Positions 1-64,000 of a stretch of DNA of 64,000 nt are shown one piece after another. Each line of letters opens with the position of its first letter. Position 1 is the stretch's first letter. The translations under genes and the position numbers were made by a program. Source of the stretch: Takakia lepidozioides (lineage: Eukaryota > Plantae > Bryophyta). The stretch is taken from assembly GCA_030704615.1 (NCBI GenBank), contig CM060733.1, forward strand, positions 10,416,001-10,480,000, in the 5' to 3' direction. A model generated the notes under the pieces. That model was given only the letters and a program-made list of their open reading frames with translations. It ran no database searches and was not told the DNA's origin.

Positions 1-3000
1 AGGCATTTCCAGTAATAAGGTTTTCGGTAAGTCTTGATCTCCATACTGTCCAAATGGAGGATGGCTTCTTCCCTTTATCTACCTTCGAGCTTTTTTGTTA
101 GGAGTAGGTGGTGTAACTTGATTCGATTCCATGTTCCCATCTATTTGAGCTCATCTTTGTGAGAAGTGTCACTGTGACCATTGCTTATGTTCATGGCCAA
201 TGATGGTTTATGACAGGGGAGCCCTGACAGCATAAATCTCCTTGCACAACTCACATCCTCCTATGGACCATCTGCATTTGAGCAAGCAGCTTCAGATAAT
301 GTCCAAGAGTTTTTTAAGAGTGAGCTGGTCCCATGGTGTCTAAAAGGGGACAGCAACCTCACAGCACCAAAAGTTGAGCTCCTTTTAGTATTCATTGAAA
401 CTGATCAGTTCCAGGCAGAATGGGATTCCACACTTGCACATCTTACGGAATGGCGAGTGGAGAGAGACAAACAGGGACAAGAGATCCACATTGATGTAGC
501 ACAGGTAGCTGTTCTAGCCACACTCACAGAGAAAGTGGGAGAAAGGTGGGCAAGGCTGGCAGACAAGGAGGTGTTCAAAGGACCGGCTACTGCAGTTGAG
601 GGGTGGAGGTCTCCAAGAATTGATGGTGCAGCGATTGAAGTGGCATGCTGTAGTATTCTGCCTCATCCATCATGCCTTCGCCTTTTGAGGTCTCGGATTC
701 ATGGATTAGCTTCTGATTTGCTGTGTGATGCTCTTGTTTGTAGCAGGAATGAACGGTCTGGGTTTAGGAATTCCAACAAGTGGAGAGGGAGTGCTGGCTA
801 CTGACAGACTGATGGATGAACAAGTAGCATCAACAGTTCGAAAGTCAAGGTTAGATTGATGCATGAACATATAGACAGATAGGACATATGGATGGACACA
901 TGAACAAAGGTGAAATAAGAGTTCCAACAGACCCAGACAACATCTCCAGAGATATAGGCAGAGACTGTGGGGACCGGGAGATGCAGTGAGATAGGACATG
1001 GGAAGACCAGTATCATGTGTTTGTTCATGCCTTGCAAGCCATGCCGAGCACTGTGTAGGCTCTTCACCTTTTTGTTCAATAATTGAAGGTGCAAAGCTAC
1101 CTTGGATGTGCAGGAGTGTGCTGGGAGGAGCATGCACTGGAGGAGACCTTCCTTTCTTGCTTTCCACCAAGGCTGCTGTGTGTGTTCTAGAGCAACTTTT
1201 AAAGCGAATGCTTACTGTACTAGCTGCCTCCAACTTACATTGGACCAAAGCAGTGCCTTCGTACATACTTTCCTTGGGAAATAATGCTGGCTCTCTTGAG
1301 GTTGATACCAAAGAAGAACCGACAGAAGAGATTTATGAACTGGCAAGGACTGCCTTGCAAATAGTCCGAGACTCAATAGTCTCGCTAAAGTTCCTGGACA
1401 GGGAATCTCAGGTTGGAACGCAGCTACTAGCTGCTGTCTTCTGCCTAGATTGGGCATTCTCAAAGTCTAGACTAGATACATTGGATGAAGTAGAAGAGGG
1501 GTATGAGACTGAAGAAGAAAACCTAGAAGAAATGGCTCCTGATAGAGGAGCTCAAATAGAGGTGACTATCAGTAGGGAAGCAGGCAACACTCTAGTTGTT
1601 GTGGGGCTTGACGCATCTACACAGTTGGAGCAGAGTCAAGCTTCCTTGGCTGAATGCTTGAAAACAGTGCGGGAGAGGGCCTCTCCCTTGTTTTGTCAAG
1701 GATTCAGCCCACTAAGCAGAGGGCAAGTGCGGTGGATTTTGGTCCAATGTGTGCGGCATGCTGTCTTTGAGGGAGGTTTTGAAAATGCCCATGTAACAGC
1801 AGCTGTTTGTGCTGCTTGGATGCGAGACATGGTGGACTATTTGTGTGTTCACGAGGATGAAGTCCAAGGGACAATAGCCTCGTGTCTTGCACCCAGCAGG
1901 TGTTGGCCTATCTGGACAACAGTTCCTCTTCTTGAAGACGACTTGTCACCCATACTGAAGTCTTCACATGAACTTACTACAGCTGAGGTTAGTGCTTCCA
2001 TGTTTGTTATTTCTGTGTTTTTCTGCAGTGTCCTCTTTCCCTTGAAGGTGTGACTGACAGTGCAACACAATTGTCATTTATAGTTCCAGTCTACGGAGGT
2101 AGAGCAACAGTCCTGGGGTTCTCCTCATCCTAGTAGGATGGGAATGCCAGTGCATGTAGTAAGACGGTTGAAACCCCACAACTAGTTCTAGGAGGGCCAC
2201 CATGGAAATATGTCTGTCATAGCCTGGAATGTCCAACAAGTACATCTGCTACCCCACCCACAGTGTGCTTAGTGTGTACCCGAATATGTGCACATGATAC
2301 CAGCCCTACCCGGAACCCATGTTGGTGTTGTGTCTTGAGTGTGATGATAGTCAAAAGGCGGTTGTCAAGAATTATGACAACTTGATGGTGGGTCTTGTTA
2401 TTATCAGGAAGAAAAGCATAAGCAAACTGCTGCGTTTGCAGAGATGCTAGCTACCTCACTAGGGGCAGAGACAGTGTTTCTTGGGTGCTCTACTCGGCTG
2501 CCACATGATGTTTTCGATCACGGAGACCAGCTGCGGGGCATAGAACCAGAACTGTCACCAGAAAGTGGCTGTGGATGTTACAGAGTTTGGCTGGCTATTG
2601 AGCTGTTGTGCACCTGGGAGTGGCCAGGTGGTAGCGCTGCTGACTCTCTTCTTCCTTTTCTGAACACGTGCGCAAGAAGCAGCTTAGGGGGGAGATCGCG
2701 AATTTTTCTAGAGAGCTGCCTGCAGGCGCTATTCATTGGTGCTTCATCTAACAGGATGGTTTCAATAGGCCAACCACCAGCAGTGTGGATATGCAGGGAA
2801 GACGAAGTGAAAAGTATAACTCAGCCTGTTTTACGTGCATTAATTATTTTGCTGAAGAGCTTGCTGGAAGGGGAGGCTCCATGGGGCAAAGTTGAAGCCA
2901 GGAAACTCTTTCTCGAATATATCACCAAGCCAGAGACTGGAGATTTCAATTCTCCTTTGGGTGAGAGGAGCATTTTAACGCAGCTTCTATTGATCTTAAT

Positions 3001-6000
3001 GCCAGTGCTACGCAAGAAACTTCCTGGTGGTGAAGCTGTCCACAAAGACAGCCCATCGTTGGAAAGAGCTGTGTGTGAGTGGTTGACTAGAGCTTTGGCA
3101 GGGCCACCCCTGGTTGCTTCCGAAGCAGGGCCAAAGCAGTCAGGTAAATATCCCCCCTGGCAACCCTGAAGAGATGAACTTTGTAATCTCTCACCCCCTC
3201 TCTCTTGTCCTGCTATGGCAAACAACATCTTATGAGTAGATTCTCTTATTGTTTCCTGTCGTTCTACGTTATCTCGGACGCTGGGGCACCCTCTGGATGT
3301 CATAGCGTTTCATTTCTTTCTCACTCATCGCAAAAGTGGGCTGGTTGGGTGGAGCAGAAGTAGAACAGTGGATGCAGGTGGCTGTGTCATGCTTTCCCTT
3401 GAAGCCATTTGGGGGTGCTGCAGCCATGGTAGCAGCTTCCACTGCTGAAGTTACCATTGAAGAGAGAGGCCTTCTTCTGAAGCTATTACAAAGGCAATTC
3501 TCGCGGCAAGCCGTGGCCTCATTTGCAGCTCAAGCTGCTGTTCATCGGTTGTCACCAGAACCGACCTTAAAAAACACAGAAAGGGAGCAAGCAGTGGAGC
3601 TGACGGTAGCCAAGTTGTTTGCTGCTTCGATTGCCTATTGCTGGCAGGATTTTGGGGTAGAGGAGTGGGGATTTGTATTAGCTCGGCTTCGCAAGTGGCT
3701 TGAAGCTGTAGTTCTTGAGGCCGAAGAGGTAACGGAGGCTGTGGTTGACTATATCAAGGCAGCTGAGCAGGTCAGAAAGGAGGAACCCTCAGCTGAGGAA
3801 GGGGAAGTTCACACAGGAAAACTTCCTCTGATGCCAGATTTAGAGCAGGCAATTGGCCAGCAAAGGAACAGCATGGTTGAGCTTTCAGCAACAGCTGTTG
3901 CTATTTTTTCTTTGCTGAGAGAGCTCAATACATTGGAGGGTGCAGCAGCTAGTGAAGCAATAGCCACCCTTGAGGAAGCCAACTGGGAAAGAGTGGAGGG
4001 GCATGCAATGGAAGATATTCTGCGGCTGCTTCTAGCGACTGGCCTTGCTGAATCAGCTGCTTCAAGCTCTATTGTTGGAGAACAGGTCACAGCTGTCATC
4101 TCCAATCGTCGGAAAGCGCAGGCAGGCTTGTGGGAAAACATTGCAGAGGTTGCTCTGAGTGCCACCGAGAGGGCCCGGGAAGCAGCTGTTCGATCCGCAG
4201 ACTTATGGGGGGTTGGAAAGGGGTCAATCAGTGGTCTTTATGCCCTCTTGTTCTCCTCTAATCCAATCGGGGCTTTGCAGTGGGTGGCTTACCAATTTCT
4301 GTCAACAGACCCTCTCCAGCAACTGGCAGTAACATGGGGAGTTGTAGCCTCGGAGCAGGCAGAATCTGAAGACAGCGAACAACAGGCGAGTATAGAAGAT
4401 ACATCTCCGGCAGCAATAGCCAGAATCCGCCCAGAGCTTGCCACTGTGCTCGAAACTCCTGCGGCTTTGCTTCTACAAAGCTCTCACACATCTCCCCTTC
4501 GGGTATGTTTCCTCAATGGGTGCAGATCTTAGGTTGCAAAAGGTCTTCAGTTTGAATTCGAACTAAATGCATCATAATAGGAGAAATTGAGCTATAGGCA
4601 TTTTATGTCATGGATAGTCCACACAATTTCACCACAATGTGCAACAGGTGCACTATTTACTGGGGTGGTCGCTTTTTTTGGCTCGTCTGCAAGCACTGTC
4701 GCCATCGTCCCCAGTCAGAGAAAGGCTGGTTCAATATACACAGGATACTGACACACCTTCCACTCTTCTCACTTGCCTCTTTCAATACATTCCTTTGGGG
4801 CAAAGCTCAGGTATTATTTTCAGTCTTGCACTTCTTATATCTCTTTCCTGTTCTCCACTTCTTTTGCTTTATCTGCCCCCTTGATTGCCCTTCTCTCTCA
4901 AAGGTTGAGAGACAGTGCACCCAGTCTCCTGTGTCACTTATATTGTAAGGTAGAGGGATATGATATGAAGGAATATGTTGATGTTCTACAGCTCAATTTG
5001 AACTTGCTTCAAGATGAACATATGTAAAACTTTTGATTGGTTATTAATGTTACCAAGTTTGTTCCTTTGTCTTCTTTCCTTTCTTTCTTACATTCTTTTC
5101 CGCTCAAACTGGGCGCGGGGTCAATGGCCACAAGGCTACGGCAAACAACGTCTTATGAGTACATTCTTTCTTACATTCTCTCGTTCTTTCTCACTGCAGA
5201 AGTTATAAAGTACCATTTCATTTCATTTTATTTCTCAACACTTCGGGCATGGCTGAGTCAAAAACTATGCACCAGTGCAGACATTCCTTATTTTATTCGA
5301 CCATCCAGTACCTTCACATGAAGTCAATGCAAGTAACCAGAGTTAAGACTTCCAGTTTCTCTGTGTTTGCCTTGTCATACCACCTGGTAGCAGTCTTATT
5401 GGGAGTACATTTCAAATCTCTGCAGGTGCTTTTGCTTCAAGGAAGCGAAATGCAACAACTGGAGCACAGCCAAGCAGTGCAGCAACATCTGCAACACGGG
5501 CTGCTGCGACTGGGTCAGTGGGGTTTGCTGTGGAGGGGTTGTGGCCAGTGAGGAGGGAGGAGTTGGTAGTGCTGGCAGGGGCCATATATGGTTTAGTGCT
5601 ACGGGTACTGCCTGCTTGTGTGCGTATTTGGTTCACTGGGTTGCGAGATAGATCTGCTGCTTCTGCAATTGAAGCTTTTACCACGACTTATTGCAGTCCC
5701 CAACTTTTAGCTGATGAGTTCTCTCAGGTATGAATTTCTCCCTTTCTTTATAGGCGGCATATGTTGTGAATGTTTGGCTTGCCATGTATATGTCTGCTGC
5801 ATGGTCTAGATTCATCTACGTTGCTCGTGTTAAAAAAAGGAAAGCCTTAATCTCCCTGAGATTTGGCCACTCATGCAGGACCAGGTGTTCTCTACAGTAC
5901 TGGACAGCAATAGCCATCTGTGTCATGCAGGAAAACTATTCGATTTTCATGGCAATGGTAAATCAAGTCCTAGGACGTTCATATATTCAAGCAAGGGTGT

Positions 6001-7102
6001 AATGAATACAACCCAATTTTTTGATGTTTTCATTGCCGGAGTAAAATTGTCTGTAAACGTATTCTACAGGTTCAAGCATCAGCTGTTACAGATGAGACAC
6101 TCTCAATTCGTGCCAATCGCACCCTACGCGAGGTGACAGCCACCTACAAGAAAGAGGAGGTGGGCATGGACATCGTCATTCGACTGCATGCCTGCTACCC
6201 GCTTCGAGCAGTTGAGGTTTTCTGTCCCTGGCGCCTAGGGATTAACGAGACGCTTCTACGCAAGTGGATTCTCTCCATGGCAGCCTTCCTCCGTAACCAG
6301 GTATGTCTCTCTCTCTTTTGTGTTCTACTTGTGTCCCTTGGTCCTTGGGCCTCCTGTGGATGTCATAAATTCTTCTTTTTTTCCTTCCTCTCTCGTTTGA
6401 CGAAAGGGAACAAGGCCCCAATCAGACTAACATAGGAACCACTTCAGCAACTCCTACACATTATACCTCATCATCCACCTGGGTACGGACCTCCATCAGT
6501 CTCTTCCCGAGTTTTTTTTAACCCCTTACGACAGCAAGAGCCATATGTGAAGTATTTTTCACCCTGTAATTCCCAGGCAATGGACAGACCTAGATTTCCA
6601 TGGCAGGTGACACATGTGGTGTAGATGGAGCAGGCAGGCTTACCTAACTCATTAGAGCAAACACAAGATCAACGAAAAATAACCCTGGTTTCAGGGAGAG
6701 ATGTTTGTCAGTGCAGAGGTATTAAAATTACTATACCTTAATTTTAAGTGTGGAATTGGGTGATTCAAACATAGTAGGTTAATATGGAAACTATAGATGA
6801 GAGTGGTTGAAGATATGATCTCTGGAAGGGTGATATCTTCACATGAATTGTTGTGGATGGTATTCTTGCAACAGAATGGAGCTGTCTCAGAAGCGGTGCA
6901 GATGTGGAAGTGGAATGTTGATCGTGAGTTTGAGGGTGTTGAGGAGTGTCCCATTTGCTACTCAATCATCCACACCTCGAACCACTCCCTCCCTCGCTTG
7001 GCCTGCAAGACCTGTAAACATAAGTTTCATTCACAATGTCTCTACAAATGGTTCTCAACTTCTCACAAATCGACTTGCCCTCTCTGTCAGACACCGTTCT
7101 AA
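1..7102 (+). CDS. LTN1: E3 ubiquitin-protein ligase listerin (LTN1), multi-exon; 5' part lies outside the window
   Basis: GT-AG exons at about 217-690, 1114-1987, 2408-3143, 3338-4503, 4649-4810, 5426-5727, 6070-6300 and 6875-7102. C-terminal RWD-like region ([27 protein letters not shown]...LRKW) and terminal [13 protein letters not shown]...[32 protein letters not shown], typical of listerin. Confidence 0.93.
5097..5163 (+). mobile_element. Extremely 5'-truncated LINE 3'-end insertion in an LTN1 intron
   Basis: 67 bp, near-identical to the LINE 3' ends at about 28520-28595(-) and 29090-29160(-). Flanked by a 16-bp direct repeat TTCTTTCTTACATTCT (5081-5096 and 5164-5179). Confidence 0.85.
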
Positions 7103-8075
7103 TCAATATGGGCAACACCCGTTTCTTTTTTCTTCCAGTTTCAAGTCAGCAGACAGTTTATGCGTGGAGTCAGTCTGGAGCTTGTGAAAAGATTACTGCC
7201 TCATGCCAAAAGAGTTGGTGCTACGATAGCCCTGAAAATTCCGACTGGGATCATAAGCTACTGCGCTCCTTGGTACCGAGTAGTACTGCATCACTCAAAA
7301 GTCAGTCTACAAGTTTGCCTTGGAATAGATGGAGCTTGAGGCTTCGTAATTTTCTGGAGTCTGAACCGGCCTACAACTATCATGCTAGTGAGCAATTCCC
7401 ACTGGTCAGAAGTGAGGACAAGCTGGTTGTGGTGCAGCTCACAACCTCTGGACTTAACAGGAAAACCACCTTGCCATCTTCCACAGTGAAAGAGCTGGGC
7501 CCATTTCATGTGCTGGATTCAGCCTACAGGCATTGGGAGGAGCTTTTTGCTGATGCCACATGAGATGCCTGCAAGTTTCAGTATATTGACTCGTGAGAGA
7601 TTCTGGTGGGCGGGCGCAAGGGAAGGGCAGTCGTATTAGAAGACTGGTCCATCTTATATCAAAGGGAGAATTCCATGTGTCCTTTGTTGCAGACCTCCCA
7701 TGACGGTGGATGTCTTGGTTCTCAGGCCTAGCAAAGATCAGATCCACATCATATAGTTAGTAGAGCAAGATATGCTTTACCACTCATTGTAACAGCTGAG
7801 TGTTGGATGTTAGGAGCAGTACTGGTTAGGAGGCCACAAAGATGTCCTGGACCAAGCTCCCTGTAGAGTTATTTGTACAACGTTGTGGTGTATGCCACTC
7901 TTAATACATCCCCTCAACTTCACTATGGTCATTATGAGTTGCTTCATGTCTTAATTATTGGAGTTCAGGAGCTTCTTAAATTGTGCGAACTGGTGAAGTC
8001 TCGCATGTCATGAGAGCAAACAATTGTGACATGTGGACCTGTATTAGAGTTTAGGGTAGGGAAATGAGTCTTAAC

Positions 8076-8458
8076 CAGTGTTGGGCAGTTATTTGAATTT
8101 CTCTCATATACCAGGCGGTTACCTATCCGGTTATATGTATATATGACCGGTTACCTATCCGGTTATATGTATATATGACCGGCAGAGGTGAAAAAAATGA
8201 AGTAACCGGTTCAGTTAGGAACCGGCGGAGGTCACACAAAAAATAACCAAGCAAAAAACCTCTTAAAGAACCGCCCAATACCCGCGGTTATTTGATGAAA
8301 ACCGTCGGTATTTGAGGTTTTTGCAAGTAACCGTAACCGGCAGGTTATATCTAGCCATAAAAAATTTAATAACCGCAACCGCAGGTTAATAGTTTTCTAA
8401 AATTTGAAGCAACCGGAACCGCCGGTTATGAAAAAAATCAAATAACCGCCCAACACTA
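8076..8458. mobile_element. hAT-type MITE (383 bp)
   Basis: TIRs CAGTGTTGGGCAGTTATTTGA / TCAAATAACCGCCCAACACTA. Perfect 8-bp TSD GTCTTAAC (8068-8075, 8459-8466). Many internal AACCG/CCGGTT motifs and a ~31-bp internal tandem duplication. Confidence 0.9.
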
Positions 8459-8689
8459 GTCTTAACCTTCTTGCAAATGCTCTTATTTAATTGACATTTG
8501 AGGATTGGAAGTAAGTATCAGCTATGTATGAGCTACTCATTTGTAAGCCAGAATGAAAGGTGTGAGTTGGGACATTGTAAACATTGCTTTTCACAACATG
8601 TGGTTAGCGCCTTACAACCACCCAAACTAAAAAAAGAAAGTTAATGTGTGGGTATGGAAGACTTTCCAGCCCTGGGGAGGGTTGAGCAA

Positions 8690-8748
8690 CTGCATTGCAG
8701 GGGGTCTATGGCCATAAGGCAGCGGCTAACAATTACATTCTCTCCCTC
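8690..8748 (+). mobile_element. Diverged LINE 3'-end remnant
   Basis: GGGGGTCTATGGCCATAAGGCAGCGGCTAACAA...ACATTCTCTC resembles the family 3' end GGGGTCAATGGCCACAAGGCTACGGCAAACAA...ACATTCT. Confidence 0.55.
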
Positions 8749-9089
8749 GTGGCCACAAGGTTTATAAGTAGATTTTATTTTATATTTTCTCTCACTCTAA
8801 CCCACAAGAAACTTTATAAATCAAATGCTTGGGCAAGCCAGCATTTGGGCAAAGTAACACAGAGTAAAAATGTTATGACCCAGTCTTGGGACACCGACTT
8901 GACCTGACCTTCCATGAACAACAAATGTAAGGAGGCTGGTAGTAAGCTTTGCACAGGCTTCGGAATTCCTAATGAAGAGGCTAGATGTAGTAATACACAG
9001 TAACCCACCTACCAGAGTTCGAAAGAGACCAATAAATTTTTTAACCCACATCAACAGTCAAAAATAAAGTTGAAAGTTGAAGTTTGCTT

Positions 9090-9235
9090 AATGTCCAGAG
9101 GATTCCCACTGCTCAACGCACAGCCCATCGCCGCGCCAATGGACAATTTAAGGGACATGTTGCAGGATTGAACCCAGGATCACCCTGGTTATGCACAGGC
9201 AAGGCACAAACACCCAACCTGGGCTGCCTGCTAAA
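9090..9235 (-). mobile_element. Putative tRNA-derived SINE (diverged copy)
   Basis: Minus strand has A-box-like GCAGCCCAGGTTGG and B-box GGTTCAATCC followed by TGCAACATGTCC, similar to the copies at about 50865-51045 and 54060-54225. Confidence 0.45.
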
Positions 9236-11475
9236 AATTAATCTACGCGGAGGTGTTTTCATTCCTCATCCTATATGTGAGATCCATGCAGGTAGTTTGA
9301 TAGTAGATTGACAATTCATGAGATCGTAAGGGCTCCAAGTAACTGACAAAGTCTATATGCACATTCGCACTCAACACTAATGAGTATCTCTAGGTCAGGA
9401 GCCAGTTTTACAGAGATTAAGGTAACTTGATAACTTGACTATCTCCAATATGGATAGTTACAAAGAATGAAGCTCTCAGTTCAGCTGCGAGTAAAAGATT
9501 GCGGAAGACTACAAATGATGCCTGAAAATCCAAATACGAGGTCAAATAGACATTAGAACTGCTTTTAAGGTATTGTGTACTGGAGAAGAGACCAACCACC
9601 ACAGTCACATCCTCATATTTCTGCTTCAAATCCTGCAATACAGAAGCACCACATCACCAACATGGCCAAAAAATAATGAATTGGACTCCCAATGTACCTT
9701 CTCGAATAAATGACTGCAAACAACAACACCACATTCATGTGCTTAATCCAAATTAGCAGCCTCCAAAGTCACAACCCTGACAAGTGATCATTCAATGACG
9801 AGATCTGTGTCCAGAGCTAGGTTGTTTTGACGGTCCCTCAAGTCTCTTTAACTCTCACCTCTAGCTCTTGTCGCCACTCCTAACCTCTTATCTGCATTAT
9901 GATCTACCAAGCCACATCCATCAACAATACCTTACCAGTTGAGCCCTTTTTGATCTTCATATAGCATGGTATCTCATTCAAGGCCTCAAGGGTGTGCAGC
10001 TACTAATATGGTGCAGGAAAATGTTTGCAGTAGTGGCCTTTCGATGGTAGTCCACCAATGTACTGTATACCTTGCATACATGTAAAGAATCAGTGAAGGA
10101 CCTGGAGGCCCAAAGACAGTCTTGCTTACATTTTCTGTGTTAAGGTTCAAAATTAGTACCAGGACCACACAGGGGCAAGCCATAAAGCTCCAACGATTTT
10201 TCCTCTGCGATCTTATCCCTGAACAACATTGACCTGCAAGCCAGCAGCTCTTCCAGAAACCACACTACCATGAATCTGATCTCTGCACCTTTGCCCTTGA
10301 AGAGCTCCCACCAATTGGCTTTGTCTGGAGAACAGACCATAAATGCCCTGGCACACAAATTTGACTCTTAAGCTTCCACTGAACTAAAAGTATAAGTGGC
10401 CGACATGTATACAATCACCCAAAGTCCGCATGGACTCAGAAAGTCCTCCTACTTATCTATACCTTGCTTGAGAAATTGTTTTCTGACCAGCTGGACAACC
10501 CCATCAGAGACAGTCCAGCATTGGTGTACTATAGTCCTCATTGACCTGTAGGCAGTAAACCTTGTGCGACACCAGTACCTCTTCAGGGGCTATGTGCCCA
10601 AGCTGGGCTGCTGTTTCATTTACAGTTACCTCTAAAGCTGAATGAAGGTTCTCTTCTACATCTCTCAAGCCATGCTCCATGAGATCCTGGACAATCCCAC
10701 CTGCTACATAAAAATTTGTCTTCAACTCTTCAATGGACTTGGATTTGATCTACCTGGTTTTCTCAATTTTCATCCCATGTTGAAGCTCATCAAAACCCCA
10801 CACTGCATGGGCCTATAGTTGATCCACTACAGATACAGTGTTGCTTCAAACTTCAATCTGGCTGAAAAAAAATGAGTACAACTGAATGACTGGCAGTAAC
10901 TGATACCAAGAAGTCGAAGCAATCTGCATCATCCCAGGGATTTCTGAAAGAGCGATGTGCAAAAGTTCAGTCTCAGCTCGTGGAAAGGAGTGTTTGTAGG
11001 ATTCGTGAACTTGAGGGGTAGTAAGGACAGGGGCTCTCAATTGTAGGGAAGAGCAGACCACACAAGGTAACGTACTTGAATCTGCACTTCTCCATTCTTT
11101 CTACACCATCCATACCTTGACTTGTTTAAGAGGAAATCAGCTCACAATCTACCCGATGAGAGACATTCAGAACTCTTCTTTGCAGTCTTTCAAGTCACCT
11201 GATAAGGTTGTCCATCAAATCTATTGACACTTTGTCAAATCCTTCTTTCCCTCTCTTGAAAAACCACAAATTTGGATAGTTAACTCAGTCTTGCACACCA
11301 CTTGCCATGGGAAAGGGAAAGTTACGTGTTCAATTCAAGGTTGTCCCCCACCCAACAGCACATGTGTCCCAGCCTAATGCCAGATGGTTTTGGCTCTGGT
11401 ACAATTACTCATCACACAACTTTTGAGTAAATCTCCAAATTAAGGAGTTCCCGTTTAAGGTTCAAACTGCACTCA

Positions 11476-12837
11476 TCATAAGAAAGAGGAACCAAGATGA
11501 ACATTATGAAGTAAGTTATGGGCTATGGCATCTCGCGACTGCAAGCAGGAGCGAGAGGCGGAGCCCAGATCTGCAAGCATATCATCATCTATGATATCAA
11601 ACATAAGCTCTGAATCAAAGTCTTCATTGTGCATTTCACAGACATTGTGCAGCACACAGCATGCCCCCAGAACAGCAGGGAGCAATTGTAGCTTGACCTC
11701 TGTTCTACGCTGCAAGATTCGCCAGCGGCTTTTGAGGCGGCAAAAGGCACCTCTAGCCACTTGCAAGACCTCCATTACCTTCTCATTGAAGGCATGTTGT
11801 GCCCAAGTCAGGTTGTGTTGAACATAGGGAACTAATAGCCAATCTTGTAGCGGATATCCAGGGCCGCCCACTACCCACATCCCTTGCAGACTTCCACTCA
11901 TCCCTCTCTGATACAAGGCTGACTTCTCCAACACCCCCTCATCTGACATAGACCCCGGCCACCCAATGCACACATCGGTGAAGGACCCATGGACGTCCAC
12001 CATGCCTTGCAATGTGATGGAGTAAGAGGTCTTATGATTACGTTCTGTGTGCCGCTTGTTGAAGTAGGCCGCAACATTGATCTTGGGTGCAATTATGGGA
12101 ATATGAGTGGTATAGAGCGCACCCACGACACGACGCATTCCTGAAACACTCTCAAACTCTTCCATTACTGCCTGCAAACGCTCGCCCGCCGGCCATTGCA
12201 CATACTTAGGTAGGAGCACATCGTTGATTGCAGCACAAACCTCAAACACCATCTTGTGACAGGTGGAGATGCCAAGTCCGAAGCGCTTCGACACAAGACG
12301 AAGGGGTTCTCCCGTAGCTAGTCGCCAGATGCACACTGCCACTCTCTGTCTGACAGGAATGGCCGCCCTCAGCATAGTATCTTCCTTCTCCACAGCTCCA
12401 GCAAGCTGCTCACAGATCCTGTCAAATGTGGGGCGAGACATCCGGAATGCTCGATGGAACTCAATGTCTGGGAAACCTGGATGGTTGCATCGCGCCCACC
12501 ATGCCTGTGATCGATTCTTCACCCACAGCCGTCGCTGCACACTCTGCTGGGTGGCGACAGCGGCCCCCAGAGCAGCTGCAGCCACACGCGCACGCCTCAG
12601 ACGACATGTTTCAAGCACATCCAGGTCCGCATACACAGACTGCAATTGCCGATAGTATCTTTGCAGCCATGCCCGCCGGCGCGCATGCTGCTGCTGCCAT
12701 TGGAAGTACGCAAGGGCTTGCCGACGCTCTTCCCGCTGATACTGTCTGTTTTCCTCATCTAGCAACAAGAGCAACAGGAGCTCCCACTTCCAGCTCTTTC
12801 TGATACAACCATCAATTCTAGGCCGCATCATTGCCAC
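11476..12837 (-). CDS. ALP1-like / HARBI1-family (DDE_Tnp_4) domesticated PIF/Harbinger transposase-derived protein, intronless, 453 aa
   Basis: Motifs FRMSRPTFDRIC, IPVRQRVAVCIWRLATGEPLRLVSKRFGLGISTC, YTTHIPIIAPK..AAYFNKRHTERNHKTSYSITLQG, GWPGSMSD and ACCVLHNVCE. ORF intact; no TIRs seen. Confidence 0.9.
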   Translation of the reverse strand: MAMMRPRIDGCIRKSWKWELLLLLLLDEENRQYQREERRQALAYFQWQQQHARRRAWLQRYYRQLQSVYADLDVLETCRLRRARVAAAALGAAVATQQSVQRRLWVKNRSQAWWARCNHPGFPDIEFHRAFRMSRPTFDRICEQLAGAVEKEDTMLRAAIPVRQRVAVCIWRLATGEPLRLVSKRFGLGISTCHKMVFEVCAAINDVLLPKYVQWPAGERLQAVMEEFESVSGMRRVVGALYTTHIPIIAPKINVAAYFNKRHTERNHKTSYSITLQGMVDVHGSFTDVCIGWPGSMSDEGVLEKSALYQRGMSGSLQGMWVVGGPGYPLQDWLLVPYVQHNLTWAQHAFNEKVMEVLQVARGAFCRLKSRWRILQRRTEVKLQLLPAVLGACCVLHNVCEMHNEDFDSELMFDIIDDDMLADLGSASRSCLQSRDAIAHNLLHNVHLGSSFL

Positions 12838-14899
12838 TCATGACCTCTCTCCTTTTCCGGACACTCAGCGTCAGAGAAGGCGATGGACAAATCGATCCTG
12901 CCGCAACCACCCCTCTCTCGGCAATACCCAACTCGGGGCTACTCAGATCGTTAGGCGGGTAGTGCAAGCAAAAGGCTTTTCAAACTCCTTTTGTCCTAGT
13001 GCCCCGTTCTTCATTCCTTCTCCCTCTTTTCCTCTCTCTCTCTCTCTCTCTTTCTTTTCAGACTGGTGAGTAAAGAGTACCTGTGATTATTGTAGCATGA
13101 AAGTTCTCCTCTCAGTTCTTCCAGCAAAGACTGTCCAACCTGAAATTCTGCAATAGCGCCACTGCTGCTGATCACCAGTGATTCCAGACTAGTCGTAGTA
13201 GGAACATAAACGACAGGAAAGTAGGTCAGGATTTAGCTGCCATAGCCGAAGTGGGGCCCACCATTCCAGAGCATGGCAATGCGAGAAGCATGAACCCTGA
13301 CATCATCGGAAGCGGATTCCCGGAAGTTGCGAGCATTCGTATGCGGACGAGAAGCCCGGCACCTAATTGTACATGAATATCGTAAACCAGAAAGCAGAAA
13401 TAGGTAGATCGGATGGTACATCCAAGAAACCTTCTGATTTTAGAGTCTAATGATTAGGGCTATTCAATGTCGTGGCCAGAGTACATCTGCAACAACCCAC
13501 ATGCGAGCTTCAGTCCTCCGCTCGTTCGTATACACATATCTGGCAGTAGGACCCAAAACCATCCGATTGGCGTACCGGATGGAGGACTCGAGCTCGCAGG
13601 TGGGTTGAACCATAAGTATGGAAGAACAACAAGTTCTGGTCGCTATGCTCACGGTGCTGGAATTGGAACCCACGAACTTGCCTTCTTGTTGTAGGCCGGA
13701 GCAAACTGACGATGCTGCTGCTTGTGAGATGGCCTCCCAAGCAAGCAATACAGATTCTTGTTGTAGTCAATCAAGGCAGTGGAGAAGCAGATGTCTACAG
13801 GCAGTTGTTGGTGGGCTTGCAGCCTTCACAACTTGTCAACCTCCCTATTCAATCAGGAGGGAACCATTTGTCCAGAGTCCAGACGTCCAGACCCCTGTCC
13901 AGTTTATTTCTCCCGCCCATGTCTGAGCACGTTAGATCTTCCTAACAATCGAAGAATAGAGCAGCTTTTCTTGCGACGGTCCACATGGCCTTTAGGTAAG
14001 TGGAACTTTTGCCTGCATGTTTATCATTCCGATGCACTGTTAGTATAAAGTTACTTGAGTTTGTGTTTAGATTTATGTTGGTTGACTGAAACAACATGCA
14101 CCCTACTTTTGCCTTGTGGGCTTCATACATTCTGGGGCATCGCATTGTTATTGACATGTTACTGCTACAGTTGCAGGCAACCATCCTGAAGTCAATGCCA
14201 CTGACGACATCAAGATGCATGAGAGCATTCTCTCCTTCTCAGCGCTAGGGTGGCTCCTGCTCTGCTGCACAACAACTGAGGATAGCATAAATTGTGACTG
14301 GCAATACTAGCACTCACAGTATCTCTCCTCCTTTTATGAATCATAAGCAAGCAAGAATGTTTACAAAAGTATACATACAAGAGGTGACTTCTAACAGTTG
14401 AAGCATCATGTGGTTTGAGAGCTTTTGGCGCTGGTCTGAAATGTGCCTGCCATTTCCATCCATCCTGCTTCTCTCGGAAGACCCAACCATCCACAATACC
14501 TACCCAATGAACCATGGAGTTCACAGATGAATCCTGCCTATTTAGTTGTTCTTCCCTCATGCCCTGCAGAATTATATGTTCACGGAGTTTTCTTCTTCAT
14601 CTCTTCCCTCTGGTCCTCTTCCTCTGTCGGCCTGAACAAAGTACAGATAGTGTGGGATGTAGAGGAGTAGCCCAAGGGATGTCTACTAGATGCTGCTAAA
14701 TTCACGTACAATACTCTATGCCAACTATGTGTTGATTGGAAGAAGCACTCAGTGCATTACTAGAAGTTGATGTCCAGTTCTGCTTTCCCATCCGCTGCAG
14801 CAGAAGTATGGGTTCCCCGAGATCAGGAGTAGGGAATTCACCAACTTCTTTCGTTATCAGATCGGTTTTAGGGCCTTAGAGAGTGTCAAGCTGGTGAGA

Positions 14900-15300
14900 T
14901 GAGGCATTGTCTGATCCAGAGTTGATCAAGTTAGGAGTTTAGGGGGGGTTTTAATCTTTCCCCCTCGATAAATTAGGGGTTTAGGGTTCCTAGGGTTTCC
15001 TGTTTTTGGATTAGGAACCTTATAACTCTAGGGTTGCAGGAAGATTTGGCATGTTTTTTTGTGTGCTGCTGCATACAGTTCAGAGTATGCTAGTGCTGCA
15101 AACGATGTACAGCTACTGAAAGAGCTCCGCTTCAGTCCTGAGTTACGGACTTACATGTGATCTGGGAGTTGCGCGGCAGCTGATTTTGTATTCATTTGCC
15201 AGAACTTGCACCTTGCATTTCACCGCCGCCATGATCTTATCCCTTCAGCATCCCCAGATCATTTTAGTTATCCAGCAAGCAATAAAAGCTTAGCGCCTCA
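14900..15300 (+). mobile_element. Possible LTR (solo or remnant)
   Basis: Starts TGAGGC and ends GCCTCA (inverted termini). Internal TATAA and AATAAA near the end, and TTAGGG-like motifs. No TSD found. Confidence 0.35.
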
Positions 15301-15745
15301 ACTTGTTGATACCATGTGACCAGAATAATAAGGTCAACAAAGCAATACATTCTCACAATTATTCTATGCTACTTCAACCAATTATGATAGATGGCTTGCA
15401 TCCCATGAGCATGAGGAGAATGCAAGAGAAGCAGGTTTAAGGAGGCAACATGAGGAAGTAAAGCCTGGGGGAAAGCGGTTTGCCGCTCTTGAAGATGCAC
15501 AAGCACAGGAAAACAGACAGCTCAAGGACAAATGTCTCCATCCCCCAAGTGGAGTCAGCATGTAAAGATTACATGGAGCTGCCAGAGTATAAAGAGTCTG
15601 GGGTGGTGTATGAGCATGTCAGTTTGAGCAGTGTTGGAGCAATTGTGTGTGGGTTCTGCAGGCACACAATATTCCAGTATAATAACTCTAAGAAGTGAAC
15701 TTGAGAAGTTTGTCAACATGGGCTGCTTCCAGCTCTTCTACTCTG

Positions 15746-15777
15746 GAGAGAGGAGAGAGAGAGAGAGAGAGAGAGAG
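15746..15777. repeat. (GA)n microsatellite
   Basis: Imperfect GA dinucleotide run. Confidence 0.8.
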
Positions 15778-16422
15778 CAAAGGATGTGATTAGAGAGTAG
15801 ATTCATACCAACTACCACTCAACCAGGGACTGGAGTTTCCTGAGAGTGGGGTATGGCCTTCACCAGGGGAAATTGTAACTTGACCTTCAAAGAGTAAAGT
15901 TTGTGCTTCTTTAAAGTGAATTGTCACCTCCACGAGTTTGACAGCATATACGCCTTTCTTGGATATTTTTTCAACTGACAAGACTACACTGAAAACCCCA
16001 TTCAGGTTCATGATTGTATGTTTGACGTGGCCCTCAAATCATATAAGTTCACTCTGAAAGGGCTTGATTTCATTGAGTGCAACTTGTTTGAGGTGTAGTT
16101 TGTGGCGATTGTTACTGCAGTTTCCAAACATGCAGGTGGGTCTTGCTAATGAAAATTGCATACTGAATTAGTAGTTGTCAGGCGCTTCAGTGGTATGTCA
16201 CTTCTGTTCTGAACTGCGCAAGGTATCAACTATCAACATCCTCAGTAAACTCCACAATACATCAGACGGAGTATTGTAATGCCCTTGTGGGATTGGTTTT
16301 GGGTTGAACTCATTGAAACACTAAGCTCGAGATCCTTCAGTATCTTGCTACATATGGTGATATTATTGTTAGAGCTGCTATGGTGTGCTGCAATCTTCGC
16401 ATCATGACTCTCAACTATTTCC

Positions 16423-17728
16423 TTAGCTTGTGAGAAACACCTTTCCTCCTCGACCAACTTCCTCCGATTTTTTAATGGCAGTTTTGAAGTCAGCAAGATC
16501 AAACTTTTCTCCTGCAAGAGGCTGAATAATCTTAGCATCCAGGAGCTTGAAGGCCTCGTCACTGAAAGTCTGACGCTTCTCTTCATTGTCCAAGTGATTG
16601 TAGAGAATCCATCCTGTCAGCTGAACTTCCCTCATTAGGTCCATGATGCGTACTGCCGCATTGTAACTTGATAACCCTCCATACACGAGAACCCGACCTC
16701 CGAATCTCACACTTGCACACACCTCCTTGGTGAGCTCCCCAGCAACAGCATCCAGAGCTCCATACGCCAACCTATCCCCTGTGATCTCTTTCACCCTCGC
16801 CACCACATTTTCATCACTGGAGCTAATGACCTCATCTGCACCCAGAGCCTTCAGCTCCTCCTTTTGCTCGCTGCGGCGAACAATGTTGATTGTCTTGATG
16901 CCCCAGTGCTTGGCCAGTTGTATCACCTGCCTGCCAAGCACAGAACCAGCAGCAGTTTGCAACACGTACTCCCCTTTAGGAACAGCAAGATCGTGCAGCA
17001 TTCCGTAGACCGTCCACGGATTGATCACAAACTGGGCAGCCGTCTCATCTGGGATTGAGTCTGGGACCGGCCATACCATTTCCTGTCTAACAGAAACGTA
17101 CTGCTGCCATGATCCCTCTCCCTCCCTCACGATTTCCCACATGAAGGGCACCACTCTTTGCCCGGGCTTCACCTTCGTCACTCCCTCCCCGACCTACACG
17201 TCCAAAACCGGAACAGAATTTAATATGATCGGTGCAAAAGAGTGTACAAATCTTCCAAATTCTGAAGGTAGTCATGCATAGATGCATCTGAACAAGGACC
17301 GAAAAGGAGATTTGGCAATAGCAACGAGACATACAAATCAGGCGAATACCTAGACCGATCATAATGGGGGATAATACCAAGTAGAGGGAGATGTTCAGTA
17401 GAAGCTTGCATCGCTTGCCCTCAGAGAAGATACCCGGATGTCTTCTGGTGAAGCCTTAAGGTGTCTAAACCAATCCATCTCAATTGGACATGATGCTTAC
17501 CGCATGGACAACGCCGACGCCTTCAGAGCCTGGAGTCGTGGACGCATTCAACTTTCGTATGACCCTCCCTGTCCGAATGCTGATAAGGTCTGTGGGATTG
17601 ATAGGGCGCAATGTGATATGCACCACCACCTGCCCTGCCTCGGCCCGGGGCAATGCCTTCGTGACTAATGTCAGCGCTCCCTCGGGATCATTCTCATTGA
17701 AGCTTTCCTGTACAACAGCTCTGGACAT
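16423..17728 (-). CDS. MDR-superfamily NAD(P)H oxidoreductase (enoyl-thioester reductase / quinone oxidoreductase-like), copy A, 2 exons, 332 aa
   Basis: Exon 1 17728-17501, GT-AG intron, exon 2 17193-16423. Motifs RPINPTDL, PGSEGVG, VINPWTVYGM, LQTAAGSVLGRQVIQLAK and GGKVFL. Lacks the GHE and Cys zinc ligands of classical ADHs. Confidence 0.88.
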
Positions 17729-17845
17729 CGTGTCTTCTTTCTTGCACAGAGGTAGAGTTGCTCAAAACAGCAGCGCCCGGGAATTGAAGAAACCCAAACG
17801 TTAGCTATTGAATCTCCCAAAGCCCAAGGTAGACCACTTATAGGC

Positions 17846-17864
17846 AGATCAGCAGCGAGTTGCT
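17846..17864 (-). promoter_or_regulatory. Conserved 19-bp upstream element of oxidoreductase A, next to a TATAA box
   Basis: AGCAACTCGCTGCTGATCT on the minus strand, followed by GCCTATAAG. Identical copy at 18262-18280(+). Confidence 0.55.
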
Positions 17865-18261
17865 ATTGCATAACCGGCCGCCCTCAAGGATTCCTTAGCC
17901 TGGAAATCAACGTGGACAATAACCTCAAAATCGAATTGCCCTCCGCTGTTTCGCTGGAACGTTCCTGTGGATGATCTACATGCTTTGCTTACATAGAGGT
18001 GCAGTGTACTTGGTCAAGAGGTGGATGATCCACCCTGCTCCTTCGGCAACGTGTCCGAGGAAGCTTACGAGGCTCGAGCAGCTTACATCCAGTCAGCGCA
18101 GAAGGTGGTCCCAGAGGTCGTCCGTGGCAGCACAGTGCACTTTATACTTCAGTATAAAGTGTGCGAGCTTGACTGCTAAACATCTGACTGCATCTGGGTT
18201 GAAGTTCACATCGCTTCGATCGAGGCCAAGGAACGGGTAAGGATCCCACAATTGTGTAGTG

Positions 18262-18280
18262 AGCAACTCGCTGCTGATCT
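18262..18280 (+). promoter_or_regulatory. Conserved 19-bp upstream element of oxidoreductase B
   Basis: AGCAACTCGCTGCTGATCT followed by AGTTTAAAG. Exact inverted copy of 17846-17864. Confidence 0.55.
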
Positions 18281-18400
18281 AGTTTAAAGAGCTGTTTAGT
18301 GGCTTATAAAATCTTGGCGAGATTCCTCGACCACATCTAGTTTGTGAAATCCGGGTTCCCTGCTGTGCAAAGCACATTGATTCTGAGGAAAGAAGGCAAG

Positions 18401-19679
18401 ATGTCCAGGGCAATTGTACTGGAAAGCTTGAATGAGAGTACTGTCAATCCTGTGGCGTCACTGAAATTAGTCACAAAGGCATTGCCCCAGGCCGCCGAGC
18501 CAGGGCAGGTGGTGGTGCATATCACACTGCGCCCCATTAATCCCACTGACCTTCTTACCATCCGGACAGGACGATATTCAGGGCGAGCGGTTCGAACGTT
18601 GAATGGGCCCCCAACTCCAGGCTCTGAAGGCTTCGGGATTGTCCATGCGGTAAGCACAATGTCTCTTTGAAATGTACTGCATCAATGCGTGCTCTTCTTT
18701 ATCCTTAGCTTGTGGTTCCATTGCCATGCAGCCATTCAAAGGTCTACATATGAGTATGTGTTGGTCTGTCACAAGTGCTCTCCGTCTGGGTGACGTCTTT
18801 CTTTACTTTCATGTAGCGATGTGTGCACATACCCTTCTGTAAGGTAGGAGTGGCAACATCATGTTCTCAGGAGTAAATGGTTTAATGCAGGTCGGGGAGG
18901 GAGTGACGAAGGTGAAGCCCGGGCAAAGAGTGGTGCCCTTATTGTACTGGGGATCCGCGAGGGAGGGAGAGGGATCATGGCAGGAGTACGTTTCTGTGAG
19001 ACAAGAGATGGTATGGCCAGTCCAGCTCCATCTCAGATGAGACGCTGCTGCGCAGTTTGTGATCGGTCCGTGGACGGCCTACGGATTGTTGCACGATCTT
19101 GCTGTTCCTAAAGGAGAGTATGTATTGCAAACTGCTGCTGGCTCCGTACTTGGTAGACAGGTGATACAATTGGCCAAGCACTGGGGCATTAAGACCATCA
19201 ACATCGTTCGCCGCAGCGAACAAAAGGAGGAGCTGAAGGCTCTGGGTGCTGATGAGGTCATAAGCTCCAATGATGAAGATGTAGTAGCAAGGGTGAAGGA
19301 GATCACAGGGAACAGGCTTGCGTATGGAGCTCTGGATGCTGTTGGTGGGGAGCTCACCAAGGAGGTGTGTGCAAGTGTGAGATCCGGAGGTCAGGTATTC
19401 GTGTATGGAGTGCTGGCAAGTTACGATGCCGTAGTTGGCATCCTAGACCTGATCAGGCCGGTTCATCTGACAGGATGGAGTATCTTCGGTCACTTTGACA
19501 CTGATGACAAGCCTCAGAGCTTCATTGACACCTTCAGTGACGAGGTCTCCAAGCTGCTGGATGCTAAGATTATTCAGCCTCTTGCAGGAGAAAAGTTCGA
19601 TCTTGCTGATTTCAAAACTGCCATAAGAAGATCCGAGGAAGCTGGTCGAGCTGGAGGAAAGGTGCTTCTCGCAAGCTAA
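18401..19679 (+). pseudogene. MDR-superfamily oxidoreductase copy B with a compensated frameshift and in-frame TGA (pseudogene or assembly error)
   Basis: Exon 1 18401-18649 and exon 2 18891-19679, with the same intron position as copy A. Indels of -2 then +2 nt around 19022-19048 put a TGA in frame at 19038-19040. Confidence 0.75.
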
Positions 19680-20625
19680 TTACACAAATCATCAGTCCTC
19701 AGCATCGCATTCTCTCTCTGTCTACTATCACCCTAGTGTTTCACATATTGCAAGCCAGAACGAACCCCACGATAGAGCAATCCAAAGCAAAAAAAAAGGA
19801 GGACTTGCACCATATCCACCCTCAACAGGAGTAACACCATAGCAGGCATACTCTCTCCGTTGTTCTCAGGATTCTTTCTTTTCTTTCTTTTGGTTTCTAA
19901 GGAAACACCAGCCCACTGGGCCTACCTTGAGGGGGAAAATATGCCCCCTTTTAGGACCAGGACATACTTGTGTATAATTCTCTATAAATCCCAAATGATG
20001 TAAACCTGTAGAGCGTTATTTACATGAAACGTGAGGTATTTGGACATATGATAGAAAAACCCCAAAACCTGGGAAAGAACAAGGAAGGGAGGGAAGGGAA
20101 GCAAGCTAAACTAAACTATTCTCTGTCATCCCAACCTACTTACTTGAAGTACAAATGAGGTGACTGTATACTAAAAGCTAACTATCATTTTTAATATTTT
20201 TTGAAAATCGGAAGGTAGTAACTAGAAATCCTTGGGTGTCCGGCAAAGCTTCCACATTTTGTTTTTTACACCACAATCATAGGATTACCGGGCCATTGTT
20301 TCAATGACAGTTTTCTCAGCATACTTTTAGAAGTCATGGTGTTGGGGAAGCCTTCGTTGCTGCAGATGAATCTCTGCATATGTAGGCTATATATATATAT
20401 GTTTGGTTTTCTGAAGACCTTTTTTTTTTCTCTATTTTTTTAAGGAGAAAGGGGATGGTGGCTCTTTTGATCAAATTAAATAAGAAAAAAGTTCACAGGA
20501 GGTGGAAAAAGGTTGGTTGTGGGCGGCTTAATTAGTAGTATAAGATTTGTAGACCAACTTCAGCATGTCATAGGATTAAACAACATTTCTTTGACATATG
20601 TTGTACTTATCGTTGAAGATGTAAT

Positions 20626-20906
20626 GCCTCTCATTTTACAATAATAGGGTCATGTATGCAAGTGTGCGAGAAGGACGGGGGCCCCATTGGACGAGGGAGC
20701 GCGCCCCCACCAGGCCGCGGTCGCCCACACCCGCGAGGCTGCCCCGCCCGGGGCCGTCCACTGGCCGCTCCGCGTGCTGGCCGTCTGCTGTCCTGCTGGG
20801 CTAGTCCGCTCCCACTAGTCTGCATGTCCGCTAGTCCGCCCACCCGCAAGATCTAGGCCGTCCAGGACAAATCCCATCGCAGCCCTCCAATTTAGGGCCT
20901 TATCTC
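20626..20906 (+). repeat. Left TIR of the MULE
   Basis: Inverted homology to 36627-36969, including CCCATCGCAGCCCTCCAATTTAGGGCCTTATCTC and repeated CTAGTCCGC. Confidence 0.9.
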
Positions 20907-21028
20907 TGCCGCCTGCCATCTGCCACCAGCTGTAATCGTGGGTCCTGTTTCTCCATGCACGTTCTCCATCGTGTCCTGCGGCGCTTTCGTTGCAGGTTCT
21001 GTAGCGTGTGTTCTGCACTGTACAGGGC

Positions 21029-22470
21029 ATGGACGTAGGAGCGGAAGCCTACGACATGCAGCAATTTGAGAGCCGGCTTATACGCCCTCTTCGACAAAGT
21101 TTGCAAATACCAAAACCAGGACCTTTCAACAATAAGGACCTCCATTGGAAGTGTGAAACGCAATATGGGTTAAGGGGGGTGCAAGTGCGTGTTAAAAAGG
21201 CCTATATACCTTGGGATAGAGTTCCAAACTTCGTCCATGGAGAGGAGAGTGTGGAGGACTCCCCCACTCAATATTGGGTACATGTGCACAGTAAAGTGGA
21301 CGCGGAAAGCTCCCAAAGGGAACACCTTCTTGAGCAGTATCATGTGTGCACCATCCTCATTGTGGTTTAGGGATGTCACTGCATTGTTGTTGTGATTTGT
21401 ATTTGTCTCCGACTGTGGCTTCCATAAGTCCATAGGTTGATATTTTGAATTCCACTTGACAGGTATCAATGCTGCTACGGACCTGACGACAAGCGTACGG
21501 TCAATGCAACTGTCGAGGATCCAAAACAAAAGCGTGGAGGTCCGGATGTTGGTGCTGGCACTAAACACCCGCATAAAGGCCCAAGAAGGAAGAAGTCAGA
21601 CTACGGAGAGTCGTACAAGCGCGGGTGCCTTTGTTGTTTCAAAGTGCAGCAATCTTATCTTGCCCCGGACATTTGTGTCCTCACATACTACAACAACATG
21701 GAGCACGTGGATGCCCTAGGGAAACCCTCCTACAGAGTTCAGGAACACACGGGCAGCCTACGCACCCTGCATTAGCGAGGAATTGAAAGCCTGGGTCGTT
21801 GAGTGTTTGTGCCGAGGCCTCACGGTCGCACAAATCATGATGGAACACAAGGTGCACGTCATGAACAACACAGGTTTGGGAGATGCATGGACACGTGCTG
21901 ATTTCCTTCTCGAGCAAGATGTCCGCAACCTGGCTGAGAAACGGGCGTGGCAGACGTTCAAAAAGCATGCCAACGATGCTGACAGCGTCCGCATGTGGAA
22001 AGACCTGAACCCCGCATCAGTCTTCTTCTATCGAGAAGAAACATTGGCACCAATCTTCAAGCATTACGATTTATATTTGACATTCACTATTGGCATTCAA
22101 ACTGAGTGGCAGAAGCAGAGAATGCTTCAATTGGGACATGCGCGTATCGTTGCATGCGATGCAACCTTCGGGACAAATTATAACAAGGTACGATTCATCC
22201 CTCTTACCATTTCTGCAAATCAATTGTTTGTAGGATGTTGCACATTGGAAACAACTGACATAGTGACATAGTGCATCTGAACAATTCCCATTGTACACGT
22301 TGATGGTTTTCGACGAGTGGTTGAACGGTATACCAGTTGCGTACATTATATCCGCCAGGAATAGGACAACAGACCTGGTGTCGTGGATGACAGCCTTGCG
22401 TGACTGACTCCACGCAGATATGCCGATCTGGCGACCCAAAGCCTTCTTTGTCGATGATGCGGCTGCCCGC
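21029..22470 (+). pseudogene. MULE transposase (SWIM-zinc-finger-associated clade), intron-containing, truncated
   Basis: AYIPWDRVPNFVHGEE, YQCCYGPDD, KRGCLCCFKV, HANDADSVRMW, FTIGIQTEWQKQRM, ACDATFGTNYNK|FPLYTLMVFDEWLNGIPVAYII and WRPKAFFVDDA. Contains a frameshift and stop, and ends abruptly. Confidence 0.85.
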
Positions 22471-23570
22471 AAATTGTTTTTGTAATAGCCTTTATGTTAA
22501 GACCAGGAGGTCCGTATTCCCAATCTGAAGCCAAGATCTCCATGATATTTTCAATTAAGTGTAATGGTTGATCCTGAGCATACAATGACCAGTCCAACAA
22601 ACGTTGACACTGCCCTCGCAAAGCTGTCATCCACTGGTTCCGAGCAGGACCTTCAGGGTTTCCAAGTTCATAACAAGAAATGAAAAATTTCCTCCTCCCT
22701 TATACAGCCACATTCTGAGCAGCCTGGTCTCTCAGATCTTTTGCAAGTGCCCTTCTTTCCCTCCTTAAAGCATTTTTGCATTCTATAGGAGTCACACCTG
22801 ATGTCCCCCCAGGAGTAAGGCTGGAATCCTGCAAGGTTTCAACAGGACCTTGCATGTTACCACCTTCACTCTGTTGGGGCTGGACTGTTGTCTCCCACCC
22901 CACAGGATGATGCGGAGCAAATGCATCCTCGGTCTGTTTCAGAATGCCTTTCCCTTTCAAGATATTAGGTGTACATGGAGATGTTGGATAAAGAGGTGGC
23001 CGCGGTGCAGTGAAGCTCGAAGGTGCCGGCTGTTGTACTCCACTGTAGTTGGATCCTGAAGGTTGGTGGCCACCATACTGGACCTGCCCCTGGTGTGGTC
23101 TTGCAGGGCTGGTAGGATAGAGGGAGGAAGTAGGTTGGTTGTACATAGGCCGAGGAGGATACATACTATGGGGATGCATTCCATAATGGTGGTAAATGGA
23201 ATACCCACCTTGACTAGGATCATGCATTGGAGCGCCTGCAGGTGGAGCAATAGAAATTGTAATTCTGGCACTGAGGATCATTGTTTGGAGGTTGATAGTG
23301 AGGATACGGCATGTGCCCATGCAGATTATACCCTGACATGGCAGGATACTGCGGGTACATAAGCGGATACGAGGGATGAGCCGACACTGGTGGATACAAG
23401 GGAGCTGGAACGTCAATCTGTGGAGTGGGCGGGGCTGGTTTTTCGTAAGTTGGAACAACCGCGCCACTCATCACAGCAGTTGGTGCACACTTTGCTAGAG
23501 TAAGAGACTTATGCTCGTTCGCATCCTTCCCTCCAATTCCCTTCCTTTTTTTGACTGAACTCTGCACACA
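22470..23570 (-). pseudogene. Pro/Tyr/Gln-rich ORF fragments inside the MULE, probably a transposon accessory gene
   Basis: Frame-shifted ORFs 23220-23567, 22700-23467 and 22346-22630 read as one low-complexity protein followed by a globular-looking segment. No recognised domain. Confidence 0.4.
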
Positions 23571-23689
23571 TTGCTCAACATAAACATGAGAAACGATACC
23601 ACCATACTACTAGGGATGGCAAACCTAGTGGGTAAGCCAAGCCCAAAGGCCTATGCAAGAAGACCCTGTCAGTCAGACCTGCCTATAAC

Positions 23690-25418
23690 AGTGAGGAGTC
23701 TTCTAAAGAATGGAAGGGTACAGTGGAAATAACTGTCTACAATCCAAGACAACCCTGAAAAACTGGAGTACATCACAAAGGGGTACAACGTGCCCATTAG
23801 TTCTTCTGAGATTGCTGAAGCAATAGAACATCTAAAGGGCTATAAAGCTGGTGTGTCTGATACGATTGTCAAGCCTGGTGTGATCATATGGTAGATGCCC
23901 TTGCACTCCTCTTTGACCTTATTTGGAAGACTGAAATGATACCCTTTCGCTGGAGAGAGGGTGTCAGTGTCAATCTGAGGTGACAGATGACAGCCTGGGA
24001 ACTACCGTAGCATTACACTTCTTACCACAGTTTGCAAGCTGTTCTGTAGGATAATAAGCACCCATCTTGAGGTTGATTTGGAGTCTGGAAGTGTTTTCCA
24101 TGAAGGTGAGGCAGGCTTCCTGGGGGCTGTGTCAACCATGTCCCTGAGCTGGCCTATTCAAGGAAGGAAAAAGAAGGAAACCTCTAAGGAAACCTCTGTC
24201 CTAGAACGACACCTTCCTTCTACAAAGGTTTCCTTCCTTGACATCTTATGGTGCACGTGCTGACATGCTCTCTTTGAGCACCAAAAGCTGAATGGATTCT
24301 AAAGTTTTAGCATGATTGGAGTTGGCCAACCCACATGGCAGTTGTGTACTCCAAGGCTTGATAAGGCGTGATCTCTTCATAAGTGCTGGTATGGCGGCAT
24401 CACCCACCTGTAACAAATCTCTTGCTTTCCTAATTTTTAAGGGGCTGATAAACGAAAACATTGAAGAGCAGCGGGGAGAGGGTACAACCTTGATCTACAC
24501 CTTGGTCAATGTCAAAGAAATTAGACTTCTCGCTATTGACCACAACACAAACTTTGGTGTTCGCATGCATGTTGTGAACCATTCTCCATATCTTTCCCCT
24601 GACCCCAGAAGCTGTAGAACAACTGACGTGGCTGCTCAGGGCGAGTTTGGAGTACCAGCCTTGAGCTCTCAACATGATGAGTTCAAGGTCAGATGGTACA
24701 GTCAGCTGAATCGCATGCCTCATACCAGCGACCCTATGATAAATACCTGAATATTAGGAAGGAAGAACTCACCCTGCTAGATGAATCTGACGTGGAGGCT
24801 GAAGTGTCTAAGGCCATGTCAAAAGCATGAAGAATGTCCGAACAAAACAATGTTAGGCATAAACTTCCCTGAACTCGTTTCCAGTTTGTGACATGGGTGA
24901 GGACTTTGAGGATGATCTGAAGGGCAGACCTACCCTTGGCACTAGACTGAAAATTTAACCTTAGGATGGGGAGTCTACCTTTGAACAATAAACAGATGCA
25001 GAGAGGAAAGGGAGATTGTCAATGCTCACTGGTGTGGGTGGCCTGAAGACAATGTCCATTTCCTGATACAAGTCCAGGGTATTCTCATCAGAGAGCGACC
25101 CTCTTCAGGACCATCAAGAACATAGTCCTTGCACCTCTGTTCACCAACTTTCAATATCTCAAGGCTGAGTCTAAAGCGGTGGCCCTGTTGGGGTCTCATT
25201 GCTTGGTAGCCCACATACAACAGATTGATGCTTGTGTGAAGGGCTTTCTAAAAGGAATCTGGAAGCCTAAACTAATGTTTATACCACGGTAAGTCCTACT
25301 ACTAGAGGGAGCCCCTCATGTCTATTCCCTCTTGTTCTGCTGGGCACGGGCAGGGTCTGTGGCCACAAGGCTATGATAAGCAACTTCTCAGGAGTGCATT
25401 CTCTCTCTCTCTCTCTCT
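23690..25418 (+). mobile_element. Decayed LINE (RT region plus 3' end with CT tail) with an internal inversion
   Basis: RT motifs on + (GNYRSITLLTTVCKLF...EAGF). RT motif GVDQGCTLSPLLFNVF on the minus strand at about 24250-24615. C-terminal Cys/His region and the family 3' end on +, ending in (CT)n. Confidence 0.75.
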
Positions 25419-25419
25419 G

Positions 25420-26090
25420 AAAGTCTCGAGGACGAAGGACCTCTTTGTGGGTTGTGTTTACATGCCCACAGAGGGGACCCTTAGTGCTGATGCAGACAAA
25501 GCCTTCGAAGATGTAAAGCTGGACTGTGCTTCGTTCCTTGCCAAAGGTCAGGTGGTGCTATTGGGTGACTTCAATGCCTGGGTGGGCAAAGGGCTCCATC
25601 AGGACGATATCATTGGACTTTTTGGTGAGGACAAACTGGCAGACGGTTAATTAATTGGCTAGAAGAGCTTCAGCTTTTGACCTTGAATAACAGGACAAGA
25701 GGTGACCAAGTGCAATGGACTCGTGAGAAATCCCAAACTAGGGAACGTTCCATTGTGGATTATATCATAATGGACAAAAATTTGTTCCCCCAGTGTGCCA
25801 ATGTGTTGATCGACAGAACTGATATTGGTACCTTTGACCAGTTCCTAGTTTGGACTGAGATCAAAAGGTGTTTTCCCAACACCAAGAGATCTGTGAAACA
25901 TTCGATTCGGAAGTGGCGCATAGAAAAACTCCATAATGAGGAGGTCAAGGCTGAGTATGTCCAGGCCTTGCAAGAGGCTCTCCCTCATTTTGTCCAATCG
26001 CTCCAAGAACTTCAGTCTCGCTCTAATAACGCAAGAAATGAAGTCAAAAGAGCAGGGGACTCTTGGGAGAGTTTCGTTTCCTCCATCTGT
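25420..26090 (+). mobile_element. LINE AP-endonuclease fragment
   Basis: Motifs VGCVYMP, VLLGDFNAWVG, SIVDYII and DQFLVW of the APE endonuclease; disrupted by stops. Confidence 0.8.
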
Positions 26091-26310
26091 GTCCCATTGG
26101 CCCTGTGTTCCATCTCCCGTTTCCTCATGTGCATCACCAGTTTGCACCCCATTATCTATAGTTGCAAATGTCTCCCGGAGCATTCTAAGCATGTGAAGAT
26201 TACGATCCAAGGTATCAGGACCACCTGCAAGGCTGGTTTCCGTTCTAAACCCCTCATGTTCGTCTCCAGAGTTTTCTGGCTTAGTACATATCAGACGCCA
26301 CATGTCAATC

Positions 26311-26723
26311 CACTATAAGATGGGGAGTTTTTTCATTTGCAATAGTGGATGTGGAACGTGCCATTATACAGCCACGTGGCAATAGGAAAACGGGCATGTA
26401 CAATACTCTACACCTTACAACAATACCGCTACCAGGAATTTGAACTGTTTCTTATAATTTCAAAGTATGCATCTGCAAAGGGAAGAGAATCCAGAGATAT
26501 GCACCGGGAGTTCTCGTAAGTTAGGATCTCGCAAGTTCAAAAGCAGATGACGCTTAGCCCGGCCAATGGTTTGCCAGTTCCCACCATGACAGGCATTGCA
26601 TGGACATAGAATTTTCCGAAGACCCAGTCTTCTTGCTCGCGCTTCCTCTAGTTTCCACAATCTGTCATCGTCATGTTCTGATTGTGTCCGCCTTTGCAAT
26701 CGACGGGCAGTAGGAGGGATCAT
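26311..26723 (-). mobile_element. CACTA-related remnant: CACTATAAGA terminus-like motif and transposase-associated domain
   Basis: CACTATAAGA at 26311(+). ORF 26460-26723(-) contains ILCPCNACHGGNWQTIGRAKRHLL, like the CPCxxC...HL transposase-associated motif. Confidence 0.5.
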
Positions 26724-28512
26724 CTTGGCGAGTGAGTGAGACTCGTCAGGAAATGGAGACCCAAATAGAGTGTCCAGAAGTTACACCAGGGCGCAAGCCT
26801 ACAACGAGGGAGGTAGAATGAGCAAAGCGTCAAGCGGAGAACAAGGCATTCTTCGCACGACTGAAGATCTACGACATTGCAAAGAGGTCCGAACTTCCGT
26901 TTTTTTTCATATCCCCTACCTAGCCCTAGCCATGAAACCGCATTAAAAGCTCCAAACCTACAGAGAGGATATGTTAGGGTTTTGCAGCTGCTGACTTTGT
27001 CTTTCTTCTTCTTTGCAGCGTCGAAGAGAGCTTGAATCGCCCTAAACGCCTCGTTGAGGATATCCTCAAACACACAGGTCCTCCTCGCCGAAGTCACAGA
27101 GTTCAACCCCTGCACTCTGCAATGTCACAACAGGAGAAAGAGGTAGAGCAAGAGGAGGAAGTGCAGGTTCAAGCGGAGTCAGACACAGAGGAGGCACGAG
27201 AGCAAGAATTGCAGCGAGACCAAGATTATGCCGCACATGAAGACTTGAATGAGACCAGCTCGGAGTCAGAGATGGAAACGATGAAAGAAGCCCCAACAAA
27301 GACAAAGCGCGCAAAGCACCCTGCAAACTCCCCAACCCACTAGCAGGTTTGCGATCTGCACCAAAGTTCTGTCTCCATGTGCATATGAAAGGGCAGTGAG
27401 GGTAAGAAACAATTACAACAGGGTTGTTGGGCATGAGTCTTGCATATGAGTTTGGGTGGGAAAAGGCTCACTGGAATGTCAACTCCAGTTGCTTGCTTTT
27501 TGGCTTGGTTTGGATTGTAATGAGGCCAACAGTTGTGGGGGTCATACTTCTTCTTCAACAAAGCCATATAGATAGTGCAGCACTAGAGGCACTTGAAGTC
27601 CTTACCCCTAAACCCTCCAACATCTCTTTGCCAATTCAACTTGTGGACCATGTGCCTTTGTTTTCAGCAATGTGAGTGTTGGTACTCTTATGGTATGCTT
27701 GACTCTCCTTCATGATGGTATATAAATGTTGCCTCTTTTTCCTTTTTCATCTTGAACCCATAAACTGAGAATAGTGGTTTTGACTCGGTGATTGTCTCTC
27801 ACCAATCCATGGACCAAGAAGAACAACAACATGAACGGTAGTGACAAGCCACTTTGTCAGCTCCCAAAAGTATGGGACATCTGTCACATTGTTGGCTATC
27901 ACTTAAACAAAGAGAGGGGATAAGAATGAAGAAGAAAAAGAAGAGACAAGACAGAGAAGAGAAGGAGGAAGAGATAAAGGGGTAAGTGAAGTCCCTGGGC
28001 TTGCACAAGCTCCCCACTCGATCTCACATATATAAGAGTCAATGTATAGTTATATGTACTCTTACTCTTTATCTTCTTTTCTGTCCCCTCTTTTTTGCAT
28101 TCTCTCTTCCTTCACTATCACAGACACTTGCTCTGGGAAAATGGTAAACCTTCCGCAGCAATACAGTCATAGTGTGGAGGAGGGGCTTGCCAATGTCCAT
28201 TTGTTCCCTTCATGTGTCTCCGATCTGAGGCAAAGAAACGCAGATACATAGGCGCAGACACCACTCTATATAATCTGCACAATGAGTAGCCAGTCAGTGG
28301 TTTCTAAAAACAGACACATGTACTCAATGACCGTTCCCTCTGTGAACAATGGGTGGAATTCAGTCAATACTGGTTACCAGAATCTATAATAGTAGAGGAG
28401 GGTGAAGAATACAACAGGACTGAAGACAGGAAGATAGACAGAAAGGAAGAAACTTTAAAACATCCACAGGGGCCTAGAGGGCGCATGTAGAAAAGAGAAC
28501 AACAAGAACCTT

Positions 28513-29860
28513 GGAGAGAGAGATTATACTCATAAGACATTGTTTGCCATAGCCTTGTGGCCATTGACCCCGCGCCCAATTTGAGTGGGAACAAAAGGGA
28601 CAAAACCTACCTCTGTCAGGGGCTGACGTTGGTAGTAAGACTTACCTTCATATTTAGAATTAATTCGGGTTTTCCAGATATCCTCTAGAAATCCCTTCAC
28701 ACAAGCATCAATCTACTGTGTGTGATTGCCCAAAAACTAGGCCTCAGGAGGGCCTGGCTTTTGGCTCAGCCTCGAGACTTTCAAAGTTGGTAAACAGGGG
28801 TACAGACACAATTCCCTTGATAGATTTGAAGAGAGCGTCTCTTTGGTGAGAGAATCCCGGACAATGTATCAGAAAATGAATATTGTCTTCAGATTGCCCA
28901 CACAACGGGCAATTGCACTCTCCCTTTTCTCTCCGCTTCTGTTTGCTGTTCAAAGGTAGGCTTCCTGCCCTCTAGTGCCGAGAGTGGGTAGACCCTTGAG
29001 GTCATCCATGATGTCCTCCCCATGTCACAGACTGGAAACAAGTTCAGGAAAGTTTTCTGCCTAACTTCATTTTCATCAGAGAGAGAGAGATTGTACTCAT
29101 AAGACGTTGTTTGCCGTAGCCTTGTGGACATTGACCCCGCGCCCAGTTTGAGCGGGAACAAAAGGGACAGAACCTACCTCTGTTAGGGGCTGACGTTGGT
29201 AGTAAGACTTACCTTCATATATAGAATTAATTCGGGTTTTTCATATATCCTCTAGAAATCCTTCTTGTATAGATTGACAATGACGCCCTGTCACCAGCGA
29301 AAGGGGATCGTTTCAGTCTTCTAGATCAGGTTAAAGAGGAGAACTAGGGCCTTTATCATGGGATCGCCACCGTGCTTGATAAGCTCGTTGACAATACCAT
29401 CAGGTCCACCAGCTTTATATCCATTTAAATGTTCAATTGCTTCCACAATCTCAGAAGGACTAATGGGAGCGTTATAAGCCATCGAAATATACTCCAGTTC
29501 ATTAGGGCTGTTTTGCATCATAGGAACAGTTTTTCCAACTGTGTCCCTCCATTCAGTCGAAGACCCCTCACTGTTAGACCTAGAAGTTATGCCAAGGATA
29601 TTGTAGTGAGTTTCAAAGGTTTTGACAATGTCAACCGATGAAGTCACCACTGCACCTTTAGTAGTCTTCAGCGCTTGTACTTGCTGACCGTTTTTCGGCT
29701 TGTACAAATGTTGAAGGGCCAACCAGAATTTCTTGTCATTACCACCATGGTGGTTTGAGTTTATTTCACTGTATAACTTGTCCCAGTATAATTTCTTCTG
29801 AGACCTAACAAGCTGATTGATATCTTTACGGAGACACAGATGGAGTGCCAAAGCAGACTG
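28513..29860 (-). mobile_element. Two head-to-tail truncated LINE copies
   Basis: 29860-29078: pre-RT/RT start (EIVEAIEHLNGYKAGGPDGIVNELIK) joined by deletion to the 3' end plus CT tail. 29075-28513: C-terminal CPLCGQSEDNIHFLIHC plus a second, near-identical 3' end with CT tail. Confidence 0.8.
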
Positions 29861-30692
29861 ATGGTGGACTGAAGAGCGATGGTGATCGTGGTGCAGCGAG
29901 TGCCTTACGTTTTGAGCACGAGGCATCCAGGGCTTTATATGTAGGGAGTTCTTTCTCTCGATTGTCTGCTACCTTACTGCTGTTAAATGCTTGTCAAACC
30001 CATGGTGTGTCAAACACCTTTGTCGATGAACTCCTTACATGGTTAGGAAGACAACTGTTGCCAGCGGACAATTGCCTGCCAAAGTCCCACTATGAGGCAA
30101 AACAACTCATAATGGAACTCGGGCTTCATTACGAGAGTATACATGCATGTCCGAAAGGCTGTTGCTCAGAAGGGAGCTTCAGAATTTGGAAGTTTGTCCA
30201 AAATGTCAGGCACGTCGTTATGTGGTGGGTACGAAGACACTAGTACCTCGTAAGGTCCTTCGACATTTCCCTATCATTCCAAGGCTGCTTCAAATGTATA
30301 AAGCCAAATCCATCTCAGAGTTAATGTCATGGCACTTTAAGAATCGAAGTCAGGATGGCTTGGTTAGGCACCCAACAAACAGCAAGGCTTGGGCCCACAT
30401 TGACCAAAAATGGCCTGAGTTTGCAGCGGACCCCAGAAATCTGCGATTGGGTCTCGCATGGGATGGTGTCAATCCTTACAGTGATAAATCAAACAAATGG
30501 TCAACTTGGCCTGTCATGTTGGTAAACTATAATCTTCCACCCTGGCTGTGTACTAAGCCATTTTTCACGATGTTGGCTTTATTGATTCCTGGACCACAAT
30601 CTGTGGGAAATGACAATGCAGATGTTTATCTGCAGCCCCTGGTGGATGAGCTGAAATTGTTGTGGGAAGTTGGTGTGGAGGCATACCAGTAG
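29860..30692 (+). pseudogene. CACTA/En-Spm transposase (Transposase_21 / TnpD-like) fragment
   Basis: YESIHACPKGC, LRHFPIIPRL, HPTNSKAWAHID, DPRNLRLGLAWDGVNPY, STWPVMLVNYNLPPWLC, LIPGP and DVYLQPLVDELKLLW. Frameshifted near 30160 and truncated. Confidence 0.9.
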
Positions 30693-31899
30693 AGGGGAGA
30701 AAGTGGGGCCCTCAGCAGACGAGTTGAAAAGCACTAGTTAAAAAACACTGGCGCTTGATAGGGTGGGGCAAAATTCAGGCTGGGGCGATCATTGATATCC
30801 TGGACGCAGTGTAAAAAAGACAGTTGTGAGTGAAGTACACCCGTCAAAAAAAAACCCTGCTGTCTCAAAAAGGGAGCCAGTCACAAAGAACAAGGCACTT
30901 TGTCCAAGCTTCTCGACATCAAGCAACAATGTGGACAGGGAGGGAGTCATTGGGAACAATTTTTGTAAGGTGGTGAAGAAAACCTTGTCTGAGGATCACT
31001 GGATATTTCTCTAGTACGGTTGGACTAGTAGAGATTGAAATTCGTGCTCAGCTCAACTTCAGACTGTCCCATTGTGAGGGGTCATGGTTGACTGGACAGA
31101 AATGGGATTGACATTTTTGACGCTCACAAATCTTTGAGACGACATGTGGTAGTTTTATCTATAGCTTCTCAAAGCAATTGTTGTACATTGTTGATTATAG
31201 TGTGACATTCTCATAACGATATTGTCGTCAGCTGCATGAGCAGTGCATCTTTTTGGATTGCTGGTTCCCGAAGGGATTATATGTGACAGGACAGAGGGCA
31301 AGTTATAGTCAATAGTTGCAAGCAGTGTTCAATATTGAAGAGAATTCTATGCCCTTTCGGTTCTGCCGATCTCCTTCTCATTTTACTTGAGGTTGTCTAT
31401 TTTGAGAGCTTTGATGTTTGGATGAAAATGCATTTTGGCATCAACTTAAATGGATGGCCTGCATTGGTGGGCATTCAGATTCTAAACGAGCTGGCAAAGA
31501 AAAACTACAAGTCCCACAGCCCTCTACATGCAGACCCCATAACCCTAATAACCTTTTTGAACTTTTAAATTCTCTAAACAAAAGTCTATGTGTTATGTCG
31601 TCCAATGCATGTTGAATAGAGGTGGAAGTCATTTCATCCATCTATCTTCCACCTAGATGGTCAATGTGCCACGCCATATAGTTGCCCCAAATTCCTGTAG
31701 GACATCTCACACTAACCTCACACTCCATGACTCATTTCACACTCATGTCAAATGCCCCATATGCATTATCTTGGTCAACACCTGTTGACCGTATGGGTGT
31801 CATTCGAGTGTGAAATTTGTAACACCATGTGGGTTTTCCTACAATGGTCCAGATAACAGCTTGCCTCCTCTCACATGGGTGTAAGAGGAGCTGTTCAAA

Positions 31900-33388
31900 G
31901 TGCTAGGTGTGAACTATGGGTGGTGTTGGAAAAACCAGTTTCTGTAGTAGTGGTTGTCTGCTGACCAAAGTCTTGTGAACTCGTCTGAGCAGACTTGTGT
32001 GTAGTCTCTTAGGCAGAGTATTGTGGAGTCTGCTGGAAGGGATTCTCAGACACAGGAGCAGACTCATGGGCAGTCTTGCAGTTACTCTGTTGGGCGTTGG
32101 TAAATCCTCAATATCCATCATCCTGTATGACTTTTGAGCTTAGCCATGTCTTCGTTCGTTCACTGGCAAGAGTCATCGATGAATTTGAAGTGAGCGAACC
32201 AATCTGTAGACCAGTAAACCGCATCATAGACCTTACAACAAAATCCGATGAGGGAAGTCCAGCAAACCCGGCCCTACATGTCTCTGATTGCACCCTTCCC
32301 ACCGCTTTCAACCCTGAGTCTATTCTATCAGCAGACCCTCAAAACTTACTTGATGGTGAAATTGATAGTCTGCTGGTGTGCCTACAAGACCAGAACCACT
32401 GTATGGCAGAGCAGGACAGGCAGCAGATTGACAAAACTACCAATGGGAGTGCACATACGACCAGAGAGGAGACTACCCTGGACACTGTAGAGTACACTGC
32501 CTAGGAGATTTGCCACGAGGGGACTAACCGGGATAAAGGGCAGGACACTGTCCAGCAGACTGCATGGGGAGTTGTCTAGCAGACTAGGCAGGAGACTGTC
32601 GTGGGTGCAGATGGCATTGTTCCGGAGTCTGCCAACGACATTGCCCCAGAGACTACAGATGACTCGTGTGGGCCAAAGTGTGTGGGTGAACTTATCCGGC
32701 GGGGAAAAGTCGATTCTGGCACCATTGACAAAGGGTTGGCAGACATTAAAAAGTTGGGTTGGGCAGATGATGTCCGTTAAAATTGGGTCAAATGCTCAGA
32801 TATCCACTGTTGGTCAGGCCGTTGAATGTGCCACTGTCCCGTTATAACAGACTCAGTAACAAATGTTGTGGGCAAGTCGTGGAGGACAATCTGTGGAGGG
32901 TACTGTTCAGCAGACTCCACTGAGGTCTGCTGCGAGGTCTTCTGGGTCTTCTGGTAAAGCTGGTCGCAATGGGAGGTCATTTTCAGTGTCATCCCGAGTC
33001 TTCTGTTCAGTCTGTTTGCGAGTATCCTGGTCACAGGCGTCTCGAGACTCCACGGTAGTCTGCTGATTTCCCAAGGCAGTCTGCTCCATGACATGTCTTG
33101 TCTGCTCAATTTCCATGCCAATCTGCTGAGACTCCAAACTAGTCTGCTGAGACTGCATAACAGTCCGCTGAAAATCCCCGGCAGTCTCTTGAGACCTCCC
33201 CCCAGCCTGCCGGACCTAGCCAGCCTTACGGACAGTCTCCTGGTTTTCATGACCCTGCATAGCCAGGACAACCTTTCTAGCAGCCCTAGCAAGGGAGTCG
33301 AAAGCACTCAACATGCGATTTCCAGGTCCCGCTGTCCGCCCTGCATGGAACACAAAAAACGATATAAACACATACGGTTGAGGATTGA

Positions 33389-33422
<34 letters not shown>

Positions 33423-35400
33423 GAGCAGTGAATGAGGCAGAGCAGCGCGCGAGTACCTTCCAGCTGATTTCCAACGAGTCCGATGTCCTTAATTTGGCGG
33501 TCGAGCAGTGCGGAATCAAGGTGGGCAAGCGCGGAACTGCGGTCGTGATGCGACATTCCAGACCACAACACTCTGAACACGTTTGGTTTGCGCAAGACAA
33601 TGTCAAACACAACACGCTCCATTACATACGAGAACCACAACATAGCCTCATCTACAACAGTTTCTTGTGCTTGTGATCCATCTGTAATAGACTCTCTTGC
33701 CTGTGATCCATGTAGGAAGTCTTGCCGAAGAGTGGGCAAGTCCTTCAGCAACTTCTTGTATGATGTGAAATTCCAAATTGCATCCACCGATGCTACAGGA
33801 ACGATGATGCCATCCAGTCGAAGTGGACTGCACTCACTGCGGACAAGTGCTTCTTGCGGACACCGAACGTTGGGTGTGCCATAGCCATATGCCGCACCTC
33901 CTCCGGGCGAGGGTCATCCATAAGAAGGAGCTGAACAAGGAGTGGCGGTTCATTTCCTTCACTCAAAGAAGAAACAACAACTTTCCCTGCTTGCTCCAGA
34001 ACATGGTTGGCTTCTTCCGTAGTATACTCCATGGAATAGAGATAAGGGACAAAGGGCCACCTCCAAGATCTCTCAGCAGACCACAACACTCAGCAGACCA
34101 TGGCAATGAGCAGACCACTGCCTTTAGCAGACTCCAGAGATTGGGGCAGAATAATTAAGAGACCGAACTATGGACGTGCATAGTCAGTTGAAGTTCAGCA
34201 AACTGATCGACAGTAGTCTCAAAAAATTGCAGGAATGGTTTGATGGCATTACCTCGTCAAGTATGTAGCCCGCATCGCCATCACGCATGGCATTCAACCA
34301 CTTTTCTTCGGCTTCTTGAATACTTGTTGTTATCCGTCCTGTCTGCACATATCTGAAGAAAAAGGGGAAGAACTGTGGATCGTCTTGGGGTGGGCAGACC
34401 GGTGGGAGAACGCCAAACTGAAGTAGGTGCAAAGTTCCCGGGCAGGCTGGACCAGTAGACTTGTGTGGGGTCTTTTCACGTCCCATATCTTCGGTCTGCC
34501 CAAACCGCAGACCAGGCTGCTGGGTCTCCTGGGCGGTGTGGGCAAGAGAGGTGTTGTCGTCGAGGCTGTCTATGAGCATGTCCAAGTTTGTCCTCTCAGA
34601 TAAGGCAATATCCACTGCACTGGACAGTGGACCTTGCCCTTCGAAGTCATTATTTCAGATGATGTTGTCGGTACGCTCGGCAGACCGGCGGGGCATAACA
34701 TCGGCAGATTCAGACTCACTGGAGGAACTGATGGGTATAGTCTGTTGGGACTTTCTGGTATGGCGCGCATCGGGCGGACTCCCATGTAGGCCCGCAATGC
34801 TTGCATCCCGAGCAGAGCTTGCCTTACGCGCTTTGAACGGACCCCCCCCTGCAGGACTGACATGTTTGCATCGCGAGCAAACCTTGCCGCTTTCGCTCCC
34901 GCTTTTTTTTGTTGCCCCATCACTGAGTTTTCGCTTGCGGGGGGGAGTACCAAAATCTCCGCAGCTTCTTCAAATGCGTGACGTGCACAAACTCGATCCA
35001 GTCGGGTCCGCCCTTCGTGCAGGTTTCCTCCATCGCCTATACAACACAACAGAGAAAGGCAAAGGGCCCAACAAAAAGGGAGACGTGCAAAGAATGGAGG
35101 AAAACAGAAAGTGCGAGAACCGGCGAGAACGAACACTACATACGAGGACAGACAGAGAAGCGAGAACCAAAATGACAAGTACACAGCAGAAGACGAGGAA
35201 CTCAACGGGCTACGGGTGCAACGGTCTTGGCGACTGTTGGGGTCTAAGATGACTCTCCAAATCTGCGCGCGGAAAGAAGTCTGCGCAAGGAAGATAGACG
35301 TTGACATAAAAATAGACCACATCACCGGCGGGAAGGTGAAGTTGAAGTTCAAGCTGACCCAAAAGCGGAAATGCAGTACACCCACGGCACGACGTGGCGT
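31900..35400 (-). pseudogene. Decayed multi-exon second gene of the MULE, convergent with the transposase; function unknown
   Basis: Chain of minus-strand ORFs (34570-35385, 34184-34615, 33793-34089, 33308-33787, 32777-33307/32907-33158) with plausible GT-AG junctions. No recognised domain. Confidence 0.45.
33390..33421 (+). repeat. Poly-G homopolymer (32 G)
   Basis: Read directly from the sequence. Confidence 0.9.
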
Positions 35401-36626
35401 GCCATGATTGACGCTGCCACCGTTGCCGTTGCATATACTAGGTCTACCGAGTGCACAACAGACCGAGTGAATAGCAGACAGAGTCCGGCAGACTAGAATC
35501 AGTAGACCGATTTGAGCAGACCAACAGGTAATCCACTAGCAGGTCCACCCGACTGCAACAGGCTGATGACGAAACAGACTATACAAAACAGACAAACTGG
35601 TAGGTTGACAGACTGGCAGGTCAACATGGTCATTATTCCGTCACCCTCTATAACAAGCTGCAGGCAGACTAGACTGACGGTGCGACATAGAGAACAGACT
35701 AGCTGAAAAGACTGGCAGGACAACAGACTGGAAGACGGAAGGGTATCCAGCCAAGTTTTCGACGCGACACCATGGTTTCACAGTTTCTCACAACAGACCA
35801 GCGTACACAGACGCCGCAAGACCGTTGTCAGGACAGACTAACATCGCAACAGACTCGCGAACATATTCCAGGCCGATGTGAGGACACAGCCTCGCGACGG
35901 ATGGATGCGGCTACCTCAACATGAATAATATAAAATTGAACGACACCATATCCCAAATGTAAACTAAGGTCGTCCCTCAGTCTGGAACGGTAACCATGGG
36001 CAAGATGATAGCGAAAATCGCCGGAGCATATGCACATGAGGGCGTGTAAAAACATTGCAGATTCCATATCCAGCCATGAACTGTTATGTGTGTCTTGGGC
36101 AGAGTTATCGTCAGTCTGTCAATTGTGTCTGCTGGGCTGTGTTAGCTTGAGACTCCTGAACTATCTCACATCTACAGTATGGGTCTCCTTGTAAAAAAGT
36201 CGGGTTCGACAGCCAATAGTTGTCGGCCTGGATACCCATATGTCTGTTGCTTCGTTAGTCTTGCTTCGTTGGTCTGGTAATCGGAGCCTCTTAGGCAGGC
36301 TTGTAATCGGTCCGCCCATTGGAATAAACCCTAACAACACATTGGCCATTTTGCGATGACCGGACAAAGGCCAAACCAAGTGGGCAAAACGCATTACATG
36401 TACAATGAAATCGCAAAAACGGCCCCGCCAGCAACAAAAAAATGACGAAAATAATGGAAGCATATGCACGATGGTGGTTGTAGGGCTCCGACTCCTCTCC
36501 TGCCCTTCCACATCATGACAAAATGTCACAAAAACACAAAGACACGAACACTCTGCCAGGCAACGCCTACCGCGGGCACGCACCGCAGTTTCGTACAACA
36601 AAGATCGACATCCTGATGGCAATGGC

Positions 36627-36969
36627 GAGATAAGGCCCTAAATTGGAGGGCTGCGATGGGATTCGTCCTGAACGGCCCAGATCTTGCAGGCGGGCGGACT
36701 AGCGGACAGGCGGACTAGCGGGAGCGGACCTGCCGCAGTGGACTAGCCCCAGCAGACCCGCCCCAGCGGACTAGGCGCAACGGACAGGCCGCAGCCGAGC
36801 AGCCGGTGGACGGACCCGGGCGGGGCAGCCGCGGCAGCAACGGCGGGTGTGGGCGACCACGGGCAGGTGGGCGCGCCCCCTCGTCCGGACGCCCCCTTGT
36901 CCGGACGGCGGGCCCACCGTCCTTCTCGCAGGCTTGCATTCATGACCCTATTATTGTGAAATGAGAGGC
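36627..36969 (-). repeat. Right TIR of the MULE
   Basis: Its reverse complement matches 20626-20906, with extra GGACTAGC-type repeats. Confidence 0.9.
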
Positions 36970-37466
36970 AGCTGTAATTGTATCTATGGTGACAGAGAAG
37001 AGTTTAACACAAGGTTAGAATTTATTGAATGGACGTCAATTCAAATGGGGACCAATCCAAGTCACTTTATGAAGCAAGGTAGTTGGGTCTTGATATTCAT
37101 GCAAGATGTTTAAGATCAAGTGCTTTACTTGGTAGAATTTTACCTTCCATGTTGGGATTACTGACCACAGAAGGTATCTCTTCATGTACCATGGAGATAA
37201 AGGTCAAAAATGTTTAATCCCAATTGTCTCAGATGTTGTGGTTTCTCTTTGGAGAGTCTGTGGCTCATGTATGCGAGGAATGGCACCAATGGCCTCAGGA
37301 AGGCAAGTGAAAACATGTGTATCTATATGACAAAGGTGTACGGTCTAATGCCATGTTTGGCATGCCAAAAGTACGTTGATACCCATATGGTCCGCTCTTA
37401 ATCCTTGCAGAGATACCTGTCCCTGACGTTTGACCAACACACTCCCTCAAGATGATGATGCTTGTT

Positions 37467-40400
37467 CTACCAGTAATCCCCACAAGAACATACCCCATCT
37501 TGGAAGTGGTGGAAACGGTTAGCATCTCGTACAATAACTGTTCGCCTAACGATCTTTGAGATGAACTTGACCGCAGTGTGGCAGTCACCACACACCCGAA
37601 GGTTTTTGATAACACGGATAGCCGTCTCAGGGGGTGTGTGGATGAGTCCGAATGCAATGGCCAGTTTCTCGCTGTGGTAGCAAAGAGAAATTTCCTTCTG
37701 CTCCTCTTCCAAATCGTGCAGTACAAACTGTGTGTCAGGCACATACCCCACCTCCATCATTTGCCCATACAATCTCTTCAGCTCAGCATGGATTTCTTTA
37801 ATTTGTGGATGAGATTTGTCCTCTACGACAAACGTATGCACCTGGTTCTTGACCACAATGGAGCTGTGCCCTGGCTCCATTCTGACACCTCTGTCCTCCA
37901 TCATGTTTCTCACTTTGACTTTCTCGTCCCACCTGCCAGCTGCAGCATAGATGTTCGATAGCGGCACATAAGCTGCAGGGTGCTGTTGACCTTGGTCAAG
38001 AATGCATTTTGCCGCACGTTCTGCTAACTTCACATCACCATGAAGCCTGCAGGCACCAAGCAAGGCCCGCCATACAGCTATATCTGGTTTGATTGGCATT
38101 GTGTTAATCAAATCCTCTGCTTCATGCAATCGCCCTGCACGGCCAAGAAGGTCCACCATGCAGCCAAAATGCTCCACTGTAGGATTGAGGCCATGATCTC
38201 GACTCATCGAATCAAAGTAGTGACGCCCTTCATCCACTAGACCCACATGACTACACGCAAAGAGAACAGACATAAAGGTCACACCGTTCGGATTCAAATT
38301 TTCTTGTTGCATTTGTTGAAATAGTTGCAGGGCTTCCCTACCACACCCATGCTGAGCACATCCTGCAATCATAGCATTCCATGATACCACATCTCGTTCA
38401 GCCATATTATGGAACACTTGGCGTGCATCCTTCATGCTCCCACATTTCGTGTACATGTCAACAAGAGCAGTATTCACAATAATCTCTGATACAATTCCAG
38501 ATTTGATGATGTCAGCATGGACATTGTTGCCCTTTTCCAGGGCCCCTAAGCAGGCACACACATGAAGAATGCAGGAAAATGTGACCCTGTCGGGTATCAC
38601 ACCTTCCCGTTGCATTTGCTCATATGTTGTGAAAACCTCCCCACCACCCCCATGTTGAGCATATCCCCCAATCATGGCATTCCATGTGACCACATCCCGT
38701 TTACGCATACTGTTGAAGACTTGTTGTGCATCCTCCATGCTCCCACATTTGGCATACATATCAACAAGGCTATTTTCCAGATTAATGTATGATGTTATTC
38801 CAGCTTTGATGATGTCATAATGAACCTCTTTGCCTTTTTCCAGGCTGTTTAGGCTGGCACACGCATTGAGTACAGAAAGAAATGTCACTTTGTTGGGTGC
38901 CACCTGTTCCTGTTGCATTTTCTCGTAGATTATGAAAGCTTCCCTACCACACCCACTATGAGCATACCCTGTAATCATGGAACTCCATGAAACCACGTCT
39001 CGTGTAACCATATTGTCAAACACCTGATGTGCATCCTTCATGCTCCCGCATTTGGCATACATGTCCACGAGGCTATTCTCCAAATTGATATATGAGACAA
39101 CTCCAGCTTTGATGATGTCAGCATGGACCTTTTTACCCTTTTCCAGGGCTCCTAAGCCGGCACACACATTCAGAATGCAAGTGAATGTGACACTGTCGGG
39201 CGTAACCCCTTCATGGTGCATTTGCTCATAGATTTTCAAAGCCTCCCTACCACACCCATGTTGAACATATCCTGTAATCATAATATTCCATGAGACCACA
39301 TCTTGTTTAGCCATATTGTCAAACACTTGACAGGCAACATCCATGCTCCCGCATTTGGCATACATGTCAACGAGGCTATTCTCCAAATTAACATATGGAG
39401 CAATTCCAGCTTTGACAATGTCAGCATGGACCTCTTTCCCCTTTTCCAGGGCTCCTAGGTTGGCACACACATTAAGAACACAAGTGAATGTGACCCTGTC
39501 ACGCATCACCCCTTCCTTCTGCATTTGCTCATAAATTCTGACAGCCTCCCAACCACACCCATGCTGAGCATATCCTGCGATGATGGTATTCCATGAGACC
39601 ACATCTCGTCTAGCCATACTGTCAAATACTTGACGGGCATCCTTCATGCTCCCACATTTGGCATACATGTCAACAAGAGCAGTGTCCAAAACTATATCTG
39701 ACATAATTCCAGATTTCATGATGTCACCATGGATCTCTTTGGCTTTTTCCACAGCTCCTACACTGGCACATGCATTGACAACACAAATGAATGTGACTTT
39801 GTTGGGGATTATGCCTTCCCGTTGCATTTGATCATAGATATTGAAAGCCTCCACACCACACCCGTGGTGAGCATATCCTGCGATCATGGCACTCCATGAG
39901 ACCACATCTCTTTTAGCCATATTGTCAAACACTTGGCGTGCATCCTTCATGCTCCCGCTTTTGGCGTACATGTTGACAAGAGATGTTTCCAAAATTATCT
40001 CTGATGCAATTCCAGCTTTCATGATGTCAGAATGGACCTCGTTGCCTTTTTCCAGGGCTCCTAGGCTAGCACACACATTGAGAATGCAAGTGAATGTGAC
40101 ACTGTCGGGCCTCACCCCTTCCTGTTGCATTTGCTCATAGATCTTCAAAGCCTTCTCAGCAAGCCCATGCTTAGCATATCCTGCCATCATCGTAGTCCAT
40201 GTAAACATATCTCTTTCGGGCATTTTGTCAAACACACGGCGTGCATCCACCACACTCCCACACTTGGCATACATGTTGACAAGGGTGTTCAGTAGAAAGA
40301 TGTTGGGCTTAAATCCACTGTGGATAATGTGGGCATGCACCTGCCTTCCCTTTGGTAGGTCTTTCATCTTAATGCACTCCTGCAAGAGACAGACATACAG

Positions 40401-40622
40401 TTTGGAGTCGGCCTGAATGCCTTGCTGGTTCAAAATGTACAATGCATCTTGTAGTCGACCTCTCTTACATAGCGTCCTCATGTCCCCACAGGTGCCAGAG
40501 GAATTATTGTTGACTCCCTCTCTCAGTCCTCTTCCAAAAGCGGTGGTGATGTTGGGGGTACCACCCCTGCCGCCACCAGTCTCATGTCCAACAACCAACT
40601 CTGTCTGATTCAACCTTGCCAT
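37467..40622 (-). CDS. PLS-class PPR protein with E1-E2-DYW domains (organellar C-to-U RNA editing factor), 1051 aa
   Basis: 23 tandem L/S/P motifs ending P2-L2-S2, then E1, E2, a PG box (EPGHSSI), deaminase zinc ligands HSEKLA and CGDCH, and terminal CSCGDYW. Confidence 0.96.
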
Positions 40623-43394
40623 CCTGCATGACTTTTAGTGGCAAGTTCACATACCATATCCCAAAGCTCCTAGATACTTCCACAAAAGATCTCTTTGTGA
40701 GAACAGGCTGTTTATAGAAATTTGAAACAATTGCAATCATCTACTTTGAGAGTAAACTGTACCAATTTTGTTTATTTAAGTTGAAGACCTTGAAGCACCA
40801 TTAAAATAATACCCGTTGTAGTCTCGAGGTTGAGCTCCATGTTGTACATCAACGTTAGAACCATCACCCAATTTTGCTTGAGATTGTATCATGCCAGCTA
40901 GCTTTGTTACCCCAGGTGGATTCGACCAATCCTTATTTCTGAAGTCGGGTGATCTCAAATGTTCCTGCAGAAACCACCCTATACAGCTGAGCAACTATAG
41001 CTTTAAAGCACAGCCTCATGTAAGCTAGTCCACAAATGCCAACCTGAACTGATAGGCCACAACTAAGAACAAACCACTTTCAATGCTAAGATTCACAACG
41101 GGGTGATTTAAGCAGATGCAACAGAGAAGATCACCTTATCAGGCCTGTTGTCCCACCGCTTCAGATGATATAGCATGAAATCCTGCCAAAACCGTTCTAT
41201 GCTTACTGTCTGGGCTGCATGGAAACAAGATTTAAACTAATCTTTAGCATTGCAAATTGCAGGATGCAGAGTGCGTTTTTCACAGAGTTGATCCCTCTCT
41301 GTCTCTCTGCCCTTCTGTATCCCCAGTATGACTGGCAATTGTAGCCTTGCATCGCTACAAGGGGATGACTACAATTTCACGCCTATGATACCTAGAGCTA
41401 CATTGACAAGGCAGCTGCTGCTGGACTTCGCTATCTGTAAGCGGAAAATGTCATAACGTCCAGTGTGAGTAGAATCCTGGTGGGGGCATCACTATGGCTA
41501 TGGTCGCGAACAAGTCCTGTCAATAAGCATCTCTCTTTGTCCCTCGTACGCAATGAATGGAAATCGAAGAAATCAACCAGAAGTTCAGATTATACCGGAA
41601 AGAGTGAAGGAGCTCATCGAGTAAGACAAGGACGTTCCTGTAAGGCCTTGTGCGACCAACTCTCACCTTCTCCAACTCATATGGCTGTAGTTTCTGCAGG
41701 TGAGGCCAAGGATCATTTCGAGCCTGGATCGCTCCGAAACACACAATTCAGGGACCCAGGAAAGTACATAAAGATTAACATGTCGGTACCTGTCTTGGGG
41801 TTCCCTGGAGGCTTGGAAGGCGTCATAGCAATCACTTGCAAGGGTCCAGGGCCCGGCATTGCCAAGGTGGATGCGCATTTGAGCTCCACATCCTAGCGGG
41901 TGAATGTGGTGCATGACGGGAGGCCTCATGGCCCTTCAGCACAGGGGGAAGACGTGGTCTCGGGTGTGGGGTCTAGCTGCGCGCGACTCAGCACCCTGCC
42001 ATACCTCCGTCTGTGGAGATATGAAAACTGGCAATTGTGCCGGAGAGAAAGAAGTTGACATATCCTCAATCTGTACAAGAGGGAACAGAAATAAATCCCT
42101 TGTAAACCCCACCACACCGTGCTGTACCACAAAGAAAAGCAAGCACTCAAGCTCTCCGCAGACCCATTGTCTACCCAACAACGACGCCGATGAGTTTGAC
42201 AAAGGACACACTCCTCCTTGTCAAGCTCTTGATGGGCACGATGATGGGCTTCACTCTACAGTAGTCAAATCTGACAAAGAAAAGAGATGTTTGAACAAGG
42301 TTTACCGATCATTTGATGCTATGCTGGTCTTGGTTTGTATTTCAGAGTAGTTCGAGGCTGAAAAGTTTTGAAAGCATGTGTGCATCCTCACTTCACGAGT
42401 GTGAAAAAAGAATGTGGCACATAAGGAAAACTTTAAGGGAGACTCAGATGAACACTTGTATGGGAAAACTGTGCTCCGTCGATGAAGGCTTATATCTGAA
42501 TCGTGCTTTGTATGGAAAAAGAAAAGGACTGGGGTCCCATTGTAAGGGGGGAGATAGTAGCTATGCCTGACTGCTCTGATGCAGTTCTGGTTCACCATGA
42601 AGTCACAGTTCTGTAGAGAAAACGAGGACCAAAGATATACCTGGCGTATCAAGAGGCTTGGTGTTCACTCAAACGCTTAAGTGTTTCTATAGAAACAATT
42701 GGATACATAGCATAGCAGAGACAAGCAGAAACACATAAGGCAAACTTGAAAACCTAGTCATCTGTACTATGTGCTATAATACAGCTCATACACAACTTGT
42801 CCATTGTAGAAACACAGCTGATGCGTACAAGCTCTAAGCACATGCCAACCCACCAAGGCCAGAACACCCTCGCAAACGAATGGATAAATTTTCATACTGA
42901 ATGAGAAGCAGATATGCACATTTAAAGGGACAGCTTGTACACAAACATAGGCCGCAGGCCAAAAGGCAGGCCGGGTCCAACTCCCAACGTCGGAATTGAG
43001 TGGGTGGAGAAGGTGTGTACCAAGGATAATCTTCACTAGAATGAAAGGAGAAAGCAGCCTACATGCAAGGCAAGCCTATGCTAGAAAGAATATGGCTAAC
43101 CCAAGTATCCAGGTCAGCCCGCACCAACGCACAATGTCCCAGTCTGTACTATTACATTCGATCTCATTTCCTTTGCCTGGCATGTAACCCGATCTCTTAT
43201 TATCTACAAAGGCTCTACTATGGCCTGCATTCGACAGATGGATCTTGCTCTTCACACACCGCTGTAGAAGTATATACTGCCGCCAAGCCTGCGGCCTTAA
43301 ATAGAAGGCTTAGGCTGCAGATAAAGAATCTTTTCTCCTCTTCCAGCTCAAACGGAGTAAGGTCTATGCCATCCTTGAGGCACAGAAAAAATAT

Positions 43395-46300
43395 TCAACA
43401 GTTGATGCCACACTGCTGCAAGTTTGGCCCATTGACCTTAGCTAAGAAAGGATCTATCCGAACCCATAAGAGGGAAAATATGGAGGCCAAAAGAATGGAC
43501 CACACAATCACAATTGTCGGCGTGCGGTTTTGTCGTCCCATCAATCCCTTGAGGAAGGGATACAAGTGGACTATCACCCAAAACGCAAAAAACAGCTTTC
43601 CAAACAGAGGACCCCATGATTGGTAGCCATTATTGACCGCATCAGAAATGCCAGCAACAACACCCACAAGGTTGACGATCAGCAATGTGGTTGGCGGGAT
43701 CAAAAGAGCTGTCCACTTGAATGCATAGAGCTCTCCGAAGTCCTCATCCTCTGAAGACTTTGATGTCACTGTGAAATTCGTATCGATACCCGCAAATACC
43801 TTCAGCAGACCTTGGAAAACAGCAAATAAGTGGGCAGAGACACCTCCTATCACCCAAAACTGCTCATTTCTCCACCATTCATCTATTCCAACTCCACTCC
43901 ACCGCATCTCCAAGATACCAGTCGCAAAAATGGAGATGAAAAGAGAGATGAACCATAGACTAGCGAAGTTACTGATCTGAAAAATTACAGGAGCCACGTC
44001 AGTGAAAAGTTAAGATCCATTCAAGGTAATGAGAACAAAAAAGTAGAAATGAAATGCAATGAAATGGTGCTTTATAACGTCCGCGGAAGCTCAAAGAAAG
44101 AAAGAAAGGACAAAATCTGGGATTGGGACTGGAAAATATTTGCAATAAGGTAACCAATGTACTAATGCATACCGTTGGAATGATGAATTTTCCTGTGAGC
44201 AAACACACAGCCGGAAGAGTACAATACGCAAGAAGGGGCAAGGATGTGAGTGGATAGATCGTGGTATTGATGTAAGCCAGTCTCTCCAGACATTTGAGAC
44301 GGCCACCGTACCCATACCAGAGAGGACAATGCCTGCTGAGACAAATTTCCACAGACCCGAGAGCCCACCGCAGGACTTGGTTCAGACGATCTGACAAATT
44401 AATGGGTGCAGAACCCTTGAAGGCAGGTCGAGGAGGCATGCAATAGATTGACCTCCAACCACGGCAATGCATCTTGAATCCCGTCAAAATATCCTCAGTA
44501 ACTGAACCGTATATCCATCCAATCTGCAAATATGATCAAGTATTAGGATGGAAGTGTCAAGGGTCATTAGTTAAGACGTAAAATACAATTTGAGACCCTC
44601 TCACCACTGGAGGTTGTGGATAAACCTTCTACCACTTCAGCACAGACCTAAGAGATGTTGACAGCAATGTGAACACCAGATTGAAGCTGAGGAACTTGGA
44701 ACACGTACCTCCTTTCCCCAGTCTGTCTTGTCCTCATAACCACAACTGATGACATGTATAGCTTCCTTCAGGAGAGAGCCTGGACTTGCGGAATGAGGAA
44801 CACCACCATTTTCAAGAAGGGTAGAAGACACAAACACTGGAGACTGACCAAATTTTTTTTCAAAGTTCTTCATGGACATCAACGATGACTTTTCCTCTTG
44901 AACCCCTGCAGAACACAGGCCCAAAATAAGAGATCATCAGGGAGCTGAACTAGTATTACTTACTACTGACATAGAGTCACAGCTCTGACTACTTGAGGAA
45001 GACCTGGCACACAGCACACCACTTTCACAAGATGGAAAAATGACACAGCATTGCCACCACCCAAAATTGCACAGAAAGCAGTCTTACCCTCCACTCCCTC
45101 CTCAATGTCCTCAAGGCTAAAGATGGGAATAGTAGAGTCAGTCCGTGTTGGTGCCTTTTTCTTTTTAGAGAACTTTGATGTCTTATCCTTTTTGCCCTTC
45201 TTGCGAGGACCACAGCACCACTGCGGCAAACAGCTTCCACAACCCTTGCCTTTTTTGTCCGCAAAGACTGGTTCATGCCCATATAAAGCTTGCCTATTGA
45301 ACACACATCCTGTACCGACATACACAGGACCTTGCAGTCCATCCAATCCTTTCAAGTTGATCTGCAGTACAGAGAGGAACATATAAGCATGGCTTCATGT
45401 AAGGGAAGTCATCAATTCAATTCTACAATTAATGAGTGAAACCAAAAGCCTGGGATCCCAAAAGATTCATTGCAATACTCACATCAAAGAACACCGTGTT
45501 GTGGTTGGCATAACGATCGTTGCGATCAATACCATCAAATCTCTGCGGAAACTGGACATAGCAAACTTTCTTTCCAACATTAGGATCCATCATAAAACAC
45601 ATTGCCTCCCGAATGGCCTTACTGTTGTTGATGTAGTGATCACAATCCAGATTGAGAAGATAAGGAGCATTTGTGAGAACTGCCGAAACTCGCACCTGCA
45701 GATTGACCATTTTCTGTCAGTTAGCTTGGAGTCAGCATGGGATTCAAGGCCTGATAAATGGAAACGCCAAATGTCAGCCAGAGAAGTATAGCTAAGGAAT
45801 TCAAGGCCATTTAACAGCCAAACTGATAATGACATGGACAGTTATACACACCAAAGCGTTCATGGCACCAGCTTTCTTGTGATGGTTGAAGCCTGGGCGT
45901 TTTTCTCGAGACACATAAACAAGGCGAGGGAGCTCATTTCCATCAGTATCATGACCACCACTGTGACCCAAAAACACCTGCAGCAGTTGAGGCATCAATC
46001 AAAATAATCAATCAGAGGTCCTGGTACCGAAAGCATATGGTAATCAGAGTCTTACCACAAATGAGTTTCTCTACAGCATGAGAGAAGAGAGAAGATTCTG
46101 ACAGAAGCCAGCATAAATAAGAGCATCTTCACCTGACAGCTAGCTACAGCATGTGTATTATCAGAGAATTACCTGTATCATTCCAGGATGGTCCCGTGTA
46201 TTGTTCCCAGGCCAGGGAGTTCCATCCTGCATCGTCCAGCCCTCTTCTGGAACCTTCTGGGCCTTTGCAACCAGGGCATTCACCCGGACCTTGAACTCCT

Positions 46301-49261
46301 CATACTCCCTCTGAACAATTCCAACTTAATACACATTAGAACTGCCGTCAAAGAACTTGACCCATATAAAAAAAAGGCAATGAACGTTAAAGAGCCGCCT
46401 ATAGCACGCATGACTGCTAGCTTGCAAATCCAACCTACCCAAGTGTATATGGATAGTAAGGCCCTGACCTTCATTGCCCGGCGCTCTTTGACAAAGGTGG
46501 GCTGCACCTTATCCTTAAGATAGTCAATTTTCTGAGCAAAATACATCTCAGGAGCCCGAGGCTCAATACTGAACTTCTTGCAGAAAGGCACCCATTTTCG
46601 TGCAAATTCAGATGTCTCAGATAGACACTCAAATGTTAACATAGCTGCTCCATCGTCAGAGACATAGCATGAAACCTTGTCCACAGGATAGTCAACAGCC
46701 AGAATAGATAGGACTGTGTTAGCTGTCACCATTGGAGGCTCCTTTGCGGGGTCGACAGTACTGACATAGATGTCAACGGGAGCCAGTTGAGATGGCTCCC
46801 CTTCCTTCTCATACCTGCAAGTTGATGGGATAACTGAGTAAGCTAAATGAGCAACATTCCTTCAGGACCAGGGCAGCAATCCAGTAATTTGACAACCAAA
46901 TTATCTTCCTGGCAGATACACCAGAGGAACCAGGGATTTGATCAGAGAATCACCTCAGAGAGAGTCTGTCCAGGTAAGTTTCCCGATTGATTGGCAGCCA
47001 CTTTGGAAACTGATCAAGAATCCAAGATACAGCAAACCAAATCTCACAAATGACCGATGTCAGCCACAAGCCATATGCATCTTGGACAGGGTTTTGAATT
47101 CGATATCGGAAAAAAAACCCCAAAACCACAAGACGGATAACAATCAGCATCCTGTATGGATTGATCTTGCTGGATGCAATTGGAACCTTCCTTGACATCG
47201 GCTGCCTTGCCTCATCCATTCTGCGAAACAGTAATTGAAGCCACCAGTTGAGAAAGATGTTGATGGAAGGAAACCAATCCTGTTGCTGATACTCACGTAT
47301 ATCTAATTGTTTATTCTGAAGTCGTCGGAGTCTATATTTACTGGGGATCAGAGGGGGGCATAGAGTTCATGCAGGAGAGTTCTCAAAAACAAAAGCACAC
47401 TTACATTGGCAAATCTGGGCCATTTGGCCCATCCTCAGGATCACCACCTTTTCCTCCAGTATGATGGCCTCCTTCAGTCATCATCATCTGCATCTTCTCT
47501 TGTCTCAACTTCCAGCTGTCAACTCTCTCCTTCCAGGCCACACTACCATATCCATATGCAGCCAAGTCTTTGGAAGGGTCCATTGATCGTGCTGGAAGGC
47601 AATTCCCAAGACACCATTTAGATAGAGAGACAACTGTGGAAAAAAATGATTAGACTTAGATGACCTAGATGACATTGGACACTTGGGCCAACGGCACACG
47701 CCACCCTATATTGCGTTAAGATGATCCACTAGACACTTGGGCCTGTACATGGGAGATGCACTTGGATACATGAATGGAAGATTGCATCAAGGAAATATTG
47801 TCTCCTTACACAGACATCTTCAATGCCTCCTCAAATGCCTACCAAAGCTAAAACCACAGCGTTTTTACTTTGCAATCAACCTGAGTGAAAGTACGGTATT
47901 ACCTGGGAGATTGGCATCTATGTAGGGGAGAGGGTGCACTCGTTTCCCACCACCGCCCATGGCTGGAGGAACAACAAGAGCATTGTGTTCTGGAGACCCA
48001 GCCTGAGAGTCCCCAGTAGCCTGCCGTGACAATTGATTCTTAGAAAACCTTCAATTCAACAACTTTCACTACTTCACCAGCACAGCAAACTATGTGCAGG
48101 CCTACCAAGGAAGATGAGAACTGCAGACAAGCCTCTCCAGGGCACCACAAATGGCTGTATCCATCACATAAGGTGCAGCCTTACCCCCATATAGCTCAGG
48201 AGCCCAAAGGTTAATGAGACCTACCGTCTGACCGTCAGTGAGGAGTGGAAACTGTGGCTGCATAGGGTGCATCATATGATCTGGCAGATCATGATCGTGT
48301 GGTGGTCCATAGCTCATGTGTCCATGAAGCATTTCATCTGTAACATGTTGCTTGTCTTGCTTGTCCACCTCATTCAAGTTAAATTCATTCTCCAAATCAT
48401 CTACCTCCTCCTCTTCCTCATCACCTTCAACCCGGGGGCTCCCTGTAGTGGAGACGATACAGAGCCAAAAGATATGAAGTCAATTCACCACGGAGAGAAC
48501 TGTTCTCATGGCGTCTCACCATGCAGAAGCCACACGTACCCTTTCCACATACAGAAATCTCCAGCAATCCCAACTATCCAAACCAGGGCACAGATGGCAG
48601 ACAACACACCTCTGTGACGCCGATATCTCGTCCTGCACTGCGGGCAAGACTGATTTCCATCTTTGCGCTCATATTCGTAGCATGGGCGACAGACGGGGAA
48701 TGCACATTCATTGCAGGCGACAAACAGCTCTCCTTCAGTTGTCACCCCAACGTCATCCCCACAAATTTGGCAAATATGGCCATTGACATGATTCAACGGC
48801 TTGGGCTGCAGGTCAAGAAAACAGAAGGGCACAAACAACCAGAACAAGACGTCAGACATTTTCGTCAATCCTGAGAGTCTCTCCTATGTTTCTAATACTC
48901 TCAATATGCTCTTCTCGATCCCAGAGCATATTTCAGTGACGAATCATGCTTGGGAAAAACTTCACGGCCCTGAGGTAAGAGATCTTGTAATGTCCTTACA
49001 TCCTTACCAGAAACACTAAATCAAAATTCCAGTCTAAAACGAACCCGCCCAAGAGATGCCGCCTGCTCTCTGGGAAAAGAAAGCCAGCTCTACCCTTCCC
49101 TCAGACTGCCTTGAGAAACAATGCAGCTGAGGTACACGTCGACTTCCACAAGCAACCGACTCAGGAGACGACGCGAAACTTACCCCATCCCCGTCCGGTC
49201 GTATGACGACGAGCTCGTTCCTATTGTGAGAACCAGCCACCAAACCTGCATTGGCCTCCAT
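43395..49261 (-). CDS. CESA: Cellulose synthase catalytic subunit, complete multi-exon gene
   Basis: Start [22 protein letters not shown]-terminal zinc finger (CQIC, CNEC, CRPC, CPQC). DDG, DCD, TED and QVLRW motifs. C-terminal transmembrane region ending QCGINC. GT-AG exons, e.g. 49261-49184 and 48805-48610. Confidence 0.97.
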
Positions 49262-50089
49262 ACTCGGCGCCTGAGTGCTCCTTCAACGATCAAACTTCCA
49301 GTCGCCGAATAATATAACTTTCACCAGCCAGAGTTCTACACGACCCCTTCTATATCGTCAACCCCCATCCCTCGGCATTGCTCACCTTCAGCGCCAGAAC
49401 AGCACTTCAACCACGCAATTTCTCAACTTCCGTCCCTATGCTGACACCACTTCAAGAGCCACCCGCAAGATCCCTCCCTACCAAAGCTCCAGAAGCGCAA
49501 CTTTCTCTCCAACACCGATTATCTGTGCAATCACCAAGCGCCCGACAATGCCCTTCTGCAGTAAATGCTACGCTCTCCCTCTAACTACAGAGACAGAATG
49601 CCCCGCTTCCCCGGTCCAAGATCGAACCCACACTCGCTCAACGCCGCCCGCCTTCCCAAACCCCGCTTTCGCATCCGTCTCAGCTCTCGGCCTCACCCTT
49701 CATCACACCTTCCATGCTCCTCCCTCATCATCTCTCCAACACAACAGCCTTGTCGCAGCACAACACCATTAACTCACTCCTCTTCCCACGGTCGCATCCT
49801 CTGCAACTCGGGGCCACAGCGATCACTCTCTTCTGCCTCGCTCTCGAAAAAGATCGGCGATGGCGCGAGAGGCGAGTTCAGCACTCGGCCTGCTCAGCAA
49901 CGCTCTCTCTCTCTCGCTCGCTCTGTCGCTCTGACAGCAGCGTGCGAGACGATGGAGGGAGCGACACACAGAGGGCTTTGCCAGCCTGCTGCCCTGCCCG
50001 CGCCCTGCCCGCCCGCGCTTTTCCTCGTCCGCCCCCGCGCTCTTGCCCGCTGACGCCTCTGCACTCTGTCCCCCACTAAATGCGCCCGC

Positions 50090-50095
50090 TTTATA
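50090..50095 (-). promoter_or_regulatory. Candidate TATA box of CESA within a GC-rich promoter
   Basis: TATAAA on the minus strand within a GC-rich segment (about 49850-50340), about 830 bp upstream of the ATG. Confidence 0.45.
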
Positions 50096-50864
50096 CTCCA
50101 CGGCTCCGGCGGAGGGCCCCCTCCCGGGCCGCGCCTGCCCCGGCCCAGCGCGGGAGCTGCCCGGCGCCGGGTCGCAATCAGCGCTGCCCGCGGCGGCCAA
50201 CTGGTTGGGCTCCGTTAAAGGACGTGACGGCACGTCAGTCGCGTTGCCGGATCGAGCCCCGTTTGAATCCCCCGTCGACGTGGCCCAACGGATCCTCCCT
50301 TCTACGCTACCGCCTAACCGCTCCTGCCTACGTCTAGCCCCGCACGTGCCTTCCGCTGCTTCTGGTTGTGAGGCCCCTGCTGGATGTCATCCCACATTCG
50401 TCCGTCCTCAGCAGAATCTAGGAACTGTGAGTGAAAACTGGTTAGTCACCACCCTAGATTCCTACCTTGCTTTCTTTCTTGCTAATTATATACTTTGTCA
50501 TTATCCATCCCTTGTTACTGAATCTCGTTAGATGCTAACTAACGTACTAAACTAGGTGTGCTGGAGTGGGTTAGGATAATGTAGAACGTAATTACTGGAA
50601 ATCCTTCCGTGCTGCTGTAGCAAATGAGGGTGCCAGGCTGGCAGATGGGCAGCAGGGCAGCCAGGGACAATAATTGGATGTTAGGGTACCCTGCATTGAT
50701 CAGCGTCCTAAATGCTCCCATTCTCTCCAGTTATGGCACCACTTACAGCACTATTACTTTTATTTATTACTTGCTGGCTCATTGTCACAGGTGTCCAGGT
50801 TGAATAGGCTTTCAACAATTTTATTTTATTTTATTTTTGCTTAAATGGGAAACACTTGGGACTC

Positions 50865-51045
50865 GCGACAGCTCACAAATCAGGCCCATTAATTATAGTG
50901 AGAAGAGAAAATAAACTCTTTCACAGTAGCATGGGACACCGCTCAAGGGAAGGGGGGAGAAGAACATACCACACCGGCAAGGTAGCAGGATTTGAGCCCA
51001 GAATCATCTGGGTGGCACTCATTGCACTATCTGAGATACTGACTG
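50865..51045 (-). mobile_element. Putative tRNA-derived SINE
   Basis: A-box-like GTATCTCAGATAGTG and B-box-like GGGCTCAAATCC followed by TGCTACCTTG. Body motif GGGCCTGATTTGTGAGC is shared with 54060-54225. Confidence 0.55.
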
Positions 51046-54000
51046 TTGGGAATAGTTTCTAGAATCGAATATGATATTCCTCACAGCTTTTATTTATTAT
51101 TTATGTATTTATTTTTGTTAGTAAGGGGAGGAAGCTATTTTGAGAACAATGAATGAACGCTTTAGTTCAAAAAATAAAATAAAATAAAACTAAACAAAAT
51201 AATGAAATAATAAAATAAAAGAATTCTGAGGTTACCGGACGGAATCGGACGCGTCTATGTGGGTACCTATTTAAGGATGGACAATTTGTTAATTGAAGTC
51301 ACACGAAGAAAATATGCTGTCCGATGGTTATGTCCGCCACTAGGCGGGCAGCGGATAAACAAGTGGTCATCCATTTTGGATGGGGTGTGTGGATGAATGA
51401 GAATCCAAGGCAGCGCTTTCACCGACACACGTGTGTTGCGAGGCGGGGCATTATTGGGTTTCTGCCCGGCCCGTCATTACGCTGTGCCGACATGATAGCA
51501 AACCGTGGATGAAAATGGGAAGGACGAATGACATCCCGCGGAAGCGCCGCCATCCGGCAAGTTCCGTAACTCTTATCCACCCTCTTGGGTCAGTTACACT
51601 CGCGGTGACGGAGGGCAGTACACGGGACAAGACAGCCTAACCACGTTAGCAACCGGAATTTGTCCCGACGGCAGTGCACAACGGCATGGATGCAAAATGG
51701 TAACGGGGATGAAATATTCGTGGCAGATGAGAAATGGCGGGGCCGGGCGCCGAGCTGGCGGCGATTATTGCAGCAGCGGTACACCTACAGTACGTATACG
51801 AGGTAGGTACCTTGCACACTGCGTAGGTAGGTATGTACCTATTGTAGGGTTGTGGGGGGGGGGGGGATACGTGCGCGGGGCCCAGAGGGATGAATAATGT
51901 CGGGTATATTAGGGTGGACGGACCCACCCCCGTTCACACTAGCGGCCAAAGGGCAGCCATCAGTGTGGGTCCTCTTTACCCTACTCACAAGTGTGGAGTA
52001 TGATTGTGTAAATGATTCTGCTTTACGAGGCCGAATTATTCATTCTCGTAGCGAAGAAAAAGAGAGAGAGAGAGATCGTGAAAATATTCGTGGAATGAGA
52101 ACTTCGAATTTGGAGGTGCTGCCACAAGAATCGGATTCTACAACTCTGCCGACGAGGTGGAATCACCAGACCGGCGGGAAGCTAGTATTCAACTCGATCT
52201 GTAGAAGCATTTGGCATGGAGATTCACAGAATGAGTCCAAATCAGTTGCCAGTTTTTGTTATTGTGATGCGAATTGAAGGACTATTCCTTTATTCCTGTT
52301 ATTGAACCCATGAGGCTACAACTGAGCCATGTACTAGTATTAGTACAAGCTCATTTAAAGCTTATCTCCTTCCTTTCGGGCCCTTCTCTTTCCTACTTTT
52401 TTATTCTCTCAATAGTGTAGAGGTCCCTGTGTTGGGGGAATAAAAAAAAAAACAAAAAAGAAAGTATGGAGGTAAGTTCATGGTACATACATGGAGAAAT
52501 TGCAGCATACGACTGCCTAATGCTTCAGTAAGAAGTGGTGCCAAGTTGTAAAGTGTTGGAAGAGTGGAAAGTGCATGTGGGGCCCTCTCTTGTACAGATG
52601 TCCTTCGAAATCTCACTCTCAAGTTTGCACTGCTGCATGCCTTTTGGAGTGTTGCGTGTGATGAGAATATAGCAGGTCATTGATGAGCGAGTCTTCTATG
52701 AATTCCAACTGTGGGTGTGTGATATCAATCTGCAATTATCATGTTTTGCACTGTGAGGCCTGACCCACTCTTATTTTCCATCACATGAGAGTGAGTAGGT
52801 ACTAGCCCATTCGACATCACACTTCTCTGCCCTTTCTCAGTGGGCAACGTAGGATATTTGAGAAGAACCTGCACAGAGGTATTTTTTAATTTGAAAGGGA
52901 TCCGCAAATTTTCTCAGAGGAAATTCTACTCGATCCGTTCCAAAACTCATCTTTCTCAACAGTATGAACCAATGATTCTACAAAAACTTTGACGTGTTCA
53001 ATTCCAAAGCTCAGTCAGCAACTACAGTACTTTGTTTAGACAATAAGTGCATGGAGTACATGCAGCCCCCTGCCTTTCCGGGAGGAGGACTACACATCCT
53101 TTATAACTAAGTAAGTCGAGTCCAAGGCATGCAGGGCCAACAAGTGACTTCATAATTTAGTGTGACAGGCAGTACCAACAGGATTTATAACAAGTTAACT
53201 AATCTAAGCTAAGAGACCTCCTGAAGGAGCTCATTACGATTGACGGCCGCTAGGCCTACTTCCATGCCGCAGATCAGGAAGAAATGACCAAGCAGGTACC
53301 CACTTGCACTTACTCTGTGATTTCCCTTTCACAAGTGCATCATGGGAGAAACCTGTTACTTGCAAATAACGAGCACTTCATGCGGGCAATTTAAAAAGTG
53401 ACAGCCACCATGCCATCCGGAGTCTGAAATACTTCCATACAAATTCCCAACCTTGAAGCAATTCTTTTTCTTGTCACATGTTATAAATGGAATGTCTTCA
53501 CAACTTAATTCCAATATCTTCCTTCAACAATATCTCTCTCCTCATCTGAAAACCCGAAATTGCAAGACTATTTCTTTCAACCCTGAGTAAGGGCACCAAT
53601 CCATGATAAGATTTCGAAAAATGAGTAATATTGAGACACCAGTCAGGTCTTCAACAAGTAATTCCATTGAATCTCTGCTAAGGAAACTGGAGCGAGTTGT
53701 CCTCGCAACAACTCCCTCATTCCGGACATGGATTCTATTACTTTACTAGCGAAATGCCTCCACAGATGACCAAGTCTGCAGATCTCATGCACAGCTATTT
53801 TGTATGAGTTGTTGCGGGTCAAACTCACTGATTTGAAGCGCAGCCCTACATGGCCCAAATGATTGTTTGAAAAATTGTTCCCTCCCTCTGTTTGGGTCCA
53901 CTGCATTATTGGGCCTTGTGAACAACACCCCAAATCTCTCACCTCAGTTCCATTTCTGCTCTTGTTTGGAAACAATTCCAATAACTTCCATCTGAGAACA

Positions 54001-54059
54001 CTGTTCTTGAAGAACATTTTGCAAATACAGAGAATAAAGTTCTCATTAATAAATAAAAA

Positions 54060-54225
54060 ATACCGGTTAGTGCAATTTGTGTCACCCCGGTGGGCTCAAA
54101 TCCTGCTACCTTGTCCTGTGTGTTATTGTTTGGTGGTCTCTCCTGTATGCTTCATGGCTCATATGAATGGGGCTTTATTTATTTTTGTCTACTCTGTAAA
54201 AGGACCTGAATTGTGAGCCAGTGTG
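54060..54225 (+). mobile_element. Putative tRNA-derived SINE, second copy
   Basis: TGGGCTCAAATCCTGCTACCTTG is identical to the copy at 50865-51045(-). Downstream GGACCTGAATTGTGAGC is also shared. Confidence 0.55.
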
Positions 54226-57200
54226 GCTCCGTCAGTGTATCTCACAGGTTATATCTAATTCAAATAAAAACAAATAAAATGGGAACAAATTAGGTAAGGA
54301 AGATTTGACTACTTCCCAAGTCTTCTCGCAGTTGAATATATTGAAAGAGAGTTTCTGGGCCCGCTCATGAACAATTGGTGTCTGTTGCATGGAACCCACC
54401 AGCATCAATGATCAACTCGACAACTCAAAGAGCCTCTCAATGGTGACTAAGTTCCGACCTGGAGTGCGATGTTTCAGCAAACCAGTTGTAAGTAGTCCTC
54501 CAGTTATTTGCGTGTCTTGCGTGCGAGATCACACTGTCTTTCAGACTGGAGTTGTTACTGAAATGCAGGGTTGGATTCCAGAGGGTGCCATGGTGTTTGA
54601 AGTGGCTAGTTGTATGATCTGGTGGTTACAGGGATACTTTGCGGTCTTCCAGCATGAATCGGTGTCCAATTTTCAAACATATGAATTCTTGGGTCGCTTC
54701 CAAACTTAGTGTGCAAGCTTAAGAGCAAAGTTCGAGAACTGTGGCTGACCCAGATGGAAGAAACTGCAAATGATCGTATCACCTCTTTGTTCGTCACACA
54801 CGGATTGTCTGATGTTTCTTGCCAACGAAATCTTACAATTGATGCACACATGTAATCTGGGTTGCCCCAGTTGTGGGGGGCAGGAGACCGGCATCTAGAA
54901 GATCTGCTTCATATTTTGCACTGCACGTAATAGGAAGTGGGAAGCTACAAAATCTTTCTTTGTATTTTAAGATCTATTGCTTCGATTTGCTTGCAGGGCT
55001 CTACACAGGTTGCAATTCTCAAAATGCTTAGATTTGGCAGCCTTCAGTGGCAGTGGCAGCTACAGGTCAAGTCGCCCTTTCGCGGCATTCACAGTGGAAA
55101 AAGACGACTGTATCTGCATAGCTGCAACGCGCTATACATTCTGAGTACATCATATATATCCAAGGGACGGCTGTAGGTGGAGCGACGAGGGAGCGACGAG
55201 GCTCTCCCCTGTTCTCTGGAGCGCAGGCCTTCGCAACTCGGAGCCAGAGTCAGAACTTTGCGTTGCTGTATTACCCTCACCTGGAACTAGTACCCTTACC
55301 CTGCGCACAAAAGGATCTGTTCGGGCGGTTTTGATGCAGCCCTGAGCTGACTGCTAGCAATTTTGGAATGGACCACGCCCTGAGCTTGGGAATGCAGGCC
55401 AGCATAGGGTTCCAATGAGGTCATTGTGTACCCCATGTGAAGTCTATGTGAAGTATCTACAGGTACTACGTAATATTAGGTTGAATCTGGGTTGAACATC
55501 TGAAGATAAATGAGAAAAGTTTACACTTTGGCCACGAAACATAGAGCTTTTCAAATATTTTCAAGGAGTTCTCATGGGCAATCTGTCGAAGTCTCATTGC
55601 CGTAAGTTATGAACTTCGCACATAGATCTTCCAAACACCCAATCATTCACAGGTTGTATAATTGAGCTCTAACTCGAACCTCTAGATAGTACTTAATATA
55701 TTGAGCAGTACAAGAACTACGAAAAAATATTGCCCAATCCGAGTTGCTGGCCAACGGTTAGGAGAGTTTATCAGACCATTTTCTTTGGGCTCAAGTGACC
55801 ATGGGAAATTTGTGTGTGGAGGATGCAAGGGAAGGCCGTCTGGGGATACATCTTACTGAAGCACTAACGTGTGTACGGTACGTGTAGAAACAGGCTTCTA
55901 TATATATATACGGAAAGACAACAGCGTGGGCCTTTCCTCCAGTAGTAATTCGCAGGAGACCCAGCTGTTTTTTGATTTTGATCTCACGACAAAATTGAGA
56001 GGACGAATGTACAGTGGTAGAGTTCGAAAATGACCTCTAAAATCAGTTTGCACTCTGCGGTGACCCAATTCAACGCGCCAATTGAGGGCACAGTTAATAT
56101 GTGCTGCATTTCATTCACATACTCTATCTTGTGCCACACTGGTTGGGATTTAACCTTGCGGGAATCACAAGGAGCTTTAGTGCAGCTTCATACTCCTTTC
56201 CAACCCAATCCTCTGCATCCATTCACCCTCTAATTCCTTGTTAATTTGAGACCACGTACCATGTAGCAAGAAGAACGAAATTATTTGTCATTACTCATGT
56301 GCATCTAGGGACAAACCTGAGATCTCTGCAAGGCTCTCAGCAGTTTCGCTCAACTTGCTCATGGAATGCGGAGACTCAAGATTCCGTCCTAGATGAGTCT
56401 GACATATTCTTCACTAATGTTCATGACCAACTGGTATACCTGCCATCCAAACACAAACAAGGAGAAATAATAATACATTTTCCACGAGGACTTCGGAGAG
56501 CATAAATCGGAATCCGCGAGTATATATTATCGACACAGCAAAACCGCTTCATGGGAGAGAGTTATTAGGAGTGAGACTATAACATTCGTCGAGTTTGAAC
56601 TTGTGAGAGGACAGGTTTATATGGAACATGAAGAGAACTGGTTCTATATAACAATATGCGAACGCCAGGGAAATCGGAGCAGTGCACGTGAAGATGTGCG
56701 AGGTGGCTAGCTGCAAAGGATTGAAGTGAGAAAGCCATACTTCAACTGTGAAGGAGAATTTTCTGGTCCTCACATGAATTGTGACTAGTTTATGATCTGA
56801 TGTAGAGGAGGACAGAGACACGCTCGTGGGAAAAGCTTGATGACGTTGATTGATAGAATGAGTTCAGAAAGGTTGCACGGTGTGGCGGATGGGCGGACTG
56901 GACATGTCTTCCAGTACTGTGCATAGTGAAAGTTCATGCTCAGTTCATGAAGAAGAGTCTGTACAGAGGTTGATGGAGTGTACAGGCTGTGTGAAGCGAG
57001 ATTCAGAACCTAAGAGGATATATATGTACATAGGTATCATAGGATATTGAACGCTGTTTGTGAATTTGAATATGTATGTAAGAAAGCACATGACCAGATT
57101 AATTTGTTTTGCGATCCCAGTTGACGTCCTGTACGGCAGTCTATTCAGAAACCAGACCTGTATGAGTGGTTGGTACGTTGGAGCTGGAACGTCAACAGCA

Positions 57201-60188
57201 GATTGAATCTATAACTGGTCAGTAAAAGGAAAAATGACAGAAGAAGAAAGCTGCAAGTCGAACATAATTTCGTGAATGCTGGAAGTGATCGTAAGATTTG
57301 AGCCATGATCTGAACGGAAAGACAGAAATGCGACTGTGACTCAGAGAGAGTAACGTAAGAGAGACGGACCATCTGGAGCTACATACAGGCAATTCTCCAA
57401 ATGCTTTTGGGAGGCTCGCACCAGCTTAGCATCATCTGGACAAGTCGAGCTGCAGTGTTTCTGCCGAGTCTACATTTGTCAGTCTTTGTACCTGCCGCTG
57501 TCAAGGTCCCCTGGAGCCAATTTGTCGTTATGCTAAAACCTGGCAACCCATAAGTTGATCCGCTCTCATCAGCCTGAAGATGAAGACCCATCGGACAACT
57601 ACTGGTTAGTTTTTTTGTCTTTTTTTTGCCCGCAGGGGAAAGGACTTCAGAGATATACTCGAGAAAGAACCAAGAACCCTCCCAGGCGGAAGAAAACAAT
57701 TAGGCGGCCACTTTAACCTACCAGCCCCAAATCCCACATTTTGCAAATAAGATTGTGAGAGGCCCAACAAAAAATGAACTCTTATTCCAAGGTAGCTTGA
57801 GCCTGGAAACTCCTTCTGGTAGCATGGCTCACCAAGTGAGACCACTATGCGCCCTGACCAGCACAGACCGTGTTCGAGCCCAAGCTTTATGCAAAACTTG
57901 TCGAAGAGAATATAGCTAGTACCAACTACCAGTTTGGATTACCCACCCTGAAATCCCTTCATCAATCTATGTAGGACATGAGTGGCGACAAACTTGACAT
58001 CCAGAAAGGCGCAGATCCACTGACCAAGAGTGGAGGGAAAGGGCCTCAGGAATACAATATCACCTGGTTGATGGTAACCATGCTGTTGATGGTGGTCAAC
58101 AGCGACACCCCTGCCGTCTTACAATTTGCATATTCCACATCAGTAAACAATGAGCACTGGAACGAGACTGGAACGTGTCTGCAGCATCACTACTGGATGC
58201 AGAACTGCAGGGCTTAGGAAAGTTGAACGAAAATGTATATATGTCCAGGAACAGAGGGAAAAAGGATCAGGCAAAACATGAGACCTTGAAAATCACTGAT
58301 ATTGAGCTCAGGCGTGCTTCGACTACAGGGTACTGGATTGGGGCACCTTTCGATCATCAAACACATTCATGAATATATAGAGTTATTGCTTGCGTCAGTG
58401 GCACTAGCATGCAAGCCTATCGTTCTGATTATACAGCAGGCTGATGGGACTGGGAGCGATCTTACTTCACGGATATGCTGACCGTATTAGTCCAAAATGT
58501 TGCCCAGTTGTAAGAAACATATGAATTTAAATTAACACGGAACCGTATCGACCCAAAGCATGACGTGAAAGTTGCAGATCAAAGGTACACTCTAGAAACT
58601 GTGCAGACCAGTGTTGTGGTCCAAGAAAAGTCCTGACGAACACAGATTCATAAGTACTGCACATGAGACTCGGAAGTAGACCTTCGGGGTGAAGCCAAGG
58701 TGAAGTAACAGGTGCCTTAAGTTGCGTCTGCTTCTGCAGTCCTGACTCCTCTACTAGACACATGTGATACTCGAGGTGATACTCTTGGTGGCTCTCAGTC
58801 ACACCAGCTAGCTACTGCTGGAGTCATGTTCAGCTAGGGGAACTTCAGTCACTGCATGGATTCCTCACTGGTGGAAGTCCAAAGTTATAGTGGTTAGCTT
58901 CTGAACGAGATGGCTACATGAAAGGGGTGGAGAAATTGTTAGAGAAACGATATGTACGAAGCCCATGGCACTCTAACTAAGAGTTAGATTTAAACGAGGA
59001 GGGACTCACGCGAGGACATATATCATTGGTGTATGCGTGGTGAAGCTGGCGCGGCTGGGCTCGCATCTACAAGGCAAATATGCAAATATTGGCAGAGCTG
59101 CTTAGCTAACAGTCAAAGAGCGCCTGGGGCCATTTTGCCAATACACCTATTCCTGATTACACCTATTCGTGACCAATAGAAGATGAAACTATCTTGAGTG
59201 TTGAGTGCTACATTGGTTTGACGATCTCATCAGGTTTGGAACTGGGTTTAACAAATTTCTGGTAGCATACCTTCCTATAGGCATGACCAGTACATAACAG
59301 GTCCTCCAAAGCATTTGAACAAGCCACAAACGGCTCCTGCTTTGGCAAAACATAAGAGAAAGGTAAGACGACTCAGCACAACACACCAATCGGAGCCTTG
59401 ACACGGTGTAAGGTCCTTAATTTGACCACATTCTCTCGGTGGACTTCAACATGTTGCATAGTCTCTCTCTCCAAGAGAGCCAACAATACCCAAGTACCAA
59501 TTCATCTAGAGCATGTCAACTTTCCTTACAAACAAATGTCATGAATTACAATAAACTTGCCACTGGAGACTCATCGTCAGGAACCAGTTTCCGCCCCTAC
59601 CTAATCTTACTCTGGACAGTGCTGCTTGATTGACAGACCCCTGATCTGCTAAGCGTCAATAGCTTTATTTCTGCCCAACACAAATATAGTATCTCAGGGG
59701 CCTTATCAACTCCAAATTGGTTTGAAGTTTTAGTCCAATGGACTCGAAGACTGGTGAAGCAAATCATTTGAACAGCCAATGTCTTTACACTGATACTAAC
59801 AAAAAGGTGTTGTTAACTTGTTAGCTGCAGATGCAGTGTACTGAGGGTTTTGATTAATCCTCCATGGATTCTTCATAAATGGTTTGAGTACATTATTTGC
59901 ATACATCTGATTGGGAGTAAAAAAGGACGAATCTGAGTTCCGTGACTGAACGTCAATCTAGTCTCCAATTCTGGATAAATTGTTTTGTGACTTCTTTCTT
60001 CTAATTTTGTCTGTGCTAGTAGGACTTCTCTCTCGCCCTTAGGGGAAAGATCTCTCTCTATAAAATTGTTTCTTCTACTTGTCTCCTACAGAAATCATGA
60101 GGTCTGGCGACTTCTCTCTATCGACGTCACAAGAAATGTTATTAACGTCCGCGGGTGGTTAGGTGCCTTTGAAAGCGGTAGAAGTGGT

Positions 60189-63100
60189 TCAACCGACGAG
60201 TACCCACGTGGCGTAGCTGGGAACGCCATTGTAATTAGCAAACAGCATGTAGTAACCCGGTGGCGCAATTACATTACTCGGAGGCGATGTGGCGCTTATT
60301 GAATACTGCCCAGCTGTAGCAGCCGCGGTTGGGGCTGATACTGCCAGATTCAAGAGCCTTTGTCCCTGCAAGAACATGAATGTCGAACGAAATATATATG
60401 AGAGTTCGAACACAAACCAGGGTTTTCTTACAAGCAACTCCGTGTTCAATCAACAACTTTGGTACGCTTCTAGAGACCTCTCAGATTGTCGGCATTTAAC
60501 TCTCGGGAGCTAGCCAATGCTTCGAGGGCTAATTTTAAGTCCAGGAAGCTCGAGAAAGCTGCCCGACCCTCGTCCTCAATTATCAAAGCACGGGTGGGCT
60601 TTATATATGTCCCTCCTACACGATCAGCTCGAAACCCCAAGCCTAACATTTTCCCCCACTTGTCACATCCAACCCAGTAAAGCCCCGTGACTTAGATCTA
60701 GCCTTATGGTGCCCAACATCTACAAGGAGAAAATGAGAGACTGCAAACCGTCAGTTCAGATCAGTTGCTGAGCAACGAACAACTGAAAGCCCACGAGTGA
60801 GTATATAAACTACTACAAGGTGATCTAATTTTCGAGATGCAAAGAAACGCAATTTTGGAAACCTCAAGCGTGGATGGAAGAGGAGCCAGACAGCCACAGA
60901 ACATACCTGAGCATACGAGTGAGTGGTGTAAGGAGCACTGATGAGATTGAGCTCTATGTTGCCAGCGGGCACTTCGGGCAGGCTAACAGTGAGAGTGAAG
61001 GCAGCGCCATAGCCCAGAGTGTTGGGAGCATCTCCAGTGAAGCTGGGGCCCGCTTGGCTCAAGTAGGGAGGCGAGAACGCCTCGATCCTCAGCTCGGTGG
61101 GGAGGTCGCCGGTAAAGGTGTAGAACTGGTGTGTGTTACTTCCGGCGACTAGAATCCGAGCATCGGCAAGCAGATTCGCCGTGGAATGGTACACCCGGGG
61201 AATGTTGGTGCCGGCCAGCGTCTCGAAGCGGGACCCGGCGGCATTATCCGGGTGGTACAACACCGGGGTCAGCACCGGGTTGCTGGCTTGCCCCCATCCC
61301 TGCGACCCGGCCGCGGCGCCGTTGATGATGAGGACGTCGCGGGTGGGCAACAGAACCATGTCGCCCATGGTCCGCGGCATGGGCATATCCTCCATGGCCC
61401 ATCCGGGATTCGCCGCCAACGGAGAGATCCGTCCGCACGACTGAAGCGCCGTCGTCGTCGTGGCGAAGGCGGCGAAGACGCCCGCCTGCGCTCCCCCGCA
61501 GACCACGACTTCCGCCGACGAGAATCCGTCCGCCGCCGTCAACGGAAGCATGACGGAGCTTCCGGCGCTCGGGTAGTTCCGGGGCCCCCCTTGAAGCGTC
61601 GGGAGGTTGGCTACGACCGTGTTGGACGTCCAGTCGAACAGGACGGAATCCTGGTTGGCGAAGATGAACAGCTGGTTGTTGGGCAGCAGATGAACGTAGG
61701 GGTAGTAGTTGTCGTTCTGTGCGTCGTTCGTCTGTACATCCATTTAACCCAGTGAGTCACCTCGATGAACAGGATTCATCCCTTGGATGTATTTTTCCCG
61801 GAAGCTGCTTCAAACTGACAGGGAGTAAATGCCTTGACATTAGGGACATGCAAGCCCTAATTTTGAGGGAGAGGGAGGGAGGGATTCCCGACGGGAGTGA
61901 ACAGCGCACGCACGACTACGTACGTGCCACCTAATATGTCACATTTCAGTGTCTGGTTTGCAGTCCAGTCTGACTCATGTGCACATACGAGCTGGGTCCC
62001 GCAGGCAGAGATAGGCAGGGGGGCAGATGTGTCTGCAGGAGCTACAGTGGAGCTCTGACAGTACCGCAAGGATTAGTTGGGGTGCAAGAGATGGGGAGGG
62101 AGGTTAGGCAGGGAGAGAGAGAGAGAAGACAACTTTTCCTCGGTGGTGGAAGTTGTGGACCCACAGCAAACCGTTTGTCGTCGAAAGAACAGCCAGCAGA
62201 CAGTGAGCGAAGGAGCTGGGTCTGGGAAGTGAAAGATGTACTCAAGGACAGAATAGATGGGCTGTAAAGATGAGGAGAGGGAGAGAGTGTAACTACAGAG
62301 GGACGAGTTATTGCACAACTCGAGCATGGAGATGATTTGTAACCCATTTGTAATGAGAGTAAGAGAAAAGAGAGGAAGTTGAACGGCCTGTGAGAGAGAG
62401 AGAGAGAGGTCAGGACTAGGACGAAGGAGAGAATAGAACTTGTACCGCTGAAAGAAGAGGTAAAGTGGTCTGGCCCCCTCCATTCGCAGGAACATATTCG
62501 ACGGTGAATACACCGCGCCCTCCGACGACAATTTGTTGACCATTTGGAAGCTGTTGATTGCTGGCATACCACCGACCCGCTTGCAATGGCGTGCCTGTCT
62601 CAACCCAATCGCAGTTGCCATCTGATGCGCAAGGCTCGAAAGTCCGAATCTGTACCGGGCAAGCGATTACATTGTACATACAGCATTAAATTCAAAGTCG
62701 AAAGAACATTAAAGCAACAATTTCACCTCATCCACTCAAGGTCCTATCCTATATGAGATTACGTCCAGTGGAGGCACAGAAGGCCATGAAGAAGAAGAGA
62801 GTGACGGAAGATAATTTAATTCCTTGGAAAGCCTCAAGTACTTCTATATGTGTCTAAACAACCAAGCTGAAGATCGCTGGGAAGAGAAGGAAGGGAGAGA
62901 GAAAGGAATCACCTTCGCATTTCCATCTGCGTCTCCGCCTGTTTGCACGAGAGTTCCATCATTAGCAAACTGCCCTGACGAACACCAAGTGTCTGTGAAG
63001 ATGAACAATGGCCTGATATTGTTTGAACCAGGTGTATAAATGGCAGAATGCGCTGTGCAATCATGCGTGGACGCCTGATGAATTTAACAGCCATGTACAT

Positions 63101-63884
63101 CATTAATAAATTGATGAGTGAAGAGGCAACGACATCCTTGAACATGCAGTATGATTCTAGCCTACACCACTACAACATTTCACATACATAGTCTAAAGAG
63201 GGACTGAATCATATCAAGAGTGAACACCAATCGACTACGAAAATGTGATACAAGAATTTAATTGAGGCCTACTGTCTTAAATGGAACGGTGCATGTTCGG
63301 GTGTAGACATGGTCGCAAAGAAAATTCTAGATCAATCCAATAAACTGTTCCAAGCTATCTGAATGCTGCTACAGGTAACACTGGGAAGTAGGCCTTACAG
63401 CAAGGTTAGAAAATACTACTGTTCACGAACTACTACTACGCCAAAAGAGAGGCAGGAGAAGCTACATTATGAATGCAGCTAGGAATTCGTGGGGACGTAA
63501 CCACAGTGATGCTTCAGTTTACGGAGCTTCCCATCTGGATACCAAACTTCCCACACGTTTCGGGCGAGCTTTTTCTATTGGAGAGAGAAGACATTGAGGA
63601 AAAGGTGGCAGGAAAGAAAGAGAGAGAGAGGGGGAGAGAGCTCACCCTGTCCGCAGGATTGTCGCGGCATACTCCATTATTCAATGGGAGCTGAGAGGGT
63701 CCGATATTGGTTCTGTCGAGCAACACGACGGTGTCATAGTGAGTGACTGCTGTGTGCATTGAGGAAATCCCCGCATTCGCAACAACCACCTCCCATGAAC
63801 CTTGTGCATCCACTTGAAGCGTACCTAACACCAACAGAGCCAGCAACTCGAGAGCTAAAAGTCTGAAAGTCACCCCTAATCCAT
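60189..63884 (-). CDS. Glyoxal oxidase / aldehyde oxidase GLOX-like copper radical oxidase (AA5), 5 coding exons; start codon uncertain
   Basis: Exons at about 63884-63646, 63074-62913, 62650-62446, 61731-60908 and 60367-60189. Signal peptide and GISSMH, TWCSSG (Cys), GRWY, DNYYP (Tyr), RVYHS (Tyr, His), TTHS (His), APPGYYMLF. Confidence 0.9.
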
Positions 63885-64000
63885 GACTACTCTCCTGCTA
63901 CCTCTTCCTCTTCCACTCTCCCTCTCACTCTCAGGCCCTAATTATTGTCTGTAAAGCACGAACTTCTGTATCCTCAATCTCTGGGTGACTGCTGTCGACA

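Follow-up and report, generated by a model that had tools for sequence, protein, structure and literature searches.

To our knowledge, pairs of editing factor and editing site are known for few plants, with almost none from the heavily editing, early-diverging lineages. The genome of the moss Takakia lepidozioides (325 Mb) has been reported to hold 2016 pentatricopeptide repeat (PPR) genes, alongside massive C-to-U editing. Within the window, which is the whole 64,000-nt stretch of contig CM060733.1 analyzed here, one PPR gene occupies positions 37467-40622 of the minus strand, and the question it raises is which cytidine its product acts on. Reading the target from the recognition code of the protein, and comparing DNA with RNA at the predicted position, we propose that the gene probably encodes a site-specific plastid C-to-U editing factor for nucleotide (nt) 1742 of psaB.

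In the ORF listing of the window the gene is a single intact frame of 1051 aa, and it represents a complete intronless CDS (37467-40622, minus strand, as for all features of the gene below; 1051 codons plus stop) for a PLS-E1-E2-E+-DYW pentatricopeptide repeat protein. Five codons before its ATG there is an in-frame stop. Pfam matches comprise PPR, PPR_1, PPR_2, PPR_3, E_motif (2e-12), Eplus_motif (2.9e-08) and DYW_deaminase (2.9e-44). According to the motif layout, the N-terminal 72 residues (40407-40622) consist of a Gly/Arg/Thr-rich leader of ~45 aa and a degenerate P-like motif; the first 45 residues, three of them acidic, could possibly act as an organelle presequence, and do not resemble an obvious transit peptide. 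The RNA-reading array follows (aa 73-847; 38082-40406), in which 23 PLS motifs are called, namely an L-S pair and six tandem P-L-S triplets of 101 aa each, closing with P2-L2-S2. The P motifs begin at aa 139, 240, 341, 442, 543, 644 and 745, spaced exactly 101 aa apart, which corresponds to P35-L35-S31. An independent HMM-based motif caller returned the same gapless chain, L-S-(P-L-S)x6-P2-L2-S2-E1. In the terminal triplet (aa 745-847; 38082-38390), P2 carries the residue pair NN and faces position -6, L2 carries MT and faces -5, and S2 carries GD and faces -4, counted from the edited C.

The E1 and E2 motifs (aa 848-914; 37881-38081) were delimited by the Pfam E_motif and by alignment to the synthetic PPR-DYW protein 9KFX, and the E+/DYW cytidine deaminase domain (aa 915-1051; 37470-37880) by Pfam and the same alignment. 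The segment from E1 through the C-terminus (aa 849-1051) can be aligned along its whole length to 9KFX (E=1e-97) and to the OTP86 DYW domain 7O4E (4e-45). Alignment and motif comparison place the predicted catalytic His-Ser-Glu, comprising a zinc ligand and the proton shuttle, at aa 983-985 (37668-37676), and the CGDCH zinc-binding motif at aa 1011-1015 (37578-37592). Together with HHF and the terminal CSCGDYW, both motifs are intact. Compared with the synthetic consensus PPR-DYW (PDB 9KFX/9KFY; PMC13324415) and the OTP86 DYW domain (PDB 7O4E), with which it has HSE, CxDCH, HHF and CSCGDYW in common, the Takakia protein is a natural one whose PLS array and code are its own, and it carries PGHSSIV in place of PGCSWIE. 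This PG box (aa 915-925) keeps Pro-Gly and changes W to S and E to V. Among 74 homologues with a detectable PG box, the consensus PGCSWIE is present in 30, and the PGHSSIV variant only in this protein (1/74). The PG-box residues of PPR56 that were experimentally examined were Pro and Gly. A reverse (U-to-C) deaminase of the KPAxA-type DYW variant was rejected: the HSE...CSCGDYW signature is canonical, and at each of the 13 DNA/RNA discordances found in psaB the DNA has C and the RNA has T. Judged by all sequence-level criteria, the protein is a PLS-class, DYW-type PPR editing factor.

The atypical PG box, together with the report that most of the Takakia PPR genes occur in duplicated pairs, lends some color to the possibility that the psaB element is recognized by a redundant or decaying paralogue, the edit itself being made by another PPR-DYW protein. 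We consider this unlikely: the ORF runs uninterrupted through 1051 codons and retains every catalytic motif, and the homologue protein search, whose scope was proteins from outside the proteome of this genome, returned neither a close paralogue nor an orthologue with a similar code, the best identities being 45-57% (Funaria PPR77, among the homologues listed, is 46% identical). No match to the exact protein was found in the index of contig-encoded proteins.

From N to C, the residue 5/last pairs of the 14 S and P motifs are ND, TD, TD, SN, TD, ND, ND, ND, ND, SN, ND, ND, TD and NN, with an L motif following every S-P pair, and then come L2 (MT), S2 (GD), E1 and E2. In the established code, T or S with D specifies G, T or S with N specifies A, N with D prefers U over C, N with N accepts C or U, and S2 lies opposite position -4 from the edited C. 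The S2 pair GD was treated as uninformative, which left 14 informative motifs to be scored; their predicted bases are U G. G A. G U. U U. U A. U U. G Y. We counted a match as preferred where the favored base is present, and as tolerant where C is also allowed under ND. The initial annotation of this locus, made from the DNA letters, had listed the same pairs and derived the pattern 5'-n UGn GAn GUn UUn UAn UUn GYn nnn nC; upon re-derivation the pairs were identical, including the spacing of the L motifs, and the arithmetic of the pattern was correct with S2 at -4. Its further statements that the L motifs fall on wobble positions and the edited C on a second codon position both hold in the psaB frame, where the L motifs land on third codon positions.

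The same annotation had matched the pattern to a conserved PsaB segment just after the FX cysteine ligand. A degenerate pattern collected 119 psaB loci from metagenome contigs, and this segment is exact in 113 of them, with close variants in the remainder. The surrounding plastid DNA, 964 kb from other species, was scanned on both strands. The psaB element alone reaches at least 12 preferred or 14 tolerant matches, against a background maximum of 11 (964 kb x 2 strands), and it fits the code at 12-13/14 in nearly all 119 loci. For the Takakia element itself, 12 motifs face the preferred base in unedited RNA and 13 after a neighboring edit at -9, with a tolerant score of 14/14. The earlier count of 13/14 preferred, conditional on a UUR codon for Leu, is right for edited RNA; in DNA the Leu codon is TCG and the count is 12, the ND motif at -9 facing C before the neighboring edit (TCG to TTG) and U after it.

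The specificity of this match was also examined from the opposite side. When 61 homologous PLS proteins of other plants, most of them with a DYW domain, were scored against the psaB element, the best matched 11/15 informative motifs and the mean was 45%, compared to 14/14 for the Takakia protein in this reverse control. Within the psaB stretch compared below, the other 12 editing sites score 1-8 preferred and 2-8 tolerant, and any other C at most 11 tolerant. No place with a better fit emerged, either in 964 kb of plastid DNA of other species or among the 12 other sites of the stretch. The psaA equivalent, which the initial annotation had judged a much worse fit, reaches 8-9/14 and was rejected as the target. 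The base at -1 of psaB nt 1742 is U.

We then asked what psaB, which has no copy in the 64-kb window, carries at the predicted codon. Contigs of four runs were aligned to a moss-like psaB reference (L058:4240-4911, 672 nt), in which the predicted base is L058 4451. The DNA run with the best coverage of the nuclear gene is X1, X5 and X6 are RNA-type assemblies, and no contig of X7 aligned to L058:4240-4911. The X1 contigs over psaB have a depth of ~8000 and are therefore read as plastome. One of them, record 4, aligns up to L058 4441 and continues with 13 unaligned letters, CGGCGGTTTCTCG, whose register is fixed by G at 4443 and G at 4446, substitutions common to all runs. Accordingly, the X1 DNA at L058:4441-4454 reads TCG GCG GTT TCT CG, i.e., Ser-Ala-Val-Ser-Arg, where the PsaB norm is Leu-Ala-Val-Phe-Trp. 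Record 5, which shares an overlap of exactly 30 nt (k-1) with record 4, must carry the same letters. Codon 581 of the genomic psaB is therefore still Ser, as the initial annotation required, since the plastome-depth DNA contig reads TCT and not UUY. A Ser codon at position 581 was found neither in the metagenome, prokaryote-genome and viral collections nor in the 119 fetched loci, which makes the site probably lineage-specific; the unedited PsaB of the source species was absent from the PsaB protein search, in which the matches were mostly from angiosperms.

X5 and X6 are taken as RNA because their psaB is edited. They contain 37% and 14%, respectively, of the sampled words of the PPR gene, which hints at its transcription. 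Both have T at all ten listed positions where X1 has C, and X5 record 9 and X6 record 13, which span L058 4451, show no difference from TTT there among the differences listed. In total, 30 listed substitutions are common to X1, X5 and X6, and all of them are synonymous. By contrast, the 13 sites with C in DNA, ten listed and three from the loose end of record 4, are all nonsynonymous, and each edit restores a conserved residue: psaB eU1733SL, 1742SF, 1744RW, 1775SF, 1777HY, 1780RW, 1786RW, 1982SF, 2138SF, 2140PS, 2156SF, 2161HY and 2171SF. The psaB mRNA thus undergoes heavy C-to-U editing.

For nt 1742 itself, part of the case comes from the bookkeeping of mismatch totals. X5 record 9 has 14 mismatches (12 listed plus 2), X5 record 10 has 18 (14 plus 4) and X6 record 13 has 38 (30 plus 5 plus 3). 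Among the six differences beyond those listed, two T>C also apply to X5 and X6 by the per-run counts, which leaves a small probability for a C retained at 1742, and the differences beyond those listed fit best at ~4500-4816, where psaA-like contigs co-align. Differences confined to X1 were listed only where the nearest contig end was at least 32 letters away; positions 4442, 4451 and 4453 are absent from that list because they lie 17, 26 and 28 letters from the end. At most two additional differences confined to the DNA may fall within L058:4380-4441, and any of them inside the footprint would face an ND or an L motif and be tolerated. Taken together, the RNA very probably reads U at psaB nt 1742. 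The editing that the initial annotation anticipated is supported by the match of X5 and X6 to TTT at 4451 among the listed differences and by T at ten other C sites, with the state at 1742 partly deduced.

These data bear on how the pieces would work together. The PLS array would dock on psaB mRNA from nt -25 to -4, one motif per nucleotide, in such a way that bases one and two of each of the seven consecutive codons W-D-A-F-Y-L-A (nt -25 to -6) are read by S and P motifs, with an L motif over every wobble base. With S2 at -4, E1 and E2 would bridge the gap to the target, and the zinc-dependent DYW deaminase would convert C to U at the middle base of codon 581, psaB nt 1742 (psaBeU1742SF). The edit would restore the universally conserved Phe581, which lies 13 residues past the second Cys of the FX motif CDGPGRGGTC, in the helix that follows this motif. 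Of the original proposal that the protein edits this Ser codon to Phe, the site is supported by the code fit, the genomic Ser and the RNA data; it is from the code that we infer the rest, namely that the protein would be imported into plastids, bind the psaB element and be the responsible enzyme.

PPR editing factors often target several sites, and it might be argued that the true target lies elsewhere, for instance in mitochondria, the psaB fit being coincidental. This appears improbable. The ~1 Mb of plastid DNA of other species contains no 14/14 tolerant fit outside the psaB element, and by our own estimate from base frequencies such a fit is expected at ~4e-7 per pyrimidine; moreover, the psaB fit ends precisely on a genuine edited C with the codon phase kept. 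Still less probable is that the protein binds the psaB element for a non-editing role in RNA stabilization or translation, which is general among PPR proteins, considering that E1, E2 and DYW are complete with conserved catalytic residues and that the standard S2-at--4 register brings the deaminase to an edited C. The assignment of the protein to the editing of nt 1742 draws its weight from the code match. With 13 editing sites in 672 nt of psaB and ~6/16 Phe codons being Ser in DNA, such dense Ser-to-Phe editing makes a site at the predicted codon a roughly one-in-three coincidence that adds only a factor of ~3; the existence of the site alone is weak evidence.

The target is one of three C-to-U sites within 12 nt (nt 1733-1744, L058:4441-4455), which cause S578L, S581F and R582W. 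The nt 1733 site lies inside the footprint of the factor, under the ND motif at -9, and nt 1744 (CGG to TGG) lies at +2. Editing at either position by this protein was rejected, with scores of 4/14 at -9 and 6/14 at +2, so that other factors are needed there. It is conceivable, if rather speculative, that the three edits are coupled: editing at -9 first would raise the number of preferred bases from 12 to 13 and might impose a sequence on the edits. On a broader view, the factor would read only first and second codon bases of the invariant peptide W-D-A-F-Y-L-A, and a docking site near-fixed in this way from algae to angiosperms could make a T-to-C mutation at nt 1742 tolerable. Further downstream, four edits also fall within 12 nt (nt 1775-1786, L058:4484-4495) and change S-H-R-H-R to F-Y-W-H-W.

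Several other plastids show related patterns. A moss-like metagenome psaB (L101) has CAT (His) at the Tyr577 codon inside WDAFYLAVF and two more TCY codons at conserved Phe positions; all three are correctable by C-to-U, so another moss-like plant would edit inside the element. The PsaB of Encalypta ciliata (P0148) reads ...AFYLAVFRML..., with Arg at the conserved Trp582, and the +2 site (eU1744RW) thus seems to exist in another moss. In the GC-richer psaB loci L001, L014 and L118, the start codon is ACG, and more TCA and TCT codons stand at conserved Leu and Phe positions; these loci probably come from fern-like plastids that edit the start codon.

The Takakia protein shares the moss PLS-E1-E2-DYW architecture with the DYW factors of Physcomitrium patens (PPR56, PPR65, PPR77, PPR78 and others), which also read bases by residues 5/last of their P and S motifs and deaminate a C located 4 nt 3' of the base that S2 faces. 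PPR56 edits by itself in E. coli (PMC10482289). Compared to these factors, the Takakia protein has a different predicted target (plastid psaB nt 1742) and an atypical PG box, and it belongs to a heavily editing moss, whereas P. patens has 13 sites. For psaB, sites were reported from Pellia endiviifolia (psaBeU764PL, eU782SF and eU1595PL; PMC3542565); these C-to-U edits likewise restore conserved PsaB residues, and none is at nt 1742. The 'psaBeU' site labels in the literature were found for Pellia only, and the scope of Yura 2008 was the rps4-psbE region and the psbB operon, with psaB outside it (PMC2575889). We found no published report of the nt 1742 site or of this pairing in a search whose reach ended short of the Takakia plastome editing paper.

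The result reveals no new mechanism. A target predicted purely from a nuclear gene proved to be a real photosystem I editing site, and the negative controls were clean, which indicates that the precision of the 5/last code suffices for long PLS arrays in a heavily editing species; this ORF with its 45-nt psaB target makes a concrete pair for the E. coli editing assay.

Elsewhere in the window, a 453-aa ORF (11476-12837, minus strand) has a DDE_Tnp_4 transposase domain of PIF/Harbinger type (6.6e-32). Two further minus-strand ORFs, at 16423-17181 and 60751-61743, have zinc-binding dehydrogenase and glyoxal-oxidase domains; they probably represent exons belonging to ordinary nuclear genes on either side of the PPR gene.
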